Below, piece after piece: positions 1-64,000 of a stretch of DNA of 64,000 bases. The notes beneath the pieces are model-generated. The model saw nothing but the letters and a program-made list of their open reading frames with translations. It did no database searches and had not been told where the DNA came from. The first letter of the stretch is position 1; each line of letters opens with the position of its first letter. The DNA comes from Acidobacteriota bacterium (lineage in GTDB: Bacteria > Acidobacteriota > UBA6911 > RPQK01 > CBDAPI01), in contig CBDBGQ010000053.1 of the NCBI GenBank assembly GCA_965205345.1, positions 129,842-193,841 on the forward strand, written 5' to 3'. The position numbers were made by a program, and so were the translations under genes.

Positions 1-564
1 AAAGCAGCGCGACTCGAGGATGGGCAGAATCTCACCATCAAAGGCGCCTTCGCTTAATGTGGCACTCAACGGTTGATTTTCCTGCCCTGTGATCGCGGCA
101 AGCCAGGGTGGCATGTAGCGGGTCAGGTAGTCCGAACCATGGGTGAGAGACGCACCTTTGTGACTGGCTCCCATCAGGAACAGAATGCAGACTACCAGGG
201 CCATGCGGTATCCTACCAGGAGCGTCTTTCCTCCGCTCCGCCGATACCACAGTTTCAGTCCGACCGCTGCCAACGAGAGGACTGCAACTGCCACGCCAAA
301 CCGTTTGTGCCAGTAGATAATATCCTCGTCATAGCCTCCGCCCCAGGATAGAAGAATACCTAAAGAGGCGGCCACTGCGGCGCTGGTACTGCCCAGTGTC
401 AAAAGAATCCAAGTGGCAAGTTCCATTTCTGGCGAAGACTTCAGTAGGGCGTAAACTTCGAACAGGAAAAGGCCGACCAGAAACCCGATCGGGAAATGCA
501 AAATCACGGGGTGAAGGTGCCCCAGAAAGAGAATGAAGTCAGCCAGAGGTTCGTTACCGGCCAT
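1..564 (-). CDS. Membrane-anchored protein with N-terminal TM helices and the start of a planctomycete-type c-type cytochrome (PSCyt1-like) domain; 3' end lies beyond the window start.
   Basis: Own translation of the minus strand. The ATG at 562-564 overlaps the TAA stop of the upstream gene (TAATG). The frame stays open to position 1 and is absent from the ORF track because it has no stop. It reads MAGNEPLADFILFLGHLHPVILHFPIGFLVGLFLFEVYALL..., has several hydrophobic helices, and ends ...ILPILESRCF. Confidence 0.5.
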   Translation of the reverse strand, partial: MAGNEPLADFILFLGHLHPVILHFPIGFLVGLFLFEVYALLKSSPEMELATWILLTLGSTSAAVAASLGILLSWGGGYDEDIIYWHKRFGVAVAVLSLAAVGLKLWYRRSGGKTLLVGYRMALVVCILFLMGASHKGASLTHGSDYLTRYMPPWLAAITGQENQPLSATLSEGAFDGEILPILESRCF

Positions 565-1556
565 TACGGCGGCCCTTTTCGTTGTGCAGGTTTGGCGCTG
601 CCACCCTGTCGGTTGCTTTCAAGCTCGTTAAGGAAACTGAGCTGATGAACGATCTGAATGTCACGCTTCTGGATCACTTCCTCGGCGTTTCGGGACCGCC
701 AGTCGTAGAATCCCTCTCCGCTCTTAACGCCCAAGCGACCCTCTCTTGTGCTTTTCGTTAGATACTCAGACGGGCCATGGTTATCCGCAAGGTCGGCAAG
801 CAGATATTGATGGATCCTTTCAACAAGATCCAGCCCCACCAGGTCCATATTTTCCAGTGGACCAATGGCGGGCATTCTGAGCCCAAAAGTGAACCGCGCC
901 ACGAGGTCTACATCCTCGGGTGTGGCGATGCCTCTCTCTACTAGATAGATCGCCTCGCGCCACAGGGCGTGGAGCAGACGGTTTCCAATGAAGCCCGGCA
1001 CATCCCGCTGAACTTTGACTGGGATCTTGCCCAGGGACTTGACGAGCTGACAGACCTGCTCGATGACCCCGTCCGGTGTGTCTTCACCACGGATGACTTC
1101 CACCAACGGCATCAGATGCGGAGGGTTCCAGAAGTGGGTACCGGCCAACTGATGACTGCACCCGCTCAGTCGGCCCATCTCGGTGATGCTAAGCCCGCTG
1201 GTGGTGGTTATAAAAATAGCCCCTCGAGCTTTGCAATGAGGAAACTGCCGAAGCAGCTGGGTCTTCTGCTCCATATCCTCAGCAATGCAGTCCATTACCA
1301 GGTCCGCTTTCTCGTCTAGGGTTTGCAGGCTCTCCAGCCGTCGGATGGTTTCCCCTGGATGGGCTGCTGGACCCACGTTCAGGTCCATCCACGTTTCTAG
1401 CGTCTGCAAGGTCCGTCCTACCGAGTCTAGCTTTTTCGGGTTCCTGGCCCAGAGAAAAACCCGGTATCCTGCCCTCTTGAAGCAGACGGCGGCGGCGGCC
1501 CCCATCTGGCCAATGCCGCAGATTCCTACCTGATGAATGGGTTGCAACAATTTCAT
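564..1556 (-). CDS. 3-hydroxyacyl-CoA dehydrogenase family protein (NAD-binding, 3-hydroxybutyryl-CoA dehydrogenase-like)
   Basis: N-terminal Rossmann motif VGICGIGQMG. Central and C-terminal dimerisation regions are typical of the 3HCDH family. Confidence 0.8.
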   Translation of the reverse strand: MKLLQPIHQVGICGIGQMGAAAAVCFKRAGYRVFLWARNPKKLDSVGRTLQTLETWMDLNVGPAAHPGETIRRLESLQTLDEKADLVMDCIAEDMEQKTQLLRQFPHCKARGAIFITTTSGLSITEMGRLSGCSHQLAGTHFWNPPHLMPLVEVIRGEDTPDGVIEQVCQLVKSLGKIPVKVQRDVPGFIGNRLLHALWREAIYLVERGIATPEDVDLVARFTFGLRMPAIGPLENMDLVGLDLVERIHQYLLADLADNHGPSEYLTKSTREGRLGVKSGEGFYDWRSRNAEEVIQKRDIQIVHQLSFLNELESNRQGGSAKPAQRKGPP

Positions 1557-1623
1557 CTGAGAGTGAGAAGCATAATTCTTAGAGAGACAAGGATGACTGA
1601 GACCCGTGGCAAGAACGGGCCTC

Positions 1624-2457
1624 TCAATTCCCAGAGCGTTTCGGTGGGACGGCTGACACGCCTTCTAACCCCCCGCAGACTCTCAGTACCTCACCGGTGA
1701 TCCAGGAAGCTGCCGGGCTACAGAGAAAAGCAACGGTCTGCGCAATGTCGGCTGGTTCTCCCCATCGCCCCAGCGGGATGGCGTTGCGGATGCGTTCAAT
1801 CATCTGGTCCTCGGTGATGTCCAGGCTTTGGCAGCGCTGAGCCATGACCGTCTTGTTGAAGTCGGTATAAACAGGACCCGGGCTCACAGCGTTAACCCTC
1901 ACCCCATAAGCCGCCAGCTCCAGGGCCAGCGTCTTGGTCAGACTGATCACGCCTGCCTTGGCCACATTATACGCCGCAACCAGTGCCGCTGGATTGTGGC
2001 CGTTAATCGAGGCGACATTGACGATGCAACCCGACTCCTGATGCTCCATGATTGGCCCGGCAGCGCGGCAGCAGTAAAACGTCCCGGTCAAAGTGACATT
2101 CAACACACGCTCCCACTCGTGATCACTCAACTCGACTATAGGGGCTACAGTTTGACCGAGACCGGCGTTGTTGACCAGAATGTCCAACCGTCTGTGTTCG
2201 GTGACCACTTTATCAAAGAACACAGTCACGCCTGTACTGTCGGTAATGTCACAGTGGGCCGCCTGCACTTTCAAGCCTTGCCCCTGCAACTGGTCGGCCG
2301 CTGTCCGTGCCTTTTCAAGTTGCACGTCGGCAATCATCACAGCAGCACCGTCGCGGGCGAGCTGTTCGGCAATCGCTAAGCCCAAACCCTGGGCCGCTCC
2401 GGTCACCACTGCGACTAAGTCATCAAGGCTGCGTACAGAAGTTGCATCATCGCTCAT
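1624..2457 (-). CDS. SDR family NAD(P)-dependent oxidoreductase
   Basis: Has the TGAAQGLG glycine-rich motif, the NNAG motif and the YNVAKAG catalytic Y-x3-K motif. Confidence 0.85.
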   Translation of the reverse strand: MSDDATSVRSLDDLVAVVTGAAQGLGLAIAEQLARDGAAVMIADVQLEKARTAADQLQGQGLKVQAAHCDITDSTGVTVFFDKVVTEHRRLDILVNNAGLGQTVAPIVELSDHEWERVLNVTLTGTFYCCRAAGPIMEHQESGCIVNVASINGHNPAALVAAYNVAKAGVISLTKTLALELAAYGVRVNAVSPGPVYTDFNKTVMAQRCQSLDITEDQMIERIRNAIPLGRWGEPADIAQTVAFLCSPAASWITGEVLRVCGGLEGVSAVPPKRSGN

Positions 2458-3215
2458 GCACGTAACTCTTCGAGAAACTGTCTGGAGGCACTAGCCATGA
2501 AGCTTATCGCGTGAGAAGCGATATAGCGAGCGCCAAGCTCAGTGTATCGTCTGGCTGTCTCGACGTCTGCGGCGATGCAACCCGCGATCTTACCTGCTCC
2601 CGCAATCTGTTTGATGGAATCCTCAACCAGACCGATCACTTTCGGATCCTTGCTCTGGCCCGGGATACCCAGGCTGTTGGACAAGTCGGTAGGGCCAAGG
2701 AAGTAAACGTCAATGCCCTCTACAGCAAGGAGAGCATCCAGATTCTCAACGGCCTTCACATCTTCAATGTGGACGATCACCATCGTCTGCTGATTCGCCG
2801 CGGCGGCATATTCCGGCAAAGAATCCTTTAAGCCATACTTTGCCGCCCTGACACCGGCCAGGCCACGCTGGCCCTGAGGTGCATACTTCACGCTTGCGAC
2901 CACCGCCTTGCCTTCGTGGGCATCGCTGACTTCTGGCACATGAACGCCTAGAGCCCCGATGTCCAGAGCACGGAGGATCAAATGAGGTGTATTATGAGTC
3001 ACTCGGATGATAGGTGTGACCCCGGCAAGCTCGGCCGCTCGAACCATGTTCTCCGCAACCCCCATGTCCACCGGGCCATGCTCCATGTCGATAACCACAA
3101 AATCAAACCCGATCAGACCAATGATCTCCGTCAGCTGTGGAGAGGCGACATAGACCAAACTGCCAACAACGACCCGACCGGCGGCTAACTTGCTTTTTAA
3201 CTGGTTAGTGAGCAT
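2454..3215 (-). CDS. HpcH/HpaI family 2-keto-3-deoxy-sugar-acid aldolase (class II aldolase)
   Basis: Length and conserved blocks (VVIDMEHGP, TPIIRV, DVYFLGPTDLS) match the HpcH/HpaI/YfaU family. The ORF overlaps the SDR gene by 4 bp. Confidence 0.75.
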   Translation of the reverse strand: MLTNQLKSKLAAGRVVVGSLVYVASPQLTEIIGLIGFDFVVIDMEHGPVDMGVAENMVRAAELAGVTPIIRVTHNTPHLILRALDIGALGVHVPEVSDAHEGKAVVASVKYAPQGQRGLAGVRAAKYGLKDSLPEYAAAANQQTMVIVHIEDVKAVENLDALLAVEGIDVYFLGPTDLSNSLGIPGQSKDPKVIGLVEDSIKQIAGAGKIAGCIAADVETARRYTELGARYIASHAISFMASASRQFLEELRA

Positions 3216-3298
3216 GTGTTCACCTCATCGTTGTGATCATTGTTTTGGCTCTCTCGCGGCCTGCCGGGGACCGGCCTTGCCCCCTTGTCGGATGGCGT

Positions 3299-4465
3299 TT
3301 ACATGGTTACCCAAGTCGAACCACTGTTGCAGGACTCTACTGTCTTATAAATGAATTGCATGCCTCGCAGTCCGTCATAAACGGTGGGGAAGTTATAGTC
3401 CTCGGTCTTCATCGGGTTGCCATCGATGTAGCGCCGGATCGCCGCAACGACTCCAACGTAAATGGTAGCGAACCCCTCCAAGTACCCTTCTGGATGTCCG
3501 GGGGGGATACGCGTGCTCGCGGCCGCTGGTTCAGAAAGGTACCCCTGACCACGAGTCAGGGTCTGCCTCGGCTCACCGTAACGATAGAGTTCAAGATAGT
3601 TTGGATTCTCGTGGGCCCATTTAATGGCCCCTTTGGAGGCGTATACGCGGAGGATCAGTCCGTTCTCTTCTCCCGTGGCAACCTGGCTGATGCTCAGAAT
3701 ACCCTTCCCGCCGCCCCTGAAGCGGAGCAGCGCGTTGACGTCTTCGTCAAGCTTCCGATCCGGGAGGAACGTACTCTTATCCGCGCACAGTTCAGAAATC
3801 GGATCACCCGTAACATACTCCAGCAGGTTAACACAGTGAGTACCCACGTCGCCCATGGTTCCGCCGATACCCGCCTGCGCGCGGTCAACCCGCCAGGCTG
3901 CCTGCTTATGGCCTAGCTTTTCGTGCGGGACCATAAGGAAGTCCTGGAAATACTCGACCAGCACCTTGCGGACCGTACCCATTTCGCCCGAATGGAACAG
4001 ATGGCGAGCGTGTCTTATGAGAGGATGGCCAGTATAGTTGTGGGTTATCGCAAAGACGAGTCCTGAGTTTTCCACGAGATTGGCAAGCTCTTTGGCCTCA
4101 TCGAGAGTGTAGGTCATGGGCTTATCGCAAACCACATGAAAGCCCGCATCCAGGAATCTTTTTGCGATGGCGAAGTGGGAGACGTTTGGCGTCACGATAG
4201 TCACAAAATCGATGCGCTCGCCCTCGGGGAGTCTGGCTTCGGCGATCGCCATCTCCTCAGGGCTATCGTAGCAACGAGCCGGGTCAAGGTACAGTTGTTC
4301 CCCGGTCATCCTGGTGTTCTGAGGATCCCGTGAGAAGCAGCCGGCGACGAGCTGGACCTGTTGATCAAGGGTGGCTGCGACGCGATGTACACCACCAATA
4401 AACGCGCCCTGCCCCCCGCCAACCATACCCATTCGTAATTTACGTTCCCACGATTCCATGATCAT
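3299..4465 (-). CDS. Gfo/Idh/MocA family oxidoreductase
   Basis: N-terminal GMVGGGQGAFIG NAD-binding motif, with a C-terminal alpha/beta domain typical of the family. Confidence 0.8.
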   Translation of the reverse strand: MIMESWERKLRMGMVGGGQGAFIGGVHRVAATLDQQVQLVAGCFSRDPQNTRMTGEQLYLDPARCYDSPEEMAIAEARLPEGERIDFVTIVTPNVSHFAIAKRFLDAGFHVVCDKPMTYTLDEAKELANLVENSGLVFAITHNYTGHPLIRHARHLFHSGEMGTVRKVLVEYFQDFLMVPHEKLGHKQAAWRVDRAQAGIGGTMGDVGTHCVNLLEYVTGDPISELCADKSTFLPDRKLDEDVNALLRFRGGGKGILSISQVATGEENGLILRVYASKGAIKWAHENPNYLELYRYGEPRQTLTRGQGYLSEPAAASTRIPPGHPEGYLEGFATIYVGVVAAIRRYIDGNPMKTEDYNFPTVYDGLRGMQFIYKTVESCNSGSTWVTM

Positions 4466-4504
4466 TTGCCCCCATATTGGGTCCCAATGAATATCCCAGA
4501 TTGG

Positions 4505-5554
4505 TCAGCTGAAGCCCAGGATCTTCCGATTGCGGGCAGGGTCGGCCTGGCCACCCGCGAAGTCATCGAAGGCCACCTCGGTGGTCTCAATGATGTGCCT
4601 GGCAATGAAGGGCACGGCTTCGGCCGCCCCCTGCTCGGGGCTCTTGACGCAGCATTCCCATTCCAGGACCGCCCAGCTGCTGTAGCCGGCCTCGGTGAGC
4701 AGTGTAAAAACACGGGTAAAGTCGACCTGGCCGTCTCCCAGGGACCGGAATCGCCCGGCCCGCCCGGCCCAAGACTGATAGCCGCCGTACACACCAACGC
4801 GGCCACTCGGGCGGAACTCGGCATCCTTGACGTGGAACCCCCTGATGCGTTCACCATATAGCCTGATAAACTCGAGGTAATCGAGTTGTTGCAGCAGCAA
4901 ATGGCTGGGGTCATAGTTCAAGCATGCGGCGGCGTGATTATCCGTGCAATCGAGGAACATCTCGTAGGTCGCACCATCGTAAAGGTCTGATCCAGGGTGA
5001 AGCTCATATGCGAACACAGTCCCCTTGTCATGAGCCAGGTCCAGAAGGGGCCGCCAACGTTTGGCCAGTTCCTTGAAAGCTTCTTGGATAATCCCATCCG
5101 GACGCTGAGGCCAAGGGTAGATCATGTGCCATGCAAAGCCACCGGACAGCACTGGGATGACGCTGGTGCCCATGTTAACCGAAGCGTAAATACATTTCTT
5201 CAATTCGCCCGCCGCCCACTCAGTCCTCGCATCACCTTTCAAGCCCGCGGGATGAAACGCTTCGAACATGATTTCGTAGGCCGGATGCACGGCCAGGACC
5301 TGTCCCGCAAGGTAGCCCGCTACCTCCGTCGGCTCAAGGCCCATCTCTTTAAGTGTGCCTTTGTATTCATCACAGTAAGTCTTGGATTCCGCGGCCTTGT
5401 CGAGGTCGATGACGCGCGGATCCCAGCCCGGGATCTGAACACCCTTGAATCCCAAGTCCGCTACCCATCTTCCAATGTTGCTAAGGTTGTTGTAAGGCTC
5501 CTCATCCCTTATGAACTGGGCGAGGAAAATAGCTGGACCTTTCATTTCCGGCAT
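4505..5554 (-). CDS. Sugar phosphate isomerase/epimerase (xylose isomerase-like TIM barrel)
   Basis: AP-endonuclease-2 / xylose-isomerase-like TIM-barrel signature blocks. It is commonly paired with Gfo/Idh/MocA dehydrogenases. Confidence 0.7.
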   Translation of the reverse strand: MPEMKGPAIFLAQFIRDEEPYNNLSNIGRWVADLGFKGVQIPGWDPRVIDLDKAAESKTYCDEYKGTLKEMGLEPTEVAGYLAGQVLAVHPAYEIMFEAFHPAGLKGDARTEWAAGELKKCIYASVNMGTSVIPVLSGGFAWHMIYPWPQRPDGIIQEAFKELAKRWRPLLDLAHDKGTVFAYELHPGSDLYDGATYEMFLDCTDNHAAACLNYDPSHLLLQQLDYLEFIRLYGERIRGFHVKDAEFRPSGRVGVYGGYQSWAGRAGRFRSLGDGQVDFTRVFTLLTEAGYSSWAVLEWECCVKSPEQGAAEAVPFIARHIIETTEVAFDDFAGGQADPARNRKILGFS

Positions 5555-5562
5555 GGCTTATT

Positions 5563-7293
5563 TTACTTCTCAGACCTTGAAGACTTTGGCTTTACCGCAA
5601 TCTGGGTGGCTTCAACGACATGGAACTTCTCTCCTGCGGTGACGAGCTGGTTCCTGATCCGATCCTGAACTTCCACTTCCATGCGATATCTTCCGGGCCT
5701 TAAACTTTGGGGCGAGAAGATCGTGACCAGCACCACTCTACCCTGCGAGAAAAATTGAATCGCCTCTCCTTTCTCGTCGACCCGTTCCGCTACGTTCTCT
5801 CCTCCTTGCAAGAGCTTGTACCTCACCCGAAGTGACGGACGGTCCGTACTCTGGTCCATTCCAGCATTGTATACCTGGAGGTACACCCCAAGCGGTTTGG
5901 AAGACGAAAAGGTATTGCCTACGCTGGGACGAATCTTAAGGTCTCCCAACACGAACATCTGATCTTGTTGCTGAATGTCGTCTAGCTGCCGAATGGAGTC
6001 AGAGAGAATGAGAGAGCTTGCCACGAGTTCTTCCCCCGTGTACGAGGGAGTAAAAATGCCCTGGCGGATTACTCCCACCTTGCCACTATGCACATCTTTC
6101 ACCACCAGATCGAGCTTATAGCGCAACTTTCGGTCGAGTACGATTATTTTCTGATAAGTGGATCGTCTGTGGAGGCCTTGCTGGAAAAACTCGGCCTGAT
6201 AAGCATGGATAAGATCGTCTTCGAATTCCTTTATGATCCGCTTGGTGATCGTAGTCACCACACCATAAACTCCCACTTTGGCAACATACACGCCATTTTC
6301 TTCTTTAAAAGCGAGATTTTGGTTTTGCAACGTCAGTGTGATCGTGACCAGGACCTGCTCGTCGTTTAGTTTGAAATAATCTTTGCGGAGCTCAAAAGCC
6401 AAATCGTTGTAGGTGACGTTGACGTCAACCAGCTCTTTGAGGTCGTCGTAGTAGATCTTTTTGGGCCGCTGCACTCCGACAAAGGTCTCGTACCGAATGA
6501 ACGGATTGTCCTTGGCCCGTCGTGCTCTTAACGGGTAATATTCACGGTTACCGGATGCGAAGGATGGCCGGTTTGCCTTGGTAGCTAACCCGAACTGCTC
6601 GGCCAGAGTCAGCCCCACACCGGGAACGTGGAGCATTGCATCTTTTTCATCGGGACTCAGTGCCAAACGGTATTCACCGCTAAAGGACGGATCCACAAAT
6701 TCGAGCTCGACACCCTGACCAACTCCCTCGATATGCCGATACCACCAGACCTCGAACGGGTACGTGGATGTGGTTCCACCCCCTTCCCATGCCGGACGCC
6801 TGTATCGTCCTCCAGAGGGGTGCATTTCGACCTCGTCCGGGGGACCGTGAATGATATAAATGCGACCCCTGTCGCTCTTCCATCCGGGCAAACCACTGGC
6901 GAAGCGCTCGTTGGCATATGCAATGCGCCGGTAATGTTCTTCCCTGGACTGATTTATCGTCGTTCCAGGATCCGGATCCCGTCGGTACCAGAATTGTTCG
7001 ATAAATTGATCTTTTTCTTCCGGGGTCGTCAGGGTCTCAAAGACGGTCTTCTCTTCTGGCGTGATGATATACGTTATGTCTTCATGGAGCCACTTTCTGA
7101 AATAGTCTTGTTGCTCCTCTTGCTGTTGCTTATGCACATTGGCTTTGCTCTGTTGACCCGCCGCCGTGGTTGCACCCGAAATGAGCAGCACAGACGCAAC
7201 TCCTATCCCTGTCAAAAAGCAAATCTGGTTTTTCAGATTGCTGTGAGCCTTTGAATGTATCAATAGCAAAACCCTCCTACTCAGTTTCTTCAT
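5563..7293 (-). CDS. GWxTD domain-containing protein (secreted)
   Basis: Contains GWKSDRGRIYIIHGPPDE, the GWxTD signature, and an N-terminal hydrophobic signal. The family is characteristic of Acidobacteria. Confidence 0.75.
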   Translation of the reverse strand: MKKLSRRVLLLIHSKAHSNLKNQICFLTGIGVASVLLISGATTAAGQQSKANVHKQQQEEQQDYFRKWLHEDITYIITPEEKTVFETLTTPEEKDQFIEQFWYRRDPDPGTTINQSREEHYRRIAYANERFASGLPGWKSDRGRIYIIHGPPDEVEMHPSGGRYRRPAWEGGGTTSTYPFEVWWYRHIEGVGQGVELEFVDPSFSGEYRLALSPDEKDAMLHVPGVGLTLAEQFGLATKANRPSFASGNREYYPLRARRAKDNPFIRYETFVGVQRPKKIYYDDLKELVDVNVTYNDLAFELRKDYFKLNDEQVLVTITLTLQNQNLAFKEENGVYVAKVGVYGVVTTITKRIIKEFEDDLIHAYQAEFFQQGLHRRSTYQKIIVLDRKLRYKLDLVVKDVHSGKVGVIRQGIFTPSYTGEELVASSLILSDSIRQLDDIQQQDQMFVLGDLKIRPSVGNTFSSSKPLGVYLQVYNAGMDQSTDRPSLRVRYKLLQGGENVAERVDEKGEAIQFFSQGRVVLVTIFSPQSLRPGRYRMEVEVQDRIRNQLVTAGEKFHVVEATQIAVKPKSSRSEK

Positions 7294-7519
7294 ACCAACA
7301 TAGTGGTCGCAGGTCTTCGGTCGGAAGGCGGTGTATTGTTTCGCAGTAAGCAGATTCGAAAATCATCGTCACAAGGTTGTCTCTCCCCCCTCCTCCATCG
7401 AGGCGAAGACATAAACACCCGGGAAGGGCCAGGAACGGTGAATAACTTTACTGTAACTGTGCGATCCTATCATACGGGGACCGAGGCGAACCTCAAAGCA
7501 GAAAAAGAGCCAATTCAGG

Positions 7520-8452
7520 TTACTTTCTGGCGGGCAGTTGATAGCCGGCCTTGTTCAGGCGAATTCGATACAGACTCTTACCGGCCGTGATATAGAGCGT
7601 CTTACTCTCGGCGCCGCGGCCGAAACTAACGTTCGTCGGAAGCTCCGTGGGGATATACGCAAGCTCCCTACCCTGGGGTGAGTAAACTACGATTCCGGGT
7701 CGTGTTTCGTCACGCACAGCCACGTAAAGATTTCCGTCAACGTCCGCGACCAGCCCATCTGGTCCATCCTCCGGGTAATAGTCGACCAGTACCTTACGAA
7801 ACGTGGCGCTGCCATCTTGGTGTAAATCGTAGGCCAAGAGTGCCATACGACCCTTGTGAGTTTGCGTGCCCTCGGGTATTCGCCCGAGTGCCGCTGAACC
7901 ATTTTCGTTACTTACCACGTAGAGGGTTTTCTGGTTCGGAGCTACACAAACTCCGTTCGGCTTCCCAGCATCCACGATGATTCGATGAATGGAACCGTCA
8001 AGATCGATACGGTAAACCGCGGCAACCGGTTGATCGACAGGCTCGTGCCCCAGATACCGTGGGTCGCTGAAGTAGACTCGTCCTCGTTCATCAATCGTAA
8101 TGTCATTCGGTGAATTCAAAGGACGACTCTCATAGAGGCCGGCGATCACGTAGCTCTTGGCCGTTTTCATGTCCGTTCGCGACACCTTTCGCCCACCAAA
8201 ATCCGCACCCTCGGCAACGATCATGTTCCCCGAAGCATCGAACTTAATGCCGTTGGACATGCCGCTGGGCGATCGAAAAATCGTCGTCTTTCCCGATCGC
8301 GGGTCGTATTTCCAGATATGTCCTGCTTCGCTGACACCTCGTTCATCCTTCGATTGATAAGTGAATGTGATGTCACTGAAGTAGATGGTGCCATCGGGTG
8401 CAGCCGCGACACCCTCGGTCAACACGGAACCGGCATCGAAGACCGTCTCCAA
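7520..8452 (-). CDS. SMP-30/gluconolactonase/LRE family protein (six-bladed beta-propeller lactonase)
   Basis: Conserved propeller blocks (NG.KF, PNDITID, GRVYFSD, PNG) are present. The reading frame stays open a further ~30 codons upstream, encoding a signal-peptide-like segment (LRGSQLFAVGIILITAIGQAQP), but without an ATG/GTG/TTG, so the true start is uncertain. Confidence 0.75.
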   Translation of the reverse strand: METVFDAGSVLTEGVAAAPDGTIYFSDITFTYQSKDERGVSEAGHIWKYDPRSGKTTIFRSPSGMSNGIKFDASGNMIVAEGADFGGRKVSRTDMKTAKSYVIAGLYESRPLNSPNDITIDERGRVYFSDPRYLGHEPVDQPVAAVYRIDLDGSIHRIIVDAGKPNGVCVAPNQKTLYVVSNENGSAALGRIPEGTQTHKGRMALLAYDLHQDGSATFRKVLVDYYPEDGPDGLVADVDGNLYVAVRDETRPGIVVYSPQGRELAYIPTELPTNVSFGRGAESKTLYITAGKSLYRIRLNKAGYQLPARK

Positions 8453-8830
8453 TTGCGCTCCGGTGGGAATGAGGTCAGGATCACCATTGGGTCTCGGTTG
8501 TGCCTGGCCGATGGCGGTAATTAAGATTATTCCGACGGCGAAAAGCTGACTTCCACGCAGACAATGAATGATGTTGTTTTCCTCCGCCTAACTTAAGTCT
8601 CCCAGTCAACGCCTGGTATGTTGAGTTTGCCGTGTGGCCTTGCGAGCTGTTCTACTTCGGGGCGCGTAAAGCCGGCATCGATCTCGAAAGATTTTTCACT
8701 TCTTGGAGAGGAAGTCAAGCCCCCCTTTCTACGCTCGCCGATTCCAGGGTCAAACAGAACCCACAACATTGCCTTCTCCGGAAGTCACCCCAGAACCTGA
8801 TGGTGAGATTGCTTTACAAGATCCAGTCAT

Positions 8831-9967
8831 TCAACCGGGGACAATCGTCGCCTTCATGCAGCGCATGGCGATGGCCGTCTCTGCGGCTTCCGCAATGCCT
8901 TCCTGGCTGAAGGAAAACCGCGTTTGCATCAAGTGCCATGGATAGCGCTCGGCAACGCGGTGAATCATTTGAATGCCCAGGGGAATGTCGTTGGCCGTAA
9001 AGGCCCAGCTTGCCACGATGGTGATGTCTTTCGTGCAGATGCGGTGCCAGTTCGTGTCGACTGAGCCGGCGTCGGTGAATTGGCCCATCTCGACGTAGGC
9101 ACCTCCGTCGCGGAGCATCTCAATGCCTTCGGGACCCGACGACGGATCGCCGCTGCACTCGACGACGAGATCTGCTCCGAAACCGCCGACGATGGCACGG
9201 ACGGCGTCGATTCGCGACTGCGGAGTTGGATATTCGTCGATCGAAACCGTGGCCACTGCGCCAAAAGCGCGGCAAACGGCCAGTCGCGGCTGTTCTGGAG
9301 CGCCGACGACGACTACGCAGCCGGCGCCCATCTCCTGAGCAGCCACCAGAGCGAAAAGGCCGATCGGTCCCGAACCTTGAATGACGACCGTGTCTCCGAC
9401 GTGAAAACCATCGGCAGCGACAGCACGGTTGAGCGCGCGGATACAGCATGCCAGCGGCTCGGTCAACGATCCGTGCAATGGTGACATGTCATCGGGCAGG
9501 CGATAGATCTTCGTTGCCGGGAACATGTCGAGATCGACGTAGACCATCTCAGCCCACCCACCCCATAGGTGAGGTGGCTTCTCAAACGGTATATAGCGGC
9601 CGTAGTAGGTAGGGTTCAGACATTTGTTCGCGTGGATCGGGTAATGCACACAGTAATAACACTGGCCGCACGGCATCAACGGCGGCAGCATGACCTTGTC
9701 GCCGACAGCCAGCGGCTGTTCCATAAAGTCACTCTGCAGACCCGGTCCCTTTTCTTCAATCACGCCGGCCAACTCATGTCCCAGAGTCAGCGGCCACGGC
9801 AGCGGTTTGGGCCAGTGTCCACGGAGAATATGCAGGTCGGTGCCGCAAACTCCACAAGCATCGATCCGAATCAAAGCCGCTCGATCCGGCACGTCAGGCC
9901 GCGGCACACTGCGGATCTGAGCTGGCGTGCCGGGTGCGTCAAATGTCGATACACGAATGATCTGCAC
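8831..9967 (-). CDS. Zinc-dependent alcohol dehydrogenase family protein (MDR; sorbitol/threonine dehydrogenase-like)
   Basis: CGVCGTDLH catalytic zinc motif and a C-x2-C-x2-C-x7-C structural zinc site (CGQCYYCVHYPIHANKC). Has the GSGPIG NAD-binding motif. Confidence 0.85.
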   Translation of the reverse strand: MQIIRVSTFDAPGTPAQIRSVPRPDVPDRAALIRIDACGVCGTDLHILRGHWPKPLPWPLTLGHELAGVIEEKGPGLQSDFMEQPLAVGDKVMLPPLMPCGQCYYCVHYPIHANKCLNPTYYGRYIPFEKPPHLWGGWAEMVYVDLDMFPATKIYRLPDDMSPLHGSLTEPLACCIRALNRAVAADGFHVGDTVVIQGSGPIGLFALVAAQEMGAGCVVVVGAPEQPRLAVCRAFGAVATVSIDEYPTPQSRIDAVRAIVGGFGADLVVECSGDPSSGPEGIEMLRDGGAYVEMGQFTDAGSVDTNWHRICTKDITIVASWAFTANDIPLGIQMIHRVAERYPWHLMQTRFSFSQEGIAEAAETAIAMRCMKATIVPG

Positions 9968-10178
9968 TGCACGTCTCCAGCAGGGTGAAACGGCTCCAAG
10001 CAGAACCGCTGTTCAGCAATCATAAACCTTCGCGAATGGTCTGGTCCATGACCATCAGCGCCGAGTCGATTTCGTGGTGCTGAATCGCCGTACCAGGCAG
10101 GTCAGCAAGCAGTCATCCCACAACAACACAGGATGATCCAGGAAGAAACGCCAATTCATGGCAGATGCAGACACGGCA

Positions 10179-11543
10179 CTACACCTCCCAGGGTTGCCGG
10201 TACTCTTTGGTCAGAAGCTGGTTGGCCTCCTGATCCCCTATAATCTCTTCTTTCTTCCAGTCCCATTCGATCTTACGGCCTACTTTCAAGGCAATGTTGG
10301 CCAGGTGTGGAGCTGAGGTTGAACGGTGACCGGTCTCGATGTCGGAGGTGGGTCTGCTCCGGGTCTTGAGGCAGTCAATGAAGTTGCGGACATGCACAAT
10401 GTGCATTCCAGACTCGGCCCCGACCCTGTACTCGGCCCTGGTTTTGCGATCGCGATCCTCGTCCTCCCAGGGTTTAGGCGGATTCCGGATACTTGCCACC
10501 TCTTGTAAATAGGGCGGCTCGATGTTCTCGGTAATGCCCGTGACCTCAGGCAAGACCTGAAAGCCGGCGCGGTTGAGGAACAGGGTGGCATCCGTTCCGA
10601 AGAACTCAATGCCGTAGTGGCTATCGTAAGGAGCGCGCGCGTTGGTGTCCCGATGGGAGTAAGTGGCGATGAAATCTGGATACTCAAACACCACTTCCAT
10701 GTTGTCGGGTGTTTCCTTGTCGTCTTGAATGACCCTTTTCGAGCTCGTCGCAAAGACACTCTTGGGAGCCTTGACGCCCATGGCCCAGTGGATGGCGTCG
10801 AAGTGGTGTGTGCCCCAGTCGGTCATTTTGCCTCCGGAGTAATCCCAGAACCAGCGAAAATAATAAATGAATCTGCTGGGGTGAAACGGGACCTCGGGAG
10901 CAGGACCCAGATACATGTCCCAATCCAGTCCCTCCGGCGCTGTCGAGATCGGGTGGGTTCCAATCCCGCGGGGAGACTCATTGACGAAGTTCCAGGAATG
11001 GACTCGGGTGACCTGTCCGATTTTCCCGCTGCGGATGAGGTCTACGGCTTCCTGGTAATGCGCACCGGAACGCTGTTGCGTCCCTACCTGTACGACACGG
11101 TCCGCACGCCGGGCGGCCTCCACCATTTTCCTGCCTTCGCGCAGGGTGTGAGAAAGCGGTTTCTCAGCGTAGACGTCCTTACCGGCCTCACAGGCGGCAA
11201 TCACGATTGGGGCATGCCAGTGGTCCGGTGTGGACACCACCACGACATCGACATCTTTTCGATCCAGAACCCGCCTGAAATCTGAGTAGGACTCGGCCTT
11301 GCCGTCGGCCATCTTCACTGCCCGATCCCGGTTGTGCTCCCAAACGTCGCAGACCGCCACCACATCCACTTCGGGCATTTTCAGGAAGTCGTTTAAATTG
11401 TATCTACCCATGCCGCCGCCGCCGATGGAGGCTACTCGAATCCGGTCATTCGCGCCTGCGGGCTGTTGATTTGCTGCCCAGGTCGTAGCGACGCCCACGC
11501 CCGCCATACTGCTGGAAACAAAAGTTCGCCTGTTCACTTTCAT
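10179..11543 (-). CDS. Gfo/Idh/MocA family oxidoreductase with twin-arginine (Tat) signal peptide
   Basis: Internal Met followed by NRRTFVSSSMAGVGVATTWAA (RRxF Tat motif), then the IGGGGMG NAD-binding motif. The ORF-track start at 11663 is probably too far upstream. Confidence 0.8.
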   Translation of the reverse strand: MKVNRRTFVSSSMAGVGVATTWAANQQPAGANDRIRVASIGGGGMGRYNLNDFLKMPEVDVVAVCDVWEHNRDRAVKMADGKAESYSDFRRVLDRKDVDVVVVSTPDHWHAPIVIAACEAGKDVYAEKPLSHTLREGRKMVEAARRADRVVQVGTQQRSGAHYQEAVDLIRSGKIGQVTRVHSWNFVNESPRGIGTHPISTAPEGLDWDMYLGPAPEVPFHPSRFIYYFRWFWDYSGGKMTDWGTHHFDAIHWAMGVKAPKSVFATSSKRVIQDDKETPDNMEVVFEYPDFIATYSHRDTNARAPYDSHYGIEFFGTDATLFLNRAGFQVLPEVTGITENIEPPYLQEVASIRNPPKPWEDEDRDRKTRAEYRVGAESGMHIVHVRNFIDCLKTRSRPTSDIETGHRSTSAPHLANIALKVGRKIEWDWKKEEIIGDQEANQLLTKEYRQPWEV

Positions 11544-11782
11544 GGCTCTGGTTCCCCTTCTTGGAGGTGATTTGTGTTTTCTGAAAGTCGGAAATCGGGC
11601 ACAGTCTAGCATGTTTCCGATCAAGACGCTGCCACTGGCCAGGAACTCCCGAATCGAAGACAATCCAGGCTCTACTGCGCAATGCTCGGTCTTGGGGTAC
11701 TGGACGGGCCGGCTGGAGGACTTTTATTCTGGACATGCTCCCGATCTCCCGGCTCCGCTGCCCTGTCTGGAGGTCAATACCC

Positions 11783-11947
11783 TTAGTGTACTGTCCGGAA
11801 AGTTCACGCCGCAACTTCGGGCGTCTTTTCGCCGACAGCATTGTTGCGCTAACTCGAAAAACTCCCGGTATTCCTGCGTCGCGCGCCTCACTGACGACGA
11901 AAATCCATCCCGAATTAACGACGCGGACTTCCCGGACAGCACACTAG
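11783..11947. mobile_element. MITE copy A (~165 bp), flanked by TTAG/CTAG
   Basis: Terminal inverted repeats gtgtactgtccggaaagttcacgccg ... cgcggacttcccggacagcacac. It is about 90 percent identical (reverse orientation) to the copy at 57700-57864. Confidence 0.7.
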
Positions 11948-11951
11948 ACGT

Positions 11952-13919
11952 CTAAAGAACTGACAGTTCGATTTCCACGCGCCGATTCTGTTGCTGACCT
12001 TCAGGGGTCTGGTTGTCAGCCGTCGGCTGGCCCTCCCCGGCACTTCTTGTTTCAAGTCGTCCTGCCTCGATGTTGTGCTGCTGGACCAGATAGTCCCGCA
12101 CGGTGGCGGCCCTCCGCCGGCCCACCCGAAGGTTCAGCTCCTCATCTCCCCGGTCGTCCGTGTGTCCTGTAATTACAGCTTTTAGTCCGGGTATTTGCTG
12201 CATCCTGAGCGCAATATAATTCAGCCTAGCCTTGGCCAAGTTATCTGGCTGCATTCCGTTGATTTGAATGATGAACCGCTCGCTGAACGGGTAAGAACCA
12301 GCATCGGTGGCGCTCCCGTCTCCATCATCCCCAACGGTCATCGAGACGCTGGATCGTCCCTCCGCGTTCGCTGACATCAGAGTCTTCTTCCAAAAATCTC
12401 GAGCCTCCTCGTGATATGAGAGCACTTCCCGGCGTTGATCCGTGTTATCCAAATCCGTGTCATCCAACGTGTTATCCAATTTGATGCGTTGGATGCGTTC
12501 CTCGACCCAATCGAGGAAGAATTGTGCGGAGCGTCTGCTGATTCGGCGTTTCGAAGAACCGATCTCAACGTAGAATGGTGCGGTTGAGGCGAAGCGAAAG
12601 GTTTGCTCGTTATCAGTGATGACTCGAACAAGGAACCAGCCGCTCTCTTGAAATTTCAGTGGCCCGAGAGCTCGTGAGAACGTACGTCCTCGTACCTTGT
12701 CCACCGACTCGACCGTGCCGTTTTTGATGATTTCAAGACTCGAAATCGGGTCTCTCGTTGTGACCGAGACGTCAAGAGTGACACTCACCTCTTTGCCCTC
12801 ATCTGCCGCGAAAACGTGGCCGGGCAGATGACCGTTTGCGCGACAGAGCAGCAGCGGTCCGTTTGTGACGAACGAGCGCCCCGCCTTCAGACCGTTCCAC
12901 CATCGCACATAATCAAAGGCTTTGCCGACATGGACATATACGCGGTTATAGCCTACTGGATTGGGGATTACACCCGAAGCACTTCCGGCTGAAGGGGGGA
13001 TGCGGAGTCCGCAGTCGAGAATGTGATAGTAGATTTCCTGCGACCAGTAACCGTTGCCCTTGGGCGGCGGAAAACGCTTTGAATCGCGTGGTTTGCCCGA
13101 GGCTTCGCTTTCATACATTTGGCTACGGCTCATATGATTGTTGGCCAGGCCGATCGAGTCGATCCGCCCACTCGCCAGCCAGATGGGTACATCCCACCAG
13201 AAGGGCTTCTCGATGTCGATCCATGCACCGGGATGTTGGCGGGCCTCATGGAAGAAATTCATCGAGGATGGATACTCTCGGCTTGATCCGGCAATCTTCA
13301 GCGGCCGGCCAAGATTGAGATATATCAAAGCCCCGCCCCCACGTTCATCTTCACCGGCCATGACATGGGCATACCGGTTGCCGTCGAACCTGAGCAAGGG
13401 CTTTTCAGGCATCTCGCGGTCGTTCCACAGATTCCTATCGTTCCACCACGTAATCACCGGTGCCACATGCAGATCTTCCGCCCGCATGAGGAGTTCGATG
13501 TCCTCAAGCGATCGGTGAACATGCAGCTCCCCCGACCACCAGCCATCAGCCGAAAGGTTGGCTATCCGCTTCAGACGGATCGACACTTTCGTGTTCTCAC
13601 CTTTCTTGGTGATAAACGAACCGCTCCGCTGCTCATACTCAGGGCCGCGCTCGACTTCGTAGGTGTACTTCCCGGGCGGGAGTTCCAGTGTGACTGTGCC
13701 AGGACAGACGAAATGGTCGCGCCAGAACGGCATATCCCCGGCACGCCGAGGCTTGCCGGCCGAATCGTTCACATGGATTCGACACGGAAGCAGACGAGAC
13801 TTATCGTCAACAACAGTGATCTGAACTGTGGGGTGGCTGTTCTGTGCGACACTCATAGCGGCAATACAGAGCGTCACAAGACACATAACACACGGGGCGC
13901 GTTGCCATAAACTGAACAT
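11952..13919 (-). CDS. Secreted PHP/CehA-McbA-type metallohydrolase domain fused to a C-terminal OmpA-like peptidoglycan-binding domain
   Basis: N-terminal signal sequence; the SGELHVHRS block is a PHP-type His motif. The C-terminus has the GHTDDRGDEELNLRVGRRRAATVRDYL ... NRRVEIEL OmpA_C signature. Confidence 0.65.
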   Translation of the reverse strand: MFSLWQRAPCVMCLVTLCIAAMSVAQNSHPTVQITVVDDKSRLLPCRIHVNDSAGKPRRAGDMPFWRDHFVCPGTVTLELPPGKYTYEVERGPEYEQRSGSFITKKGENTKVSIRLKRIANLSADGWWSGELHVHRSLEDIELLMRAEDLHVAPVITWWNDRNLWNDREMPEKPLLRFDGNRYAHVMAGEDERGGGALIYLNLGRPLKIAGSSREYPSSMNFFHEARQHPGAWIDIEKPFWWDVPIWLASGRIDSIGLANNHMSRSQMYESEASGKPRDSKRFPPPKGNGYWSQEIYYHILDCGLRIPPSAGSASGVIPNPVGYNRVYVHVGKAFDYVRWWNGLKAGRSFVTNGPLLLCRANGHLPGHVFAADEGKEVSVTLDVSVTTRDPISSLEIIKNGTVESVDKVRGRTFSRALGPLKFQESGWFLVRVITDNEQTFRFASTAPFYVEIGSSKRRISRRSAQFFLDWVEERIQRIKLDNTLDDTDLDNTDQRREVLSYHEEARDFWKKTLMSANAEGRSSVSMTVGDDGDGSATDAGSYPFSERFIIQINGMQPDNLAKARLNYIALRMQQIPGLKAVITGHTDDRGDEELNLRVGRRRAATVRDYLVQQHNIEAGRLETRSAGEGQPTADNQTPEGQQQNRRVEIELSVL

Positions 13920-14312
13920 TGCTGGCTTCTGTGATTATACATTCGACTTTTGACATTTCCTATCGAGTGCGGACAAGCACTGGTGCAACTAACGCGACTC
14001 AGGCGAATCGGTGCGGTCTCTAAAAGCACTTGAGCGGGCAGCCCCTTCTAATGGGCGGTGCCCCGCAGGCACCCGGCGACTACAGCGGGCCACCCGCACC
14101 AGGTCAGCTCCGTCTGAAACGAGCTGAACCCCTTTCGGATCTCATACTGGACACTTTCGAAAAGATGTTAAACTTCCGGTGTCGCTGCGTTCCGGAGCTG
14201 TCCAATTTCTTCTGGAACAGATGTTTAGTTCCCGGGACCTCCGAAACAAGTTTCCCGGGCCCAAAAGAAGATACTGTCTTCCGAAGAAAGGATCTTCCGG
14301 GTCCGGTATGGC

Positions 14313-15281
14313 TTGGAGAAAGTGGCCGGGCATATGGGCATCATTTTGGCTTCTTTTCTGTTTGTTGCCCCGATGGGAGGGGCTGGGGCACAGCGGGAGA
14401 GCTTCAAATTATCTCTTCAAGCGAGTCCCTTCGTGTCGGACGCCGAGAATCCGATGAAGCGCCTTGAGGAATTAGTCCAACAACAACAGTGGGAACAAGC
14501 TGCCCAGCTGACAAAGGAACTAGTTCAAGAAAATTCGGATAACCCCGTGCTCCATTATTGGGTCGGAGTCGTACGCTGGCAGCAAGGAGACAGAATAGCA
14601 GCGGTCCAGGCTCTTCGTCTGGCGGAACAGCTCGGTTTGGACACGGCTTTGCTGCACAAGACTCTAGGCATGGTTTATTATCGCATGCATCAATTTAGTC
14701 TGTTCAAGCACCAAATGGAACAGGCGACTGCACGCGATCCTAAGGACCACCAGCCGCATTATCACCTGGGCCGCTATTTTGAGTCTGTCCAGAATGACTT
14801 TCAACGTGCTCTCGAGTTTTTCGAAAAAGCAATCGAGCTTAGTCCGGATCATACTAAGAGTGTCTACTACAAAGGCCATTGTCTAGAGATACTGGAAAGA
14901 GAGGAAGAGGCTCTTCGGAGCTACGAAGCTGCCATTCACTTATCGGAAAAACATATAGAGCGCTTCAGTTGGCCGTATCAAGGGATGGCTCGGCTCCTTT
15001 TAAATAAGAATATTGAACAGGCTCTAGGCTGGGCCAAGAAAGCTGTTAAGGTCCAGCCGGAGCTTGATGCGAATCATCTTGTTCTAGCTAAGATCTATGA
15101 GCGGTTGGAAAAGGTAACCGAAGCTATGGAGGAGCTGCAGGAGATCGTCCGGTTGAATCCAAGACACACTGCCGCCCACTATATGCTGTTCAGGCTTTAC
15201 AAAAAGCTTGGCCAGCCGGAGGAGGCTCAGGCGGAACTGAGCATATTTAAGAAGCTCAAAGCAGTTTATGGGGAACAGTAG
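14313..15281 (+). CDS. TPR repeat-containing protein (secreted)
   Basis: Repeated 34-residue W/LG/Y/A/F/A/P-pattern units. Start is probably at MGIILASFLFVA (signal peptide). Confidence 0.7.
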   Translation: MEKVAGHMGIILASFLFVAPMGGAGAQRESFKLSLQASPFVSDAENPMKRLEELVQQQQWEQAAQLTKELVQENSDNPVLHYWVGVVRWQQGDRIAAVQALRLAEQLGLDTALLHKTLGMVYYRMHQFSLFKHQMEQATARDPKDHQPHYHLGRYFESVQNDFQRALEFFEKAIELSPDHTKSVYYKGHCLEILEREEEALRSYEAAIHLSEKHIERFSWPYQGMARLLLNKNIEQALGWAKKAVKVQPELDANHLVLAKIYERLEKVTEAMEELQEIVRLNPRHTAAHYMLFRLYKKLGQPEEAQAELSIFKKLKAVYGEQ

Positions 15282-16068
15282 ACTAACCGTCGATTTTCTT
15301 GCAGCCCTGCTTGTGCTTGCGCTGACGATTACGAATGTTCGTATTCGAGGACAGTTTGGGCCTTTAGGCGACCCGGCTCATGCGCCTCAGGCAAAATCCC
15401 AGGAAGAGTTTGATGCCTACCTGGAGATTCTCGTCGCACCCGATGCACACGAGACGATTGCCAAAGTAGAAGAATTCATCTCCAAGTACCCCGAATCGGA
15501 ATTATTGGCGACAGCTTACCAGCACCAGATGCTGTCCTACCAAGAGCTGAATGAATTCGAAGGGATGCTGCAGGCTGGAGAGAAGTATCTTCAACTCCTC
15601 CCGGGCAATTTGAATGCATTGTTAACGTTAGCCTCAGCCATCCCGAACGTGACCGCAAAGAGACCAGACGCTGCTAACCTTGTGATACAAGCAGAGGAGT
15701 ATGCTCGCCAAGCCTTACGTATACTGAAGCAGATACGCATTCCACGCGAGATTCCTCTGGAAGACTGGGAAAGGTTGCGAGGGCAGATGGAAGCCCAAGC
15801 CCATGAAGCTTTAGGGCATGTAGCGGTGAAACGGGGGCAAGTAAAAGTTGCTGTCTCCGAATTTGAAAAGGCAACTCATTATAATCCAGAGCCTCAAGGC
15901 AAGCAGTTTTTTCGCCTAGGGGTTGCCTATGCATGGGCAGGGAAGAATGATCGTGCCGAGAGAGCATTGCGGCGGGCTGCCGAATTGGGTCCCGACTTGA
16001 TTCGGCAACGAGCCCTGCAGGAACTAAAGAAACTGGAGAGGAAGAAAGCACCGCGAGAAGAACCATAA
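15268..16068 (+). CDS. TPR repeat-containing protein
   Basis: TPR-like helical repeats with an N-terminal hydrophobic segment. Overlaps the upstream TPR gene by 14 bp. Confidence 0.65.
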   Translation: MGNSRLTVDFLAALLVLALTITNVRIRGQFGPLGDPAHAPQAKSQEEFDAYLEILVAPDAHETIAKVEEFISKYPESELLATAYQHQMLSYQELNEFEGMLQAGEKYLQLLPGNLNALLTLASAIPNVTAKRPDAANLVIQAEEYARQALRILKQIRIPREIPLEDWERLRGQMEAQAHEALGHVAVKRGQVKVAVSEFEKATHYNPEPQGKQFFRLGVAYAWAGKNDRAERALRRAAELGPDLIRQRALQELKKLERKKAPREEP

Positions 16069-16070
16069 AG

Positions 16071-18026
16071 ATGAGAAATCATAGTGGGCGGGTGCATGTG
16101 GTGATATTCGTCCTTGGGATTGGCTCGCTCAGTCTGGTGCGAGGGCAATCGCCGCAAGAGCTGTCCTCGGCAGCCGCGACTGCCATGAAGCACCAGGATT
16201 ATCAAAAGGCAGCGGAGTACTACGAAAAGTTGCTCCAGCTGGCACCGAACGCAGCCGAGATATACAGCAATTTAGGCCTTGCGCGGTACTTTCAGAAAAA
16301 GATCGAGCCGGCGGAAAAAGCCTTTGAGGAAGCACTTCGTCGGAACTCCAACTTGTTCGTCCCTAACTTCTTCCTCGGTCGCCTTTATTTTGAGACCGGG
16401 CGGTACCAAAGGGCATTACCTTTGCTGCAAAATGCCTTAGAGCTCCAACCACAGCAAGAAGCTGTACGCCGGTTTATAGCCGCGGTCCTGGTGGGGCTCA
16501 ACCGCTTTGACGAAGCTATTGCCCAGTACAAGGAACTCCTCAAGGAGAATCCAGAAGACGTAGAATCCCTTTACAGCCTCGGACTTGTTTACCTCGACCT
16601 CGGACAGAAGGCGTTCGACCAGCTTGCCAACTTCAAGGATTCGGGTTTCGTCCCACTAGTGACTGCCGAATTCTATGCTGACAGACCAGAATGGCAAACC
16701 GTGACCATTAGAAACTATCGCCAGGCAGTGATCGCTTCACCCAAGGTTCCGGGGCTGAGAATTGCCCTTGGTATGTTCTTGTTGAAAGTTGAAGATCGGG
16801 ATGCTGCAAAACAGGCTTTTGAGGGAGAGTTACAGCTGGATCCCTTTAGCTACGAAGCCCGTTTCGGAATTTCTGTTTTCCACCTGTTCAAAGGAGATAT
16901 CCGAGCGGCGTTGCGCGAACTGAACGAAGCCGTTAATATCCGGCCCCAGTTTTTTGATCCGCTGCCGGCGTTGCCGGTTAACTTTGTATCTCAGCAGCCG
17001 CCAGGTGACTACCTGCATTTAGAACAAGAAGCGAAACAAGGAAGCTTCGGGGCTGCCTATTTGTTGACTGAGCTATCCGCCCATCTGGGCCGACGAGAGC
17101 ACACCGTTTGGTGGCGCTCATTAGCCGAGAAGCGACGAGATAAATTGATTCATGACTACCATTCGTCAACAAGAATGCCCGGAGAGTTGCCTGAACATAA
17201 TAGGCCTTCATTAGGTTTGCAGTACATTCGTGAGAAGCGCTACGAGGATGGACTTCGCATGCTTCTTCCCCCGGGAGCGGGCGTTATGACCAATTCCGAA
17301 ATCAGGACCGCCCTGATGCGAACACTTTTCCGGTTGGAGCGCTTTGAAAACTTGATCGATTTGCTAGAAGGCGTGAAGCTGAGTGATGATCCCGAAGTAT
17401 TCTATGTTTTAGGTGCCAGTTATAAGAAGCTAGCCTTGCAGACGCTGGAGAAAATCGTTGAACTCAATCCTGAATCGGTAAGAGCTCACCAGCTGCTGGG
17501 TGACGCTCTATTTGTTCAAGAGTTGTTTCAACAGGCTGCCAACGAGTATGAAACGGCGGCAAAGATCGCACCAGGGAATCCGGCACTTCTCTTTTCCCTG
17601 GGTAATGCCTATTTTGAGCAGTTGGAGTTTGAACGTAGCACCGAGGTTTACCAACGCGTTCTCGAGCTCGATCCTTTCCATGCTGAAGCCCACTTGATGC
17701 AGGGGTCCTGCCTTTTACGGCTTGGTCGTCCACAAAGGGCCATCCCACTACTTCGCAGGGCCCTGGAATTGCACCCCGAACTCGTTGGCGCCCACGTTCC
17801 ACTGGGGAGGGCTTTGGCAATGTTGGATCGAACCGAAGAGGCGATTGAGCATTTGGAACTGGGCGCCGACACCGATACTGACGGTAGTATCCACTATCAG
17901 CTTTTCAGTCTTTATCGAAAGTTGGGAGAAAAAGAAAAAGCCAAAAGCGCTCTACACACTTCTCAGAAATTACGAAGTGCAAGCGAAAGGCAACGGGTGT
18001 TGCTTAAGGACACGCCCCAAAAATGA
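16071..18026 (+). CDS. TPR repeat-containing protein (651 aa)
   Basis: Many canonical TPR units (AEIYSNLGLARYF.., YSLGLVYLDLGQ.., LFSLGNAYFEQLEFERSTEVYQRVLELDP). Has an N-terminal signal peptide and sits 2 bp after the previous gene. Confidence 0.75.
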   Translation: MRNHSGRVHVVIFVLGIGSLSLVRGQSPQELSSAAATAMKHQDYQKAAEYYEKLLQLAPNAAEIYSNLGLARYFQKKIEPAEKAFEEALRRNSNLFVPNFFLGRLYFETGRYQRALPLLQNALELQPQQEAVRRFIAAVLVGLNRFDEAIAQYKELLKENPEDVESLYSLGLVYLDLGQKAFDQLANFKDSGFVPLVTAEFYADRPEWQTVTIRNYRQAVIASPKVPGLRIALGMFLLKVEDRDAAKQAFEGELQLDPFSYEARFGISVFHLFKGDIRAALRELNEAVNIRPQFFDPLPALPVNFVSQQPPGDYLHLEQEAKQGSFGAAYLLTELSAHLGRREHTVWWRSLAEKRRDKLIHDYHSSTRMPGELPEHNRPSLGLQYIREKRYEDGLRMLLPPGAGVMTNSEIRTALMRTLFRLERFENLIDLLEGVKLSDDPEVFYVLGASYKKLALQTLEKIVELNPESVRAHQLLGDALFVQELFQQAANEYETAAKIAPGNPALLFSLGNAYFEQLEFERSTEVYQRVLELDPFHAEAHLMQGSCLLRLGRPQRAIPLLRRALELHPELVGAHVPLGRALAMLDRTEEAIEHLELGADTDTDGSIHYQLFSLYRKLGEKEKAKSALHTSQKLRSASERQRVLLKDTPQK

Positions 18027-18073
18027 TACCGGCTAACGTAAAAGTGAACCCACCCCAATCAGAGCTCCCCTTG

Positions 18074-19873
18074 TCATTCCGAAGATCTTCCCTGCCAAAG
18101 AAGAAAAGGTTTATTATAGGGTTTCCGATTAGTAAGTCCTCTTCCTTCGACAATAGTAATTAAGGCATTCGTGGCTACCTCCGTAACCGTGTCAATCTCA
18201 CCGCTGGGCCAGCGAACTTCCAGTCGCTCGATTTGCTCAGCGTCGCCAACTCCAAAGTGGAGCCGAAAGTCATTATGGGATATGTAACTGCCGCCACTCC
18301 GAACTTCATCGATCTGTGCGGCTTTGCCTGCGATCACCAGCACACGTGCTCCAATCCCATTCTGATTCGACTTGCTACCCACAAGGCGAATGAGTACCGA
18401 ATTCTCACATGTTCCACGATTGAAGAATAAACTGGGAATCTCGTTCATGTTACTGACTACGATCTCCACGCGTCCATCATTATCGAGATCGCCGAAGGCG
18501 ACTCCGCGGCTCACATGGCGCTTGCGCATCCCTGGACCGGATTGCTGAGAAATGTCGTTGAATGTTCCATTGCCAAGGTTGTGATAAAGCAATTTCGATT
18601 GTTTATAGTGCTGACCGAGTATCTCCGCTTCCGGATAAACGTGCCCGTTGGCCGCGAAAATATCTTTCCAACCATCGTTGTCAAAATCTATAAAACCCGT
18701 GCCCCAGCCTAGAAAGCGAGTGTTTACCCCTAGTCGCACGCTATGCGTCACGTCCGTGAAGGACGACTCTCCATCATTTCGATAAAAAGTGAAGTAGTCT
18801 TCAGAGAAATTTGTGACGAAAATATCCAGTAATCCATCGTTATCAAAATCGGCTGCCGTAGCCCCCATGCCTGCCTGTGCTCTTCCCTCCTCATTGAAGG
18901 CAGCTCCAGCATAAGCACCTTCTTCAGCAAAAGTTCCATTCTTTTGATTGATATAAAGAAGGTTGGCTGTAGAATCACATGCTACATAAATGTCTGGCCA
19001 CTGATCATTGTTAAAGTCTGCCACCAATGGAGAGAACGCATAGTTCTCGGTCGGTTCTGAGATCCCAGCAGAGACCGAAACATCGGTAAAAGTACCATTG
19101 CCATTGTTGCGATAAAGAAGGTTGGTTTCTCCGGGCAAGCCGCCGGGTCCACACATTACTGGCATGCCTTTCCATTGGCAGAAGCGGTTTTCTCCTGGCT
19201 CGGGAATCGTTTTAATGTCGAATTTGAGATAATTCGCTACGAAGAGATCGAGGTCCCCATCCCTGTCGAAGTCCAGAAAAGCGCAACCTGTGCTCCAACG
19301 CTCTACGCTTGCACCTAACCCCGCTACTTGCGTAACATCCTCAAAGATCCCGTCACCGCGGTTGCGATACAGAATATTGGTTCCGAAAAAAGTGACAAAC
19401 AGATCGTCGAACCCATCATTGTCCCAATCTCCGACACAAACACCTTGCCCCCAACCAGTACGGCTGAGACCCGCCGGTATTGTCACATCAGTGAAAGTTC
19501 CTTCGCCATTATTGCGATACAGTTGACTGGTTGGTTTCTCGCGGTTGTTCGAAAATCCTTCCAACCTCCACCCGTTGACCAGAAAAATGTCCAACCAGCC
19601 ATCATTATTAAAATCAAATATCGCTACACCATTTCCTGTGGTTTCAATGATGTACTTCTTGTGGCTTGGGTGTCCATAAACATTCTGCGCCAGGAGCCCA
19701 GCCTCCCGCGCCACATCGTAGAAATCAGGAGACACTAAAACTGTCTTGCTGTTCGCAGCATTTAGGTTCTGATTTTCAGAAAGAACAAGCCTTGGAAAAA
19801 GCCCCCCCAAAAGAAGGCTGGACATAGCCAACAGAAGCCCAAAGTGCCACCCAAACCTCGAATTCCGCGCCAT
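18074..19873 (-). CDS. CRTAC1 family protein (FG-GAP/VCBS repeats plus ASPIC/UnbV C-terminal domain)
   Basis: Repeated D.D.DG.LDIFV motifs (FG-GAP) and the C-terminal UnbV_ASPIC block. The probable start is the internal MARNSRFGWHFGLLLAMSSLLLGGLF signal peptide, rather than the 19975 ORF-track start. Confidence 0.75.
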   Translation of the reverse strand: MARNSRFGWHFGLLLAMSSLLLGGLFPRLVLSENQNLNAANSKTVLVSPDFYDVAREAGLLAQNVYGHPSHKKYIIETTGNGVAIFDFNNDGWLDIFLVNGWRLEGFSNNREKPTSQLYRNNGEGTFTDVTIPAGLSRTGWGQGVCVGDWDNDGFDDLFVTFFGTNILYRNRGDGIFEDVTQVAGLGASVERWSTGCAFLDFDRDGDLDLFVANYLKFDIKTIPEPGENRFCQWKGMPVMCGPGGLPGETNLLYRNNGNGTFTDVSVSAGISEPTENYAFSPLVADFNNDQWPDIYVACDSTANLLYINQKNGTFAEEGAYAGAAFNEEGRAQAGMGATAADFDNDGLLDIFVTNFSEDYFTFYRNDGESSFTDVTHSVRLGVNTRFLGWGTGFIDFDNDGWKDIFAANGHVYPEAEILGQHYKQSKLLYHNLGNGTFNDISQQSGPGMRKRHVSRGVAFGDLDNDGRVEIVVSNMNEIPSLFFNRGTCENSVLIRLVGSKSNQNGIGARVLVIAGKAAQIDEVRSGGSYISHNDFRLHFGVGDAEQIERLEVRWPSGEIDTVTEVATNALITIVEGRGLTNRKPYNKPFLLWQGRSSE

Positions 19874-20178
19874 AGTGACCTCATCTCGGAGCTTGGCCTT
19901 GAGCATCCACCGATCCCGGTAGCTGTGGATTCTGCGGAAGTTCTTCTGGGTTGCGATTCGGTAAGATCTCTTCATGGCGGTTCCTCCTTTTGAAAGTTCT
20001 TAAGCCAACCGATTCTTTCGAGTCGGCCGGACGAACCGCCTTCTCAACCTTCAACTAACTTCGGGACAGCCTCTATCCTGATTGGGTGAGCCCTTTTTCG
20101 AAAAATCTAACATCTCATACTGGATAAAGCATTGGTGTCACAATGTATCCATCTCGAAAACTCCGACATCGACGTTCA

Positions 20179-20231
20179 CTAGTGCACTGTCCGGAAAGTT
20201 CACGCCGCGAACTTTCCGGACAGGACACTAG
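20179..20231. mobile_element. Miniature (53 bp) version of the MITE: the two TIRs fused, flanked by CTAG
   Basis: Sequence ctag-tgcactgtccggaaagttcacgccgcgaactttccggacaggaca-ctag. The terminal CTAG supplies the TAG stop codon of the adjacent TPR gene. Confidence 0.65.
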
Positions 20232-21118
20232 CGTTCCTGAGTACCAGCGTTAGCTTCTAATATTTTCTGTATTTTCTTGAGAGAAGGATTGTCCGAGTCT
20301 AGTTCGAGCGCACGTCTAATAACATCCAGTGCTTTCTTAAATTTACCCTGGTGTCCATAAGCAAGGGCAAGTCCCTCATGAGCTGCTGGATTTTGAGGAT
20401 CTAGTTCTGTCAGAGCATTAAATCGCTCTACAGCAGTTTTGAAGTCTCTCTCTTGCAAAGCTTTTTCACCTGAAGTGCGTAAAATGAATTGCTGGACCTC
20501 ATTTTTTGTTGAGCTAAAACCTGGATCCAATTCGGCTGCTCTTTCTGCTTCAGCCAAAGCCTGTTTCTCGTCTAGCATTCCTGCATAGGCGCGGGCCAAG
20601 TTATCGTGCAAGGTAGCATCCTCAGGATAATGATTTAAAAGTCTTTCCAGCCCTTGGATAGCGGTTTCAAAATCGTGATTGTTAAGTGACTCAAGCACTT
20701 TCTTCTCTAGGTCCTCAAACTCCTCTTGCTTAAGCAAAACTCTGTGGAGATGCTCGGCTGCTTGCATTTTGATCATCACCTTAAAAGGCATGTAGCCCTT
20801 AAGCTGAGCCTGAACCATATAGCTACCTGGCTGTAGACCCCTGAATTCGACTCGTCCCTCTGTATCCGACTTTCGGTAATTCGCTTCTCCCTCTTTTTCA
20901 TCCTCAGCATCCAGAAATATAAGCTGAGTCTCGACACTCTCTAAGGGATCTCCCTCCTTATCAACGAAAGTACAAACCAACGGGTGAGAGGCAACCCGGA
21001 AACCAAGCAAAAAAACAGACAGGATAGTCAGGCTGCTGGCCTTTCCCAGTGCTCTTAACATAGTGTTTCGCTCTCGGTCGCCGCAGAACGCATCAATGCT
21101 CCTTGCAAAAATATTCAA
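20228..21118 (-). CDS. Carboxypeptidase-regulatory-like domain plus TPR repeat protein
   Basis: N-terminal beta-sandwich block (GRVEFRGLQPGSYMVQAQLKGYMPF) followed by TPR units. Has a signal/TM segment after an internal Met. Confidence 0.6.
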   Translation of the reverse strand: MNIFARSIDAFCGDRERNTMLRALGKASSLTILSVFLLGFRVASHPLVCTFVDKEGDPLESVETQLIFLDAEDEKEGEANYRKSDTEGRVEFRGLQPGSYMVQAQLKGYMPFKVMIKMQAAEHLHRVLLKQEEFEDLEKKVLESLNNHDFETAIQGLERLLNHYPEDATLHDNLARAYAGMLDEKQALAEAERAAELDPGFSSTKNEVQQFILRTSGEKALQERDFKTAVERFNALTELDPQNPAAHEGLALAYGHQGKFKKALDVIRRALELDSDNPSLKKIQKILEANAGTQER

Positions 21119-21202
21119 TCCGGTAAATTTGTACCATATTCTGAAGTGTATGTCTTCAGGACAAATGGGACAAAGTGGCCCGGAGCTCTTGTCAATAGAT
21201 GA

Positions 21203-22657
21203 TTAGGCCAAAATCCTCTCGACGACGTTGCCGTGCACGTCTGTAAGCCGGAAGTCGCGGCCCTGGAACTTGAAGGTGAGGCTGGTGTGGTCGATTCCCA
21301 GGCTGTGGAGGATGGTGGCATTCAAGTCGTGCACATGGACCGGGTCCCTGGTGATGTTGTAGCAGAAGTCGTCGGTTTCTCCATAGATGGTGCCGGGCTT
21401 GATTCCGCCACCTGCCATCCACATGGTGAAGCACCGGGGATGGTGGTCGCGACCATAGTTGTCGCCCGTCAAACGGCCCTGACAGTAGACAGTCCTTCCG
21501 AATTCTCCGCCCCAGATCACGAGGGTGTCCTCCAGAAGTCCGCGTTGCTTCAGATCCTTGATCAGGGCCGCCGTGGCCTGGTCGGTGTCGCGGCACTGCG
21601 CGGTGATTTGCTGGGGCAGGAAAAAGTGCTGGTCCCATCCCCGGTGAAACAGTTGAATAAAGCGCACTCCCCGTTCAACCAGGCGCCGAGCCAGCAGGCA
21701 ATTTGCAGCATAAGTTCCAGGTGTTCTCGAGTCGGAACCATACAGGTCGAAAATATGAGCGGGCTCCTCGGAGATGTCGGTCAGCTCAGGAACGGAAGCT
21801 TGCATGCGGTACGCCAGTTCGTATTGAGCGATACGAGTGGCGATCTCGGGATCCCCGAAGTCGTCCAGCTTCAGCTGATTGAGTTCAGCCAGATCGTCGA
21901 GCATGCGGCGTCGCGTTTTGGGGCTGACTCCCGGTGGGTTCGACAGGTGGAGAACCGGGTCTCCAACCGATCGGAACTTTACACCCTGATACCTGGTGGG
22001 CAGGAAACCACTGCCCCATAATCGGTCGTAAAGAGGTTGCCCGACTCTTCCACTACCCTGCGACACCATGACAACGAAAGCAGGGAGATCCTGGTTTTCT
22101 TGTCCCAGTCCGTAGGACAGCCACGACCCAATGCTGGGCCGGCCGGCCAACGGGTCGCCTGTCTGGAAGAAGGTAATGGCCGGGTCGTGGTTGATCGCTT
22201 CCGTATACATGGACTTGATGAAACACAGGTCATCCACCACTTGCGCGGTGTGTGGCATCAGTTCGCTCACCCAGGCGCCAGACTCTCCAAACTGTGCAAA
22301 TTTGAAGTTGGAGGGGGCGATGGGAAAGCGTTCCTGGGTGGACGTCATGGTGGTCAGCCGCTGTCCCATCCTCACGGAAGCTGGCAGGTCCACGCCGAAG
22401 AGTTCCCCGAGCTTCGGTTTATAGTCGAAAAGATCCATCTGGGAGGGAGCGCCGGACTGGAACAGAAAAATGACACGCCTGGCTCGGGGGGCGAAATGGG
22501 GAAGCTCGGGAAGCCCGCCTGTTCTGGCAAAGGCCTGCAGATCATCGCTCAGCAGAGAGGCGAGCGCTGCTCCGCCGATGCCGACACCCGTCCGTATAAA
22601 AAAGTGGCGACGGTTCATCATCACTTGCCGTTCCATGAGGGGATTCATCAGACTCAC
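21203..22657 (-). CDS. DUF1501 domain-containing protein (sulfatase-like fold, Tat signal)
   Basis: N-terminal [21 protein letters not shown] Tat signal plus conserved DUF1501 blocks. Overlaps the upstream PSD1 gene by 4 bp. Confidence 0.8.
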
Positions 22658-25600
22658 TCCTTGGTAACAGTCTCGTCCAGGTTCAGAATCAGATTGGCCA
22701 CCGCCGTGTAGGCTGCCAGTTCGCTGGCTTCAAGTTCTCCGTCAGGAGGGGATTCCCCGAGACTGATCAGGTTGGATGCCGAGACTGGATCCTTGCGATA
22801 TTCAGCCAAATGGCGATCCAGTCCGGCGCGCAGTATGGCCAATTCGCGTGGACCCGGCGTTCGGGCCGTGGCCAGGCGGAATCCCAGACGGATTCGCTCC
22901 GCGGCATCATCAGGGCCTTCGCTCATCATTCGCTGCGCGAGGACCCGGGCAGCCTCTACGAAAGTGACATCGTTCATGAGAGTCAAGGCCTGCAGCGGCG
23001 TGTTGGTTCGCGTCTCAGGGACCACACACGTCTCGCGAGCGGAAGCATCAAAAGTGGCCATCACTGGCGGTGGAATGGTTCGTTTCCAGAACGTGTACAG
23101 GCTGCGCCGATACAGATCCTGACCCGAGTCCTGCGTATAACCTTCCAGGTCGGACAGCTCTTTCCATAATCCGGCCGGCTGGTAGGGCCGAACCGAAGGG
23201 CCCCCAAGCTTCTCGACCAAAAGCCCGCTCACGGCGAGTGCCTGGTCTCGGATGACCCCGGCCGAGAGTCGAAGGCGAGGTCCACGAGCCAACAAACGAT
23301 TCTCCGGATCCGTCTTGAGCAGCTCCGGGGTGAGTCTGGAGGACTGCCGATAGGCGGCACTCATCACGATTGCCCTTTGCAGGGCCTTGATATCCCAGCC
23401 AGTGCGGACGAACTCGGCGGCCAGCCAGTCCAGGAGCCGGGGATGGGTTGGCGGTTCACCTCTCGAACCGAAGTTCTCCGTTGACCTGACCAGACCTGCA
23501 CCAAAGTACATCTGCCAGAAGCGATTCACGGTTACCCGCGCTGTCAGTGGATTGGATGCATCTACCAGCCACCGGGCCAGGCCCAGTCGATCGTTTTTCT
23601 GTCCGGATGGCAGGGGAGGAAGAATCGCCGGAACATTGGCATCGACTTTTGCCCCCGGATTGTCGTACTGTCCCCGCTCCAGGATGAAGGTATCCCTTGG
23701 CGTCGCTCTCTCCGCCATGACCATAGTAGTGGGGATGCTTTCTACGAACTGGTCCCGTTCGTGCTGCCAGCAGATAAGATCCTGCCAGGTCTGTTGGAGC
23801 GAAGCAGGGGCATGGCGTTCCAGAAAACATCGGCGCAGCTTGGTCAGCTGCCGCGGGCTTCGGCCTGCTCGTGGGATGGCTGCAATTTCATCAATGGAGT
23901 TGGGCGTGGCCAGGACCGCTGCCTCTTCGGCCGTGAGGGCAACGCCGTAGACTTCGACCTCATCGATATACCCGTGGAAACGACTCTGGGCGCCCCCACG
24001 CGCGCCAATCCGCAAGGGCTCATCAGCGTTGAAGGGCTGGTTCAGGGCATCCAGCAGCACTTCCAGCTTCTCCGCTTGACCGTCGACGTAGATGGTCACA
24101 CCGGAAGCTACTCGAGAGCCATCGCAGGTTACCAGAACGTGATGCCACCGCCCCGCAGTCAGGCTCCTTACCGTTTCCACCCGGATGGCATCATCCAGCC
24201 GTCTGGCCGAGAGACTCAGCTGGATCTTTCCTTCTTGAATCGCAAGACTGTAACCGAGCGATTCATCGGTATCATCCATTCTTGACAGGATGGTGCCGTC
24301 CGAGACGTCGCTGAAATAGACCCATGCTCCCAGTGAAAACTTGTCCATAAAACCGAAGTCGCCGGTGTCGCCGGCATCGATGAAGCGTCGGCCGTCGAAG
24401 CTGGCAGCCTTTCCGAATCGGCCCCGGACGAAGACAGCTTCGCCCTCCTGAACCTGTGCGTTCGGGGAGTCGGTGCTTTCTTCTCTGAACACACCCTGGA
24501 TGTCCCCGTCCAGTGGATAACGTACTACCAGGCCGCGGGTAATCGTCCAGTCGACGGGGGGGGCCTTTTGGAGAGACTTCTCCCACTTCGCCTGGGCAGC
24601 CGCTATGTTCGGGCGCAGGTCTGCGAAGCGCTTTGTGGCAGCGGCTACCTTCTGCTCCAGTTGTCGCAGCCGAATCTGTTGCTCGGGAGTCGGAGCTTTG
24701 ATCATAGGGGGAGAGTTGCCGTGTTTGTTGGCTTTCCCCTTCTCGGGTACGTTGTTGAAGAAAGCGAAAAACTGATAGAACTCCTTCTGTGTGACCGGGT
24801 CATATTTGTGGTCGTGACAGCGAGCGCAACCCATCGTGAGGCCAAGCCACACCGTGGAGGTAGTGTTCACCCGATCGATCACGTATTCAACGGCATACTC
24901 CTCCGGGATCACTCCGCCTTCCCCGTTGGCCCTGTGGTTTCGATTGAAGCCGGTGGCAATCTTCTGATCGAGGGTGGCGTTGGGCAGCATGTCACCCGCG
25001 ATCTGCTCGACCGTGAACTGGTCGAAGGGCATGTTCTCGTTCAAGGCGGCGATTACCCAGTCACGCCATCTCCACATGTACCGCTCGCCGTCGCTCTGAT
25101 AACCGTTGCTGTCCGCGTAGCGAGCTGCTTCTAGCCAGGGCCAGGCCATGCGCTCCCCGTAGCGGGGTGACGCCAGCAGCCGTTCGACCTGCTTCTCGTA
25201 GGCATCAGGCGACTGATCATTCAGGAAGGCATCGACTTCTGAAGGCGTGGGTGGGAGACCCGTCAGGTCGAGGGTGACACGCCGAATCAGGGTTGCCCTG
25301 TCCGCCTCCGGTGATGGTTTCAACCCTTCTCGCTGCAGGCGCGCGAGAATGAAATAATCGATCCCGTTGCGGGGCCAATCCGTGGCTCTGACTGGCGGCA
25401 GCTGCGGCTGCTGCAGGGGAGAAAAGGCCCAATGCTGACGCCATTTCGCCCCTTGTTCGATCCAGCTACGGATGAGATCGATCTGGTCCCGAGTCAGCTC
25501 CTTGCCGGACCAGGAAGGAGGCATACGCTGAGCCTCGGTGTCGGCGCTGATGCGCCGCAGGAGTCGGCTTTCGCCTGGATTCTCAGGTGCGACCACCCGA

Positions 25601-25836
25601 TAGCCGCCGCGGTCGGCAAAGATTCCTTCCCGAGTATCCAGCCTCAAGTTTACCTGGCGCTGTCGCTCATCGGGGCCATGGCAAGTGAAACAGTTATCCG
25701 ACAGGATCGGCCGAATGTCGCGGTTGAACTCAACACGCGGCAAGTCTGTGTCCTGGCCCGGCAGTGGATTTACTGCTGAGAGCAGCGACCAGACCAGACA
25801 GAACAGGAAACGGTCCAGTCGTGCTTTTCTCTCCAT
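22654..25836 (-). CDS. PSD1/DUF1553 plus DUF1549 plus planctomycete cytochrome C domain protein with an inserted LamG/ConA-like domain
   Basis: Contains the [11 protein letters not shown] heme-like motif (PSCyt1) with DUF1549 and DUF1553 blocks. It is the classic partner of DUF1501. The internal start at [21 protein letters not shown] is preferred over 25989. Confidence 0.8.
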
Positions 25837-26182
25837 TCCGGTCATTATACTGTCTGTCTCATCACCATGAACCCTTATTCCCGCTAGTGGGAAGTGGGTG
25901 CTGCTTCCATTCCCGGGTGGACCCCGATCGGGAGCCCAGCCCACCATCCCCGCTGCTTCACCATGTGGAACCACTATCTTTTCAGTCAAGGGCTGCCGCC
26001 CCAGGTCAAGGTTCTCCGTTTTGTGCCAGTAGGAGTCAACTTTTCGACAGGACGAACAGAACGGTAGAGCGTCAGCTTACCGTTGGGGAAACGGCGCTTA
26101 CACCTTGCCGTTCTGTGGTCGTGGCGCCAAAAAACTTTCAGCACCAGAGTCCAACGCTCGTCGGTCTGAGGAGAAGCCTCGT

Positions 26183-27520
26183 CTAGCTCCAGGGAAAGGG
26201 ACTGTTGGAGACGGGATGAAGTTTGCCCGCGGCATAACGGGCGAAACGGAAGGGCTCTAAAAGCTCGCTTCGCGTGCCCAGAATCTCGGAAGCGACCAGC
26301 TTGCCCAGGCCCAGCATCTTGTAGCCGTGATTGGAATCGGCAATCAGATAGCAGTTCTCTCGAAACACGTCGAAGACGGGGAAGCTGTCGGGAGTAAAGG
26401 CCCCCAGCCCTCCACTGGGCTCATCTTTGTAGAAAAGGTGGGTTCCCTCGAAGCGCTTCTGGCAGAAAGCCAGAGCTGAACACCACATCCGAGCGAAATC
26501 TTGCCCGACCACAAAGTCGGGCGACTCGGGGCCATAGGGATCGACTCTGACTTGGTCCGGGTCGGTCTCAACCCGATAAGGCATGGCCCCGCCTTGAATG
26601 CCCTCAAAATGAAAGTCGGGTTTGTAGTAGATTCCCCAGCCCTCGTCTCGAATCAACGTGCCCTCGAAGTCGTAGAGCGGTTGATCACAATCGAAGTGGA
26701 TGACCGGGGGCATCCGGCCGTCGTTCGTCTTCTGAAGCGCGGGGTCGACTCCCAGTGTCCCTTCCTGTAGACACCAGTAGGTCCACATCTTCACCCCGGA
26801 ATGCATCCTTCCGTTGGCTTTTATGCTGATCGTCCCGGGTAGCTCCAGCATTTCCCAGACGGATTTTACCCAGGGCCCGACTCCCACGATCACATAATCG
26901 GTGTGGATCGTTCCCCGGCTGGTCTCGACCGCCGAAATCGACTCTCCCGAGAACTGAAAACCCGTGACCTCTACGCCCGAGAGAATCTGGACGCCTTCCT
27001 TCTCCGCCTTGCGCGCCAGACCCTGCATGGAGGCCATGTTATTCGCGTATCCACCGTTTTTTTCGTGCAGGATCGAAGTCGTCCCTTTCGCCTGCCAGTC
27101 GTGGAGAATGCTCCTCATGTAGTCCCGGCAGTCAGCCTCGCCCTCGATGAACTCCGAGGGGTAACCGATCATCTGCTGCTGCTCGTAAATGGTGGCCACG
27201 TCGGCATGCATCGCTTCGGGACTGATCTGCAAATACCCGACGGAATGGTAACTGTAGGCCTCCGGGTCGCTTTCCCAGACCTCCACACTGTGGGCCATCA
27301 GTTCCCGCATGGCCGGCTGGAAGTAGTTGTTGCGAATCACGCCGCAGGCGATGCCCGAAGCACCGGCACCGATTCCGCTCTTATCAACGACCAGGATTTC
27401 AGAGCCCGTGCCTTTTCGACGTGCCTTCAAGTCGAGGGCCAGGTGGTAGGCCGTGCTCAAACCATGCACCCCGGCGCCAATCACTAAATACCTGGCAGAA
27501 GGGGGAAGATTCATAAGCAA
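26183..27520 (-). CDS. FAD-dependent oxidoreductase (DAO family; sarcosine/D-amino-acid oxidase-like)
   Basis: N-terminal YLVIGAGVHGLSTAYHLA dinucleotide-binding motif and a DAO-family C-terminal region. Confidence 0.75.
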   Translation of the reverse strand: MLMNLPPSARYLVIGAGVHGLSTAYHLALDLKARRKGTGSEILVVDKSGIGAGASGIACGVIRNNYFQPAMRELMAHSVEVWESDPEAYSYHSVGYLQISPEAMHADVATIYEQQQMIGYPSEFIEGEADCRDYMRSILHDWQAKGTTSILHEKNGGYANNMASMQGLARKAEKEGVQILSGVEVTGFQFSGESISAVETSRGTIHTDYVIVGVGPWVKSVWEMLELPGTISIKANGRMHSGVKMWTYWCLQEGTLGVDPALQKTNDGRMPPVIHFDCDQPLYDFEGTLIRDEGWGIYYKPDFHFEGIQGGAMPYRVETDPDQVRVDPYGPESPDFVVGQDFARMWCSALAFCQKRFEGTHLFYKDEPSGGLGAFTPDSFPVFDVFRENCYLIADSNHGYKMLGLGKLVASEILGTRSELLEPFRFARYAAGKLHPVSNSPFPWS

Positions 27521-27594
27521 TGACTGTAGGGGCCGGTCTTGTGCTGCCGGAGAGGGTCGCCCCTACGTATTTCCTTACAAGCGGAACCCGTCAT

Positions 27595-28002
27595 TCAGAA
27601 CTTCTTGTAAACCTTCTTGAGTTGCACGAGGGGGTGTCTGCTCGACATCTGGAATTTGATCAGCAGTTCGCGGGCGATCATGTCCCGCTCCTGTTGTGTT
27701 TCCGGCAATTCAATGTCCTCAGGGACAATGACCCAGCCGTTGATATTTCGGTCGAAGACTGCCGGCACACCCTCTTCATAACCCATATGCACGTCTTCCA
27801 GCCAGTTGAGATCCTCCCACTCCATCCTCTGAATGTAGTCCTTCAGGAGGGGTGTGAGCAGCGAGTAATCGGGCAAAAGATTGACGTCATAGCGATAACC
27901 GATATGTTGTCCGATTTCTTTTTCACGCTGGCTGTCGATCCCATCAGATTCCAGGTAGTAATCGACATCCTTCTGCTGGTCAGAGCCGGTTCTAGAGCCC
28001 AT
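27595..28002 (-). CDS. Hypothetical acidic protein (135 aa), translationally coupled to the FMN-binding GltB-like gene
   Basis: The ORF overlaps the upstream gene by 11 bp. I recognise no family; it is rich in D/E/W/Y. Confidence 0.4.
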   Translation of the reverse strand: MGSRTGSDQQKDVDYYLESDGIDSQREKEIGQHIGYRYDVNLLPDYSLLTPLLKDYIQRMEWEDLNWLEDVHMGYEEGVPAVFDRNINGWVIVPEDIELPETQQERDMIARELLIKFQMSSRHPLVQLKKVYKKF

Positions 28003-29377
28003 TCTTGCCCCCTTGCCCCACGATGTAGTCTGTCCCAGCCAGAGGTAGGCGAGCCATGGCCGAGGCTTCGGTGGTCAGGGCTGCCAGATCCTCCGGTTCC
28101 AGCGAATGGATGTTTGTCTTGCCACAGGCCCGAGCCAGCATCTGGCATTCCATGGTGAGCGTGTGCAGAAAATTGTACACGCGGAGGGCGGCTTCATCTG
28201 GATTCAGACGCTTGCGCAGCTCCGGGTCCTGGGTGGTCACTCCTACCGGGCAGAGCCCGGTGTGGCAGTGATAGCAATAGCCGGCAGGAACTCCGACCGT
28301 GCCTTCGTAGTCTGCCTCCGGAATGTCCTTGTTGCAATTGAGGGCCACCAGGGCGGCAGTTCCAATAGCTATCGCATCGGCACCCAGAGCCAGAGCCTTC
28401 GCCACATCGCCTCCATTGCGAATGCCTCCAGCATAGACCAGTGAGATATCGCCGGTCTTTCCCACGTCGTCGAGAGCCCGGCGAGCTTCCCGGACAGCTG
28501 CAATTCCGGGAATACCTGTTTCCTCGGTAGCCAGATGAGGACCAGCTCCCGTGGAGCCCTCCATCCCGTCCAGAAAAATACTGTCCGGTCCCGTTTTAGC
28601 GGCCATGCGAATGTCGTCGTACACTCGGGCGGCCCCCAGCTTCAGCTGAATCGGAACCTCCCCGTTGGTCGCTTGGCGAATCTCCTCTACTTTCAGCGAC
28701 AGGTCATCCGGCCCCAGCCAGTCGGGGTGCCGGGCGGCCGAGCGTTGATCGATGCCGGCGGGAAGGGACCGCATCTCCGCCACCTGATCGGTGACCTTCT
28801 GGCCCATAAGGTGCCCACCCAGTCCCACCTTGCAACCCTGGCCGATGAAAAACTCGACGCCGTCGGCGATTTGAAGATGGTGTGGGTTGAACCCATAGCG
28901 GGATTGAATCAACTGGTAAAGCCATTTGTCAGAGTAACGGCGTTCGTCCGGTAGCATCCCTCCCTCACCGGAGCAGGTTGCCGTTCCGGCCATGGTGGCT
29001 CCTCGCGCCAACGCCACTTTCGCCTCATAGGAAAGAGCTCCGAAGCTCATTCCCGAAATGTAAATCGGAATATCCAGAACCATGGGTCGTTTGGCCCTGG
29101 GGCCGAGAACCGTCTTCGTTTCGCACTTCTCCCGATATCCCTCGATGACAAAACGCGTCAGTGTGCCCGGCAGAAAGGTGAGGTCATCCCAGGTGGGGAT
29201 CTTCTTGAAGATGGCCATGCCCCGCATGCGGTAGCGGCCCAGCTCTGCCTTGATGTGGATATCATCGATGACCCGGGGGGTAAAGAGAAAGTTCTGACCG
29301 AGCACATGTTGATTGCGTCTCTGTCCGGTCGATTCCGGGCCCTCACGGGCGGACTTCTTTTCTTCCTGGGCTGCCAT
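27992..29377 (-). CDS. FMN-binding glutamate synthase family protein (GltB domain-2-like; MgsC-like large subunit)
   Basis: Conserved GltB FMN/Fe-S region blocks (GEGG, CHTGLCPVGVTTQD). Confidence 0.8.
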   Translation of the reverse strand: MAAQEEKKSAREGPESTGQRRNQHVLGQNFLFTPRVIDDIHIKAELGRYRMRGMAIFKKIPTWDDLTFLPGTLTRFVIEGYREKCETKTVLGPRAKRPMVLDIPIYISGMSFGALSYEAKVALARGATMAGTATCSGEGGMLPDERRYSDKWLYQLIQSRYGFNPHHLQIADGVEFFIGQGCKVGLGGHLMGQKVTDQVAEMRSLPAGIDQRSAARHPDWLGPDDLSLKVEEIRQATNGEVPIQLKLGAARVYDDIRMAAKTGPDSIFLDGMEGSTGAGPHLATEETGIPGIAAVREARRALDDVGKTGDISLVYAGGIRNGGDVAKALALGADAIAIGTAALVALNCNKDIPEADYEGTVGVPAGYCYHCHTGLCPVGVTTQDPELRKRLNPDEAALRVYNFLHTLTMECQMLARACGKTNIHSLEPEDLAALTTEASAMARLPLAGTDYIVGQGGKNGL

Positions 29378-29469
29378 GAACCTTCCTTTCCTCGACTCCC
29401 TATCCTGACCAGCCCATCACGAAGTCCTGGGCGGGCCTCGAGATCGCTGGGTGGAAGCTCTCCGAATGG

Positions 29470-30315
29470 TTATAGAACAATCTTCTTCTCCGCCGGCTCC
29501 AGGTTGTCGTAGTTCCAGAGCTGTTTGCCGGCAACGATCTTGTGGAGATTGGCTACTCCGTTTGGCGCTTCGAGTCCATAAAGGGCCAGTTTTCGTTCCA
29601 GCCAGGTCGCTTCGAGTTCCGTCATCTCAGCAGGTACTGCATCCGTCCCCAGCGACACGATTTTCCCGCCCACGTAAATGGTTCCGTCGTACATGGAGTC
29701 CCCCAGATCAGCCCCGACGTCGCCCAGAATGATGATGCGCCCGCGCTGCATCATGAAGCCGCTAAGAATCCCGCTGCGCCCGCCGACAATGATGGTTCCA
29801 CCCTTCATGCTGATGCCTGTTCGGGAGCCGGCATCTCTCCGGCAAACCAGGTCGCCGCCCCGTATTGCCGCCCCGAATAGAGACCCGGAGTTTTTCTCAA
29901 CGACTACCGTCCCGGAAAGCATGTTTTCGCCGCAGGACCACCCTACCCGGCCCTTAATGGTTACATTGGGTCCGTCGATCAAGCCTGCCGCGAAGTAGCC
30001 CAGGGAGCCTTCGAATTCCAGTTTGAGGCGATTCAGGATGGCAACGCCCAGAGAGTGTTTAGCATTGGGATTCTGAACAGCGATGTAGCCATAGCCCTGC
30101 TCCATCAGCTCGCGAATTCTAAGTCCAATCTCTCTCGAAGTCATTTGAGCAGCATCGAACCTGGCCTGCTTCTCGAAGTCCACTTCGTAGGCGCTGGGGT
30201 CAACTAGGTTCTCTTCTTCCTGGGCCGAGAAGAAGACACGGTGAGTTCTCCCCGCAAGCTTCTCTTCGTGAAGCCCCAGATCGTCGGATTCATCCGTTTT
30301 GTTCAACTGTGCCAA
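29470..30315 (-). CDS. Glutamate synthase GXGXG (alpha-subunit C-terminal domain) family protein (MgsB-like)
   Basis: Repeated beta-helix GXGXG units (GGTIIVGGRSGILSGFMMQRGRIIILGDVGADLGDSMYDGTIYVGG). Confidence 0.8.
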   Translation of the reverse strand: MAQLNKTDESDDLGLHEEKLAGRTHRVFFSAQEEENLVDPSAYEVDFEKQARFDAAQMTSREIGLRIRELMEQGYGYIAVQNPNAKHSLGVAILNRLKLEFEGSLGYFAAGLIDGPNVTIKGRVGWSCGENMLSGTVVVEKNSGSLFGAAIRGGDLVCRRDAGSRTGISMKGGTIIVGGRSGILSGFMMQRGRIIILGDVGADLGDSMYDGTIYVGGKIVSLGTDAVPAEMTELEATWLERKLALYGLEAPNGVANLHKIVAGKQLWNYDNLEPAEKKIVL

Positions 30316-31238
30316 ACTCTCACCTCTCCGGCGTATGGATCACAAGTATCAATCTCATGGGGGAAAATACTGCGAATGGCCACCTCTTCAGAGGCCATGG
30401 CAATGCAATCTTCTCCCTCGTAAAGTACCATCGGCTTCGCCGCCATGACATCCTTGGCCATGCCCAGACTGTCGGCAGTGGCGACCAGGTAGGTAAAGAC
30501 GCCGTCCAGTTCCTTCACAGAATCGTGTAGAACCTCTTGCAGCTCGTCTCCAGCCTCCAAGCGGTGGGCTATGTAAACGGCGATGAGTTCCGAGTCGCAG
30601 TCGGAGACAAAACGACGGCCCAGCCGCTCGAGCTGCCGGCGCTTACTCCAATAATTGGTCAGTTGTCCATTGTGAACAACCGAGATGTCGCTGAAGGGGT
30701 AGGCCCAAAAGGGGTGTGCTGAGCAGATGTCCACGTCCGATTCCGTAGCCATGCGGACGTGTCCGATGGCATGCGTTCCAGTGAAGCTGTCAAGGGAGTA
30801 GCGGGTGGCCACGCTGCCGGCATCCCCGAGGTCCTTGATCAATTCCAGGGACCGGCCCAGAGACAGGATTTCAGCCCCCTCCACATCCTCTATGAAGGCA
30901 CAGAGGCGGCCCAGGTCGCCCTCATATCTGATGCGATAGCCGAAAGCGTATTCGGTCGGCTGATGGGCCTGGACGATCTCCCCGCCCATGGAGGCGATGC
31001 GCTCGTCAACTTCAGCCTGGCGCTGAGCGATTCTCTGGCGGATCTCAGAGCCTTCGCTCAAATCCTCCTGCTCGGCCAGTTTGAAGCGGACCACCAGCTC
31101 CTCCGGTTCGGGAGCCCCATACACGGCAAACCCCGCCGAATCAGGTCCTCTGTGCTTCATGGACTGGAGCATGAGGGTCAGTTCGTTCCCGATTTCCCCA
31201 GCCGTGTTCTTGTGAATAATTCCGGCGAGGCCACACAT
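30303..31238 (-). CDS. Class II (Ntn) glutamine amidotransferase-domain protein (GltB domain-1-like; MgsA-like)
   Basis: MCGLAGII N-terminal catalytic Cys right after Met. Overlaps the GXGXG gene by 13 bp. Confidence 0.8.
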   Translation of the reverse strand: MCGLAGIIHKNTAGEIGNELTLMLQSMKHRGPDSAGFAVYGAPEPEELVVRFKLAEQEDLSEGSEIRQRIAQRQAEVDERIASMGGEIVQAHQPTEYAFGYRIRYEGDLGRLCAFIEDVEGAEILSLGRSLELIKDLGDAGSVATRYSLDSFTGTHAIGHVRMATESDVDICSAHPFWAYPFSDISVVHNGQLTNYWSKRRQLERLGRRFVSDCDSELIAVYIAHRLEAGDELQEVLHDSVKELDGVFTYLVATADSLGMAKDVMAAKPMVLYEGEDCIAMASEEVAIRSIFPHEIDTCDPYAGEVRVWHS

Positions 31239-31251
31239 AATCCCCTCAATT

Positions 31252-32718
31252 CTACGGCAGACAATCCCAGTAGCGGTCGAAATCCCACTCCGTCACCGTT
31301 GAGAGAAACCGTTCCCACTCGTCACGCTTGTAGTGCATGTAGACAGAATACATGTCGCCGGGAAGGGCGGACTTGATCACTTCGTCCTCCGCCAGCTTTC
31401 CCAGCGCTTCGCCCAGTGACAGGGGAAGTTTGCTGACCTGCTTTCCCGCTTCAATCGCCTCGTAAATGTTACGCTGCTCAGGTTCACCCGGATCAAGCTT
31501 GCGCCGTAAACCGTCGTCGAAGGCTTTCAGAAGTCCCGCCGCCAGCAGGTAAGGGTTCACCATGGAGTCCACAGCCCGGTACTCCAGCCGCCCGGGTCCC
31601 GAAACCCGCAGTCCGCAGGTGCGGTTCTGAAAACCCCAGTCCGCAAAGACAGGAGCCCAGAAGCCGGTGTCCCAGAGCCTTCGATAGGAGTTCACCGTCG
31701 AACAACCGATGGCTGTCAAGGCCGGCAGGTGTTCCAAAATGCCTCCGATACAGTGTAAACTACCCTCTGCAGGCATTCTCTCCCCGGGGGCTGGCTCGAA
31801 CGCGTTTTCGCCGCCCCTGCGATGAAGGAACGATCCTTCCATCCCCGGGAGCTCTTGGTTACCCAGGGAACATAGGACATCCTCGCCTCCGCGCCATAAG
31901 GAGAGATTGTGGTGACATCCGTTGGCGGAGACGCCCATGAAAGGCTTGCACATGAAGCAGGCAATGAGATCATGCTCACGGCCTACCTGTGCGCAGATCT
32001 GTCGGTAGGTGGTCAGACGATCGCAGGTGCGCAGGGCGTCGTCGAAGGTGAAGTTCAGTTCCAGTTGACCCGGGGCATCTTCGTGATCACCCTGGATCAT
32101 GTCCAGACCCATGGCCCGGGCATACTCGATTACCTTCATCACGACTGGTCTCAAGGACTCAAACTGGTCGATGTGGTAGCAATACGGTTTGCTGAAACCG
32201 CCCACGGGCTTGCCGTCCGGGCCCTTCTTCAACCACATCATTTCGGGCTCGGCACCGTGGCGCAGGTGGAGACCGTCATGATCGCTGTGGAACTCCCCGT
32301 GGATTCGTCTCAGGTTGCCTCGGCAATCTGAAGTCAGAAAGGCGCCGGGGTCGACCTCTTCCTCCCGATTCCGAAACAGCGTGCAAAAGACGCGGCCAAT
32401 CCGATGGTCCCAGGGAAGCTGGACAAAAGTCTCGGGATCCGGAATCCCGACCAGTTCCCAGGCCTCAGGGCCGTAGCCGATATAATTGTCCAGCCGATCC
32501 ATGAATAGATTGGCCGTTGCTCCATAGACGAGTTGGAACCCTCGCCGGGCAATGGTTTCCCAATGATCCGCCGGAACACCTTTGCCTACGATTCGACCCG
32601 TAACGGACACGAACTGGTAGTAGAGATAGTCGATACCCAGTTGGTCGATCTGCCGGCGAACTTCTTTCACGAGTTCGGCGCGGCCATCCGCTTCTACATA
32701 GGCTTCCAAATCTGACAC
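31252..32718 (-). CDS. Glutamine synthetase family protein (type III / gamma-glutamyl-amine synthetase-like, GmaS/PuuA-like)
   Basis: GS catalytic domain blocks (KPFMGVSANGCHHNLSLW). First gene of the minus-strand operon. Confidence 0.7.
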   Translation of the reverse strand: MSDLEAYVEADGRAELVKEVRRQIDQLGIDYLYYQFVSVTGRIVGKGVPADHWETIARRGFQLVYGATANLFMDRLDNYIGYGPEAWELVGIPDPETFVQLPWDHRIGRVFCTLFRNREEEVDPGAFLTSDCRGNLRRIHGEFHSDHDGLHLRHGAEPEMMWLKKGPDGKPVGGFSKPYCYHIDQFESLRPVVMKVIEYARAMGLDMIQGDHEDAPGQLELNFTFDDALRTCDRLTTYRQICAQVGREHDLIACFMCKPFMGVSANGCHHNLSLWRGGEDVLCSLGNQELPGMEGSFLHRRGGENAFEPAPGERMPAEGSLHCIGGILEHLPALTAIGCSTVNSYRRLWDTGFWAPVFADWGFQNRTCGLRVSGPGRLEYRAVDSMVNPYLLAAGLLKAFDDGLRRKLDPGEPEQRNIYEAIEAGKQVSKLPLSLGEALGKLAEDEVIKSALPGDMYSVYMHYKRDEWERFLSTVTEWDFDRYWDCLP

Positions 32719-32935
32719 GATTCCCTTTTTTTCTTGGTGCAGCGAGAGGGCTGCTCAGTCCCGGGTCAAGATCTCTGGTCCGTTCCACTGTCCACAGGAA
32801 GTCTGGTTTCGGGAACACAAATCGATCAGGCTGATCTGCTTCTGAGTACGCCAACTCAGAACAGCCAGTATCCGAGCTGAGACGAGATTCTATCCCTCGG
32901 AAAAAGGGGGGTCAAGATTGGCAGCGGGAGGTTGT

Positions 32936-33216
32936 TTAGCCGATTGGCCGTCGTTTCCGTAGGGCACGCCAATCTGGCGCTCCGAACGTGACTGGCTGGC
33001 AACACTGACCGGGGAATAGATACGACATACCCGATCCGTTCAGTTCGGCCACGGTTGATAACCGTGCCCTACGCCTGCTTAGCCAGTTGGTCGCTTTTGT
33101 AGGGCACGCCAATCTGGCGTGCCGAACGTGGCAGGCCTGCAGCACTGACCGGGAAATAAGATACACATGCCCGATCCGTTCAGTTCGGAACGGTTGATAA
33201 CCGTTCCCTACATGCG
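32936..33216. repeat. Two tandem copies of a ~140-bp highly structured element (candidate cis-regulatory or non-coding RNA, or REP-like element)
   Basis: Unit 1 spans 32936-33072 and unit 2 spans 33078-33216. They share gtagggcacgccaatctggcg..ccgaacgtg..cactgaccgg..ccgatccgttcagttcgg..cggttgataaccgt.ccctac. Each unit is bounded by a 10-bp inverted repeat (gtagggcacg/cgtgccctac) and has internal hairpins (cgcca-atc-tggcg; cacggtt-gat-aaccgtg). Confidence 0.6.
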
Positions 33217-33438
33217 ATGTGTGGGTCGAGTGAGATTTGAGCAGCCCGCCTTCGGGTTCAAGTCAGTTGATTCAACCTTTCAACTCCGACGCTTCTTGGG
33301 TACCATTCTGGCAATGAGGCCGGCTGGGCGGTTGAGCGGGTTCGACGAGCAGACATCGGCTAAGGTGTTCCGGTTCTCTCCAGCCCATCGGCAAACGTTA
33401 CCGGTTTTATGGAAGGAAGTACTAGGAAATCGATTGAC

Positions 33439-34062
33439 TTATGAGTGAGACCAAGACGTGGGGTTCCGCTCCGTTCTGGGGTCTGGGCTATGACCCACCT
33501 TGAGCTTGGCTGTCTTCTTGGTCGAATGTTTCGTCATGTGGGAGTACTTGGTCCACTCCCCGTTGGCGTGTTCGATCCAGACGTAGTTGTTCTTGCACGG
33601 ATCCCCACTCGAACTGTCTACCTGTTTGCTGAAGCCATCGACAATGAAGCGAATGTACCCGGCGGCGGCCGCTACAATCTTGTATGGCCTACCCCCACCC
33701 GTGCCACCCATGTCGATCCTGCCTACAGGCTTATGATCCTTGTGATCGTTGGTGACTTTGACGGTAGTCCCGTTTTCGTATGGAATTCGATAGACACCCT
33801 TCGACTTCGGTTGCGCAGCGGCGTCGGCCACGAGACAGAGAGTGACCACGCTTGCCATTAGAGCAGCGCTCAATCCCCTGGGGTATGGGTAGAACCAGCC
33901 ACCTGTTCTTGCGATGAAAGTCTGTTTTCCCATCAGCTCTGTCATTGCTTCAGCTCTCTTGAGACCCATGGGTCCCGGTTTGGGTGCTTTTTGCACGCGT
34001 TGCAGCCTTGCCCGTGCTCTCGAATCGACCTGGAGTCTAAGGTGTTTAGGATGTCCAGCCAT
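33439..34062 (-). CDS. Secreted M23-family metallopeptidase-like protein (short)
   Basis: Has VGRIDMGG and VWIEHANGEWTKYSHM blocks resembling the M23 H-x-x-x-D / H-x-H region. A signal peptide follows an internal Met (MGKQTFIARTGGWF...LCLVADAAAQ), so the start is uncertain. Confidence 0.45.
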   Translation of the reverse strand: MAGHPKHLRLQVDSRARARLQRVQKAPKPGPMGLKRAEAMTELMGKQTFIARTGGWFYPYPRGLSAALMASVVTLCLVADAAAQPKSKGVYRIPYENGTTVKVTNDHKDHKPVGRIDMGGTGGGRPYKIVAAAAGYIRFIVDGFSKQVDSSSGDPCKNNYVWIEHANGEWTKYSHMTKHSTKKTAKLKVGHSPDPRTERNPTSWSHS

Positions 34063-34096
34063 CCTTTCCGAATTCTAAATCCACGGTCACCCCGGT

Positions 34097-35296
34097 TCAA
34101 CCTTCACCATCCGGCGAACTGCCTCGTTCACTACCTTTGGTGAGCAGACGGTTGTACTTTTTCATCACTTGCTTCAGCCGCTCGTGTGGAAGCCCGTACA
34201 CCGTGTTTCCGTCTCTGCCCGTCATTGTTTCAGCAGCGACAATCGCATTGATAATGGTTTCTTCTGTCGCCTCAACAGTTGCCGAAAAGATTGGAGTGAT
34301 ACGGCTATTGGGAATCATCTGCAACGATACGACCTCCGACTGATTCGCGGCACACGCATTCGCCGTTGAGAAAGCTATGAAAATGTCACCGGATCCATTG
34401 CCGTCGATACCGCCGTTTCTTGCAACCCCCAGAGCCGCCCGCTTCACAACCCGCTTGAGCTGGTGCGGAAGCAGTGGTGCATCGGTCGCCACAACAATGA
34501 TGATCGAGCCGCTGTCTTCATCTCCCCGCTCCGGTATCAAATCGGTCATTTCTCTTCCTACCGGCACGCCAGTAATGGTCAAATGGCTGCGGCCTCCATA
34601 GTTTGCCTGCACCAGCACTCCAACTGTGTACTCACCCCTTCCCTCATCCAGTATTCTTGATGATGTCCCGATTCCTCCTTTGAAGCGGTGTGCCACCATT
34701 CCGGTTCCTCCGCCAACACTTCCTTCCCCCACAGGACCTGTTTTCGCACCGTCCAATGCTTGAAAAACGTGTTCTGCCTGCACGTGAAAGCCGTTGATGT
34801 CATTTAGAAATCCATCGTATGTTTCCGCTACAACCGGGAGCGACCAGGGTTGAAAGGTTGTTCCACGACTGTGCTGCCACGCAATGACTGCATCGCGCAC
34901 AGTTCCAACGCTGTGTGTGTTGGTGATCATGACGGGTCCTTCCAGAAATCCCGACTCTTCAACCCATGTGGTACCTGTCATTTCGCCATTGCCATTCAAT
35001 GTAAACCAGGCAGCGAAGACGGGGTCGGTGGAGGTTCTTCCTCGGGGTACGATCGCAGTCACGCCCGTCCGCACGGGCCCTTTGCCGACGACAAGCTTGC
35101 CCTTTCCTGAGATCAGTGTGACATGAGCAACCTCGACGCCTTGCACATCAGTAATGGCGTTGAGTGGTCCCGGCGAGCCTTCAAATGGAATTCCCAAGTC
35201 ACGTGCTCGGGGTTTTGCCTGAGGAAAAGAGGCTTGCACGGTCAAGAAAGAAACAAAGACAAGAGCGAAATGCGTCCGAAGGTTCAGCGCTGACAT
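34097..35296 (-). CDS. DmpA/ArgJ-fold P1 (S58) family aminopeptidase
   Basis: Has the GSVGGGTGMV autoprocessing/catalytic region and a signal peptide MSALNLRTHFALVFVSFLTVQASF. The ORF-track start at 35389 is probably too far upstream. Confidence 0.75.
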   Translation of the reverse strand: MSALNLRTHFALVFVSFLTVQASFPQAKPRARDLGIPFEGSPGPLNAITDVQGVEVAHVTLISGKGKLVVGKGPVRTGVTAIVPRGRTSTDPVFAAWFTLNGNGEMTGTTWVEESGFLEGPVMITNTHSVGTVRDAVIAWQHSRGTTFQPWSLPVVAETYDGFLNDINGFHVQAEHVFQALDGAKTGPVGEGSVGGGTGMVAHRFKGGIGTSSRILDEGRGEYTVGVLVQANYGGRSHLTITGVPVGREMTDLIPERGDEDSGSIIIVVATDAPLLPHQLKRVVKRAALGVARNGGIDGNGSGDIFIAFSTANACAANQSEVVSLQMIPNSRITPIFSATVEATEETIINAIVAAETMTGRDGNTVYGLPHERLKQVMKKYNRLLTKGSERGSSPDGEG

Positions 35297-35602
35297 AGAT
35301 CCTCCTCGGTGGATTCTTGGTGAAGCTGTTGTTGCGGTGGCCAAGTATACGGTTTGCTTGCCAAACTCACCGTGTAAGTTCACGTTCACGATGACCAGGG
35401 CTCGCTCCTTCTCTTCTGCTGCGCCGGGTGCCTCGACCGGTTCGCCGGGGTTCCTGAGAGCAGTTTAAGAATTCTCCCGTCGCTAATGCTCCGGGCTCCG
35501 TTCCAGTTTTGACTCGATGAACTGAACAGCCTGCCACTGCATCAAACTGAACAGGGCTGTGTTCGCCCTCTCTCGAACAGAAACCGGAGTGACCGACACA
35601 AG

Positions 35603-36646
35603 ATGCTCGTTTTCAAGAGAATGAAGGTACTGCTGGTGTCTATTGGGCTGGTTCTGGTTAGCGGCGAATCCCGCGGCGCCCAGGAGGACCAGGTCATCCG
35701 GGCCGAGGTTGAGGCTGTCCTGGTCAATGTCCTGGTGACCGACCGGAATGGGCGGCCGATCACGGGCCTCAAACGCGAGAACTTCCGAATCTTCGAGGAC
35801 AAAGTGGAGCAACAGATCGGTACGTTCTTTCCGGTAAACGCACCTTTCAGCGTTGTGCTCCTGCTCGACACCAGCTATAGCACCTACGGCAAGCTGGCTC
35901 CCATCCAGGACTCCGCTATCGAATTCGTGGAACAGATTCACCCCCAAGACGAGGTCATGGTGATCTCATTCGACGACGAGGTGTATCTGGAGACCGACTT
36001 CACGAGCAACAAAGACGCCGCCGCCCGGGCCATCAAGATGACCAGAACCGGACAGAGTACCAAGCTGTACGATTCCGTTTTTCTGGGAATGGATGAGCTC
36101 CGGCCACAACCTTACCGCAAAGTCATGGTCGTGTTTTCCGACGGAATTGACACCACCAGCTCGGATTCCTCGAGGGGGGAGACGATTCAGGTGGCAAAGG
36201 AGTCTGAAACCACCGTCTACTCCATCCAGTTCGACACCCGAAATCAGATGTTGATGCCCCGCCAAGCCCCCATTGGAACACCGGGCACAATCCCGGGGAG
36301 GACGCCCGTTCCCGTGGGAATCCAGACTCCCCTTCCCGGCCCCATCCCCGGTGGCAGGGGCCCTGGTCGCAGCCAGGTCGAAGCCGAGTATGGAAGAGGC
36401 CGAGCCTATCTCAAACAGTTAGCTTCAGTCACGGGTGGAGACCTCTACCAGGCCAGCCAGGATCTTCTCAATCTGAGTGCCATTTTTGCCCAAATCGCGG
36501 AGGAGATGCGCAGCCTCTACCGCATCAGCTACGTTTCCAGCAATTCCAGGCGGGACGGAAAATTCCGCAAGATCGCAGTCCGGGTTGATGTCCCCGACGC
36601 CCGCGTCCGAACTCGCAAAGGGTATGCGGCAGCCAAGAGTCATTGA
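35603..36646 (+). CDS. VWA domain-containing protein (acidobacterial VWFA-related type)
   Basis: Signal peptide followed by the VVLLLDTSYS MIDAS-type block; architecture matches the VWFA-related acidobacterial domain family. Confidence 0.75.
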   Translation: MLVFKRMKVLLVSIGLVLVSGESRGAQEDQVIRAEVEAVLVNVLVTDRNGRPITGLKRENFRIFEDKVEQQIGTFFPVNAPFSVVLLLDTSYSTYGKLAPIQDSAIEFVEQIHPQDEVMVISFDDEVYLETDFTSNKDAAARAIKMTRTGQSTKLYDSVFLGMDELRPQPYRKVMVVFSDGIDTTSSDSSRGETIQVAKESETTVYSIQFDTRNQMLMPRQAPIGTPGTIPGRTPVPVGIQTPLPGPIPGGRGPGRSQVEAEYGRGRAYLKQLASVTGGDLYQASQDLLNLSAIFAQIAEEMRSLYRISYVSSNSRRDGKFRKIAVRVDVPDARVRTRKGYAAAKSH

Positions 36647-36680
36647 CGGAATGCAAGTGTCAGTTCGGACAATGATGCGA

Positions 36681-37064
36681 CTATTTTTTCCTGCTCTTTA
36701 GCAAAGCCCCCAGAGCTTCAAACGGCCGGTGGGTCGAGGCCGGCTCTCTTCTCCGCTCCGGCTCTGCCTGCCCATAGGCGTCAGCAACCTCCTGCCGTGA
36801 GTGCTCGTTTTCATGACAATACATGCAAAGGAGCTCCCAGTTGCTGCCATCGGCGGGATTGTTGTTGTGGTTGTGGTCCTTGTGGTGAACCGTGAGCTGG
36901 CCCAGATTCTTGGCGCTGAACTCGCGCTCACACCGTGCACAGATCCAGGGAAGGATTTTCAGGGCCTTCGCCCGGTAGCCCTGTTCTCTTTCCCGCTTGT
37001 CCCGAATGTCAGCGGAAATTCGGTCTAGTCCGTCGCCATCCGATTGATTCTTCTTCGATGCCAT
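36681..37064 (-). CDS. YajD-family HNH nuclease
   Basis: Has CARCEREF...HHKDHNHNNN...CMYCHENEH, the YajD-type HNH zinc-finger motif. Confidence 0.75.
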   Translation of the reverse strand: MASKKNQSDGDGLDRISADIRDKREREQGYRAKALKILPWICARCEREFSAKNLGQLTVHHKDHNHNNNPADGSNWELLCMYCHENEHSRQEVADAYGQAEPERRREPASTHRPFEALGALLKSRKK

Positions 37065-37299
37065 ATACGCGAGCTCTTGTGCTCGATGGAGCTTGGTCCG
37101 CTGCCCATAGTTGGGTCACGCATCCCGCCGGCGCGCAAGCCGATGATACCTCCGCGACCGTCATTCCTGCGAACTGAAACTCCAGAGTCCAAACTCATCA
37201 TCCTTCTCTCAGCTTTCCTTCCATTGCGTTGAAGGCCGTATCGGTTTAGAATTTAGAGCCAATTAATCACATCACACATTTGAGGAAGTCACGCTGTCG

Positions 37300-40098
37300 A
37301 TGGTCGGGCAAACCATCTCCCATTACCGCATTTCCGAAAAGATCGGGCGGGGTGGAATGGGTGAGGTCTACCGGGCCACGGACACCAGGCTGAACCGGGA
37401 AGTGGCCCTGAAGGTGCTGCCGGAAGCCTTTGCCGGTGACTCCCAGAGAATGGGTCGATTCAGCCGCGAGGCGCGGGTCCTGGCCTCTTTCAGTCACCCC
37501 AACATTGCCGCCATCCACGGGCTGGTGGAATCCGACGGCAGCCGCGAGGCGCGGGTCCTGGCCTCTTTCAGTCACCCCAACATTGCCGCCATCCACGGGC
37601 TGGTGGAATCCGACGGCAAGCGAGCACTGGTGATGGAACTGGTGGAAGGCGAAGGCCTCTCGGAGCGGATCGACCGGAGTCTGATTCCGCTGGAGGAAGC
37701 TCTTCCGATTGCGCTGCAGATTGCCGAAGCGCTGGAAGCCGCTCACGAGAAGGGGATCATCCACCGGGACCTGAAGCCTGCCAACATCAAGATCACCCCC
37801 GAAGGGAGGGTGAAAGTACTCGACTTTGGCCTGGCCAAAGCACTGGAAACGGACGAGGTCGCTGAGTCCGACGCAACTCCAGACCTGACAGTGACCTGGA
37901 CGGAGGCGGGAGTGATTCTGGGAACGCCCCGCTACATGAGCCCCGAGCAGGCGCGGGGTAAGCCGGTGGACGAGCGGGCCGACATCTGGGCGTTTGGCTG
38001 TGTCCTGTTTGAAATGCTGACCGGACGAAAGACGTTTCAGGGAGAGTCGGTGTCGGACGTTCTGGCCTCGGTGCTCAAGACGGAGCCGGACTTGAATGGC
38101 ATACCGGCAAACACCCATCCCAGGATTCGGGAGCTACTACGCCGCTGTCTCCAGAAGGATCTCCATAAACGTTTTCAAGCCATCGGCGACGTGCGCATCG
38201 AGATCGAGGAAGTACTGGCGGATCCTGCCGGAGTATTGCAGGCTCCCATGAGCGCCGTGACTCAGGTGGGTTGGCGGCAGGGCATTCTAGCAAGTCTGGC
38301 GATCTTGGTCCTGGGCGCCAGCATCGCCGGCATCACCGTCTGGCTTCTAAAGCCTCAGCCCCCTGAGGAACCGCGTCGCGTTGCCCGCTTTGACATGACT
38401 CCACCACTTTTGGTGATCAGGCCGTTGAGTGGCCCGGATGTTGCCATCTCACCGGACGGGACACGTATCGCCTATGTCGCTCACGTGGATACCGGGAGGC
38501 AGCTCTACCTGCGTGAAGTTGATCAGTTGGAGACCATTCCTATCCGTGGCACCCAAGGCAGACTCATTGCCAGCCCCTTCTTCTCGCCAGATGGCAGCGA
38601 GATCGGTTTTTATGACAATCCTGTTGGTGGACCGGGCTCTTTGATAAAGGTGCCTGTCCAGGGAGGGGTGCCAGTGAAGCTCAGTGGTGCAGTCCAGCCA
38701 CTTTCAGGTGCAACCTGGCCAGTTTCAGGTGCCACCTGGGGAGCAGATGGGCGCATCATCTTCGGAACACAAGGAGCGGGGCTATTTCAGGTCCCGAAAA
38801 CCGGAGGGGAGGCTCAGGTCTTGACCACCCCGGATCCCGAGAAAGGCGAGACAGAACACAGGTTCCCTAAGATCCTACCCGGTGGCAAGGCTGTCCTTTT
38901 TGCGATCACAACAAGGGGGGGAGGCTATCAAATTGCTGTGCTTGACCTGGAAACGTTTCAACATCACATCCTGGTTCCAGGTAGAAATTCTCATTACTCC
39001 ACAACGGGACATATTGTCTATGGCCGAGAGGGAGCCTTGTGGGCGGTGCCCTTCGATCCGGCCAGGCTTGAAGTCACAGGCGATCCAGTCCCCGTGCTGG
39101 AGGAAGTGATCACCAAACCTAGTGGTGCGGTGAACTTCAGCCTGTCCAACGAGGGATCCCTCATCTATGTTCCTGGTCCCACCCAGGTGGCGGAGCGAGC
39201 ACTGGTGTGGGTGGATCGAAATGGCAAAGAGGATCCCCTGGATACAGATCTACGGCCTTACGCCTTTCCCCGAGTCTCTCCCGATGGCAATCAGGTGGCT
39301 GTAACCGTATATGATCTGGACAACGTTGATGTGTGGATTCATGACTTGGAGCACGACATCGAAATCAGGCTTACCCGCGACGAGTCTATGGACGCCTTCC
39401 CTCTCTGGAGCCCCGATGGTCAGCAGGTCGTGTTTGCTTCCGACCGGGGCGGGGCACTCCCGAATTTGTACATGAAATCGGCTGACGGCACGGGCCAGGT
39501 CGAGGGTCTGCTGACGAGCACAGACTACCTGATTCCCAACGCCTGGTCGCCTGATGGCAAGCTGCTGGTCTTTGCTCAGATGTCACTCGATGAGTGGAAC
39601 GATAACATCGGAGTCCTCTCAATGGACGGGGAACAACCCTCACGACGACTCCTCGATGAGGATTTTAATGAGTTGCACGCGGCCATCTCGCCCGATGGGC
39701 GCTGGGTTGCCTACGTATCCAATGAAACGGGGCAGGACGAGATCTACGTTCGGTCATTTCCAAACGTGGACGAAGGCAGGTGGCTGATCTCACACGACGG
39801 GGGACTCGCGCCCCTCTGGTCACCCGATGGAAAGGAGCTTTTTTATCGGAGCGGCAATAAGATGATGGTTAAGTCCGTCCAAACCGGGTCCACCTTCACT
39901 CACGGGATTCACAGAGTTCTATTCGAGGCAGAGTATATTTCTTGGGGCCCACGAGCCTATGACATTCACCCCGATGGTCAGCGGTTCTTGATGATCAAGG
40001 AAGCCCTGCAGACAGAGGAGGCCTCAGCACCCACGGAATTGATTCTGGTTCTCAACTGGTCTGAAGAACTCAAACGTCTCGTGCCGACGGACCGCTAG
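37300..40098 (+). CDS. Serine/threonine protein kinase fused to a C-terminal TolB-like (PD40/WD40-like) beta-propeller
   Basis: Kinase motifs GRGGMGEVY, HRDLKPANI, DFGLA and SPEQ, then a TM segment, then repeated SPDG..IAF/VS PD40 blades. Contains a perfect 78-bp in-frame tandem duplication (see repeat feature). Confidence 0.85.
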   Translation: MVGQTISHYRISEKIGRGGMGEVYRATDTRLNREVALKVLPEAFAGDSQRMGRFSREARVLASFSHPNIAAIHGLVESDGSREARVLASFSHPNIAAIHGLVESDGKRALVMELVEGEGLSERIDRSLIPLEEALPIALQIAEALEAAHEKGIIHRDLKPANIKITPEGRVKVLDFGLAKALETDEVAESDATPDLTVTWTEAGVILGTPRYMSPEQARGKPVDERADIWAFGCVLFEMLTGRKTFQGESVSDVLASVLKTEPDLNGIPANTHPRIRELLRRCLQKDLHKRFQAIGDVRIEIEEVLADPAGVLQAPMSAVTQVGWRQGILASLAILVLGASIAGITVWLLKPQPPEEPRRVARFDMTPPLLVIRPLSGPDVAISPDGTRIAYVAHVDTGRQLYLREVDQLETIPIRGTQGRLIASPFFSPDGSEIGFYDNPVGGPGSLIKVPVQGGVPVKLSGAVQPLSGATWPVSGATWGADGRIIFGTQGAGLFQVPKTGGEAQVLTTPDPEKGETEHRFPKILPGGKAVLFAITTRGGGYQIAVLDLETFQHHILVPGRNSHYSTTGHIVYGREGALWAVPFDPARLEVTGDPVPVLEEVITKPSGAVNFSLSNEGSLIYVPGPTQVAERALVWVDRNGKEDPLDTDLRPYAFPRVSPDGNQVAVTVYDLDNVDVWIHDLEHDIEIRLTRDESMDAFPLWSPDGQQVVFASDRGGALPNLYMKSADGTGQVEGLLTSTDYLIPNAWSPDGKLLVFAQMSLDEWNDNIGVLSMDGEQPSRRLLDEDFNELHAAISPDGRWVAYVSNETGQDEIYVRSFPNVDEGRWLISHDGGLAPLWSPDGKELFYRSGNKMMVKSVQTGSTFTHGIHRVLFEAEYISWGPRAYDIHPDGQRFLMIKEALQTEEASAPTELILVLNWSEELKRLVPTDR
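37462..37617 (+). repeat. Perfect 78-bp tandem duplication (2 copies) inside the kinase domain coding sequence
   Basis: 37462-37539 is identical to 37540-37617. It duplicates the 26 aa SREARVLASFSHPNIAAIHGLVESDG (alpha-C Glu through beta-4). Confidence 0.9.
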
Positions 40099-40115
40099 AC
40101 GATTGGCAACAGCAA

Positions 40116-40652
40116 GTGCAGATTCTCACCATCGGCCATTCCTCCCGCAGCTTCGAGGAGTTCGCTCAGTTGCTTCAAGAACATCGAATTGAGCGACTCG
40201 TAGACGTTCGATCCTTCCCCACTTCGAAGAAATTTCCACACTTCAGCCAGCCTAATCTCATCAGCGCATTGCAAGGAATGGATATTCGCTATGACCACCT
40301 GAAGGCCCTGGGAGGCTATCGTAAATCGGACCTGAAAGACTCACCCAATCAGGGATGGGAGAGCCCCGGCTTTCGGGCCTATGCCGACCACATGCATACG
40401 GATGAGTTTCAGCAGGCTCTGGATGCCATGATAGAGATTGCTTCTGAAGCTAAGACCAGCATGATGTGTGCGGAAGCCGTGCCTCAGAGATGTCACCGTC
40501 AATTGATCGCTGACGCTCTCGTGGGTCTGAGAGAGATTTCAGTTGTTCATATCCTGACAGAGGGTCTGAAGGAGCACCGCCTGACCCGATTCGCAAGGGT
40601 CGAAGGTGGGAGGGTGGTCTATCCGAACCCTGCCTCCTCGGCCTCTTCCTGA
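40116..40652 (+). CDS. DUF488 family protein
   Basis: Has MQILTIGHS...FEEF..LL....I..L.DVR.FP.S in the N-terminal region, typical of DUF488. Confidence 0.7.
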   Translation: MQILTIGHSSRSFEEFAQLLQEHRIERLVDVRSFPTSKKFPHFSQPNLISALQGMDIRYDHLKALGGYRKSDLKDSPNQGWESPGFRAYADHMHTDEFQQALDAMIEIASEAKTSMMCAEAVPQRCHRQLIADALVGLREISVVHILTEGLKEHRLTRFARVEGGRVVYPNPASSASS

Positions 40653-40834
40653 CTCCTGAACTGTGCTGCTCAGTGTAGTACCGGCACGCCGGGTCATGGT
40701 AGATCCGGCTGCTCACATTACCGTGGTAGACGGACCTCGTCCCAGAGGCTCCTGAAGAGGACTCCGTATTAGAGAGGATGGCTTGAAGAGGATCTTCTCA
40801 TGGCGCATATTAACTTCTGAGAACTGTCGACAGA

Positions 40835-43800
40835 TTGAGAATACGCGAGATGTCGAGGAACCAGCCAAACTACTGTTCGAACCCAGAATGCCCGGACCTC
40901 GAGGTGACAGGCCAGATCGCCGAGTACCGGCAAGGGATCTTAGGGTGTCCCAGGTGCAGTTCGACGCGCACGCGCATGGGTTGGGGTTTTCTTCTGCTGG
41001 TTCTCGGAACCACTGTGGTGCGTACCGCCGCCCCGGCGCAGCTGAGGCCAGGTGCGTTGCAGGGTCGACCGCTGGTTCCCGCCGGTGATCTCGTCGTCGA
41101 TCGCGATAGCGGGCGACCGGCCGTCGGCGCGATGGCTATGAACATCATTCACAGCCCCGACGAGTCCGGCCCTGGGGGTGGCGGTCGTTACCTCGTTGCG
41201 GTGAACTCAGGTTTCGGGGTGGCCTTCGACGCCGACACCAACCGGGCCCAGCAATCGCTGCAGGTGATCGACCTCTCCCTTGAGCCACCGCAAGTCATCC
41301 AAAACGTCTACTTCCCGGCGCCTCAGAGCGCCTCTGTGGGTGCAGTCTTCGATCGTCGCCCGGATACCCAGGGTCTCTATCGGCTCTACGTCTCCGGCGG
41401 CGTCGAGAATCTCGTCTGGCGCTTTCGCTTCGATCCCCAGGCCGAGGACCCGATCCTCGAGACCTCACCGGGGCCTGACACTCTTGTCAGAGCATCCAGC
41501 ATCTCGGTGGAAGGTTTCGCACGCCAGGCACCGTCGCCCCGCTACCACAACAACCGCGCGCCCGTTTATCCACTCGGCATCGATCTCTCCCCCGACGGCG
41601 AGACGCTGTACCTGGCCAACAACCTGGCGGACAATCTCGGTATCATCTCCGACTTGAGCGGGCTCCGTGAGCTGGAGCGAGTCGACCTGCGTCCCTCCCG
41701 GCGCGTCGACGCACAGCCCTATGACGTTGTGGTGGCGCCGCGGCCTGACGGGTACTACGTCTTTGTCAGCCTGTGGGCGACGGCAGAGGTCGTACGCGTG
41801 GACCCACAACATCTCTCGAAGCCGCCTGTCCGTATCCATGTCGCACGGCACCCCACCGCAATGGTGGTGTCGAGGGACGGCTCGAGGCTCTATGTCGTGA
41901 ACTCGAACGCCGACGCAGTCTCGGTCATCGGCACAATTGCAGGCCAAGAGGTGGAGCGCATCCACACGGGTCTCGTCAAAGAGGGGGGCCTCGTCGGCGC
42001 AAGCCCCGAGGGTTTGGCGCTCAGCAGTGACGGCGCTCGGCTATACGCGGCCAACGCGCAGGCCGCGACGGTGGCGGTGATCGAGCTATCGAGACTCGCT
42101 CGCGGCCTTTCTGAGGAAGACGGCGCCGAGGGGGAAGAAGAACGCCGGAGCGAGGTCATCGGCTTCATTCCCACCGGCCTCTATCCCACCGCCCTGGCGG
42201 TGGCAGACGACCGGCTCTTCGTCGCCAACGGCAAGGGCACCGGCTTCGAGAATTCCTCCCAGGTGGTCTCCGAAAGCGGGCTGTTCCCCAACGCTCCCAA
42301 CCAGCGCTACCCGGTCCGCGACAACCGACCTAGGGGCCAGGACATCAAGTCTCTGACCGCAGGCAACCTTTCGATCCTGCCCGAGCCCGCGGGCCCTGAC
42401 CTCGCCGCCTACACACAAACCGCGATGCAGGCCAACGGTCTGCTCGGGGAGCAGAAGACCGCGCTCTTCGACGGTCCATCGCCGATTCGCCACGTCATCT
42501 ACATCATCAAGGAGAACCGCACCTATGATCAGGTGTTCGGCGATCTAAAAGCTTCCGGTGATGGTACGATGGCCGATGGCGATCCGAGCCTGGCGATTTT
42601 TGGCGCAGGAGAAGCCGCGCGTCTGCTGGGGGGTGCAGCGCAGAACGTCACCCCGAACCACCGCCTCCTGGCGCTGCGCTTCGGACTGCTCGACCGCTTC
42701 TTTGTCAACGCCGAGGCCAGTCCGGACGGCCACAGCTGGTCGACAGCCGCCTTCTCGTCGGACTACATCGACAAGGCGTTTCGCTGGAGCTACTCGGCCC
42801 GCGGGCGCACCTACGACTTCGAGGGCTTCAATCGTCTGCCGTCACGCGCGCCCAGCGCGCCCGAACCGCCGATCCTGGCGCTGCCGGTGACGGCGCAGGA
42901 CATCGCCGACTATCTGAAGCGCTACATCCCCTACCTCCAGGGTGCCAGGGACGTGGCCGAGCCGAGCTCGCTCTACCTGTGGGACGCGATGCTCAATGCG
43001 GGCCTCACGACACGCAACTACGGTGAGTTCATCGCGACGATCTCGGCAGCCGACCTCGATGCCTTCAACGCCAATCGATCCAAGTCCTACCCGGACACCA
43101 GCGCCAACCTTCTCTCGCTGGCCACCAAACGCTCGCTGGAACAGAACCACAGCCCCCTCTTCCGCAACTACGATCTCGCCACGCCTGACGTCATGACGGT
43201 GGACTCCTACCGCGCCGCCTTAGCCGGCGGCGACCTCGAGCTCGCCATCATCGACCCCGGGCAGTCGAACGAGGCAGCGCGCGGGTGGACGCGATTCTCG
43301 GTGTGGAGGGAGGAGTTCCGCTCTTTCGTGGCCGACCGAGAAGCCGGCAAGGGCGATCTGATGCCCAACCTGAGCATGGTTCGCTTTCCTAACAATCATA
43401 CCTCGGGTCTGCTCCCCGGCATGCCGACGCCTCAGTTCATGGTGGCGGAGAACGACCTCGCCGTGGGCTTACTCGTTCAGGAGCTCTCCCACAGTCCCTA
43501 TTGGAGTGACACGGCTGTCGTGGTGGTGGAAGACGACGCTCAGAACGGCCCGGACCATGTCGACGGCCATCGCTCTCCCGCCCTGGTGATCAGCGCCTAC
43601 AACCGCCCGGGTGCCCTGATCCACGAGTTCCACAACACCGTCAGCGCCATCCGCACCATTGAGCTGCTGCTCGGCGTCGAGCCGATGAATGTACTCGACG
43701 CCGCAGCCGTGCCGATCGACATCTTCCAGAGCGAACCCGACTTGAGCCCATTCGAGGCCGTCCTGCCAACCATCTCAGCCAACAATCTGATGAACCCGGA

Positions 43801-44083
43801 TCGCCGCCAGGCCAATGCCCGCACCCGTTACTGGATCGACCGCTCGGCCGAGCAGAATCTTGTCCACGCCGACATGGCGGATCCAGAAACTCTCAACCAG
43901 ATCCTCTGGTTCTCGGTCCGCGGTGATCGAGAGGAGCTACCGCAGGTCGCGAGCCTGCCGGCGTTCTCGGCGATGCGCTACGGAATGCTGCGGGAAGACG
44001 AAGACGACGAGCGCGACGCGGTGCGTGACATGCGCATGCTTCTCGCACGCGTCACCGAGCGGGAGCCCGGTCGCGAGCCGTGA
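40835..44083 (+). CDS. Bifunctional YncE/YVTN beta-propeller and phosphoesterase (phospholipase C/acid phosphatase family) protein
   Basis: Repeated LYV.N...D.V.VI YVTN units, then the IYIIKENRTYDQVFGDL phosphoesterase-family signature. An alternative start is at 40976 (MGWGFLLLVLGTTVV signal/TM). The 47 residues upstream contain a Cys4 pattern (CSNPEC...CPRC). Confidence 0.75.
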   Translation: MRIREMSRNQPNYCSNPECPDLEVTGQIAEYRQGILGCPRCSSTRTRMGWGFLLLVLGTTVVRTAAPAQLRPGALQGRPLVPAGDLVVDRDSGRPAVGAMAMNIIHSPDESGPGGGGRYLVAVNSGFGVAFDADTNRAQQSLQVIDLSLEPPQVIQNVYFPAPQSASVGAVFDRRPDTQGLYRLYVSGGVENLVWRFRFDPQAEDPILETSPGPDTLVRASSISVEGFARQAPSPRYHNNRAPVYPLGIDLSPDGETLYLANNLADNLGIISDLSGLRELERVDLRPSRRVDAQPYDVVVAPRPDGYYVFVSLWATAEVVRVDPQHLSKPPVRIHVARHPTAMVVSRDGSRLYVVNSNADAVSVIGTIAGQEVERIHTGLVKEGGLVGASPEGLALSSDGARLYAANAQAATVAVIELSRLARGLSEEDGAEGEEERRSEVIGFIPTGLYPTALAVADDRLFVANGKGTGFENSSQVVSESGLFPNAPNQRYPVRDNRPRGQDIKSLTAGNLSILPEPAGPDLAAYTQTAMQANGLLGEQKTALFDGPSPIRHVIYIIKENRTYDQVFGDLKASGDGTMADGDPSLAIFGAGEAARLLGGAAQNVTPNHRLLALRFGLLDRFFVNAEASPDGHSWSTAAFSSDYIDKAFRWSYSARGRTYDFEGFNRLPSRAPSAPEPPILALPVTAQDIADYLKRYIPYLQGARDVAEPSSLYLWDAMLNAGLTTRNYGEFIATISAADLDAFNANRSKSYPDTSANLLSLATKRSLEQNHSPLFRNYDLATPDVMTVDSYRAALAGGDLELAIIDPGQSNEAARGWTRFSVWREEFRSFVADREAGKGDLMPNLSMVRFPNNHTSGLLPGMPTPQFMVAENDLAVGLLVQELSHSPYWSDTAVVVVEDDAQNGPDHVDGHRSPALVISAYNRPGALIHEFHNTVSAIRTIELLLGVEPMNVLDAAAVPIDIFQSEPDLSPFEAVLPTISANNLMNPDRRQANARTRYWIDRSAEQNLVHADMADPETLNQILWFSVRGDREELPQVASLPAFSAMRYGMLREDEDDERDAVRDMRMLLARVTEREPGREP

Positions 44084-44263
44084 GGCGAAAAAAGGGTCCT
44101 CGCCGATTCTTTGCCCTACCGTCTCGAGATCGAAGGGCTCACTTTTTCAGGTGGATGGTCACCTGATCGATGGTTCCGGTGAACTTGCTGCTCGAGCGCG
44201 TGTAATCCTCCGAGACCGGGGTCTCCGTGTCGGGAAGGGACTCAACTTTTCCTGGGAACAAAT

Positions 44264-45243
44264 TTACGGTGTATCCTGTAGCTTCTTCATGTTTTCGACG
44301 AGTGTGTGCCAGCCGAAAACGAGCGACAACCGGAAGCCGTCCATGCGCAGGTCGGTGGGCTCGCTGTCGTTCACCGTCGCGATGTAGCCTCCTGTGAGCT
44401 GCAGGTTGTCGTTGATGTGGTAGCCGAGCGTAATCCCAAGCCCGACCTTGTCCAGCTTTTCGCCCTGCATACCGTGCAGAGTGGCCTGGCCGCCGGTCAT
44501 CCAGGTCACGTCGAACGAGCCCCAAAGGTGCTCGTGAAAATCGCGCGTGAGATGACTCTCGAGCTGAAACATGGGCTTGGTAGAGAGCGTGGTGCCCACG
44601 AAGTCATTGTTGTCGCTGAAGAACCAGACTGCGGGAAGAAACTCCAGGGTGGTGCGCCGGCCTGGGACCCAGGGTCCGAGCTGCCACACGATTGGGAACC
44701 CGACGCGGCCGTACACCGGTTCTGGCCAAGGTTTAGCGGCTGGCCATTGTCATACTCGCCGATAGGAACGGCCAGGTCGAGGATCACATCCAGGGAGAAA
44801 CCCGGTTCGTAGCGCGCCAGATCGGGGATATTCTTGATCGCTTTGGGGCCGATCAGGTTGAGATCGAACTCGAATAAAGGGTCCCCGAAGCCACTCGCGT
44901 CCTGGCTGAACGTTCGGCCGTTAAGCGTCACCTCACCTGAGAGCCGGCCCATGGGAGCGAGCACAGCCACCATAGCGGCCTGATCGAAGAGCGTAAAGGT
45001 ATGGGCATAACCGACTATGGCCACGTTGGCTTCGAAGCTCGCATCCGCCAGCACGGTGGAGCCCGGGTCGAGAGGGTTTGCGTTTCCGTTCAAGAACATG
45101 CCAATGACGGGCACTCCGTTGCCGCCGCTCAGACTCTTCCAGTAAAAGCGCGGCGGCACCTGGCCGGAGGCGGGCGTCAGGCCCACGGCCACGAAGGAGA
45201 TCGCCAGCGCCAGAATCAATGGCAGATTTCGCAGGTGAATCAT
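44264..45243 (-). pseudogene. Outer-membrane transport beta-barrel (MetA-pathway-of-phenol-degradation-like family), frameshifted
   Basis: The N-terminal two-thirds (signal peptide MIHLRNLPLILALAISFVAVG...) sits in one frame up to about 44760. The C-terminal third (YGRVGFPIVWQLGPW...LVFGWH) continues in another frame (ORF 44264-44716). Confidence 0.5.
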
Positions 45244-46875
45244 CTCTTTGGCTCCTTCACCATCTCAGGGGGAGGGATGAACTGTCGCTTGTTGAGGAGG
45301 GGCGGATATCCCGGTTCCTCCGGGAACCGCTGCGGCATGTTGTCGTCCAGGGTCTCGAACATGGAACGGCTGGGCAGAATCACGTTATTCCTAGTGACGT
45401 AGTCTTCCCAGCGCTCCACCAGCGCGACTACTTTTTCGGGCTGCCTGGAGGCCAGGTCCTGACGCTCCCCGGGGTCGGAGGTCAAGTCGAAGAGCTCCCA
45501 GTCGCCAGTGCCGTAGGGCTTCCACTGCCAGCGAAGCTTCCAGTTCCCCTGGCGCACTGCTCGGTTCCCGAACAGCTCCCAGGCCAGATAGTCCTCGTCA
45601 GTGCGGACGGAATGGATCCCCCCGGCGAGCATCGGGATCCAGGACTTGCCCAACAGAGGTGGCAGCTGCCGTCCTTCTCGCGTCTCGGGATACTCGACTC
45701 CTGCGACCTCCAGCAGTGTGGGCATGATGTCGGCTACATGCATGATGGAGTGATGGATGCTCCCACTGGAACGTCCAACTGCCGGGCCGCTCACGATCAG
45801 GGCGTTCCGAATCCCACCCTCGGCGAGCCAAGCTTTGTACTGGCTGAAAGGCGTCATCGATACCTGAGCCCACATGGGACCGTAGCCGACGTATGAACCC
45901 GGTTCACCCCAGGCATTCGGATGTGTCTTGGCCCACTTGATGGCCGCGAAGAGAGAGTTCAGCGTGCCTGGCGTGCCCGCGATCATCTTGAAGAGGTCCG
46001 TGCCCTCGGCGCCGTTGTCACCGAAAACGATGAAAATGGTGTTTTCGTACTCGCCGATCTCCTTCAGGTAGTCGACGAGGCGCCCGACGTGGTAGTCCAT
46101 GTTCTCTACCATTCCCGCGTAAAGCTCCATCTTCATCCCGAGTTGCGCTCGAGGTGCCGGCGCGAGAAGCGTGGAGTCAGAAACGAACCACAGGCGGTCG
46201 GCGAGCTTTGTGCCCTTGGTAAAGAGACCGAGCTCAACCTGCCGCTGCAGCCGCTGGCGGCGCACCGCATCCCAGCCCTTGTCATACTCCCTGACGTGGC
46301 GTCGGCGCCACTCCTTCGGCAAGTGGTAGGGGTCGTGCGGCGCCTGGTGCGCGAGGTAAGCGAAGAAAGGCTTGCCGTCGGCCCGGTCCGCCTCAATGAA
46401 CTCGATCATCTTGTCTGTGTAGGTCTTGGTCGCGTAATAGCCTTTGGGGAGCTCGCTGAGATAGAGACCGTCCTCGGTAAAGACCGATTGAGGCGAGCGG
46501 GCGGTCAGGTTCGTCATGTCCCAGTAGCTTCCGCCACCGTCGAGGAGGCTGAAGTCACGCTCGAAGCCCCGGGCCCGCGGAATCTTATCGGGCGCTTTGC
46601 CCATGTGCCACTTGCCGGTCATGTAGGTGTGGTAGCCGGCTTCCTTGAGAAGCTGCGGCAAGGTTGCGATGCTGTCATTCAGGTAGCCTTCGTAGCCCGG
46701 AACCCCCATCTGGTTCGGGGCCGTCCACTCGTCCATGTTGCCGAGGCCGTTGAGGTGCGTATCGACACCCGAGAGCAGCATCGAACGGGTGGGTGAACAG
46801 CTTGCGTGAGTGTAAAACTGGGTAAAGCGCACGCCCTGCTGAGCCAGGGAATCGATGTGTGGAGTCTGTATTTCG
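45240..46875 (-). pseudogene. Arylsulfatase (sulfatase family), main body, separated from its N-terminus by an IS256 insertion
   Basis: Has the C-x-P-x-R sulfatase signature SCSPTRSMLLSG and the GKWHMG block. The frame reads back to ...PEIQTPHIDSLAQQGVRF immediately after the IS, with no start codon or signal peptide on this side. Confidence 0.8.
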
Positions 46876-48210
46876 GGTTAAGCAACCGTTTTTCTGTAAT
46901 TTCCTCTAGGGCCTGTAGGGAAGAATTGCTCCACTTGTTTTTTCCAGCCGGCCAGGTTCAGGTATTGCCGGCCGGTTAACCACTCCTCGTGTATCTCTGC
47001 AAGCACAGCCGAGATGAGCCGCAGCGCCGATGCTTCGTGGGGAAAGATTCCCACCACCCGGGTTCGTCTCCGGATCTCCCGGTGCAGTCTCTCCAGTCCG
47101 TTGATGGTTCGGATCCTTCGCCACCAGCTCCTCGGAAAATCAAACACTGTCAGCCCTTCATCCAGGTTGTCTTCCAGCCAGCTCACGAACTCCGGTGCAA
47201 TCTTTTCGAACTTCTTGACGACTTTACCCTTGAGCTCCTCGGCATCCTCTCGAGACGGGGCATCGAAAATGTCCCGCATGGCCTGGGCGATGCGGGGCTT
47301 GTCCTCTTTGCGGCGAGCATATTGTTGGGCGTTTTTGCTCAGGTGAAACTGACAACGGTTCCAGGGCACCGACGGATAAACTGCCCGCCTGGCCGCCTTC
47401 AGTCCTTCGTGATCGTCACTGACCAACAGCTCGACCTCTCTCAGTCCACGCTTGTGCAGATCTCCCAGAAACCCTCGCCAATGCACCTCCGCTTCGCTGA
47501 TCTTGGCGCTCAGACCCAACACCTCTCGCGTCCCGAAACGATTGACTCCTATGGCTTTCAGGATGGCCACGTCCTGCACCCTGCCGCCTCTTCGAACCTT
47601 CTCGTAGTGGGCAGATACACGATCGGATACTCTCCCAGCTCCCGGCTTCGAAACTCTTCCAGCTCTTCGTCCAGCATCCCGGCCACTCTCGAGACCTGGG
47701 TGGCCGAGATCTCCAACCCACACAGCTGCTCCGTGATCTCGAGTGACTTTCCTCGTCGAGACGCCCATCACATACATCTCGGCAATGGCCAGCTTCAGGG
47801 CCTTCTCCGAACGGCAACCCCTCTCCAGCGACTTGGGATAAAACCTCAACCCACGCACCTGTGGAATCTCCAAGTGCAGCTCTCCCACTCGAGTCTGAAT
47901 CCGCTTGCCTTTGAATCCGTTTCGATAGCCTCGCCGACTGGCTGTTCTCTCGTACGCTTCCGCTCCCAGAAACTCGCTTCTTTCCAACTGCATCGCCACG
48001 TTGAACAACTTCTCCAGGATTCCTCGAAAGGCTTCTGTTCCTTCCTCGATCAACTCCGCCAGGATCTCCCGTGGTACTCTCTTTTCCAGATCTGGGTTCA
48101 TTTGATTCTCCTTGCCAGATTCTCGTTTCTGTTTTTGGAGAATCCTGTCCCAGACCTCTGTCTTTCCGACCCAAGGCCTGACCAGAAATTACAGAAAAAA
48201 AGTTACACTA
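46876..48210 (-). mobile_element. IS256-family insertion sequence (~1.33 kb) with ~26-bp imperfect terminal inverted repeats and a ~10-bp target-site duplication
   Basis: TIRs are aaccgtttttctgtaatttcc (left) and agaaattacagaaaaaaagtt (right, reverse complement). The direct repeat ctgtatttcg appears at 46866-46875 and 48211-48220. Confidence 0.8.
46878..48101 (-). pseudogene. IS256-family (mutator-type) transposase, carrying two compensating frameshifts
   Basis: N- and C-terminal thirds match IS256 transposases (AEMYVMGVSTRKV..., YEKVRRGGRVQDVAILKAIGVN...). About 45 residues in the middle are out of frame. The correct reading (ITEQLCGLEISATQVSRVAGMLDEELEEFRSRELGEYPIVYL) lies in another frame between about 47610 and 47745. 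Confidence 0.7.
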
Positions 48211-48390
48211 CTGTATTTCGCTCCCGAACGAACCCAGGTCTGAGTAGCCCATGTCGTCAGCCAGGATGATCACGATGTTGGGTCGGTGGGCGGCCGACAA
48301 GGCCGAGATCGATATGGCCAACACCAGAACCAGGGGGCCAAAGAACCATTGATCGCTTCGTGCCATTACCACTCCTTTACGATAGGTCAT
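48208..48390 (-). pseudogene. N-terminal fragment of the IS-disrupted arylsulfatase (signal peptide plus PNIVIILADDMGYSDLGSFGSEIQ)
   Basis: It ends ...GSEIQ then a stop created at the IS junction. The sulfatase body on the other side of the IS resumes with PEIQTPH..., and the shared EIQ is encoded by the target-site duplication. Confidence 0.8.
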
Positions 48391-48518
48391 TGCAGTGGAC
48401 CAACTGTCTTTGAGGCAAAGTCCAGGTCTGTTGCGCCCCTGGTTGGAGAATCATCGGCCTCAACGTGTTTCTTGTGTCCAGTGATGGGAACTCCCGCATC
48501 CTAAGGGTTAGCTACCCT

Positions 48519-48893
48519 CTAATTCGATTGAGAGTGGCTGCTGGAGTCGGAATTCCAGTACCGACTGGGCCGGGACTCGAATCGCACCCTGACTGCCGGA
48601 GCCGCCTCCCAGCACCGAGCTGATGTCCGTTCCCGTTGAGGAAGAGAGACTCTGCAGGACCTCCGGGCATCCACCGTCACCTCGTTGGTGATCACCGGCG
48701 CCAGCCTGTAATTCAGGCTGACTTCCGTAAGGGAGAGAACCAACTCGACGCCGGAACGAGACTTGGAAACTCTTCCATACACCTGGCCTCCGCGAGTGGG
48801 AACGATCCGACCGTTCACCAGCAGATCGGAGTCCAGGTAGGCCGTGAAGGGATCTCCGGCCTGTTGCCGAGACGTCGAGAGTTCATTGGCCAT
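48519..48893 (-). CDS. Hypothetical protein (beta-rich), start overlaps the stop of the upstream gene; C-terminus possibly frameshifted
   Basis: Reads MANELSTSRQQAGDPFTAYLDSDLLVNGRIVPTRGGQVYGRVSKSRSGVELVLSLTEVSLNYRLAPVITNEVTVDA, which is protein-like. The last ~45 residues look like off-frame junk, and an alternative frame gives a plausible ending ...VLQSLSSSTGTDISSVLGGGSGSQGAIRVPAQSVLEFRLQQPLSIELEGS. Confidence 0.3.
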   Translation of the reverse strand: MANELSTSRQQAGDPFTAYLDSDLLVNGRIVPTRGGQVYGRVSKSRSGVELVLSLTEVSLNYRLAPVITNEVTVDARRSCRVSLPQRERTSARCWEAAPAVRVRFESRPSRYWNSDSSSHSQSN

Positions 48894-50211
48894 GCGGACC
48901 CTGAGCACGGTTCCGGCGGTCACCGTCAACGTAGATGTCGCGGGCGGAGCCGCCGCCGGTAGAATAAAAGGAGGAGCCCGATGGTGCAGCGGTTGGACTC
49001 GCCGCAGCGGAAGCAAGCATCTGAGCTGCTTGCGGGGGCTTGTCAACGACCAGATACACCTCCTTCTTCCCATCGAAGTAAGGCAGGTAAAACACTCCGT
49101 TGGCCATGAAGAAGGTCACCTCCTCCACGGGCAGAGGATCAAAGTCGGCAGGGAGCGAATCCAGTACGGTCAGGCCGGCGGGGCGATCCACAACCACGTA
49201 GGACATCTTTCCCCCCTGCTGGGCCTTCCGATAGAAGGTGTTGTTGTAATAGTAGTAACGTGCATTGGCAATGGTGATGGTGGCCTCACCGGCAGGCAAT
49301 GAATCCACCTGGGCTCCAGAGGGAGCCTGGACGACTTCATACTTGACCTCACCTTGCGAGGAGGTCTGCTTGTAGTAGGTGCTCTTGGAAACGTAGTAAG
49401 CGGTACCGGCCACCAGCAGCGCAATCGCTCCCACCGGAACATCATCATAGTAAACGCCGTAGGGGGGGTAGGCAGGGTGGTAAACCCAGGCGCCGCGGTA
49501 CATGTAGCGCCCGTAATAGAGACCGCCGTGTGTGTAGTAGGGCCGTCCATGGTAATGGACCGGGCGATAATGGTTGGGCAGCGTGGTCACCATGCCGCCC
49601 CCGTAAGGCCCGCGCGCGACGCCATAGTTCCCATAGTGCTTGGTGTCGACGGTTCCGTAGGCTACGGGCCGTCCCCAGTAGTCGCGGCCGAATGCCACGC
49701 CCTCGACCTCGACTCCTCGGCCCCAGCTGGTTTCCGTTTTTCCCTCGTATTCCAAGTAGCCGCCTTTGTTCTCCAGTTTTTGCTCTCGCTTGATTTCGTC
49801 ACCATAACGGTTCGTCGTGGTCGCCTCCCGCTCGATTTTCTCGCCATACTCGAGCTCTCCTTCGACAGTACGTGAGTGTCCGCTGTCGGTCTCGACTTCG
49901 CGCTCCCACTTAACCCCGTCGTCCCCTCGTTCCACCGTACTTGACCCTTCAGCACTACGACCGTAGCGTCCCTCGGCGGACGTCTCCCGGTTTGTCTTAT
50001 TTCCGTCCACGCTGGTGTTTGTATCCAGGGTCCCGCGCCGTGTCTGAGTGCGGTGGCTTCCCTCGGTGGAGGTCTTACCGGCATAACGTACTGAACCACG
50101 AGATGCTGACCCGCGAGCCTGTCGCTGAGCCGCCAGATCCGGAATGGAAAACGCCAGCATCATGAAGATCAGTGGGATTGTCAGACTCTGGAACGGCTTG
50201 CTTCGTGTCAT
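48883..50211 (-). CDS. Secreted Tyr/Gly-rich protein with two C-terminal internal repeats
   Basis: Has signal peptide MTRSKPFQSLTIPLIFMMLAFSIPDLAAQ, then a charged region, then a Y/G/P-rich region. Ends with two related units, VVQAPSGAQVDSLPAGEATITIANARYYYYNNTFY and VVVDRPAGLTVLDSLPADFDPLPVEEVTFFMANGVFYLPY. Confidence 0.5.
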   Translation of the reverse strand: MTRSKPFQSLTIPLIFMMLAFSIPDLAAQRQARGSASRGSVRYAGKTSTEGSHRTQTRRGTLDTNTSVDGNKTNRETSAEGRYGRSAEGSSTVERGDDGVKWEREVETDSGHSRTVEGELEYGEKIEREATTTNRYGDEIKREQKLENKGGYLEYEGKTETSWGRGVEVEGVAFGRDYWGRPVAYGTVDTKHYGNYGVARGPYGGGMVTTLPNHYRPVHYHGRPYYTHGGLYYGRYMYRGAWVYHPAYPPYGVYYDDVPVGAIALLVAGTAYYVSKSTYYKQTSSQGEVKYEVVQAPSGAQVDSLPAGEATITIANARYYYYNNTFYRKAQQGGKMSYVVVDRPAGLTVLDSLPADFDPLPVEEVTFFMANGVFYLPYFDGKKEVYLVVDKPPQAAQMLASAAASPTAAPSGSSFYSTGGGSARDIYVDGDRRNRAQGPHGQ

Positions 50212-50264
50212 GTCCTTCTCCTGCTTCTCAAAGCTCCAAGAAAGCAACTGCAACTGTCTCTAAT

Positions 50265-51050
50265 TTAGGGTTTTGTTTTCTCAATCATAGGGAGGAGATC
50301 GGTCTGCTTGGCAGAGGTTGTGTTTTTGAACTGAAACACCTCGTCGGGAAGACTCATCGCCTTCCACTCGGTGATCACTGCCTGGTACTGCGGATGGCCA
50401 TCCTCCAGCTTGTAGGTGATGACGAGCTTTCTGGGAACGGGTTTTGCACCCGCGTCGATCCAGATCTGCCAGTCGACAGCCTCGTGAGTGAAAACCAGAT
50501 GGTGACATTTCCGGCTGCCCACGTAGTGCAAGCCGGCATAGGTGCCGGTTCGGATACCAGGCTGAACAGCCTTGAAGACGTCGCTGTAAAGCAGGTCAGC
50601 CACCGGCAAAACCACATCATAGGTCTCGGCCAGATGATCCAGCGTTGCATCAATGGTCGCGGGAATTCCTTCCAGGACGCCATACACGTTGTGAACCTTG
50701 TCAAACAGCGTGATCTTACTGCCGTCATACCAGACACTGCTCCTGTCCGTGTCCCCCTGGACATCACCTGCCAGCCGATCAGGACGGCGAACGCCGAACT
50801 TTCGAACATTGGAGAGCTGAACTCGAAGACCTCCGTCGATGAACTCGTCGACCGTCTCCTCCACGCTCATCGCAAACTCTTGGACACTGCCCAGATAATC
50901 ACTCATCGAACGAAGAGCCTCTCGTGCCTGTGCATCAATTCGGGCAATGGTCTCCTCTTTTTCTTCCGCCTGAGCGAAGACGGAGAGCGGAAGCAGGAAG
51001 AGGAAAAAAAGACCACTCAACGCAACGAAAAGGTGCCTGGATCGGTTCAT
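50265..51050 (-). CDS. DUF2092 (LolA-like fold) periplasmic protein
   Basis: Has signal peptide MNRSRHLFVALSGLFFLFLLPLSVFAQ. Overall composition and length match the DUF2092/LolA-like family (moderate certainty). Confidence 0.5.
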   Translation of the reverse strand: MNRSRHLFVALSGLFFLFLLPLSVFAQAEEKEETIARIDAQAREALRSMSDYLGSVQEFAMSVEETVDEFIDGGLRVQLSNVRKFGVRRPDRLAGDVQGDTDRSSVWYDGSKITLFDKVHNVYGVLEGIPATIDATLDHLAETYDVVLPVADLLYSDVFKAVQPGIRTGTYAGLHYVGSRKCHHLVFTHEAVDWQIWIDAGAKPVPRKLVITYKLEDGHPQYQAVITEWKAMSLPDEVFQFKNTTSAKQTDLLPMIEKTKP

Positions 51051-51128
51051 CTGGACGGCTCGCTCACTTTCTGGTGTGTTCGTAGGACTCGACTTTGAGA
51101 GTAAGCTTCTCCTTCTTTCCATCCACGG

Positions 51129-52418
51129 TCATGAGGCCCAGGTAATTGGTCCCGTCGGGCAGGCATTGTTGTAAAAGTTGATCGAGAGGTCGACTGCGTC
51201 GTCGGGGCCGTCCAGGTAAGAGGAAGCCGTGACTTTGCGTATCGCCTGGACGGTCTTGTCGATGGAGATGGTCATCGTATCCCCGGGCTTGTAAAGATCT
51301 GCAATCGTCAGATTGACAATCCCTTCTCCCGGACCCATGGTCATGGAACCCTTTCCGGCCTTGAATTGCTCCTGCAGGCGAGACGGATCCGGCTTGGAGT
51401 AGTGCCCGACCAGGCTCATCATTCGCTCCGCGTAGTCTTTCAGTTCGTCCACTTTCTGGGCGATCTTCTTCTTGATCCTTCTTCCTCGCCGGCCGCCGCC
51501 GCCGCCCTTCTTTTGATCTTCTCCGGGCGGGCCGATATCCGTCTTCTGCTGCTTTCCATCCGGTCCTATGGCGATCTGGTAGACCATCGTTTTCTTGACA
51601 TCGCCGCCCTTCAGAACCTCAACCTTCTGTTTCCACGTGTAGTGGGCGAGTTTCTTGTTGTTTTCGGCTGAAGCCTGCTTGAAAGAGGCCAGCTGGGCCT
51701 GCGCCTGCTGCTGCTTCGCCGCCTGCTCAGGCGAGGCCTGGGCCGGTTTTGCTGCTGCGGCAGTGGGCAGCGTCACCGAGTTCTCGAGCTTGAAACTGAA
51801 CTTCTGCTCGGCACCGAACTCAACCTCTTTGCCCCGGGTCAGAAGGGTCGCACCGACACCGACCGCCACCCCGATCACAGCTCCTTTGGCCGCCCCGTCT
51901 CCTCCGTCGGCGATGGCGCCAATGCCGGCTCCAGCTCCGACGGCTGCTGCAATGCGCTTGCCATCACGGCCCTTCGACCCCTCCGATTCAAAGGTCAGAG
52001 TGTTGGTTTGAATGGCCACGCTTTGTTGACCGGCCTTGAAGGAGCTCAGGGTCAATACCATTTTTCCTTTCCCTTTGACCCTTCCCGACTTTTTCGCCTC
52101 GACGACTGTGCCGGTGACATCAGCGCCCCGCTTCAGCACGGCGACGCCGCTTACGACGACGTCCTTATCGAGAACGGTCCGGAAACTTTCTCCCGTTTTG
52201 TTTTTCCCGCTTGTAAGACCCTGCACCAGGCGAACTTGAAATTCAGTACCGGCAGGGAGGGCGCTCGGATTTGCCGGGGTGGCTTTGGGGGCAGCGCGAA
52301 CTGGCGGGGCGGGTTTAGATGCCGGCTGGGCGGAGGCCCGGGCATTAGAAAAGTGATCGAAGTTCTCGATCTTGAGTTCCAGGCCCTGGCTGGGATAACT
52401 CACGATCAGGCGCGCCAC
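51129..52418 (-). CDS. Glycine-zipper domain protein (GTG start) with Ala/Gln-rich linker and C-terminal globular domain
   Basis: Has the AAVGAGAGIGAIADGGDGAAKGAVIGVAVGVGA glycine-zipper segment, a KPAQASPEQAAKQQQAQAQ linker, and a basic GGGGGRRGRRIKKK patch. Confidence 0.5.
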   Translation of the reverse strand: MARLIVSYPSQGLELKIENFDHFSNARASAQPASKPAPPVRAAPKATPANPSALPAGTEFQVRLVQGLTSGKNKTGESFRTVLDKDVVVSGVAVLKRGADVTGTVVEAKKSGRVKGKGKMVLTLSSFKAGQQSVAIQTNTLTFESEGSKGRDGKRIAAAVGAGAGIGAIADGGDGAAKGAVIGVAVGVGATLLTRGKEVEFGAEQKFSFKLENSVTLPTAAAAKPAQASPEQAAKQQQAQAQLASFKQASAENNKKLAHYTWKQKVEVLKGGDVKKTMVYQIAIGPDGKQQKTDIGPPGEDQKKGGGGGRRGRRIKKKIAQKVDELKDYAERMMSLVGHYSKPDPSRLQEQFKAGKGSMTMGPGEGIVNLTIADLYKPGDTMTISIDKTVQAIRKVTASSYLDGPDDAVDLSINFYNNACPTGPITWAS

Positions 52419-52449
52419 GTACGTAGGCCCGTTATTGGGAAGGGACCGG

Positions 52450-53019
52450 TTAGTCGGCCTTGATCTGGAGGGGTGCCGCCCGGTAGCTTGTCTCGACTTC
52501 GGCCTTCTCGAGCCTCTGCCCGCGCCCGGTCAGTTCCACGGAGTCTCCCGACTGAAGGAAGTTCTCGCCCTCAATTCGAATGGTCGCGGAATTGCGTCCT
52601 TCCCAGATCTCGGATCGCTGCAGGAAAACAGCAAAGGCCTTGGGATCCGGCTGCGTATAGGCAAAGCCTCAATCTTCCAGATCTGCAACCATTCCCCGCA
52701 TCTCCGGTGTCAGGTCACCACTGCCCCCCACGGTGGTCCTCTGCAGCTTGCCGTCGATGTCGTAGCGAACCTTGACGAGACGCGTGACAGGCTCCCCGCT
52801 AACAAGAACTTCCGTACGTTTCGTCCAGCTGTAGGCACGCAGCATTTGTTGGTTCTGCGACATCTTCTGGGCAATCTGCTGATTCTTGGACTGAGCTCGG
52901 AGCTGAGTAGCTGGAACCAGCATCAGGCCAAGAGCGACTGTCATGACTCCTCGAACCCATCCCCACTGGCTTGCTGAGTATGAATCCCGCGCAACATTGT
53001 TCTCTCTTGACAATGTCAT
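52450..53019 (-). CDS. Secreted hypothetical protein whose reading frame contains an in-frame TGA at 52666-52668
   Basis: Has a signal-like segment MTVALGLMLVPATQLRAQS. The protein-like sequence runs ...TPEMRGMVADLED-TGA-GFAYTQPDPKAFAVFLQRSEIWEGRNSATIRIEGENFLQSGDSVELTGRGQRLEKAEVETSYRAAPLQIKAD, ending at TAA (52450-52452). There is no start codon after the TGA. Confidence 0.4.
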
Positions 53020-53254
53020 GGAACGATCCTCCGTTAATATTCTTGTGCTGCGTTACGAACCTGCCGACGTTCTCACGCCGTGCCGCCCGGTTCCCGAGGG
53101 TATCAGGAGTTGCCATCGATTCCAAGGGCGAGGTGGGGCCGATTCGCCTTGCTCCAGAGCAGCATACAACTCACCCAGAACCGGGAGAATCTAGGGGCCG
53201 GTATCCCACAACCTAGTGCAGCTCGCCAAAAGTTTGGTAGTGGGTCAGTTTGAA

Positions 53255-54148
53255 TTAGGTAGTATTCTTTTTGTACGGTCCACGGGTCAAATATCCCGCG
53301 TGCATCTCTTCTCGCTCCTTCTGTTCTAGAAGTCCAACGATCTCCTCTGTTTCCCACACATGATCCGAGACACCAACTTCCATTGCGGGGGTCACTCTCA
53401 GACTACTATGGACCCTAGCGAAGTTGTAGTACATGAAGTGAAGCGCTACGGCATGGCATAGATTCTCTACCTTTTTGCTGAAAGCATTGGTCAAGCGGGT
53501 AAACCGCCTCATGCTCATTCGCATCGTGAGGTTCTGTCTCTCCACATAGCTGGTTGAGATGAAGTCCGGATTCGGGTTTCCAGTGACTGTCTCCCGTTTG
53601 GTTCTGTTGCACTTTGCTGGGCTGTAACGGCTCTCTTTCTCTACCGGGGGCGCACCGTACACCTTGATGAGCATGGAATAGTCCACGTCTCCACCGAAAG
53701 CTCCATCTACGGCTTCCAGGTAGACCTTGTGGCCGTCAGTGGTTAGCTGGATGCGATTGGCCATCCTATCTGCCAGATCGCGCATGAACAGGGAGGCGGT
53801 ATCTCCGTCCCTGTTTCCAACCATCCAAGTTGGGACGATCTTGGTATCAGCGCAGATCGCCGTCCATGTCCAGACATCACCATATCCGAACTCCCCTTGT
53901 CTTTCCTCTGGAACGTTGGAAGCCTTCGAGTAGCAGAACGACCAAATCTCGTCACACTCGATCCGCTTACATGATAGATCCCGTAGGGTTTCATGCTGAT
54001 ACTCAGCGCAGACCTCGCCAATCTCCGCCAGGAGCTTCACGACCGTGTTTTTAGATACGCCGGTCATCCTGACGGTGGATCGGATGGAGTTACCCTCAAC
54101 CAGGGCGGAAACGATCTGAACCCTCTTTTTGGTGGAAAGCCTGTTCAT
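53255..54148 (-). CDS. IS1/IS1595-family DDE transposase
   Basis: Has an N-terminal HTH (STKKRVQIVSALVEGNSIRSTVRMTGVSKNTV). Blocks CDEIWSFCYSKASN, TDGHKVYLEAV and YVERQNLTMRMSMRRFTRLTNAFSKKVENLCHAVALHFMYYNFARVH...TPAM parallel the IS1 InsB / IS1595 catalytic region. Confidence 0.65.
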   Translation of the reverse strand: MNRLSTKKRVQIVSALVEGNSIRSTVRMTGVSKNTVVKLLAEIGEVCAEYQHETLRDLSCKRIECDEIWSFCYSKASNVPEERQGEFGYGDVWTWTAICADTKIVPTWMVGNRDGDTASLFMRDLADRMANRIQLTTDGHKVYLEAVDGAFGGDVDYSMLIKVYGAPPVEKESRYSPAKCNRTKRETVTGNPNPDFISTSYVERQNLTMRMSMRRFTRLTNAFSKKVENLCHAVALHFMYYNFARVHSSLRVTPAMEVGVSDHVWETEEIVGLLEQKEREEMHAGYLTRGPYKKNTT

Positions 54149-54236
54149 AGGAATATTGTGCCTGATTTAGCTTACACAGTCAAGCATTCTTATGACTTTG
54201 CTTTTTTGCGCAGACTGATGTGTTAGCCTCCTAGGC

Positions 54237-55382
54237 ATGGAAGAATGCCACATGGACTGTAAAACTCCGGGCCAATTGATCAGGGCGCTTTTGGAGGAAT
54301 ACGGCTGGACACAGAGGGTCTTGGCAATAGTGCTGGATGTCGATGAAACTGGAATAAACAAGATCGTATCGGACAAGCGGCCCATTAAAGCCGAAATGGC
54401 TATCTTGCTAGGTGAGCTTTTCGACACTCCCGCCGAGAGATTCCTAGAACTTCAGAAACTCTACGATCTTGCGAAAGCCAGGTTTTCCGCACGCCCAGAC
54501 GCAGGCCGGACAAATCGGGCGCATCTATTTGGTGGCCTACCAGTCACGGAGATGATTAAGCGGAGGTGGATAGAAGCCAAGGATATTAAGGACGTATCCG
54601 CCGTGGAGTCTTCTCTGGCGAGATTTTTCGGGGTTTCTTCGCCCCAGGAAATAGAGATTCTTCCGCACGCTGCCAAGAAAACCGTTGTTTCGTGTCCGGC
54701 CAGCCCCAGCCAGTTGGCATGGATCTACCGGGTGAAGCAAATCGCCAGTGAAATGCTTGTCCCTCCATACTCAACAGTGGCTCTAAAGAAGGCCCTCCAT
54801 AGGTTGAGTGCCTTGTTGTCGGCACCCGAAGAAGCCCGCATGGTACCAAGAATACTTGCCGAGAGCGGAATCCGTTTTGTCATTGTCGAATCTATTTCCT
54901 CGGCCAAGATAGATGGTGTTTGTTTTTGGTTAGACGACCGTTCTCCTATTGTGGGAATGTCACTTCGATTTGATCGTATCGACAACTTCTGGTTCGTCCT
55001 TAGGCATGAATTAGAACATGTCTACAGAAAGCATGGACGCATAGCCGTGGCCCTAGATGCGGAGCTGGAAGGCGATCGCGCTGGAACCGGCTCCCACATT
55101 CCTGAGCAAGAACGAATCTCCAACATGGCAGCCGCTGAATTTTGCGTGCCCTCAGAGAGTATGGACAGCTTCATCGCCCGAAAAGCGCCGTTTTTCGCGC
55201 AGCGGGATCTGCTTGGATTCGCCACAACATTGGGCGTTCATCCAGGTCTAGTGGCTGGCCAACTACAGCATCGGACGGGCCGTTATGATCTATTCCGAAA
55301 TCATTTGTCTAAGATAAAGTTTGCCGTCGCTCCCAGTGCTATGGTCGATGGTTGGGGCGACGTTGCCCCTGTGGAGATGTGA
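54237..55382 (+). CDS. XRE-family HTH domain fused to ImmA/IrrE-family zinc metallopeptidase (COG2856-like)
   Basis: N-terminal Cro/C1 HTH (GQLIRALLEEYGWTQRVLAIVLDVDETGINKIVS). C-terminal HEXXH motif (RHELEHV) with downstream Glu, typical of ImmA/IrrE. Confidence 0.75.
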   Translation: MEECHMDCKTPGQLIRALLEEYGWTQRVLAIVLDVDETGINKIVSDKRPIKAEMAILLGELFDTPAERFLELQKLYDLAKARFSARPDAGRTNRAHLFGGLPVTEMIKRRWIEAKDIKDVSAVESSLARFFGVSSPQEIEILPHAAKKTVVSCPASPSQLAWIYRVKQIASEMLVPPYSTVALKKALHRLSALLSAPEEARMVPRILAESGIRFVIVESISSAKIDGVCFWLDDRSPIVGMSLRFDRIDNFWFVLRHELEHVYRKHGRIAVALDAELEGDRAGTGSHIPEQERISNMAAAEFCVPSESMDSFIARKAPFFAQRDLLGFATTLGVHPGLVAGQLQHRTGRYDLFRNHLSKIKFAVAPSAMVDGWGDVAPVEM

Positions 55383-55399
55383 TAGGAGAAAAAGGAACA

Positions 55400-55873
55400 A
55401 TGGGAAAAACTAAAGAAATGCAGTTGATCATCAAGCAGTACAAGGACATGACCGGAGAGACACAAGTGGATATACATAAGGTGGCGAAGTTCGCTGCTGA
55501 TATGGGATGGCCCTTGTCGCAACCAGAGGACCCTCTTGATCGGCTTGCGCAGAGTTTTACCAGAGCCGCTCGTAAGGAGATCAAAAAAGACAAGGCCACA
55601 AACAGGACGTATCGCGTTAATCATGCAATCCCTGATCCAACCGGGCAGTATTCGCTTTGGATCGACATCGATGAAGCTCCAAGAAAGCACATGCACAAGT
55701 CTCTGGTTAATCGACGGGAGCAGATGGTAGGCGATGGACTGCAACTGACGCTTGATGCGGATCACTGGAACCGAATCAATCCAAACGAGGAACCGATTCA
55801 GCTACCCATGGACTTTACTCAAGACGTTGAATGGCGAAAGAATGCACCGCAAAGGGATCGAGAGGCGAGCTAG
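55400..55873 (+). CDS. Hypothetical protein (157 aa) immediately downstream of the HTH-ImmA gene, inside the IS
   Basis: Has a good RBS (aggagaaaaaggaacaATG). I recognise no family and it has no TM. The ORF-track start at 55352 overlaps the ImmA gene, so the internal Met is preferred. Confidence 0.45.
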   Translation: MGKTKEMQLIIKQYKDMTGETQVDIHKVAKFAADMGWPLSQPEDPLDRLAQSFTRAARKEIKKDKATNRTYRVNHAIPDPTGQYSLWIDIDEAPRKHMHKSLVNRREQMVGDGLQLTLDADHWNRINPNEEPIQLPMDFTQDVEWRKNAPQRDREAS

Positions 55874-56154
55874 TCAGAATTAGACTTCTTTTTCCAGCGT
55901 GCTTCTGCAGCAGTTTTGGCAATCTCAGAGCGTTGCTCTGGTGTCAGGCTTTGGGCCCGTGCTTTCCCTCCTTTTTGCCCTCCACCGCTTCCCAGGATGG
56001 CCCCACCTAGTTTCAGTAATTCCTCATCGGATAACCTCTGCCGGAGCTTGGCCAACTCCGCATGTATCCGCTCGTCAGAAGTAGCCTCTCCTGTGGTCTC
56101 TCTCAGGATTCGAGCGGCCACTTCGTTAGGATCGCTATCTTGTCGTCTGGGCAT
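55870..56154 (-). CDS. Small hypothetical protein (94 aa) with basic Lys/Ala-rich C-terminal tail
   Basis: C-terminus is GGQKGGKARAQSLTPEQRSEIAKTAAEARWKKK, suggestive of a nucleic-acid-binding tail. It is the first gene inside the right IR, convergent with the 157-aa gene. Confidence 0.4.
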   Translation of the reverse strand: MPRRQDSDPNEVAARILRETTGEATSDERIHAELAKLRQRLSDEELLKLGGAILGSGGGQKGGKARAQSLTPEQRSEIAKTAAEARWKKKSNSD

Positions 56155-56250
56155 GATTGAATTATGTCAGATGGGACCCAGGGCGTGAAGGGCTTAGGAT
56201 TCAAACTGACCCACTACCAAAAGTTTTGACCCAGGCCAGCACCATCTACC

Positions 56251-57703
56251 CTAGCAGCCCGTGGTGAAAGTCGAGGATAAGGGGTCACACAGCGACACTA
56301 GACTGACCCCATGGCAATGGGGAAAAAGAAACGTCGACAGCAAGAAGACCTGTGGGTCGCCACCAGTGAGCTGCCCCGCACCGCCGGCCATCCCTTCTAC
56401 GAAAGACTGAATGGCCTTTTCAACGAACACGGCTTTGACGACTTCGTGGAGGGACTGTGTGCGAAGTTCTATGCAGACAAGATGGGGCGACCGAGCCTGG
56501 CTCCGGGAGTGTACTTTCGGCTGCTGCTGGTGGGGTATTTCGAAGGGATCGGATCGGAACGAGGAATAGCCTGGAGAGCAGCTGATTCTCTGGCACTGCG
56601 AGAGTTTCTGGGATTGAAACTGAGCGAGTCGCCGTCTGATCACTCCACGATCTCCCGAACCCGACGACTGATCGATGTGGCTACCCACGAAGCAGTCTTT
56701 GACTGGGTACTGAAGCGGATCGGGGCGAGCGGCCTGCTGCGGGGCAAGACGATCGGCATCGATGCCACTACGCTGGAAGCGAATGCAGCGCTGCGCAGCA
56801 TCGTGCGCCGGGACAGCGAGCAGGGGTATGAAGAGTTTTTGATGGAGCTGGCGAAAGCCTCCGGGATTGAGACGCCGCGACGGGAAGATCTGGCCAAACT
56901 GGACCGCAAGCGCACGGGCAAAGGATCGAACCGGGTTTGGAAGCACCCGCATGATGCGGATGCGCGGATTACCAGAATGAAGGACGGGCGGACGCACCTG
57001 GCGCACAAGGCGGAGCATGCAGTGGATCTGGAGACCGGAGCGATTGTCTCGGTGACGGTACAGGGAGCCGATCAAGGGGACACGCAGACCATGGTGAAGA
57101 CCCTGACGGAAGCGGCCGAGAAGGTGGAACAAGCGCTGCCGGAGGGACGAGGCATCGAAGAGGTGGTGGCCGACAAGGGGTATCACAGCACGCAGCGGAT
57201 GGTGGACCTGGATGCGGTGGGACTGCGCAGCTATGTGAGCGAACCGAGGCGAGGGAAGCGACGCTGGCGAGGAGACCGGCAGGGGCAGGAAGCGGTGTAT
57301 GCGAATCGGCGGCGCATCCGGGGAGAGCGAGGGCAGCGGCTGCTGCGGCAACGAGGAGAGCAGCTGGAGCGACCCTGTGCGCATCTGTACGGGAGCGGAG
57401 GGATGAGACGGCTGCATGTACGGGGACATGAGAATGTGTTGAAGCGACTGCTGATCCAGGTGAGCGCCTTCAATCTGGGGATGCTGATGCGTCAGAGCCT
57501 GGGTGTGGGAACGCCGCGGGGTCTGCAGGGGCGGATTTGCGCCCTGATGCTACTGATTTTGTCGCTGTTCAAGCGTCTTAAGGGCCTGTTCGGACTGATT
57601 CCGGCTGCTTGGCCCGAAAAACCCAACTCAGCGACCCCTTCGCTGCTTCCACCCGTGGGTACCACCTGAGCTCAGAAAACGTACTTCCACCACGGGCTGC
57701 TAG
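56251..57703 (+). mobile_element. IS5/IS1182-family insertion sequence flanked by CTAG on both sides
   Basis: TIRs are ctag-cagcccgtggtgaaagt (56251-56271) and acttccaccacgggctg-ctag (57683-57703). Confidence 0.7.
56311..57669 (+). CDS. IS5/IS1182-family DDE transposase
   Basis: Has an InsH-like N-terminal domain (FYADKMGRPSLAPGVYFRLLLVGYFEGIGSERGIAWRAADSLALREFLG). The C-terminal DDE region includes VADKGYHS. Confidence 0.75.
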   Translation: MAMGKKKRRQQEDLWVATSELPRTAGHPFYERLNGLFNEHGFDDFVEGLCAKFYADKMGRPSLAPGVYFRLLLVGYFEGIGSERGIAWRAADSLALREFLGLKLSESPSDHSTISRTRRLIDVATHEAVFDWVLKRIGASGLLRGKTIGIDATTLEANAALRSIVRRDSEQGYEEFLMELAKASGIETPRREDLAKLDRKRTGKGSNRVWKHPHDADARITRMKDGRTHLAHKAEHAVDLETGAIVSVTVQGADQGDTQTMVKTLTEAAEKVEQALPEGRGIEEVVADKGYHSTQRMVDLDAVGLRSYVSEPRRGKRRWRGDRQGQEAVYANRRRIRGERGQRLLRQRGEQLERPCAHLYGSGGMRRLHVRGHENVLKRLLIQVSAFNLGMLMRQSLGVGTPRGLQGRICALMLLILSLFKRLKGLFGLIPAAWPEKPNSATPSLLPPVGTT

Positions 57704-57864
57704 TGTACTGTCCGGGAAGTTCGCGTCGTTAATTCGGGATGGATTTTCGTCGTCAGTGAGGCGCGCGACGCAGCAATGCCGGGAGTATTTCGAGGTAGCG
57801 CAACAAAGCTGTCGGCGAAAAGACGCCCGAAGTAGCGGCGTGAACTTTCCGGACAGTGCACTAG
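57700..57864. mobile_element. MITE copy B (~165 bp), flanked by CTAG, abutting the IS5/IS1182 right end
   Basis: Reads ctag-tgtactgtccgggaagttcgcg ... cgtgaactttccggacagtgca-ctag. It is the reverse complement of copy A at about 90 percent identity and shares its left CTAG with the IS terminal CTAG. Confidence 0.7.
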
Positions 57865-57961
57865 CGACTCGTTTTGCCAAGATCGGTTGCAGAACTAGAA
57901 AGACCAGCCTACGGATGTGGTGATTCCAAAATCGTTGCTCTCCACGTCAGACCCGGGGGGA

Positions 57962-58993
57962 TCACTGTCGAAATTGTCGAACAGAGAAAAGCTCACAAAG
58001 AAGTCCTTGAAAACCTCGTAGCGGATACGGCTCTCCAGTGTCCACGCGTACGCGGCCAGGGGAACTCAAACTGGGGAAAATGCTCACTACGGTGGATATG
58101 TCCATTTCCGGGTCTTCGAAGCGGAACATCTCGATGTCCCAGGAAGCAAGGGCCTCAATGTTGTTCTGACCCCCCTGTCCCGAAAACCTTTCCCGCGTAA
58201 AAACAAGCCCACCCCCGGCAGTGACGAGCGTCCGATTCGATTGCACGACCGCGCGCCCGATCAGGCCTCCGAGAGTAGTGCGAAAGTCCAAGTCGAGTTC
58301 GTCGTTGGTGGTCCAGTTGGCCAGGCCGGTTGTGAACCACTTCTTGCGCAGGAAGTGTTGGCTCTGGAACCCGACCACGTGGCGCGAGGTGCTCTCCAGA
58401 CCTTCCTGACGGCTGAACAGCGAGCTGACACTGACTCCGGTCTTGCGCTCGCGAGTTCGATGGCTGGCTTCTGCACCAATCGTCAGTTGACCCACCCGGT
58501 TGGCGCGCGTAAAGGATGATCCCAGATCCACATAACCATCGAGGCGCTGCCAGAATCCGTCCTCAATTGGAGTTACCTTCACAATCGATGGCTGGTCCAG
58601 GGAGATCTGCTGACCCTGAGCGACGACCTCGATCTTTTCTTCCTGAGATGAGTCCAGGGAACTAAAAAACCTCTTTCCTTCCTGGGTTTCCACTTCAAAC
58701 ACGTGCTGGCTGGAGACCGACGCAATCTCATTCCACTCGACGTACACCGTGCCCATGTAGCTGGTGCTCACCTCCAGCTTACCTCGTTCCAGCTTCTTGA
58801 TTTCGCAGGTGAGCCGATCCCCGTTCTCCATGATGAGAACATCGGTTTTGTCACGTGCCCAAAGAGAGGTCAGCAACAGCGTGCTCACGATTGCCAGAAC
58901 CGGTAGCTTGGGTCGGTAGAACCTTATCAGTGCCCGTTTGGGAGCCATTCGATCGTTCACTTCAATCCTTCCATTGCTTTCGTTCCCCCCCAT
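57962..58993 (-). CDS. DUF481 family outer-membrane protein
   Basis: Has signal/TM LPVLAIVSTLLLTSLWA, then the DUF481 N-terminal block DVLIMENGDRLTCEIKKLERGKLEVSTSYMGTVYVEWNEIASV. The C-terminal ~30 residues may be off-frame. Confidence 0.55.
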   Translation of the reverse strand: MGGNESNGRIEVNDRMAPKRALIRFYRPKLPVLAIVSTLLLTSLWARDKTDVLIMENGDRLTCEIKKLERGKLEVSTSYMGTVYVEWNEIASVSSQHVFEVETQEGKRFFSSLDSSQEEKIEVVAQGQQISLDQPSIVKVTPIEDGFWQRLDGYVDLGSSFTRANRVGQLTIGAEASHRTRERKTGVSVSSLFSRQEGLESTSRHVVGFQSQHFLRKKWFTTGLANWTTNDELDLDFRTTLGGLIGRAVVQSNRTLVTAGGGLVFTRERFSGQGGQNNIEALASWDIEMFRFEDPEMDISTVVSIFPSLSSPGRVRVDTGEPYPLRGFQGLLCELFSVRQFRQ

Positions 58994-59008
58994 CTAGAAA
59001 AAACAAAG

Positions 59009-59401
59009 TCAGCGAGAGAGTCGGGACAAACTCACGAGCAGAGCCGCGCTCAGAATCATGTGAAGCACCACGGCAGGCCACAGCAGCGGAGCCCGGGCCC
59101 CTCGGAGAAGACCAGCATGGGCCAGGACGAGAGCTGCCACCAGGTTGTAGACCAGCAATCCGCGGGCCACACCGATACCGGTGGAACTGCAGGGAGAGAA
59201 GCGCGCAAACCAGCAGGCTGTCGCCAGGGCCAGAAGGGCCCCTGCCGCCACTCTGCCGATCACCAGACCTGCGGAGTGGAGTGATTGGCCCAGAAGCATG
59301 CCCACAGCCGCTGACGGGTAGATCAGCAGTGCCATTGCCGTCGCGCCCTCCAGCAGGGCACCCGCCAACAACAATCGTTGCAAGAGAACTTCCGCCTTCA
59401 T
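59009..59401 (-). CDS. Small integral membrane protein (about 4 TM helices)
   Basis: Strongly hydrophobic 130-aa product. The competing overlapping ORF (58962-59447) is low-complexity P/G/R/S-rich and looks off-frame. Confidence 0.4.
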   Translation of the reverse strand: MKAEVLLQRLLLAGALLEGATAMALLIYPSAAVGMLLGQSLHSAGLVIGRVAAGALLALATACWFARFSPCSSTGIGVARGLLVYNLVAALVLAHAGLLRGARAPLLWPAVVLHMILSAALLVSLSRLSR

Positions 59402-59446
59402 GTGCCTGGTTCCGGGGAGTATCCGTCGTGGGTGGGCTGTTCTCCA

Positions 59447-60348
59447 CTAGAAACGTATCGGGAACCCGAACACGACTCCTGGACTCACGATATTGTATCG
59501 ATAGAAACTGGCACCCGAGCCCTCCTCATAATCGATACTCAGCGCCTTGAAAAGGATCTGGACTCCCATGTGACGGGTGAGGCGGAACTCGGCTCCGGCC
59601 TCGACGTTCCAGGTGAAGTCCGAGCCGGCGCCAAAGCCCCCGATGTCTCCCCTGGCGAGAAAGGAGGCCCGAGGAGAGATCTGGGTCGTGAAGCGGAGTC
59701 CGACAATCGGGTCGACCCAGTCCGGTGTGAACTCTCTCTCTGCGCCAGAGCCGATGCCTCCTGTTCTGGCGGCTCGTAAGTTCTGTCGAACATAGCGCAC
59801 CCCGCCCAGGACATCGACTCCAGTCTTAGACGATCCCAGCCGGTAGGCCAGAGCGGATTCAAAGGTCAGCATGTCAATGTCGACGTCGAGGCGGCCTCCG
59901 AGTGGAAGGTCGCCCTGGTCGCCAAGTGCCATGAAGTTGACATCGAAGAGGCCCGCCCAGGGTCCTTTGCGCACTTCAAATCGGCTGGCCACCGCAAACT
60001 CCAGATTGTCCAGAAGTGTCTTGGCACTGGTGTTGACATCACTCTCCAGGCCTCCCAGAGCCACATCTCCATCCATTCGGGCCAGGAAGAGGTAGGGAGT
60101 GATGACGACTTCCCACTTATCCAAACTCGCGCCGGGGGCTGAAGGCTGGAAGGAGCCACGAACGGTCCCGACTCTGGAGGTTCCGAACTTCGCTTCGCTT
60201 CGGGCTCCACAGCTCTCTCGGACTCGTTTCCCGTGGCGAAAGCGGTTGCCATCAGGAGGAGAAGCACAACGAGAAGACAGGCTGAGAGCCGAAGCCCTGG
60301 ACAATTCCACACCGGTTTTCTGTCAGACAGAAGGCTAATCAATCGCAT
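59447..60348 (-). pseudogene. Outer-membrane beta-barrel protein (OmpW/porin-like, C-terminal ...GFPIRF), with the signal peptide in a different frame from the mature part
   Basis: Frame A (60348 downwards) encodes MRLISLLSDRKPVWNCPGLRLSACLLVVLLLLMATAFATG. Frame B (60121 to 59447) encodes the beta-barrel with alternating hydrophobic strands and a terminal Phe. The shift lies between about 60121 and 60220. Confidence 0.5.
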
Positions 60349-60957
60349 CTCCGTACAGTTCCTGTTCTTTCCTTTTAAGTTAGGGGTTCCCCACTCAACC
60401 CGCCCGGAGTGTACCAGATCGGAGAGGTGTAGACGCGATCCTGACCAAATTCACATCTCTTCCTTCTTCGCCCGAAAGGTCCTTCTGCGAAACTGCTTAA
60501 TGACGTCTGTGGCCATGGTGCTTTCTCCCCCTTGTGTTGCGCCACGGCCAGCATCGATACCCCGACAGAGAGTGTCAAGTTCCACTCAAACTGTCCATAA
60601 TCCCGGAGGCTGAGGTCAATGTGTCTCATTGCTGCGAAGGGAAACGCAAAGCTTGATCACCAGTTTCCGAATCTCGGGCAGATCCCTGCCCGGGTGTTTT
60701 TCAGCGAACAGGCACGAGTCTGACGAAAACTAAGCGGGAACCACAGGCCCGAGAAGGGGGACAAGGTCAGTGAAGGACAGTGCTAGTCAAGGCGTTTGCT
60801 CAGTGCGTAATCTTCCCAGATCCATGGGAACTGGAGTCATGCTATTCATCCTGCCAACAATGACTCAATTAATGGCCTATCTTACACAAGTCAACGCCGA
60901 GATCCCTGATTAGGACCTCGGAATTCTCCACGCCCGCGGATTCCCGACCCGGGGGCC

Positions 60958-61338
60958 TCAGGGCGGGGAATAAAGGACCAGGTCCGGAATGTCTCGAAAG
61001 TCCCCCAGGTTCAAGGTCCACAGCGCAGCATCTCGGAGAATTGCACCCGCCGAGATGGCGAGATCAATTTCCCGACCCCTGGCCCTGGGGAGACGGGAAT
61101 AGAGATCTGCGGCCAGGGCCGCATCCTCCGGTCCGAACTCAATCGCACGACTACGAGGGAGAAGGGCCTCCTGCGCCTCGAGCTCCGCCGTAAGGCGAGG
61201 GCCGCGGAGCCACTCATAAAGCACCAGAGAAGGGAGAACGATTCGCTCACCTGCCTCAACGGCCGCGCGCAGCCGCAGGGCAGACCGTCGGGGCCCGCAC
61301 AACGCATCGATTAGCAGCGATGTGTCCAGAACAATCAA
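60958..61338 (-). CDS. PIN-domain toxin, VapC family
   Basis: N-terminal MIVLDTSLLID (first acidic residue) with conserved E, D and NLGDF acidic positions. It overlaps the upstream RHH gene by 4 bp. Confidence 0.75.
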   Translation of the reverse strand: MIVLDTSLLIDALCGPRRSALRLRAAVEAGERIVLPSLVLYEWLRGPRLTAELEAQEALLPRSRAIEFGPEDAALAADLYSRLPRARGREIDLAISAGAILRDAALWTLNLGDFRDIPDLVLYSPP

Positions 61339-61631
61339 CGCGACGTCTTCTCTGCCGTTTTCCGTCCGCCGCGATGGCGCGCCGCCCGGACCTGACGGAT
61401 TTCCTCATCGACTTCCGAAACAGGTCGCTCCGGAATGCGCAGAATGACTTCATCAAATACTCGTAGCATCCTCAATCTCTCTCTCTCGCCGAGCCGACCA
61501 ATTCTCTCACTGTAGTCGTGAATCGCCTCCCGGACAACCTGGCTCTTGGGCCTGGAGAGTCGTTCCGCAGCCTGGCGTAGCTTCGTCACCGTCGCCCGGT
61601 CGAGAGTGAAGGTCACTTTGATTTTTGCCAT
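61335..61631 (-). CDS. Ribbon-helix-helix (CopG/VapB-type) antitoxin
   Basis: N-terminal beta-strand KIKVTFTLDRATVTKLRQAAERL, typical of RHH. Paired with the PIN gene. Confidence 0.7.
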   Translation of the reverse strand: MAKIKVTFTLDRATVTKLRQAAERLSRPKSQVVREAIHDYSERIGRLGERERLRMLRVFDEVILRIPERPVSEVDEEIRQVRAARHRGGRKTAEKTSR

Positions 61632-61951
61632 ACTGCTGCCATAGTACCATATAACCTCTTAACTCTGCGGAATCCCCGTAATTCAAGGGACCGTATGATC
61701 TTCTTTGGTGAAACGTCATTGCGTCGGGCCTTGAGAGAGTTCGCCTTAGGGGTCTGCATTTCGAAGCGGATTACCGCCTCGTTGGACCTGGCGAGCGTCC
61801 TGACTACACTCAGGGACGTGACGTTGTGTTTCGCCAACGGCTTCACCCACTCAAGATAAGTCTCCCGGCCCTCTACGGGCCCAAACGGACTGGTATGGAT
61901 CTTACCCCAGTTTTGTTGAGGCGGGTAACAACATCGGAAGTCGCTTTGTGC

Positions 61952-62416
61952 TCAAGGTGCAAGAAGGTTCTTTGACGGCAGAATTACTCCGGTCTCTTGC
62001 GAGTAGCGATTCCAGATCTCAATCATCTCGTCACGGAGTTGGGGCATTCGCCTGGACAAGTCAACTGTTTCACCCGGGTCCCTTGCCAGGTCATAGAGCT
62101 GCCAATCGTCTGGGTCAAACGGTTTGACCAACCAAAGTAATTTGTAATCGCCCTTCCGGACGGCACGCATTCCAAACAACTCCCAGCTCACAGCGGTATC
62201 GTCTTCATAAACGACGCTTGCCCTTCCGCTGAGCACAGGAGATAAGGACCGACCGCGTAGCCGCTCGACTTTACGGCCCTTGTAGGAGGTGCCGGGATGA
62301 GGTGTCTGCGACGCCTCTAGAATTGTCGCAGCGATATCCATGACGTGCGAAAAAGCACCACTCCGCGTGTTCGGCTTCTCGACGCCCGGCCCGGCCACGA
62401 TTAGCGGCGAGCGAAT
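61952..62416 (-). pseudogene. C-terminal fragment of a second (paralogous) arylsulfatase, truncated at the IS1-family element
   Basis: Reads GIRSPLIVAGPGVEKPNTRSGAFSHVMDIAATILEASQT...WELFGMRAVRKGDYKLLW...LYDLARDPGETVDL, parallel to the C-terminus of the sulfatase at 45240-46875. The frame runs straight into the IS inverted repeat, where it hits a stop. Confidence 0.7.
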
Positions 62417-63273
62417 TCCGGTGCTTCTTCAGGGAAGTGTTGTTGAGTTCTGACGACATTCCGCGGTGGCCTGTAATCGGATCGCGATCAAAACAAACAA
62501 AAGGAATACCGCACGACTTGTGAAGACGTCCCGGAATGAGAGCCTTTTTTTGGCCAGGCCAGCTTGCATGGCTGGAGTCCTCACAGTCGAGCCGAACTTC
62601 ACAGCCGTGTGCGGTCGCAGAAAGTTGTAATAGGCCATGAGCAGAGCCACCTGGCCTTCCAAGAATTCAGCGCGTCGGGCGTGAGAAGGTGTGCGACGGC
62701 CGACCACTACGGAGACCCAAAGTCTGGACCACACTTCCAGGGTCGTGAGCACCCAGATCACCCGCTCCTTTGCACCAACAAAGGTCCTGATCTCGTCGGC
62801 CTGAAGTTCACAGATCACAAAGCCTTTCAGCATCTGAGCGTTGAAACGCTGTGCGTATGCGGCTGCCGATTCAAGCCAGCGGGCGACTGTGACCCAGGAC
62901 ATCCGCTTGATGCGAGCCATGGCGGAGATCCCGATTCCATGGACACACATACGGACGACTTCATCGAACAAGGATCTGGGCTTATGCAGCCGATAATAGG
63001 GTGTTCCGTGGGTGGAAGAGAAGGTTCTGCCGCACTGCTTGCAACGGTAGCGCCGGCATCTGCCCTGTGTGGTGATGTAAAAGGAATGGCGGATGATGTT
63101 GCCTCTTCCTGAGAGTCCTTTGAAGGAGCAATCGGGGTTGGGACAGCAGCGAGATGATCTCTTGCTCCGTTTCATACATGTTTGTTGCCAGAAAACGAAG
63201 AGGAAATCCAGTTAGAATCATGTGTTACGAGGCTGTCCGCAAAAGTCAACAACACTTCCCTGAAGAAGCACCG
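62417..63273 (-). mobile_element. IS1/IS1595-family insertion sequence (~857 bp) with perfect 29-bp terminal inverted repeats
   Basis: ccggtgcttcttcagggaagtgttgttga at 62417-62445 and its reverse complement at 63245-63273. No target-site duplication. Confidence 0.75.
62429..63175 (-). CDS. IS1/IS1595-family transposase with N-terminal zinc finger
   Basis: Has CPNPDCSFKG...CKQCGRTF (InsA-like zinc finger). ELQADEIRTFVGAKERVIWV and LLMAYYNFLRPHTAV...TPAM blocks parallel the other IS1-like transposase in this window. Confidence 0.7.
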   Translation of the reverse strand: MKRSKRSSRCCPNPDCSFKGLSGRGNIIRHSFYITTQGRCRRYRCKQCGRTFSSTHGTPYYRLHKPRSLFDEVVRMCVHGIGISAMARIKRMSWVTVARWLESAAAYAQRFNAQMLKGFVICELQADEIRTFVGAKERVIWVLTTLEVWSRLWVSVVVGRRTPSHARRAEFLEGQVALLMAYYNFLRPHTAVKFGSTVRTPAMQAGLAKKRLSFRDVFTSRAVFLLFVLIAIRLQATAECRQNSTTLP

Positions 63274-63400
63274 GATTTGCGAAGAATATCGGTTGGGGAG
63301 GCGTTTGAGTGGTTGGGGGAGTGAATTTCAGACAGATCTGGGCCTGGATGAGTATCGGAAGCGGTTTTTTGGGGAACTGGGAGAAGCTAGCTGGAGTTGA

Positions 63401-63614
63401 GGCGACTCAAGACGAGGTGGAAGAGGGGTTGTTCGGGAAAGGCTGAGGAAAGATGGACCCAGATGCGTCGAGTGGTTTGTCGGATGCGGGCCCCGATCTT
63501 GAGGACAGGCGACTCAAGACGAGGTGGAAGAGGGGTTGTTCGGGAAAGGCTGAGGAAAGATGGACCCAGATGCGTCGAGTGGTTTGTCGGATGCGGGCCC
63601 CGATCTTGAGGACA
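63401..63614. repeat. Perfect 107-bp tandem duplication (2 copies)
   Basis: 63401-63507 is identical to 63508-63614 (ggcgactcaagacgaggtggaagaggggttgttcgggaaagg...ccccgatcttgaggaca). It covers the 3' end of the IS4-like transposase ORF. Confidence 0.9.
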
Positions 63615-64000
63615 CGACGACGTAAGGTTTCGATTTCGAGCTTGTGCCAGGGAGTCCCGTGCAGATAGTCGCGGAGGCGCACGAACATCTGGTAAGCCAG
63701 TGCATGCAGGAGGAGTCGAAACTGATTGGCCAGGAATCGATGACAGCTGAGTCGGTCCATGCTCAGATGATTCTTGAAGGCCTTGATGAAGTTCTCGGTC
63801 TGCCCTCGGTTTGTATAGTGGTCATAAAGTGATTGGGAGCAGAGATCGTCCCGGTTGGTGACCACAAAGCGACGATTGATCCCGCGCTGATCGACCTCCA
63901 CTTTGACAATGACGCGACGGGATCGATCCCAGCTCTTGGCTCGATAAAGAAACTCGTCAAACTGACGCTGTTTTTCCTCCAGCTCAACGAACTGCAGCCG
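63407..64000 (-). CDS. IS4/IS1380-like DDE transposase, C-terminal part (5' end beyond window)
   Basis: Own translation continues open to position 64000 (...RLQFVELEEKQRQFDEFLYRAKSWDRSRRVIVKVEVDQRGINRRFVVTNRDDL...). Has the YTNRGQTENFIKAFKNHLSMDRL Y-x2-R-x3-E-x6-K signature of the IS4/IS5 superfamily. Confidence 0.6.
   Translation of the reverse strand, partial: RLQFVELEEKQRQFDEFLYRAKSWDRSRRVIVKVEVDQRGINRRFVVTNRDDLCSQSLYDHYTNRGQTENFIKAFKNHLSMDRLSCHRFLANQFRLLLHALAYQMFVRLRDYLHGTPWHKLEIETLRRRVLKIGARIRQTTRRIWVHLSSAFPEQPLFHLVLSRLSSRSGPASDKPLDASGSIFPQPFPNNPSSTSS

Follow-up and report, generated by a model that had tools for sequence, protein, structure and literature searches.

Canonical IS1 carries two consecutive ORFs, insA and insB', which are joined by a -1 frameshift (PMC10017437). 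Cargo with a bearing on the element's own persistence is known from Tn3-family transposons, whose toxin-antitoxin pairs pass between related transposons and have been suggested to stabilise their carrier (Lima-Mendez et al. 2020, PMC7157771). PD-lambda-2 of E. coli ECOR42 is an experimentally validated abortive-infection anti-phage system (Vassallo et al. 2022, PMC9519451), in which the HTH-peptidase B is toxic and the HigB-like A neutralises B (PMC9519451). In the IrrE and CapP architecture, the XRE repressor is a separate substrate and the peptidase has a C-terminal GAF-like sensor (PMC13228613).

The locus described here lies in a 64,000-nucleotide stretch of DNA (the window). It is a genuine, intact and recently active mobile element, a transporter insertion sequence (IS) of the IS1 family with 20-bp repeats as its ends, and is a member of a large cross-phylum lineage that moves a conserved pair of genes. 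The first gene of the pair encodes an HTH fused to an M78 peptidase (HTH-M78) and the second an uncharacterised 157-aa protein (p157).

Anatomy and family of the insertion sequence

With refined boundaries the element measures 2,983 bp (53236-56218, window coordinates), and its features are as follows.

53228-53235, no strand: left copy of the target-site duplication, 8 bp, AAAAGTTT; the same 8-mer lies immediately outside both repeats
53236-53255, forward strand: terminal inverted repeat at the transposase end, GGTAGTGGGTCAGTTTGAAT, exact 20-mer
53255-54148, reverse strand: IS1-family DDE transposase, 297 aa, single ORF, with an N-terminal HTH
54155-54183, reverse strand: promoter-like site for the transposase (TTGACT, 17 nt, CACAAT; consensus scan)
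54195-54216, no strand: imperfect palindrome ACTTTGC-N8-GCAGACT, putative HTH-M78 operator
54237-55382, forward strand: HTH-M78, fusion of a HigA-type XRE HTH and an M78 (ImmA/IrrE) zinc peptidase, 381 aa
55400-55873, forward strand: p157, 157-aa protein of an uncharacterised family, 17 nt past the HTH-M78 stop
55870-56154, reverse strand: p94, very probable IS backbone gene for a 94-aa basic helical protein, present in 42/44 bounded elements
56161-56189, reverse strand: promoter-like site for p94 (TTCACG, 17 nt, TG-CATAAT; consensus scan)
56199-56218, reverse strand: terminal inverted repeat at the p94 end, perfect reverse complement of 53236-53255
56219-56226, no strand: right copy of the target-site duplication, 8 bp, AAAAGTTT

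We regard this anatomy as nearly certain. The backbone runs from terminal repeat through p94, a cargo slot and the single-ORF DDE transposase to the second terminal repeat, and the slot holds a two-gene operon divergent from the transposase, whose stop codon abuts the repeat at 53236-53255. A third site for the 20-mer was not found in the window with up to three mismatches allowed, and the repeat match arose in 0/100 shuffles. The original prediction had given the repeats as ~33 bp with a perfect 23-bp core; repeats are indeed present, but their length was overstated, because the surplus bases belong to the 8-bp direct repeat AAAAGTTT, which is nearly palindromic and so makes the inverted repeat look longer than 20 bp. 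The GC content of the element is 50-53%, versus 55-62% in the flanks.

That the repeats are the element's termini, as predicted, is borne out by the target duplication here and by copies elsewhere. The same 2,983-bp element occurs in at least three other contexts, with encoded proteins 99-100% identical; these near-identical copies occupy other sites in related metagenome contigs, and one of them is flanked by the duplication GATGAGCC. The search for further copies of the repeats and genes that the prediction had proposed yielded 44 bounded relatives with the same ends in multiple phyla, 1.35-5.1 kb long, of which 30 have perfect 8-bp duplications, and the 20-mer marks element ends in more than 120 genome contigs from many phyla. 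Repeats without a transposase, which the prediction had named as a sign against their being termini, do exist, but these are 68-bp miniature derivatives of the lineage with target duplications of their own, and they thus support the repeats as termini. The entire 2,983-bp unit transposes, yielding 8-bp target duplications. Four-gene elements of the same kind, at 50-65% identity, are found in Chloroflexota, Alphaproteobacteria, Acidobacteriota and many metagenomes, which rules out a one-off capture of the cargo.

The transposase had been called IS1/IS1595-like, and the IS1 half of that assignment stands. Its best model was NCBIfam transpos_IS1 (E = 7.9e-16; 58.6 bits, below the cutoff of 100), and the match to Pfam DDE_Tnp_IS1 (PF03400) was marginal (25.1 bits, gathering score 24.1). 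Membership of the IS1595 family was rejected: model NF033547 reached 24.6 bits (cutoff 75; E = 1.9e-5), a weaker match than that to the IS1 model, and Pfam DDE_Tnp_IS1595 gave no match. All 8,000 candidate clusters that were scored are related to the transposase (E ≤ 0.001), and among the matches listed many carry the name "IS1 family transposase" (NCBI and JGI). Conservation of D66, D138 and E203 reaches at least 97% across 120 sequences; an N-terminal zinc-finger signature was not detected. IS1-family terminal repeats begin GGnnnTG according to ISfinder, a pattern fitted by both ends of the element (GGTAGTG...), and the 8-bp duplications fit the 8-9 bp target-site duplication of the family. 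The two-ORF insA/insB' frameshift layout is absent and the transposase is a single 297-aa ORF, so that the element groups not with classical IS1 but with single-ORF IS1 relatives, which we take to be the ISMhu11-type subgroup in ISfinder.

The cargo pair and the p94 gene

The XRE HTH fused to an ImmA/IrrE peptidase that had been predicted was recovered by profile searches. HTH-M78, for which an alternative start at 54252 would give 376 aa, matched HigA TIGR02607 above cutoff (E = 2e-14) as well as Pfam HTH_3 and Peptidase_M78, the latter above its gathering score. The HEXXH motif is H257-E258-x-x-H261; its residues H257, E258 and H261, together with E292, do not vary among 32 diverged copies. 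Pfam detected no domain besides HTH and M78, leaving about 65 residues after the M78 domain, and no GAF-like sensor domain was detected. The gene is not generic: by profile comparison it matches component B of PD-lambda-2, a validated defence system (PADLOC PD-Lambda-2_B, PDLC03982; E = 5.9e-39, aligning residues 19-358 with profile positions 68-388 of 402). An identity with RosmerTA was rejected, since in the PADLOC search the RmrA matches were weak and partial (E = 0.0017 and 0.0029, a single domain each) and the RmrT toxin gave no match.

The p157 start is preceded by the predicted Shine-Dalgarno sequence (GGAG/AAGGA), and this together with the 17-nt gap suggests that p157 is co-transcribed with HTH-M78. 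The protein had been described as lacking a recognisable family, and comparisons of sequence and fold likewise gave no match to a known toxin, effector or family; p157 and its homologues had no PADLOC match at E ≤ 1, and none matched the PD-Lambda-2_C model. Its family comprises 923 clusters, with 38 invariant columns across phyla.

The true cargo consists of these two genes. HTH-M78 is upstream of p157 in 49/49 loci, and the divergences of the two proteins are correlated (r = 0.86), far more strongly than either is with the transposase (r = 0.28 and 0.19). Both are conserved across phyla at 55-70% identity. Among p157 copies with full flanks, 24/32 lie inside the IS lineage and 8/32 outside. 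Pairs without transposase or p94 occur in a Pandoraea Tn7-like element, a Burkholderia integrase island and an Achromobacter prophage, and the neighbours of such non-IS copies include Shedu, Abi, type I restriction-modification and BrnA genes. On plasmids of Paraburkholderia and Thauera, more distant relatives of HTH-M78 are preceded by HigB-like genes; of the two, only the Paraburkholderia plasmid has a p157 homologue next, which gives a three-gene version (HigB-like gene, HTH-M78, p157 homologue). Achromobacter phage CF418P1 has a comparable three-gene layout, whose first gene (95 aa) had no Pfam or PADLOC match.

The third supposed passenger, the convergent 94-aa protein with a KARA...EQRSEIAKTAAEARWKKK tail, is real as a gene and has that tail (C-terminal motif GGKARAxxLTPEQRSEIAKxAAxARW), but its distribution is that of a backbone gene, leaving two of the three predicted passengers. 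Where p94 is found among the bounded elements (42/44), it is on the transposase strand in 41 and starts within 200 bp of the IS end opposite the transposase in 37. It is present in elements without the HTH-M78 cargo, is missing from HTH-M78/p157 pairs outside the IS, and co-occurs with the transposase rather than with the pair alone (23/1/1/7, Fisher p = 2e-5). We therefore consider it very likely that p94 belongs to the backbone of this IS lineage. Here its stop codon overlaps that of p157 in CTAG, and its promoter-like site sits between the terminal repeat and its ATG. The protein had no match in Pfam, NCBIfam or PDB families, and a weak AlphaFold model (pTM 0.31) had no match to known DNA-binding folds; p94 is probably a DNA-binding accessory protein of the IS itself.

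The palindrome at 54195-54216 has the divergent transposase promoter on one side and the cargo start on the other, and 5/7 of its positions are complementary in the present copy. Palindromes of the GTTTGC-N5-12-GCAAAC type, strictly defined, precede HTH-M78 in 20/43 IS copies versus 2.5% of shuffled sequences, and lie at -38 to -40 in four non-IS copies. The transposase promoter-like site ends 6 nt before the ATG, implying a leaderless or near-leaderless mRNA, and sister elements keep TTGAC...CATAAT immediately before the transposase ATG. The gap between the transposase and HTH-M78 genes is 88 bp here, with no ORF inside, and mostly 83-128 bp (at most 412 bp) in the IS copies. The fixed placement of the cargo against the transposase promoter would also suit a role in transposition control.

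Possible roles of the cargo

The layout of the pair is that of a type II toxin-antitoxin system, with adjacent genes, a 17-nt gap, a HigA-type HTH and a conserved promoter palindrome. The slots of sister elements hold Fic/DOC, DUF4258 toxin, SocA_Panacea and NYN genes, a BglII-type restriction-modification pair (BglII and MT-A70) and an AbiEii-like ATPase. Together with the PD-Lambda-2_B match, these modules make the predicted toxin-antitoxin or defence cargo a reasonable reading, and we put the probability that the pair is an autoregulated toxin-antitoxin or defence-type (abortive-infection) module, akin to PD-lambda-2, at roughly 60%. An HTH-M78 dimer would bind, via its HigA-type HTH, the palindrome overlapping its own promoter, keeping the operon low, and would also restrain p157, the proposed effector. 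The peptidase-repressor would be activated or consumed by a trigger, which might be loss of the element or, as with ImmA, IrrE and CapP, phage infection, damaged DNA or ssDNA; p157 would then be released or over-produced and the cell would arrest. The cargo would then serve the IS as an addiction or host-benefit device, favouring its retention and its spread between phyla. The choice of p157, rather than HTH-M78, as the putative growth-arresting partner is tentative, at somewhat less than even odds.

That polarity may be reversed, since component B is toxic in PD-lambda-2 and its component A has no counterpart here; the HigB-like gene expected upstream of B was not found in the 88-bp gap before HTH-M78. 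HTH-M78 would then be the toxic effector and p157 its neutralising partner, an antitoxin or inhibitor replacing A. PD-lambda-2B is toxic alone and is rescued by its partner (PMC9519451), the catalytic site is invariant in IS copies even though these have no HigB-like gene, a toxin-then-antitoxin order is that of higBA, and p157 never occurs without HTH-M78, whose relatives also pair with other partners. We nevertheless think reversal unlikely. A p157 homologue stands beside a HigB-like gene in the Paraburkholderia version, and possibly in the phage version too, so p157 is no simple replacement of A; the PD-lambda-2 gene downstream of B is required for defence, not neutralisation (PMC9519451); and antitoxins are usually DNA-binding autorepressors.

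HTH-M78 might instead be primarily a stress-sensing repressor of the IS, acting at the palindrome to silence the transposase in the manner of ImmR/ImmA. Damage or phage would activate the peptidase, the repressor would be cleaved, the transposase and p157 would be induced and the element would jump, with p157 as anti-repressor, sensor or transposition cofactor. The geometry is suggestive: in every IS copy HTH-M78 and the transposase are transcribed divergently, the palindrome is ~12 bp from the transposase -35 box, and additional cargo is always inserted elsewhere than at the HTH-M78/transposase junction. The operator half-site TCAGTTTG is identical to the inner part of the terminal repeat, and sisters without the HTH-M78 cargo have AAACTGAC immediately upstream of the transposase -35. 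Pairs of M78 and XRE proteins govern mobile-element induction (ImmA/ImmR) and damage responses (IrrE/DdrO, CapP/CapH), and Tn3 toxin-antitoxin pairs at the tnpA/tnpR promoter region have been suggested to belong to the transposition module (PMC7157771). Against this, the pair is conserved with the same operator outside any IS (8/32 fully flanked loci, and prophages, islands and Tn7-like cargo), so a function that needs the transposase is ruled out; transposition goes on in many sister elements that lack the pair; the pair and the transposase co-diverge only weakly (r = 0.19-0.28); and a HigB toxin and defence candidates are found linked to related HTH-M78 genes. We consider this role rather improbable.

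A more elaborate arrangement, which we would likewise give long odds, makes HTH-M78 a dual switch that represses both the effector operon and the transposase from one operator between divergent promoters, with p157 and p94 as new classes of protein. The operator would then overlap a native binding site resembling the terminal repeat, phage or DNA damage would bring host growth arrest and a transposition burst together, and an ImmR/ImmA-style induction circuit would fit within only 3 kb; p157 would represent a new effector or anti-repressor class and p94 a new IS-encoded end-binding protein.

That the pair is neutral passenger DNA, with a host-level regulatory role outside conflict systems, captured once and carried passively, is very improbable: p157 has no toxin-like features and diverse genes can ride on transporter insertion sequences, but both genes are 55-70% identical across phyla and the active site does not vary, the pair occurs on mobile elements only, and the same slots elsewhere hold toxin-antitoxin, restriction-modification and Abi genes.

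Comparison with known systems

The element shares with classical IS1 the IS1-type catalytic region of its DDE transposase, its GGTAGTG ends (GGnnnTG) and the 8-bp duplication, and as with insA/insB a gene for a small basic protein lies at one end and the transposase at the other in the same direction. Here, however, the transposase carries an HTH of its own and involves no frameshift fusion, p94 and the transposase lie on either side of a 1-3 kb cargo slot, and each of the two has its own promoter-like site. p94 occupies the position corresponding to InsA but is unrelated to it, having neither a zinc finger nor an HTH_Tnp_IS1 match. Transporter insertion sequences of the IS1595 family, the ISPna2+ and ISNwi1+ groups, resemble the element in their 8-bp duplications, related DDE fold and passenger genes between terminal repeats.

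Like PD-lambda-2, the cargo has a B-type HigA HTH with an ImmA/IrrE peptidase, a nearly full-length PADLOC match (E = 6e-39), and a further gene after B in the operon, and both systems are on mobile DNA; unlike PD-lambda-2, the module is embedded in an insertion sequence. ImmR/ImmA, DdrO/IrrE and CapH/CapP likewise combine an M78 HEXXH peptidase with an XRE-type repressor and a promoter palindrome (the operator here being putative) and are tied to mobile elements and immune operons. Repressor and peptidase are a single polypeptide here, in contrast to those systems, and the gene predicted to be regulated is that for the uncharacterised 157-aa protein.

As with the toxin-antitoxin pairs of Tn3 transposons, a putative addiction-type module adjoins the transposase promoter region instead of lying with ordinary passengers, and modules of this kind are acquired and exchanged among related transposons and proposed to stabilise the transposon itself. 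The present element differs in belonging to the IS1 family, in its far smaller size (3 kb) and in having no resolvase or res site. Its cargo is an HTH-peptidase pair rather than one with a ParE, PIN, Gp49 or HEPN toxin, and, unlike the Tn3 pairs, this one cargo type dominates the entire cross-phylum lineage.

Anatomy, family and spread of the insertion sequence

The segment of about 3 kb that the original prediction placed between inverted repeats is an IS1-family insertion sequence (the IS) of 2,983 bp, at 53236-56218. Its anatomy is clear at the level of sequence:

53228-53235 and 56219-56226: target-site duplication, 8-mer AAAAGTTT, directly outside both repeats
53236-53255, plus strand: terminal repeat, exact match to the 20-mer GGTAGTGGGTCAGTTTGAAT
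53255-54148, minus strand: transposase, 297 aa
54155-54183, minus strand: promoter-like site of the transposase gene
54195-54216: imperfect palindrome ACTTTGC-N8-GCAGACT, 12 bp from the transposase promoter-like site
54237-55382, plus strand: HTH-M78, the HTH-peptidase, 381 aa
55400-55873, plus strand: p157, 157 aa
55870-56154, minus strand: p94, 94 aa
56161-56189, minus strand: promoter-like site of the p94 gene
56199-56218, minus strand: second terminal repeat, exact match to the same 20-mer

Repeats had been described as about 33 bp long with a perfect 23-bp core. They are present at both ends, but each is 20 bp; the excess is the target duplication, which is almost its own reverse complement and hence lengthened the apparent core. 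The 20-mer had no further copies in the 64-kb window at ≤3 mismatches and no matches in 100 shuffles. GC content is 50-53% in the element versus 55-62% in its flanks. An Rfam search of 53000-56500 (E ≤ 1) found no RNA family, and so lends no support to an RNA antitoxin.

A second insertion sequence (56247-57707) begins 20 bp beyond the right-hand target duplication and encodes a 452-aa IS1182/IS5-type transposase (56311-57669). Because it has its own 25-nt inverted repeats, at 56247 and 57707 (92% complementary), the two elements are adjacent and nesting of one in the other was ruled out. A further inverted repeat of 47 nt (57692-57738 and 57826-57872; 81% complementary, arms 87 nt apart) overlaps, with its left arm, the IS1182-type element's right-hand terminal repeat (57683-57707).

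The transposase scores slightly over the gathering threshold of Pfam DDE_Tnp_IS1. Its best NCBIfam transposase model is IS1 (E = 8e-16), yet under the curated cutoff; the IS1595 model is far worse (E = 2e-5), so that only the first half of the proposed 'IS1/IS1595-like' assignment was retained. All 8,000 scored candidate clusters proved related to it (E ≤ 0.001), the sources that name these clusters use 'IS1 family transposase', and D66, D138 and E203 are each at least 97% conserved among 120 members. The ends (GGTAGTG) and 8-bp duplication are consistent with the ISfinder description of IS1. Unlike classical IS1, which has a two-ORF frameshift layout (PMC10017437), the element's transposase lacks this layout, placing it with the single-ORF IS1 relatives. 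Literature on ISMhu11 and on IS1-type elements with defence cargo yielded no description of the element.

The 2,983-bp unit recurs in related metagenome contigs in differing surroundings, with encoded proteins 99-100% identical, and is thus evidently mobile, transposing as a whole. The copy in locus L002 has its own target duplication, GATGAGCC; that in L003 adjoins an aspartate-kinase operon; those in L001 and L004 sit among IS256 and IS630 fragments, their flanks separated by recombination. L002 and L003 belong to one contig (ENA ERZ25766727 ctg361133, ~160-173 kb and ~202-215 kb), with the copies ~40 kb apart and inverted relative to each other. Their right flank is common (aspartate kinase and aspartate-semialdehyde dehydrogenase genes) while their left flanks differ, which suggests an IS-associated duplication or inversion.

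When one genome per species was scanned, the exact 20-mer occurred in at least 120 contigs; those listed come from Acidobacteriota, Actinomycetota, Chloroflexota, Proteobacteria, Planctomycetota, Nitrospira, Verrucomicrobiota and others. Taking these contigs together with loci found through the cargo, and counting an element wherever a transposase homologue lies between two repeat copies, the search for further repeats and genes that had been proposed gave 44 bounded elements of 1.35-5.1 kb. Perfect 8-bp target duplications flank 30 of the 44, and 3 more match at a one-base offset; transposases of the diverged copies are 51-68% identical.

The search also returned 33 short repeat-bounded units, 12 with perfect 8-bp duplications. 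Among them is a conserved 68-bp miniature element, found in unrelated genomes and flanked by 8-bp target duplications, in which two copies of the 20-bp repeat enclose a 28-bp core, TTTGACCCCTTGTGTCACGATCAAGAAA (L014:6760-6827, L041:3210-3277, L064:2096-2163, L074:5829-5896, L125:2423-2490 and others); larger miniatures with the same ends span 58-600 bp. The repeats therefore do occur without the transposase, but as miniatures with duplications, which marks them as transposase substrates and leaves their reading as element termini intact.

Plasmids of two cultured bacteria carry the complete four-gene unit: Mesorhizobium loti (L215:1504-4314, CP050295) and Methylocapsa polymorpha (pRX1, L211:1837-2727). 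The M. loti genes are annotated 'IS1 family transposase / HTH protein / hypothetical / histone H1'. Both records treat the genes as unrelated, call p94 'histone H1' and leave the element itself unannotated; the transposase goes under 'helix-turn-helix domain-containing protein' in one of them and under 'IS1 family transposase' in the other.

The p94 gene and the cargo of sister elements

The 94-aa protein had been counted among the passengers, an assignment that did not survive comparison across the lineage. A profile built from p94 homologues found a p94-like gene in 42/44 elements, including elements that lack the HTH-M78/p157 pair. In 41 of these 42 it lies on the transposase strand, and in 37 its start is ≤200 bp from the end opposite the transposase. 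Among 32 metagenome loci found via p157 with sufficient flanking sequence, 23 had both p94 and transposase, one had only the first, one only the second, and seven had neither (Fisher p = 2e-5), and copies of the pair in Pandoraea, Burkholderia and Achromobacter lack both. Because p94 tracks the transposase and the IS ends rather than the pair, it is best assigned to the IS, and it seems to serve the lineage as a core accessory protein.

The p94 gene converges on p157, their stop codons overlapping in CTAG. It holds the position that insA has in IS1, with its own promoter-like site immediately inside the terminal repeat. The protein is basic and predicted to be helical, with an invariant motif, GGxxGGKARAxxLTPEQRSEIAKKAAxARW, which pipelines call 'histone H1'. 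Profile search of the PDB, Foldseek, and Pfam on 47 members found no relatives, and the structure prediction that had been suggested gave a low-confidence model (pTM 0.31). Composition and position make p94 a candidate DNA-binding protein.

Several other cargoes are stacked onto elements already carrying the pair, and further elements with the same ends and p94 carry different cargo:

Cargo of sister elements
Pair plus stacked cargo (L166:888-5077, L152:2713-6758, L164:186-4136, L007:2857-6793, L201:3383-8495): BglII-type endonuclease with MT-A70 methylase; Fic/DOC with an 80-aa partner (the Fic/DOC cargo of the lineage comes with a small gene upstream); NYN-domain protein; SocA_Panacea with a 156-aa partner; 341-aa and 172-aa membrane pair
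Same ends and p94, other cargo (L038, L061, L062, L070, L076, L083, L101, L119): AAA_21 (AbiEii-like) ATPase with GNAT acetyltransferase; ClpP-like SDH proteases; P63C; Bro-N; proteasome-like protein; DUF4258 toxin with HTH partner; three-gene set with HTH_26 regulator

Extra cargo always lies between the transposase 3' end and the repeat or between p157 and p94; among sister elements it was never seen between the transposase and HTH-M78 genes.

The HTH-M78/p157 pair and its putative operator

The fusion of an HTH to an ImmA/IrrE peptidase was borne out. The N-terminus of HTH-M78 is a HigA-type HTH, over the TIGR02607 cutoff, whose nearest solved structures are the HigA and GraA antitoxins; the M78 (ImmA/IrrE) peptidase domain occupies residues 215-313, and none of H257, E258, H261 and E292 varies among 32 diverged copies. 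HTH-M78 matches PADLOC PD-Lambda-2_B over nearly its full length (E = 5.9e-39). RosmerTA was considered and dropped, matches to its antitoxin RmrA being weak and partial.

PD-lambda-2 was found by functional selection in E. coli; its component A is a HigB-like protein, B is an HTH-peptidase that is toxic alone and rescued by A, and C is required for defence (PMC9519451). The element differs in having no component A, since just 88 bp separate the HTH-M78 and transposase genes. In the PADLOC models p157 matches neither A nor C, so that its identification as component C finds no support. Loci in Pantoea and Acinetobacter, where a PD-lambda-2-like enterobacterial trio was sought on plasmids, have other architectures.

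The p157 gene starts 17 nt past the peptidase stop codon, preceded by GGAG/AAGGA. More than 900 relatives at 55-70% identity come from very different bacteria; a profile search gathered 923 clusters at 50% identity, whose members are without exception stand-alone and ~160 residues long. None of the clusters is annotated, in keeping with the prediction that p157 belongs to no recognisable family. p157 has 38 invariant columns. Its AlphaFold model is confident (pLDDT 82.5) but unlike any solved structure; it comprises three helices, a small sheet of four strands and one long helix. HTH-M78 lies directly upstream in 49/49 loci with enough room to tell, and the two proteins' divergences are tightly correlated (Mantel r = 0.86), versus weak correlations with transposase divergence (r = 0.28, p = 4e-4; r = 0.19, p = 0.02). 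Given this constant association with a peptidase-repressor of the kind found in a validated anti-phage system, p157 stands out as a likely new effector or regulator.

The IS lineage, in constant layout, houses 24 of the 32 fully flanked p157 loci. Elsewhere the pair is cargo of a Tn7-like element in Pandoraea, or lies within an integrase island in Burkholderia or beside lysis genes in an Achromobacter prophage. A more distant version, on a Paraburkholderia plasmid, has three genes: one for a HigB-like toxin, then HTH-M78, then a homologue of p157. This layout recurs in Achromobacter phage CF418P1, where the first gene encodes 95 aa without a match to any family and the p157 homologue has an hhalign probability of 99.7%. 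On Thauera sp. K11 plasmid pTX1, HigB-like toxin and HTH-M78 genes are followed by one for a 419-aa protein (L213:3871-5127), the PADLOC candidate PDC-S54 (E = 8e-162). PD-lambda-2B-type proteins thus pair with several alternative third components, which makes the HTH-peptidase a hub with exchangeable partners, p157 among them.

In the 88-bp divergent region, the transposase promoter-like site (TTGACT, 17 nt, CACAAT) ends 6 nt before the ATG, an arrangement conserved in sister elements, as is the pattern GCATAATGGTCAGTATG before the ATG. This site and that of p94 end 6-7 nt short of their start codons, leaving no room for a Shine-Dalgarno sequence, which implies leaderless mRNAs. The palindrome nearby has better versions, AGTTTGCG-N6-8-CGCAAACT, in many diverged IS copies. 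In non-IS copies (Pandoraea, Burkholderia, two metagenome loci) it is fixed at -38 to -40 from the start codon and overlaps a plausible -35 box and spacer. Strictly defined, it occurs in 20/43 IS loci and 4/16 non-IS loci, versus 2.5% of shuffled sequences. Since it travels with the HTH-M78 gene, it is most simply read as that gene's own putative operator.

The half-site in IS copies, TCAGTTTG, exactly matches the inner portion of the terminal repeat (54195-54216 versus 53244-53252); in cargo-free elements (L058, L118, L126) the equivalent position, immediately upstream of the transposase -35, reads AAACTGAC. The likeness may be coincidental, the shared stretch being a 6-8-mer; alternatively, fusion of the operator onto a native putative binding site may have produced it.

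Proposed function and comparison with known systems

We infer, from sequence and gene context, that the cargo would be a toxin-antitoxin-like or abortive-infection module, much as first proposed. Pointing this way are the match to PD-lambda-2B, relatives linked to HigB, a context made up solely of mobile elements, the kinds of genes that otherwise fill the same slots, and the autoregulatory palindrome. In the favoured mechanism p157 would be the effector, restrained by the repressor-peptidase HTH-M78, which would respond to infection or damage after the manner of ImmA, IrrE and CapP. The pair might alternatively serve transposition control, a role that echoes the one proposed for toxin-antitoxin pairs in Tn3 transposons (PMC7157771); the cargo's fixed junction with the transposase promoter speaks for it, and the pair's independent occurrence outside the IS speaks against it. 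The PD-lambda-2 experiments point to the reverse polarity, HTH-M78 rather than p157 arresting growth, which we consider unlikely.

Literature searches found no description of an IS1 lineage with a conserved p94 gene and cargo slots, of its cross-phylum spread with near-identical termini, or of the p157 family as dominant partner of a PD-lambda-2B-type protein. p157 and p94 represent two uncharacterised families worth testing, and recognising the elements has practical use, as annotation pipelines now break each one up into genes with no stated connection, labelled 'HTH protein', 'hypothetical' and 'histone H1'.

Passenger genes in insertion sequences, Tn3 toxin-antitoxin pairs and HTH-peptidase defence components are already known, and phages, plasmids, integrative elements and transposons of the Tn7 or Tn3 type are familiar carriers of defence and addiction genes. 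The carrier here is an IS1-type insertion sequence of 2-5 kb. Genes of toxin-antitoxin, restriction-modification and Abi type occupy its internal slots, and its termini hardly differ between Acidobacteriota, Actinomycetota, Chloroflexota, Planctomycetota and Proteobacteria. The layout provides a compact, naturally occurring system in which to ask whether control of the transposase involves addiction or defence cargo, a link already proposed for Tn3.
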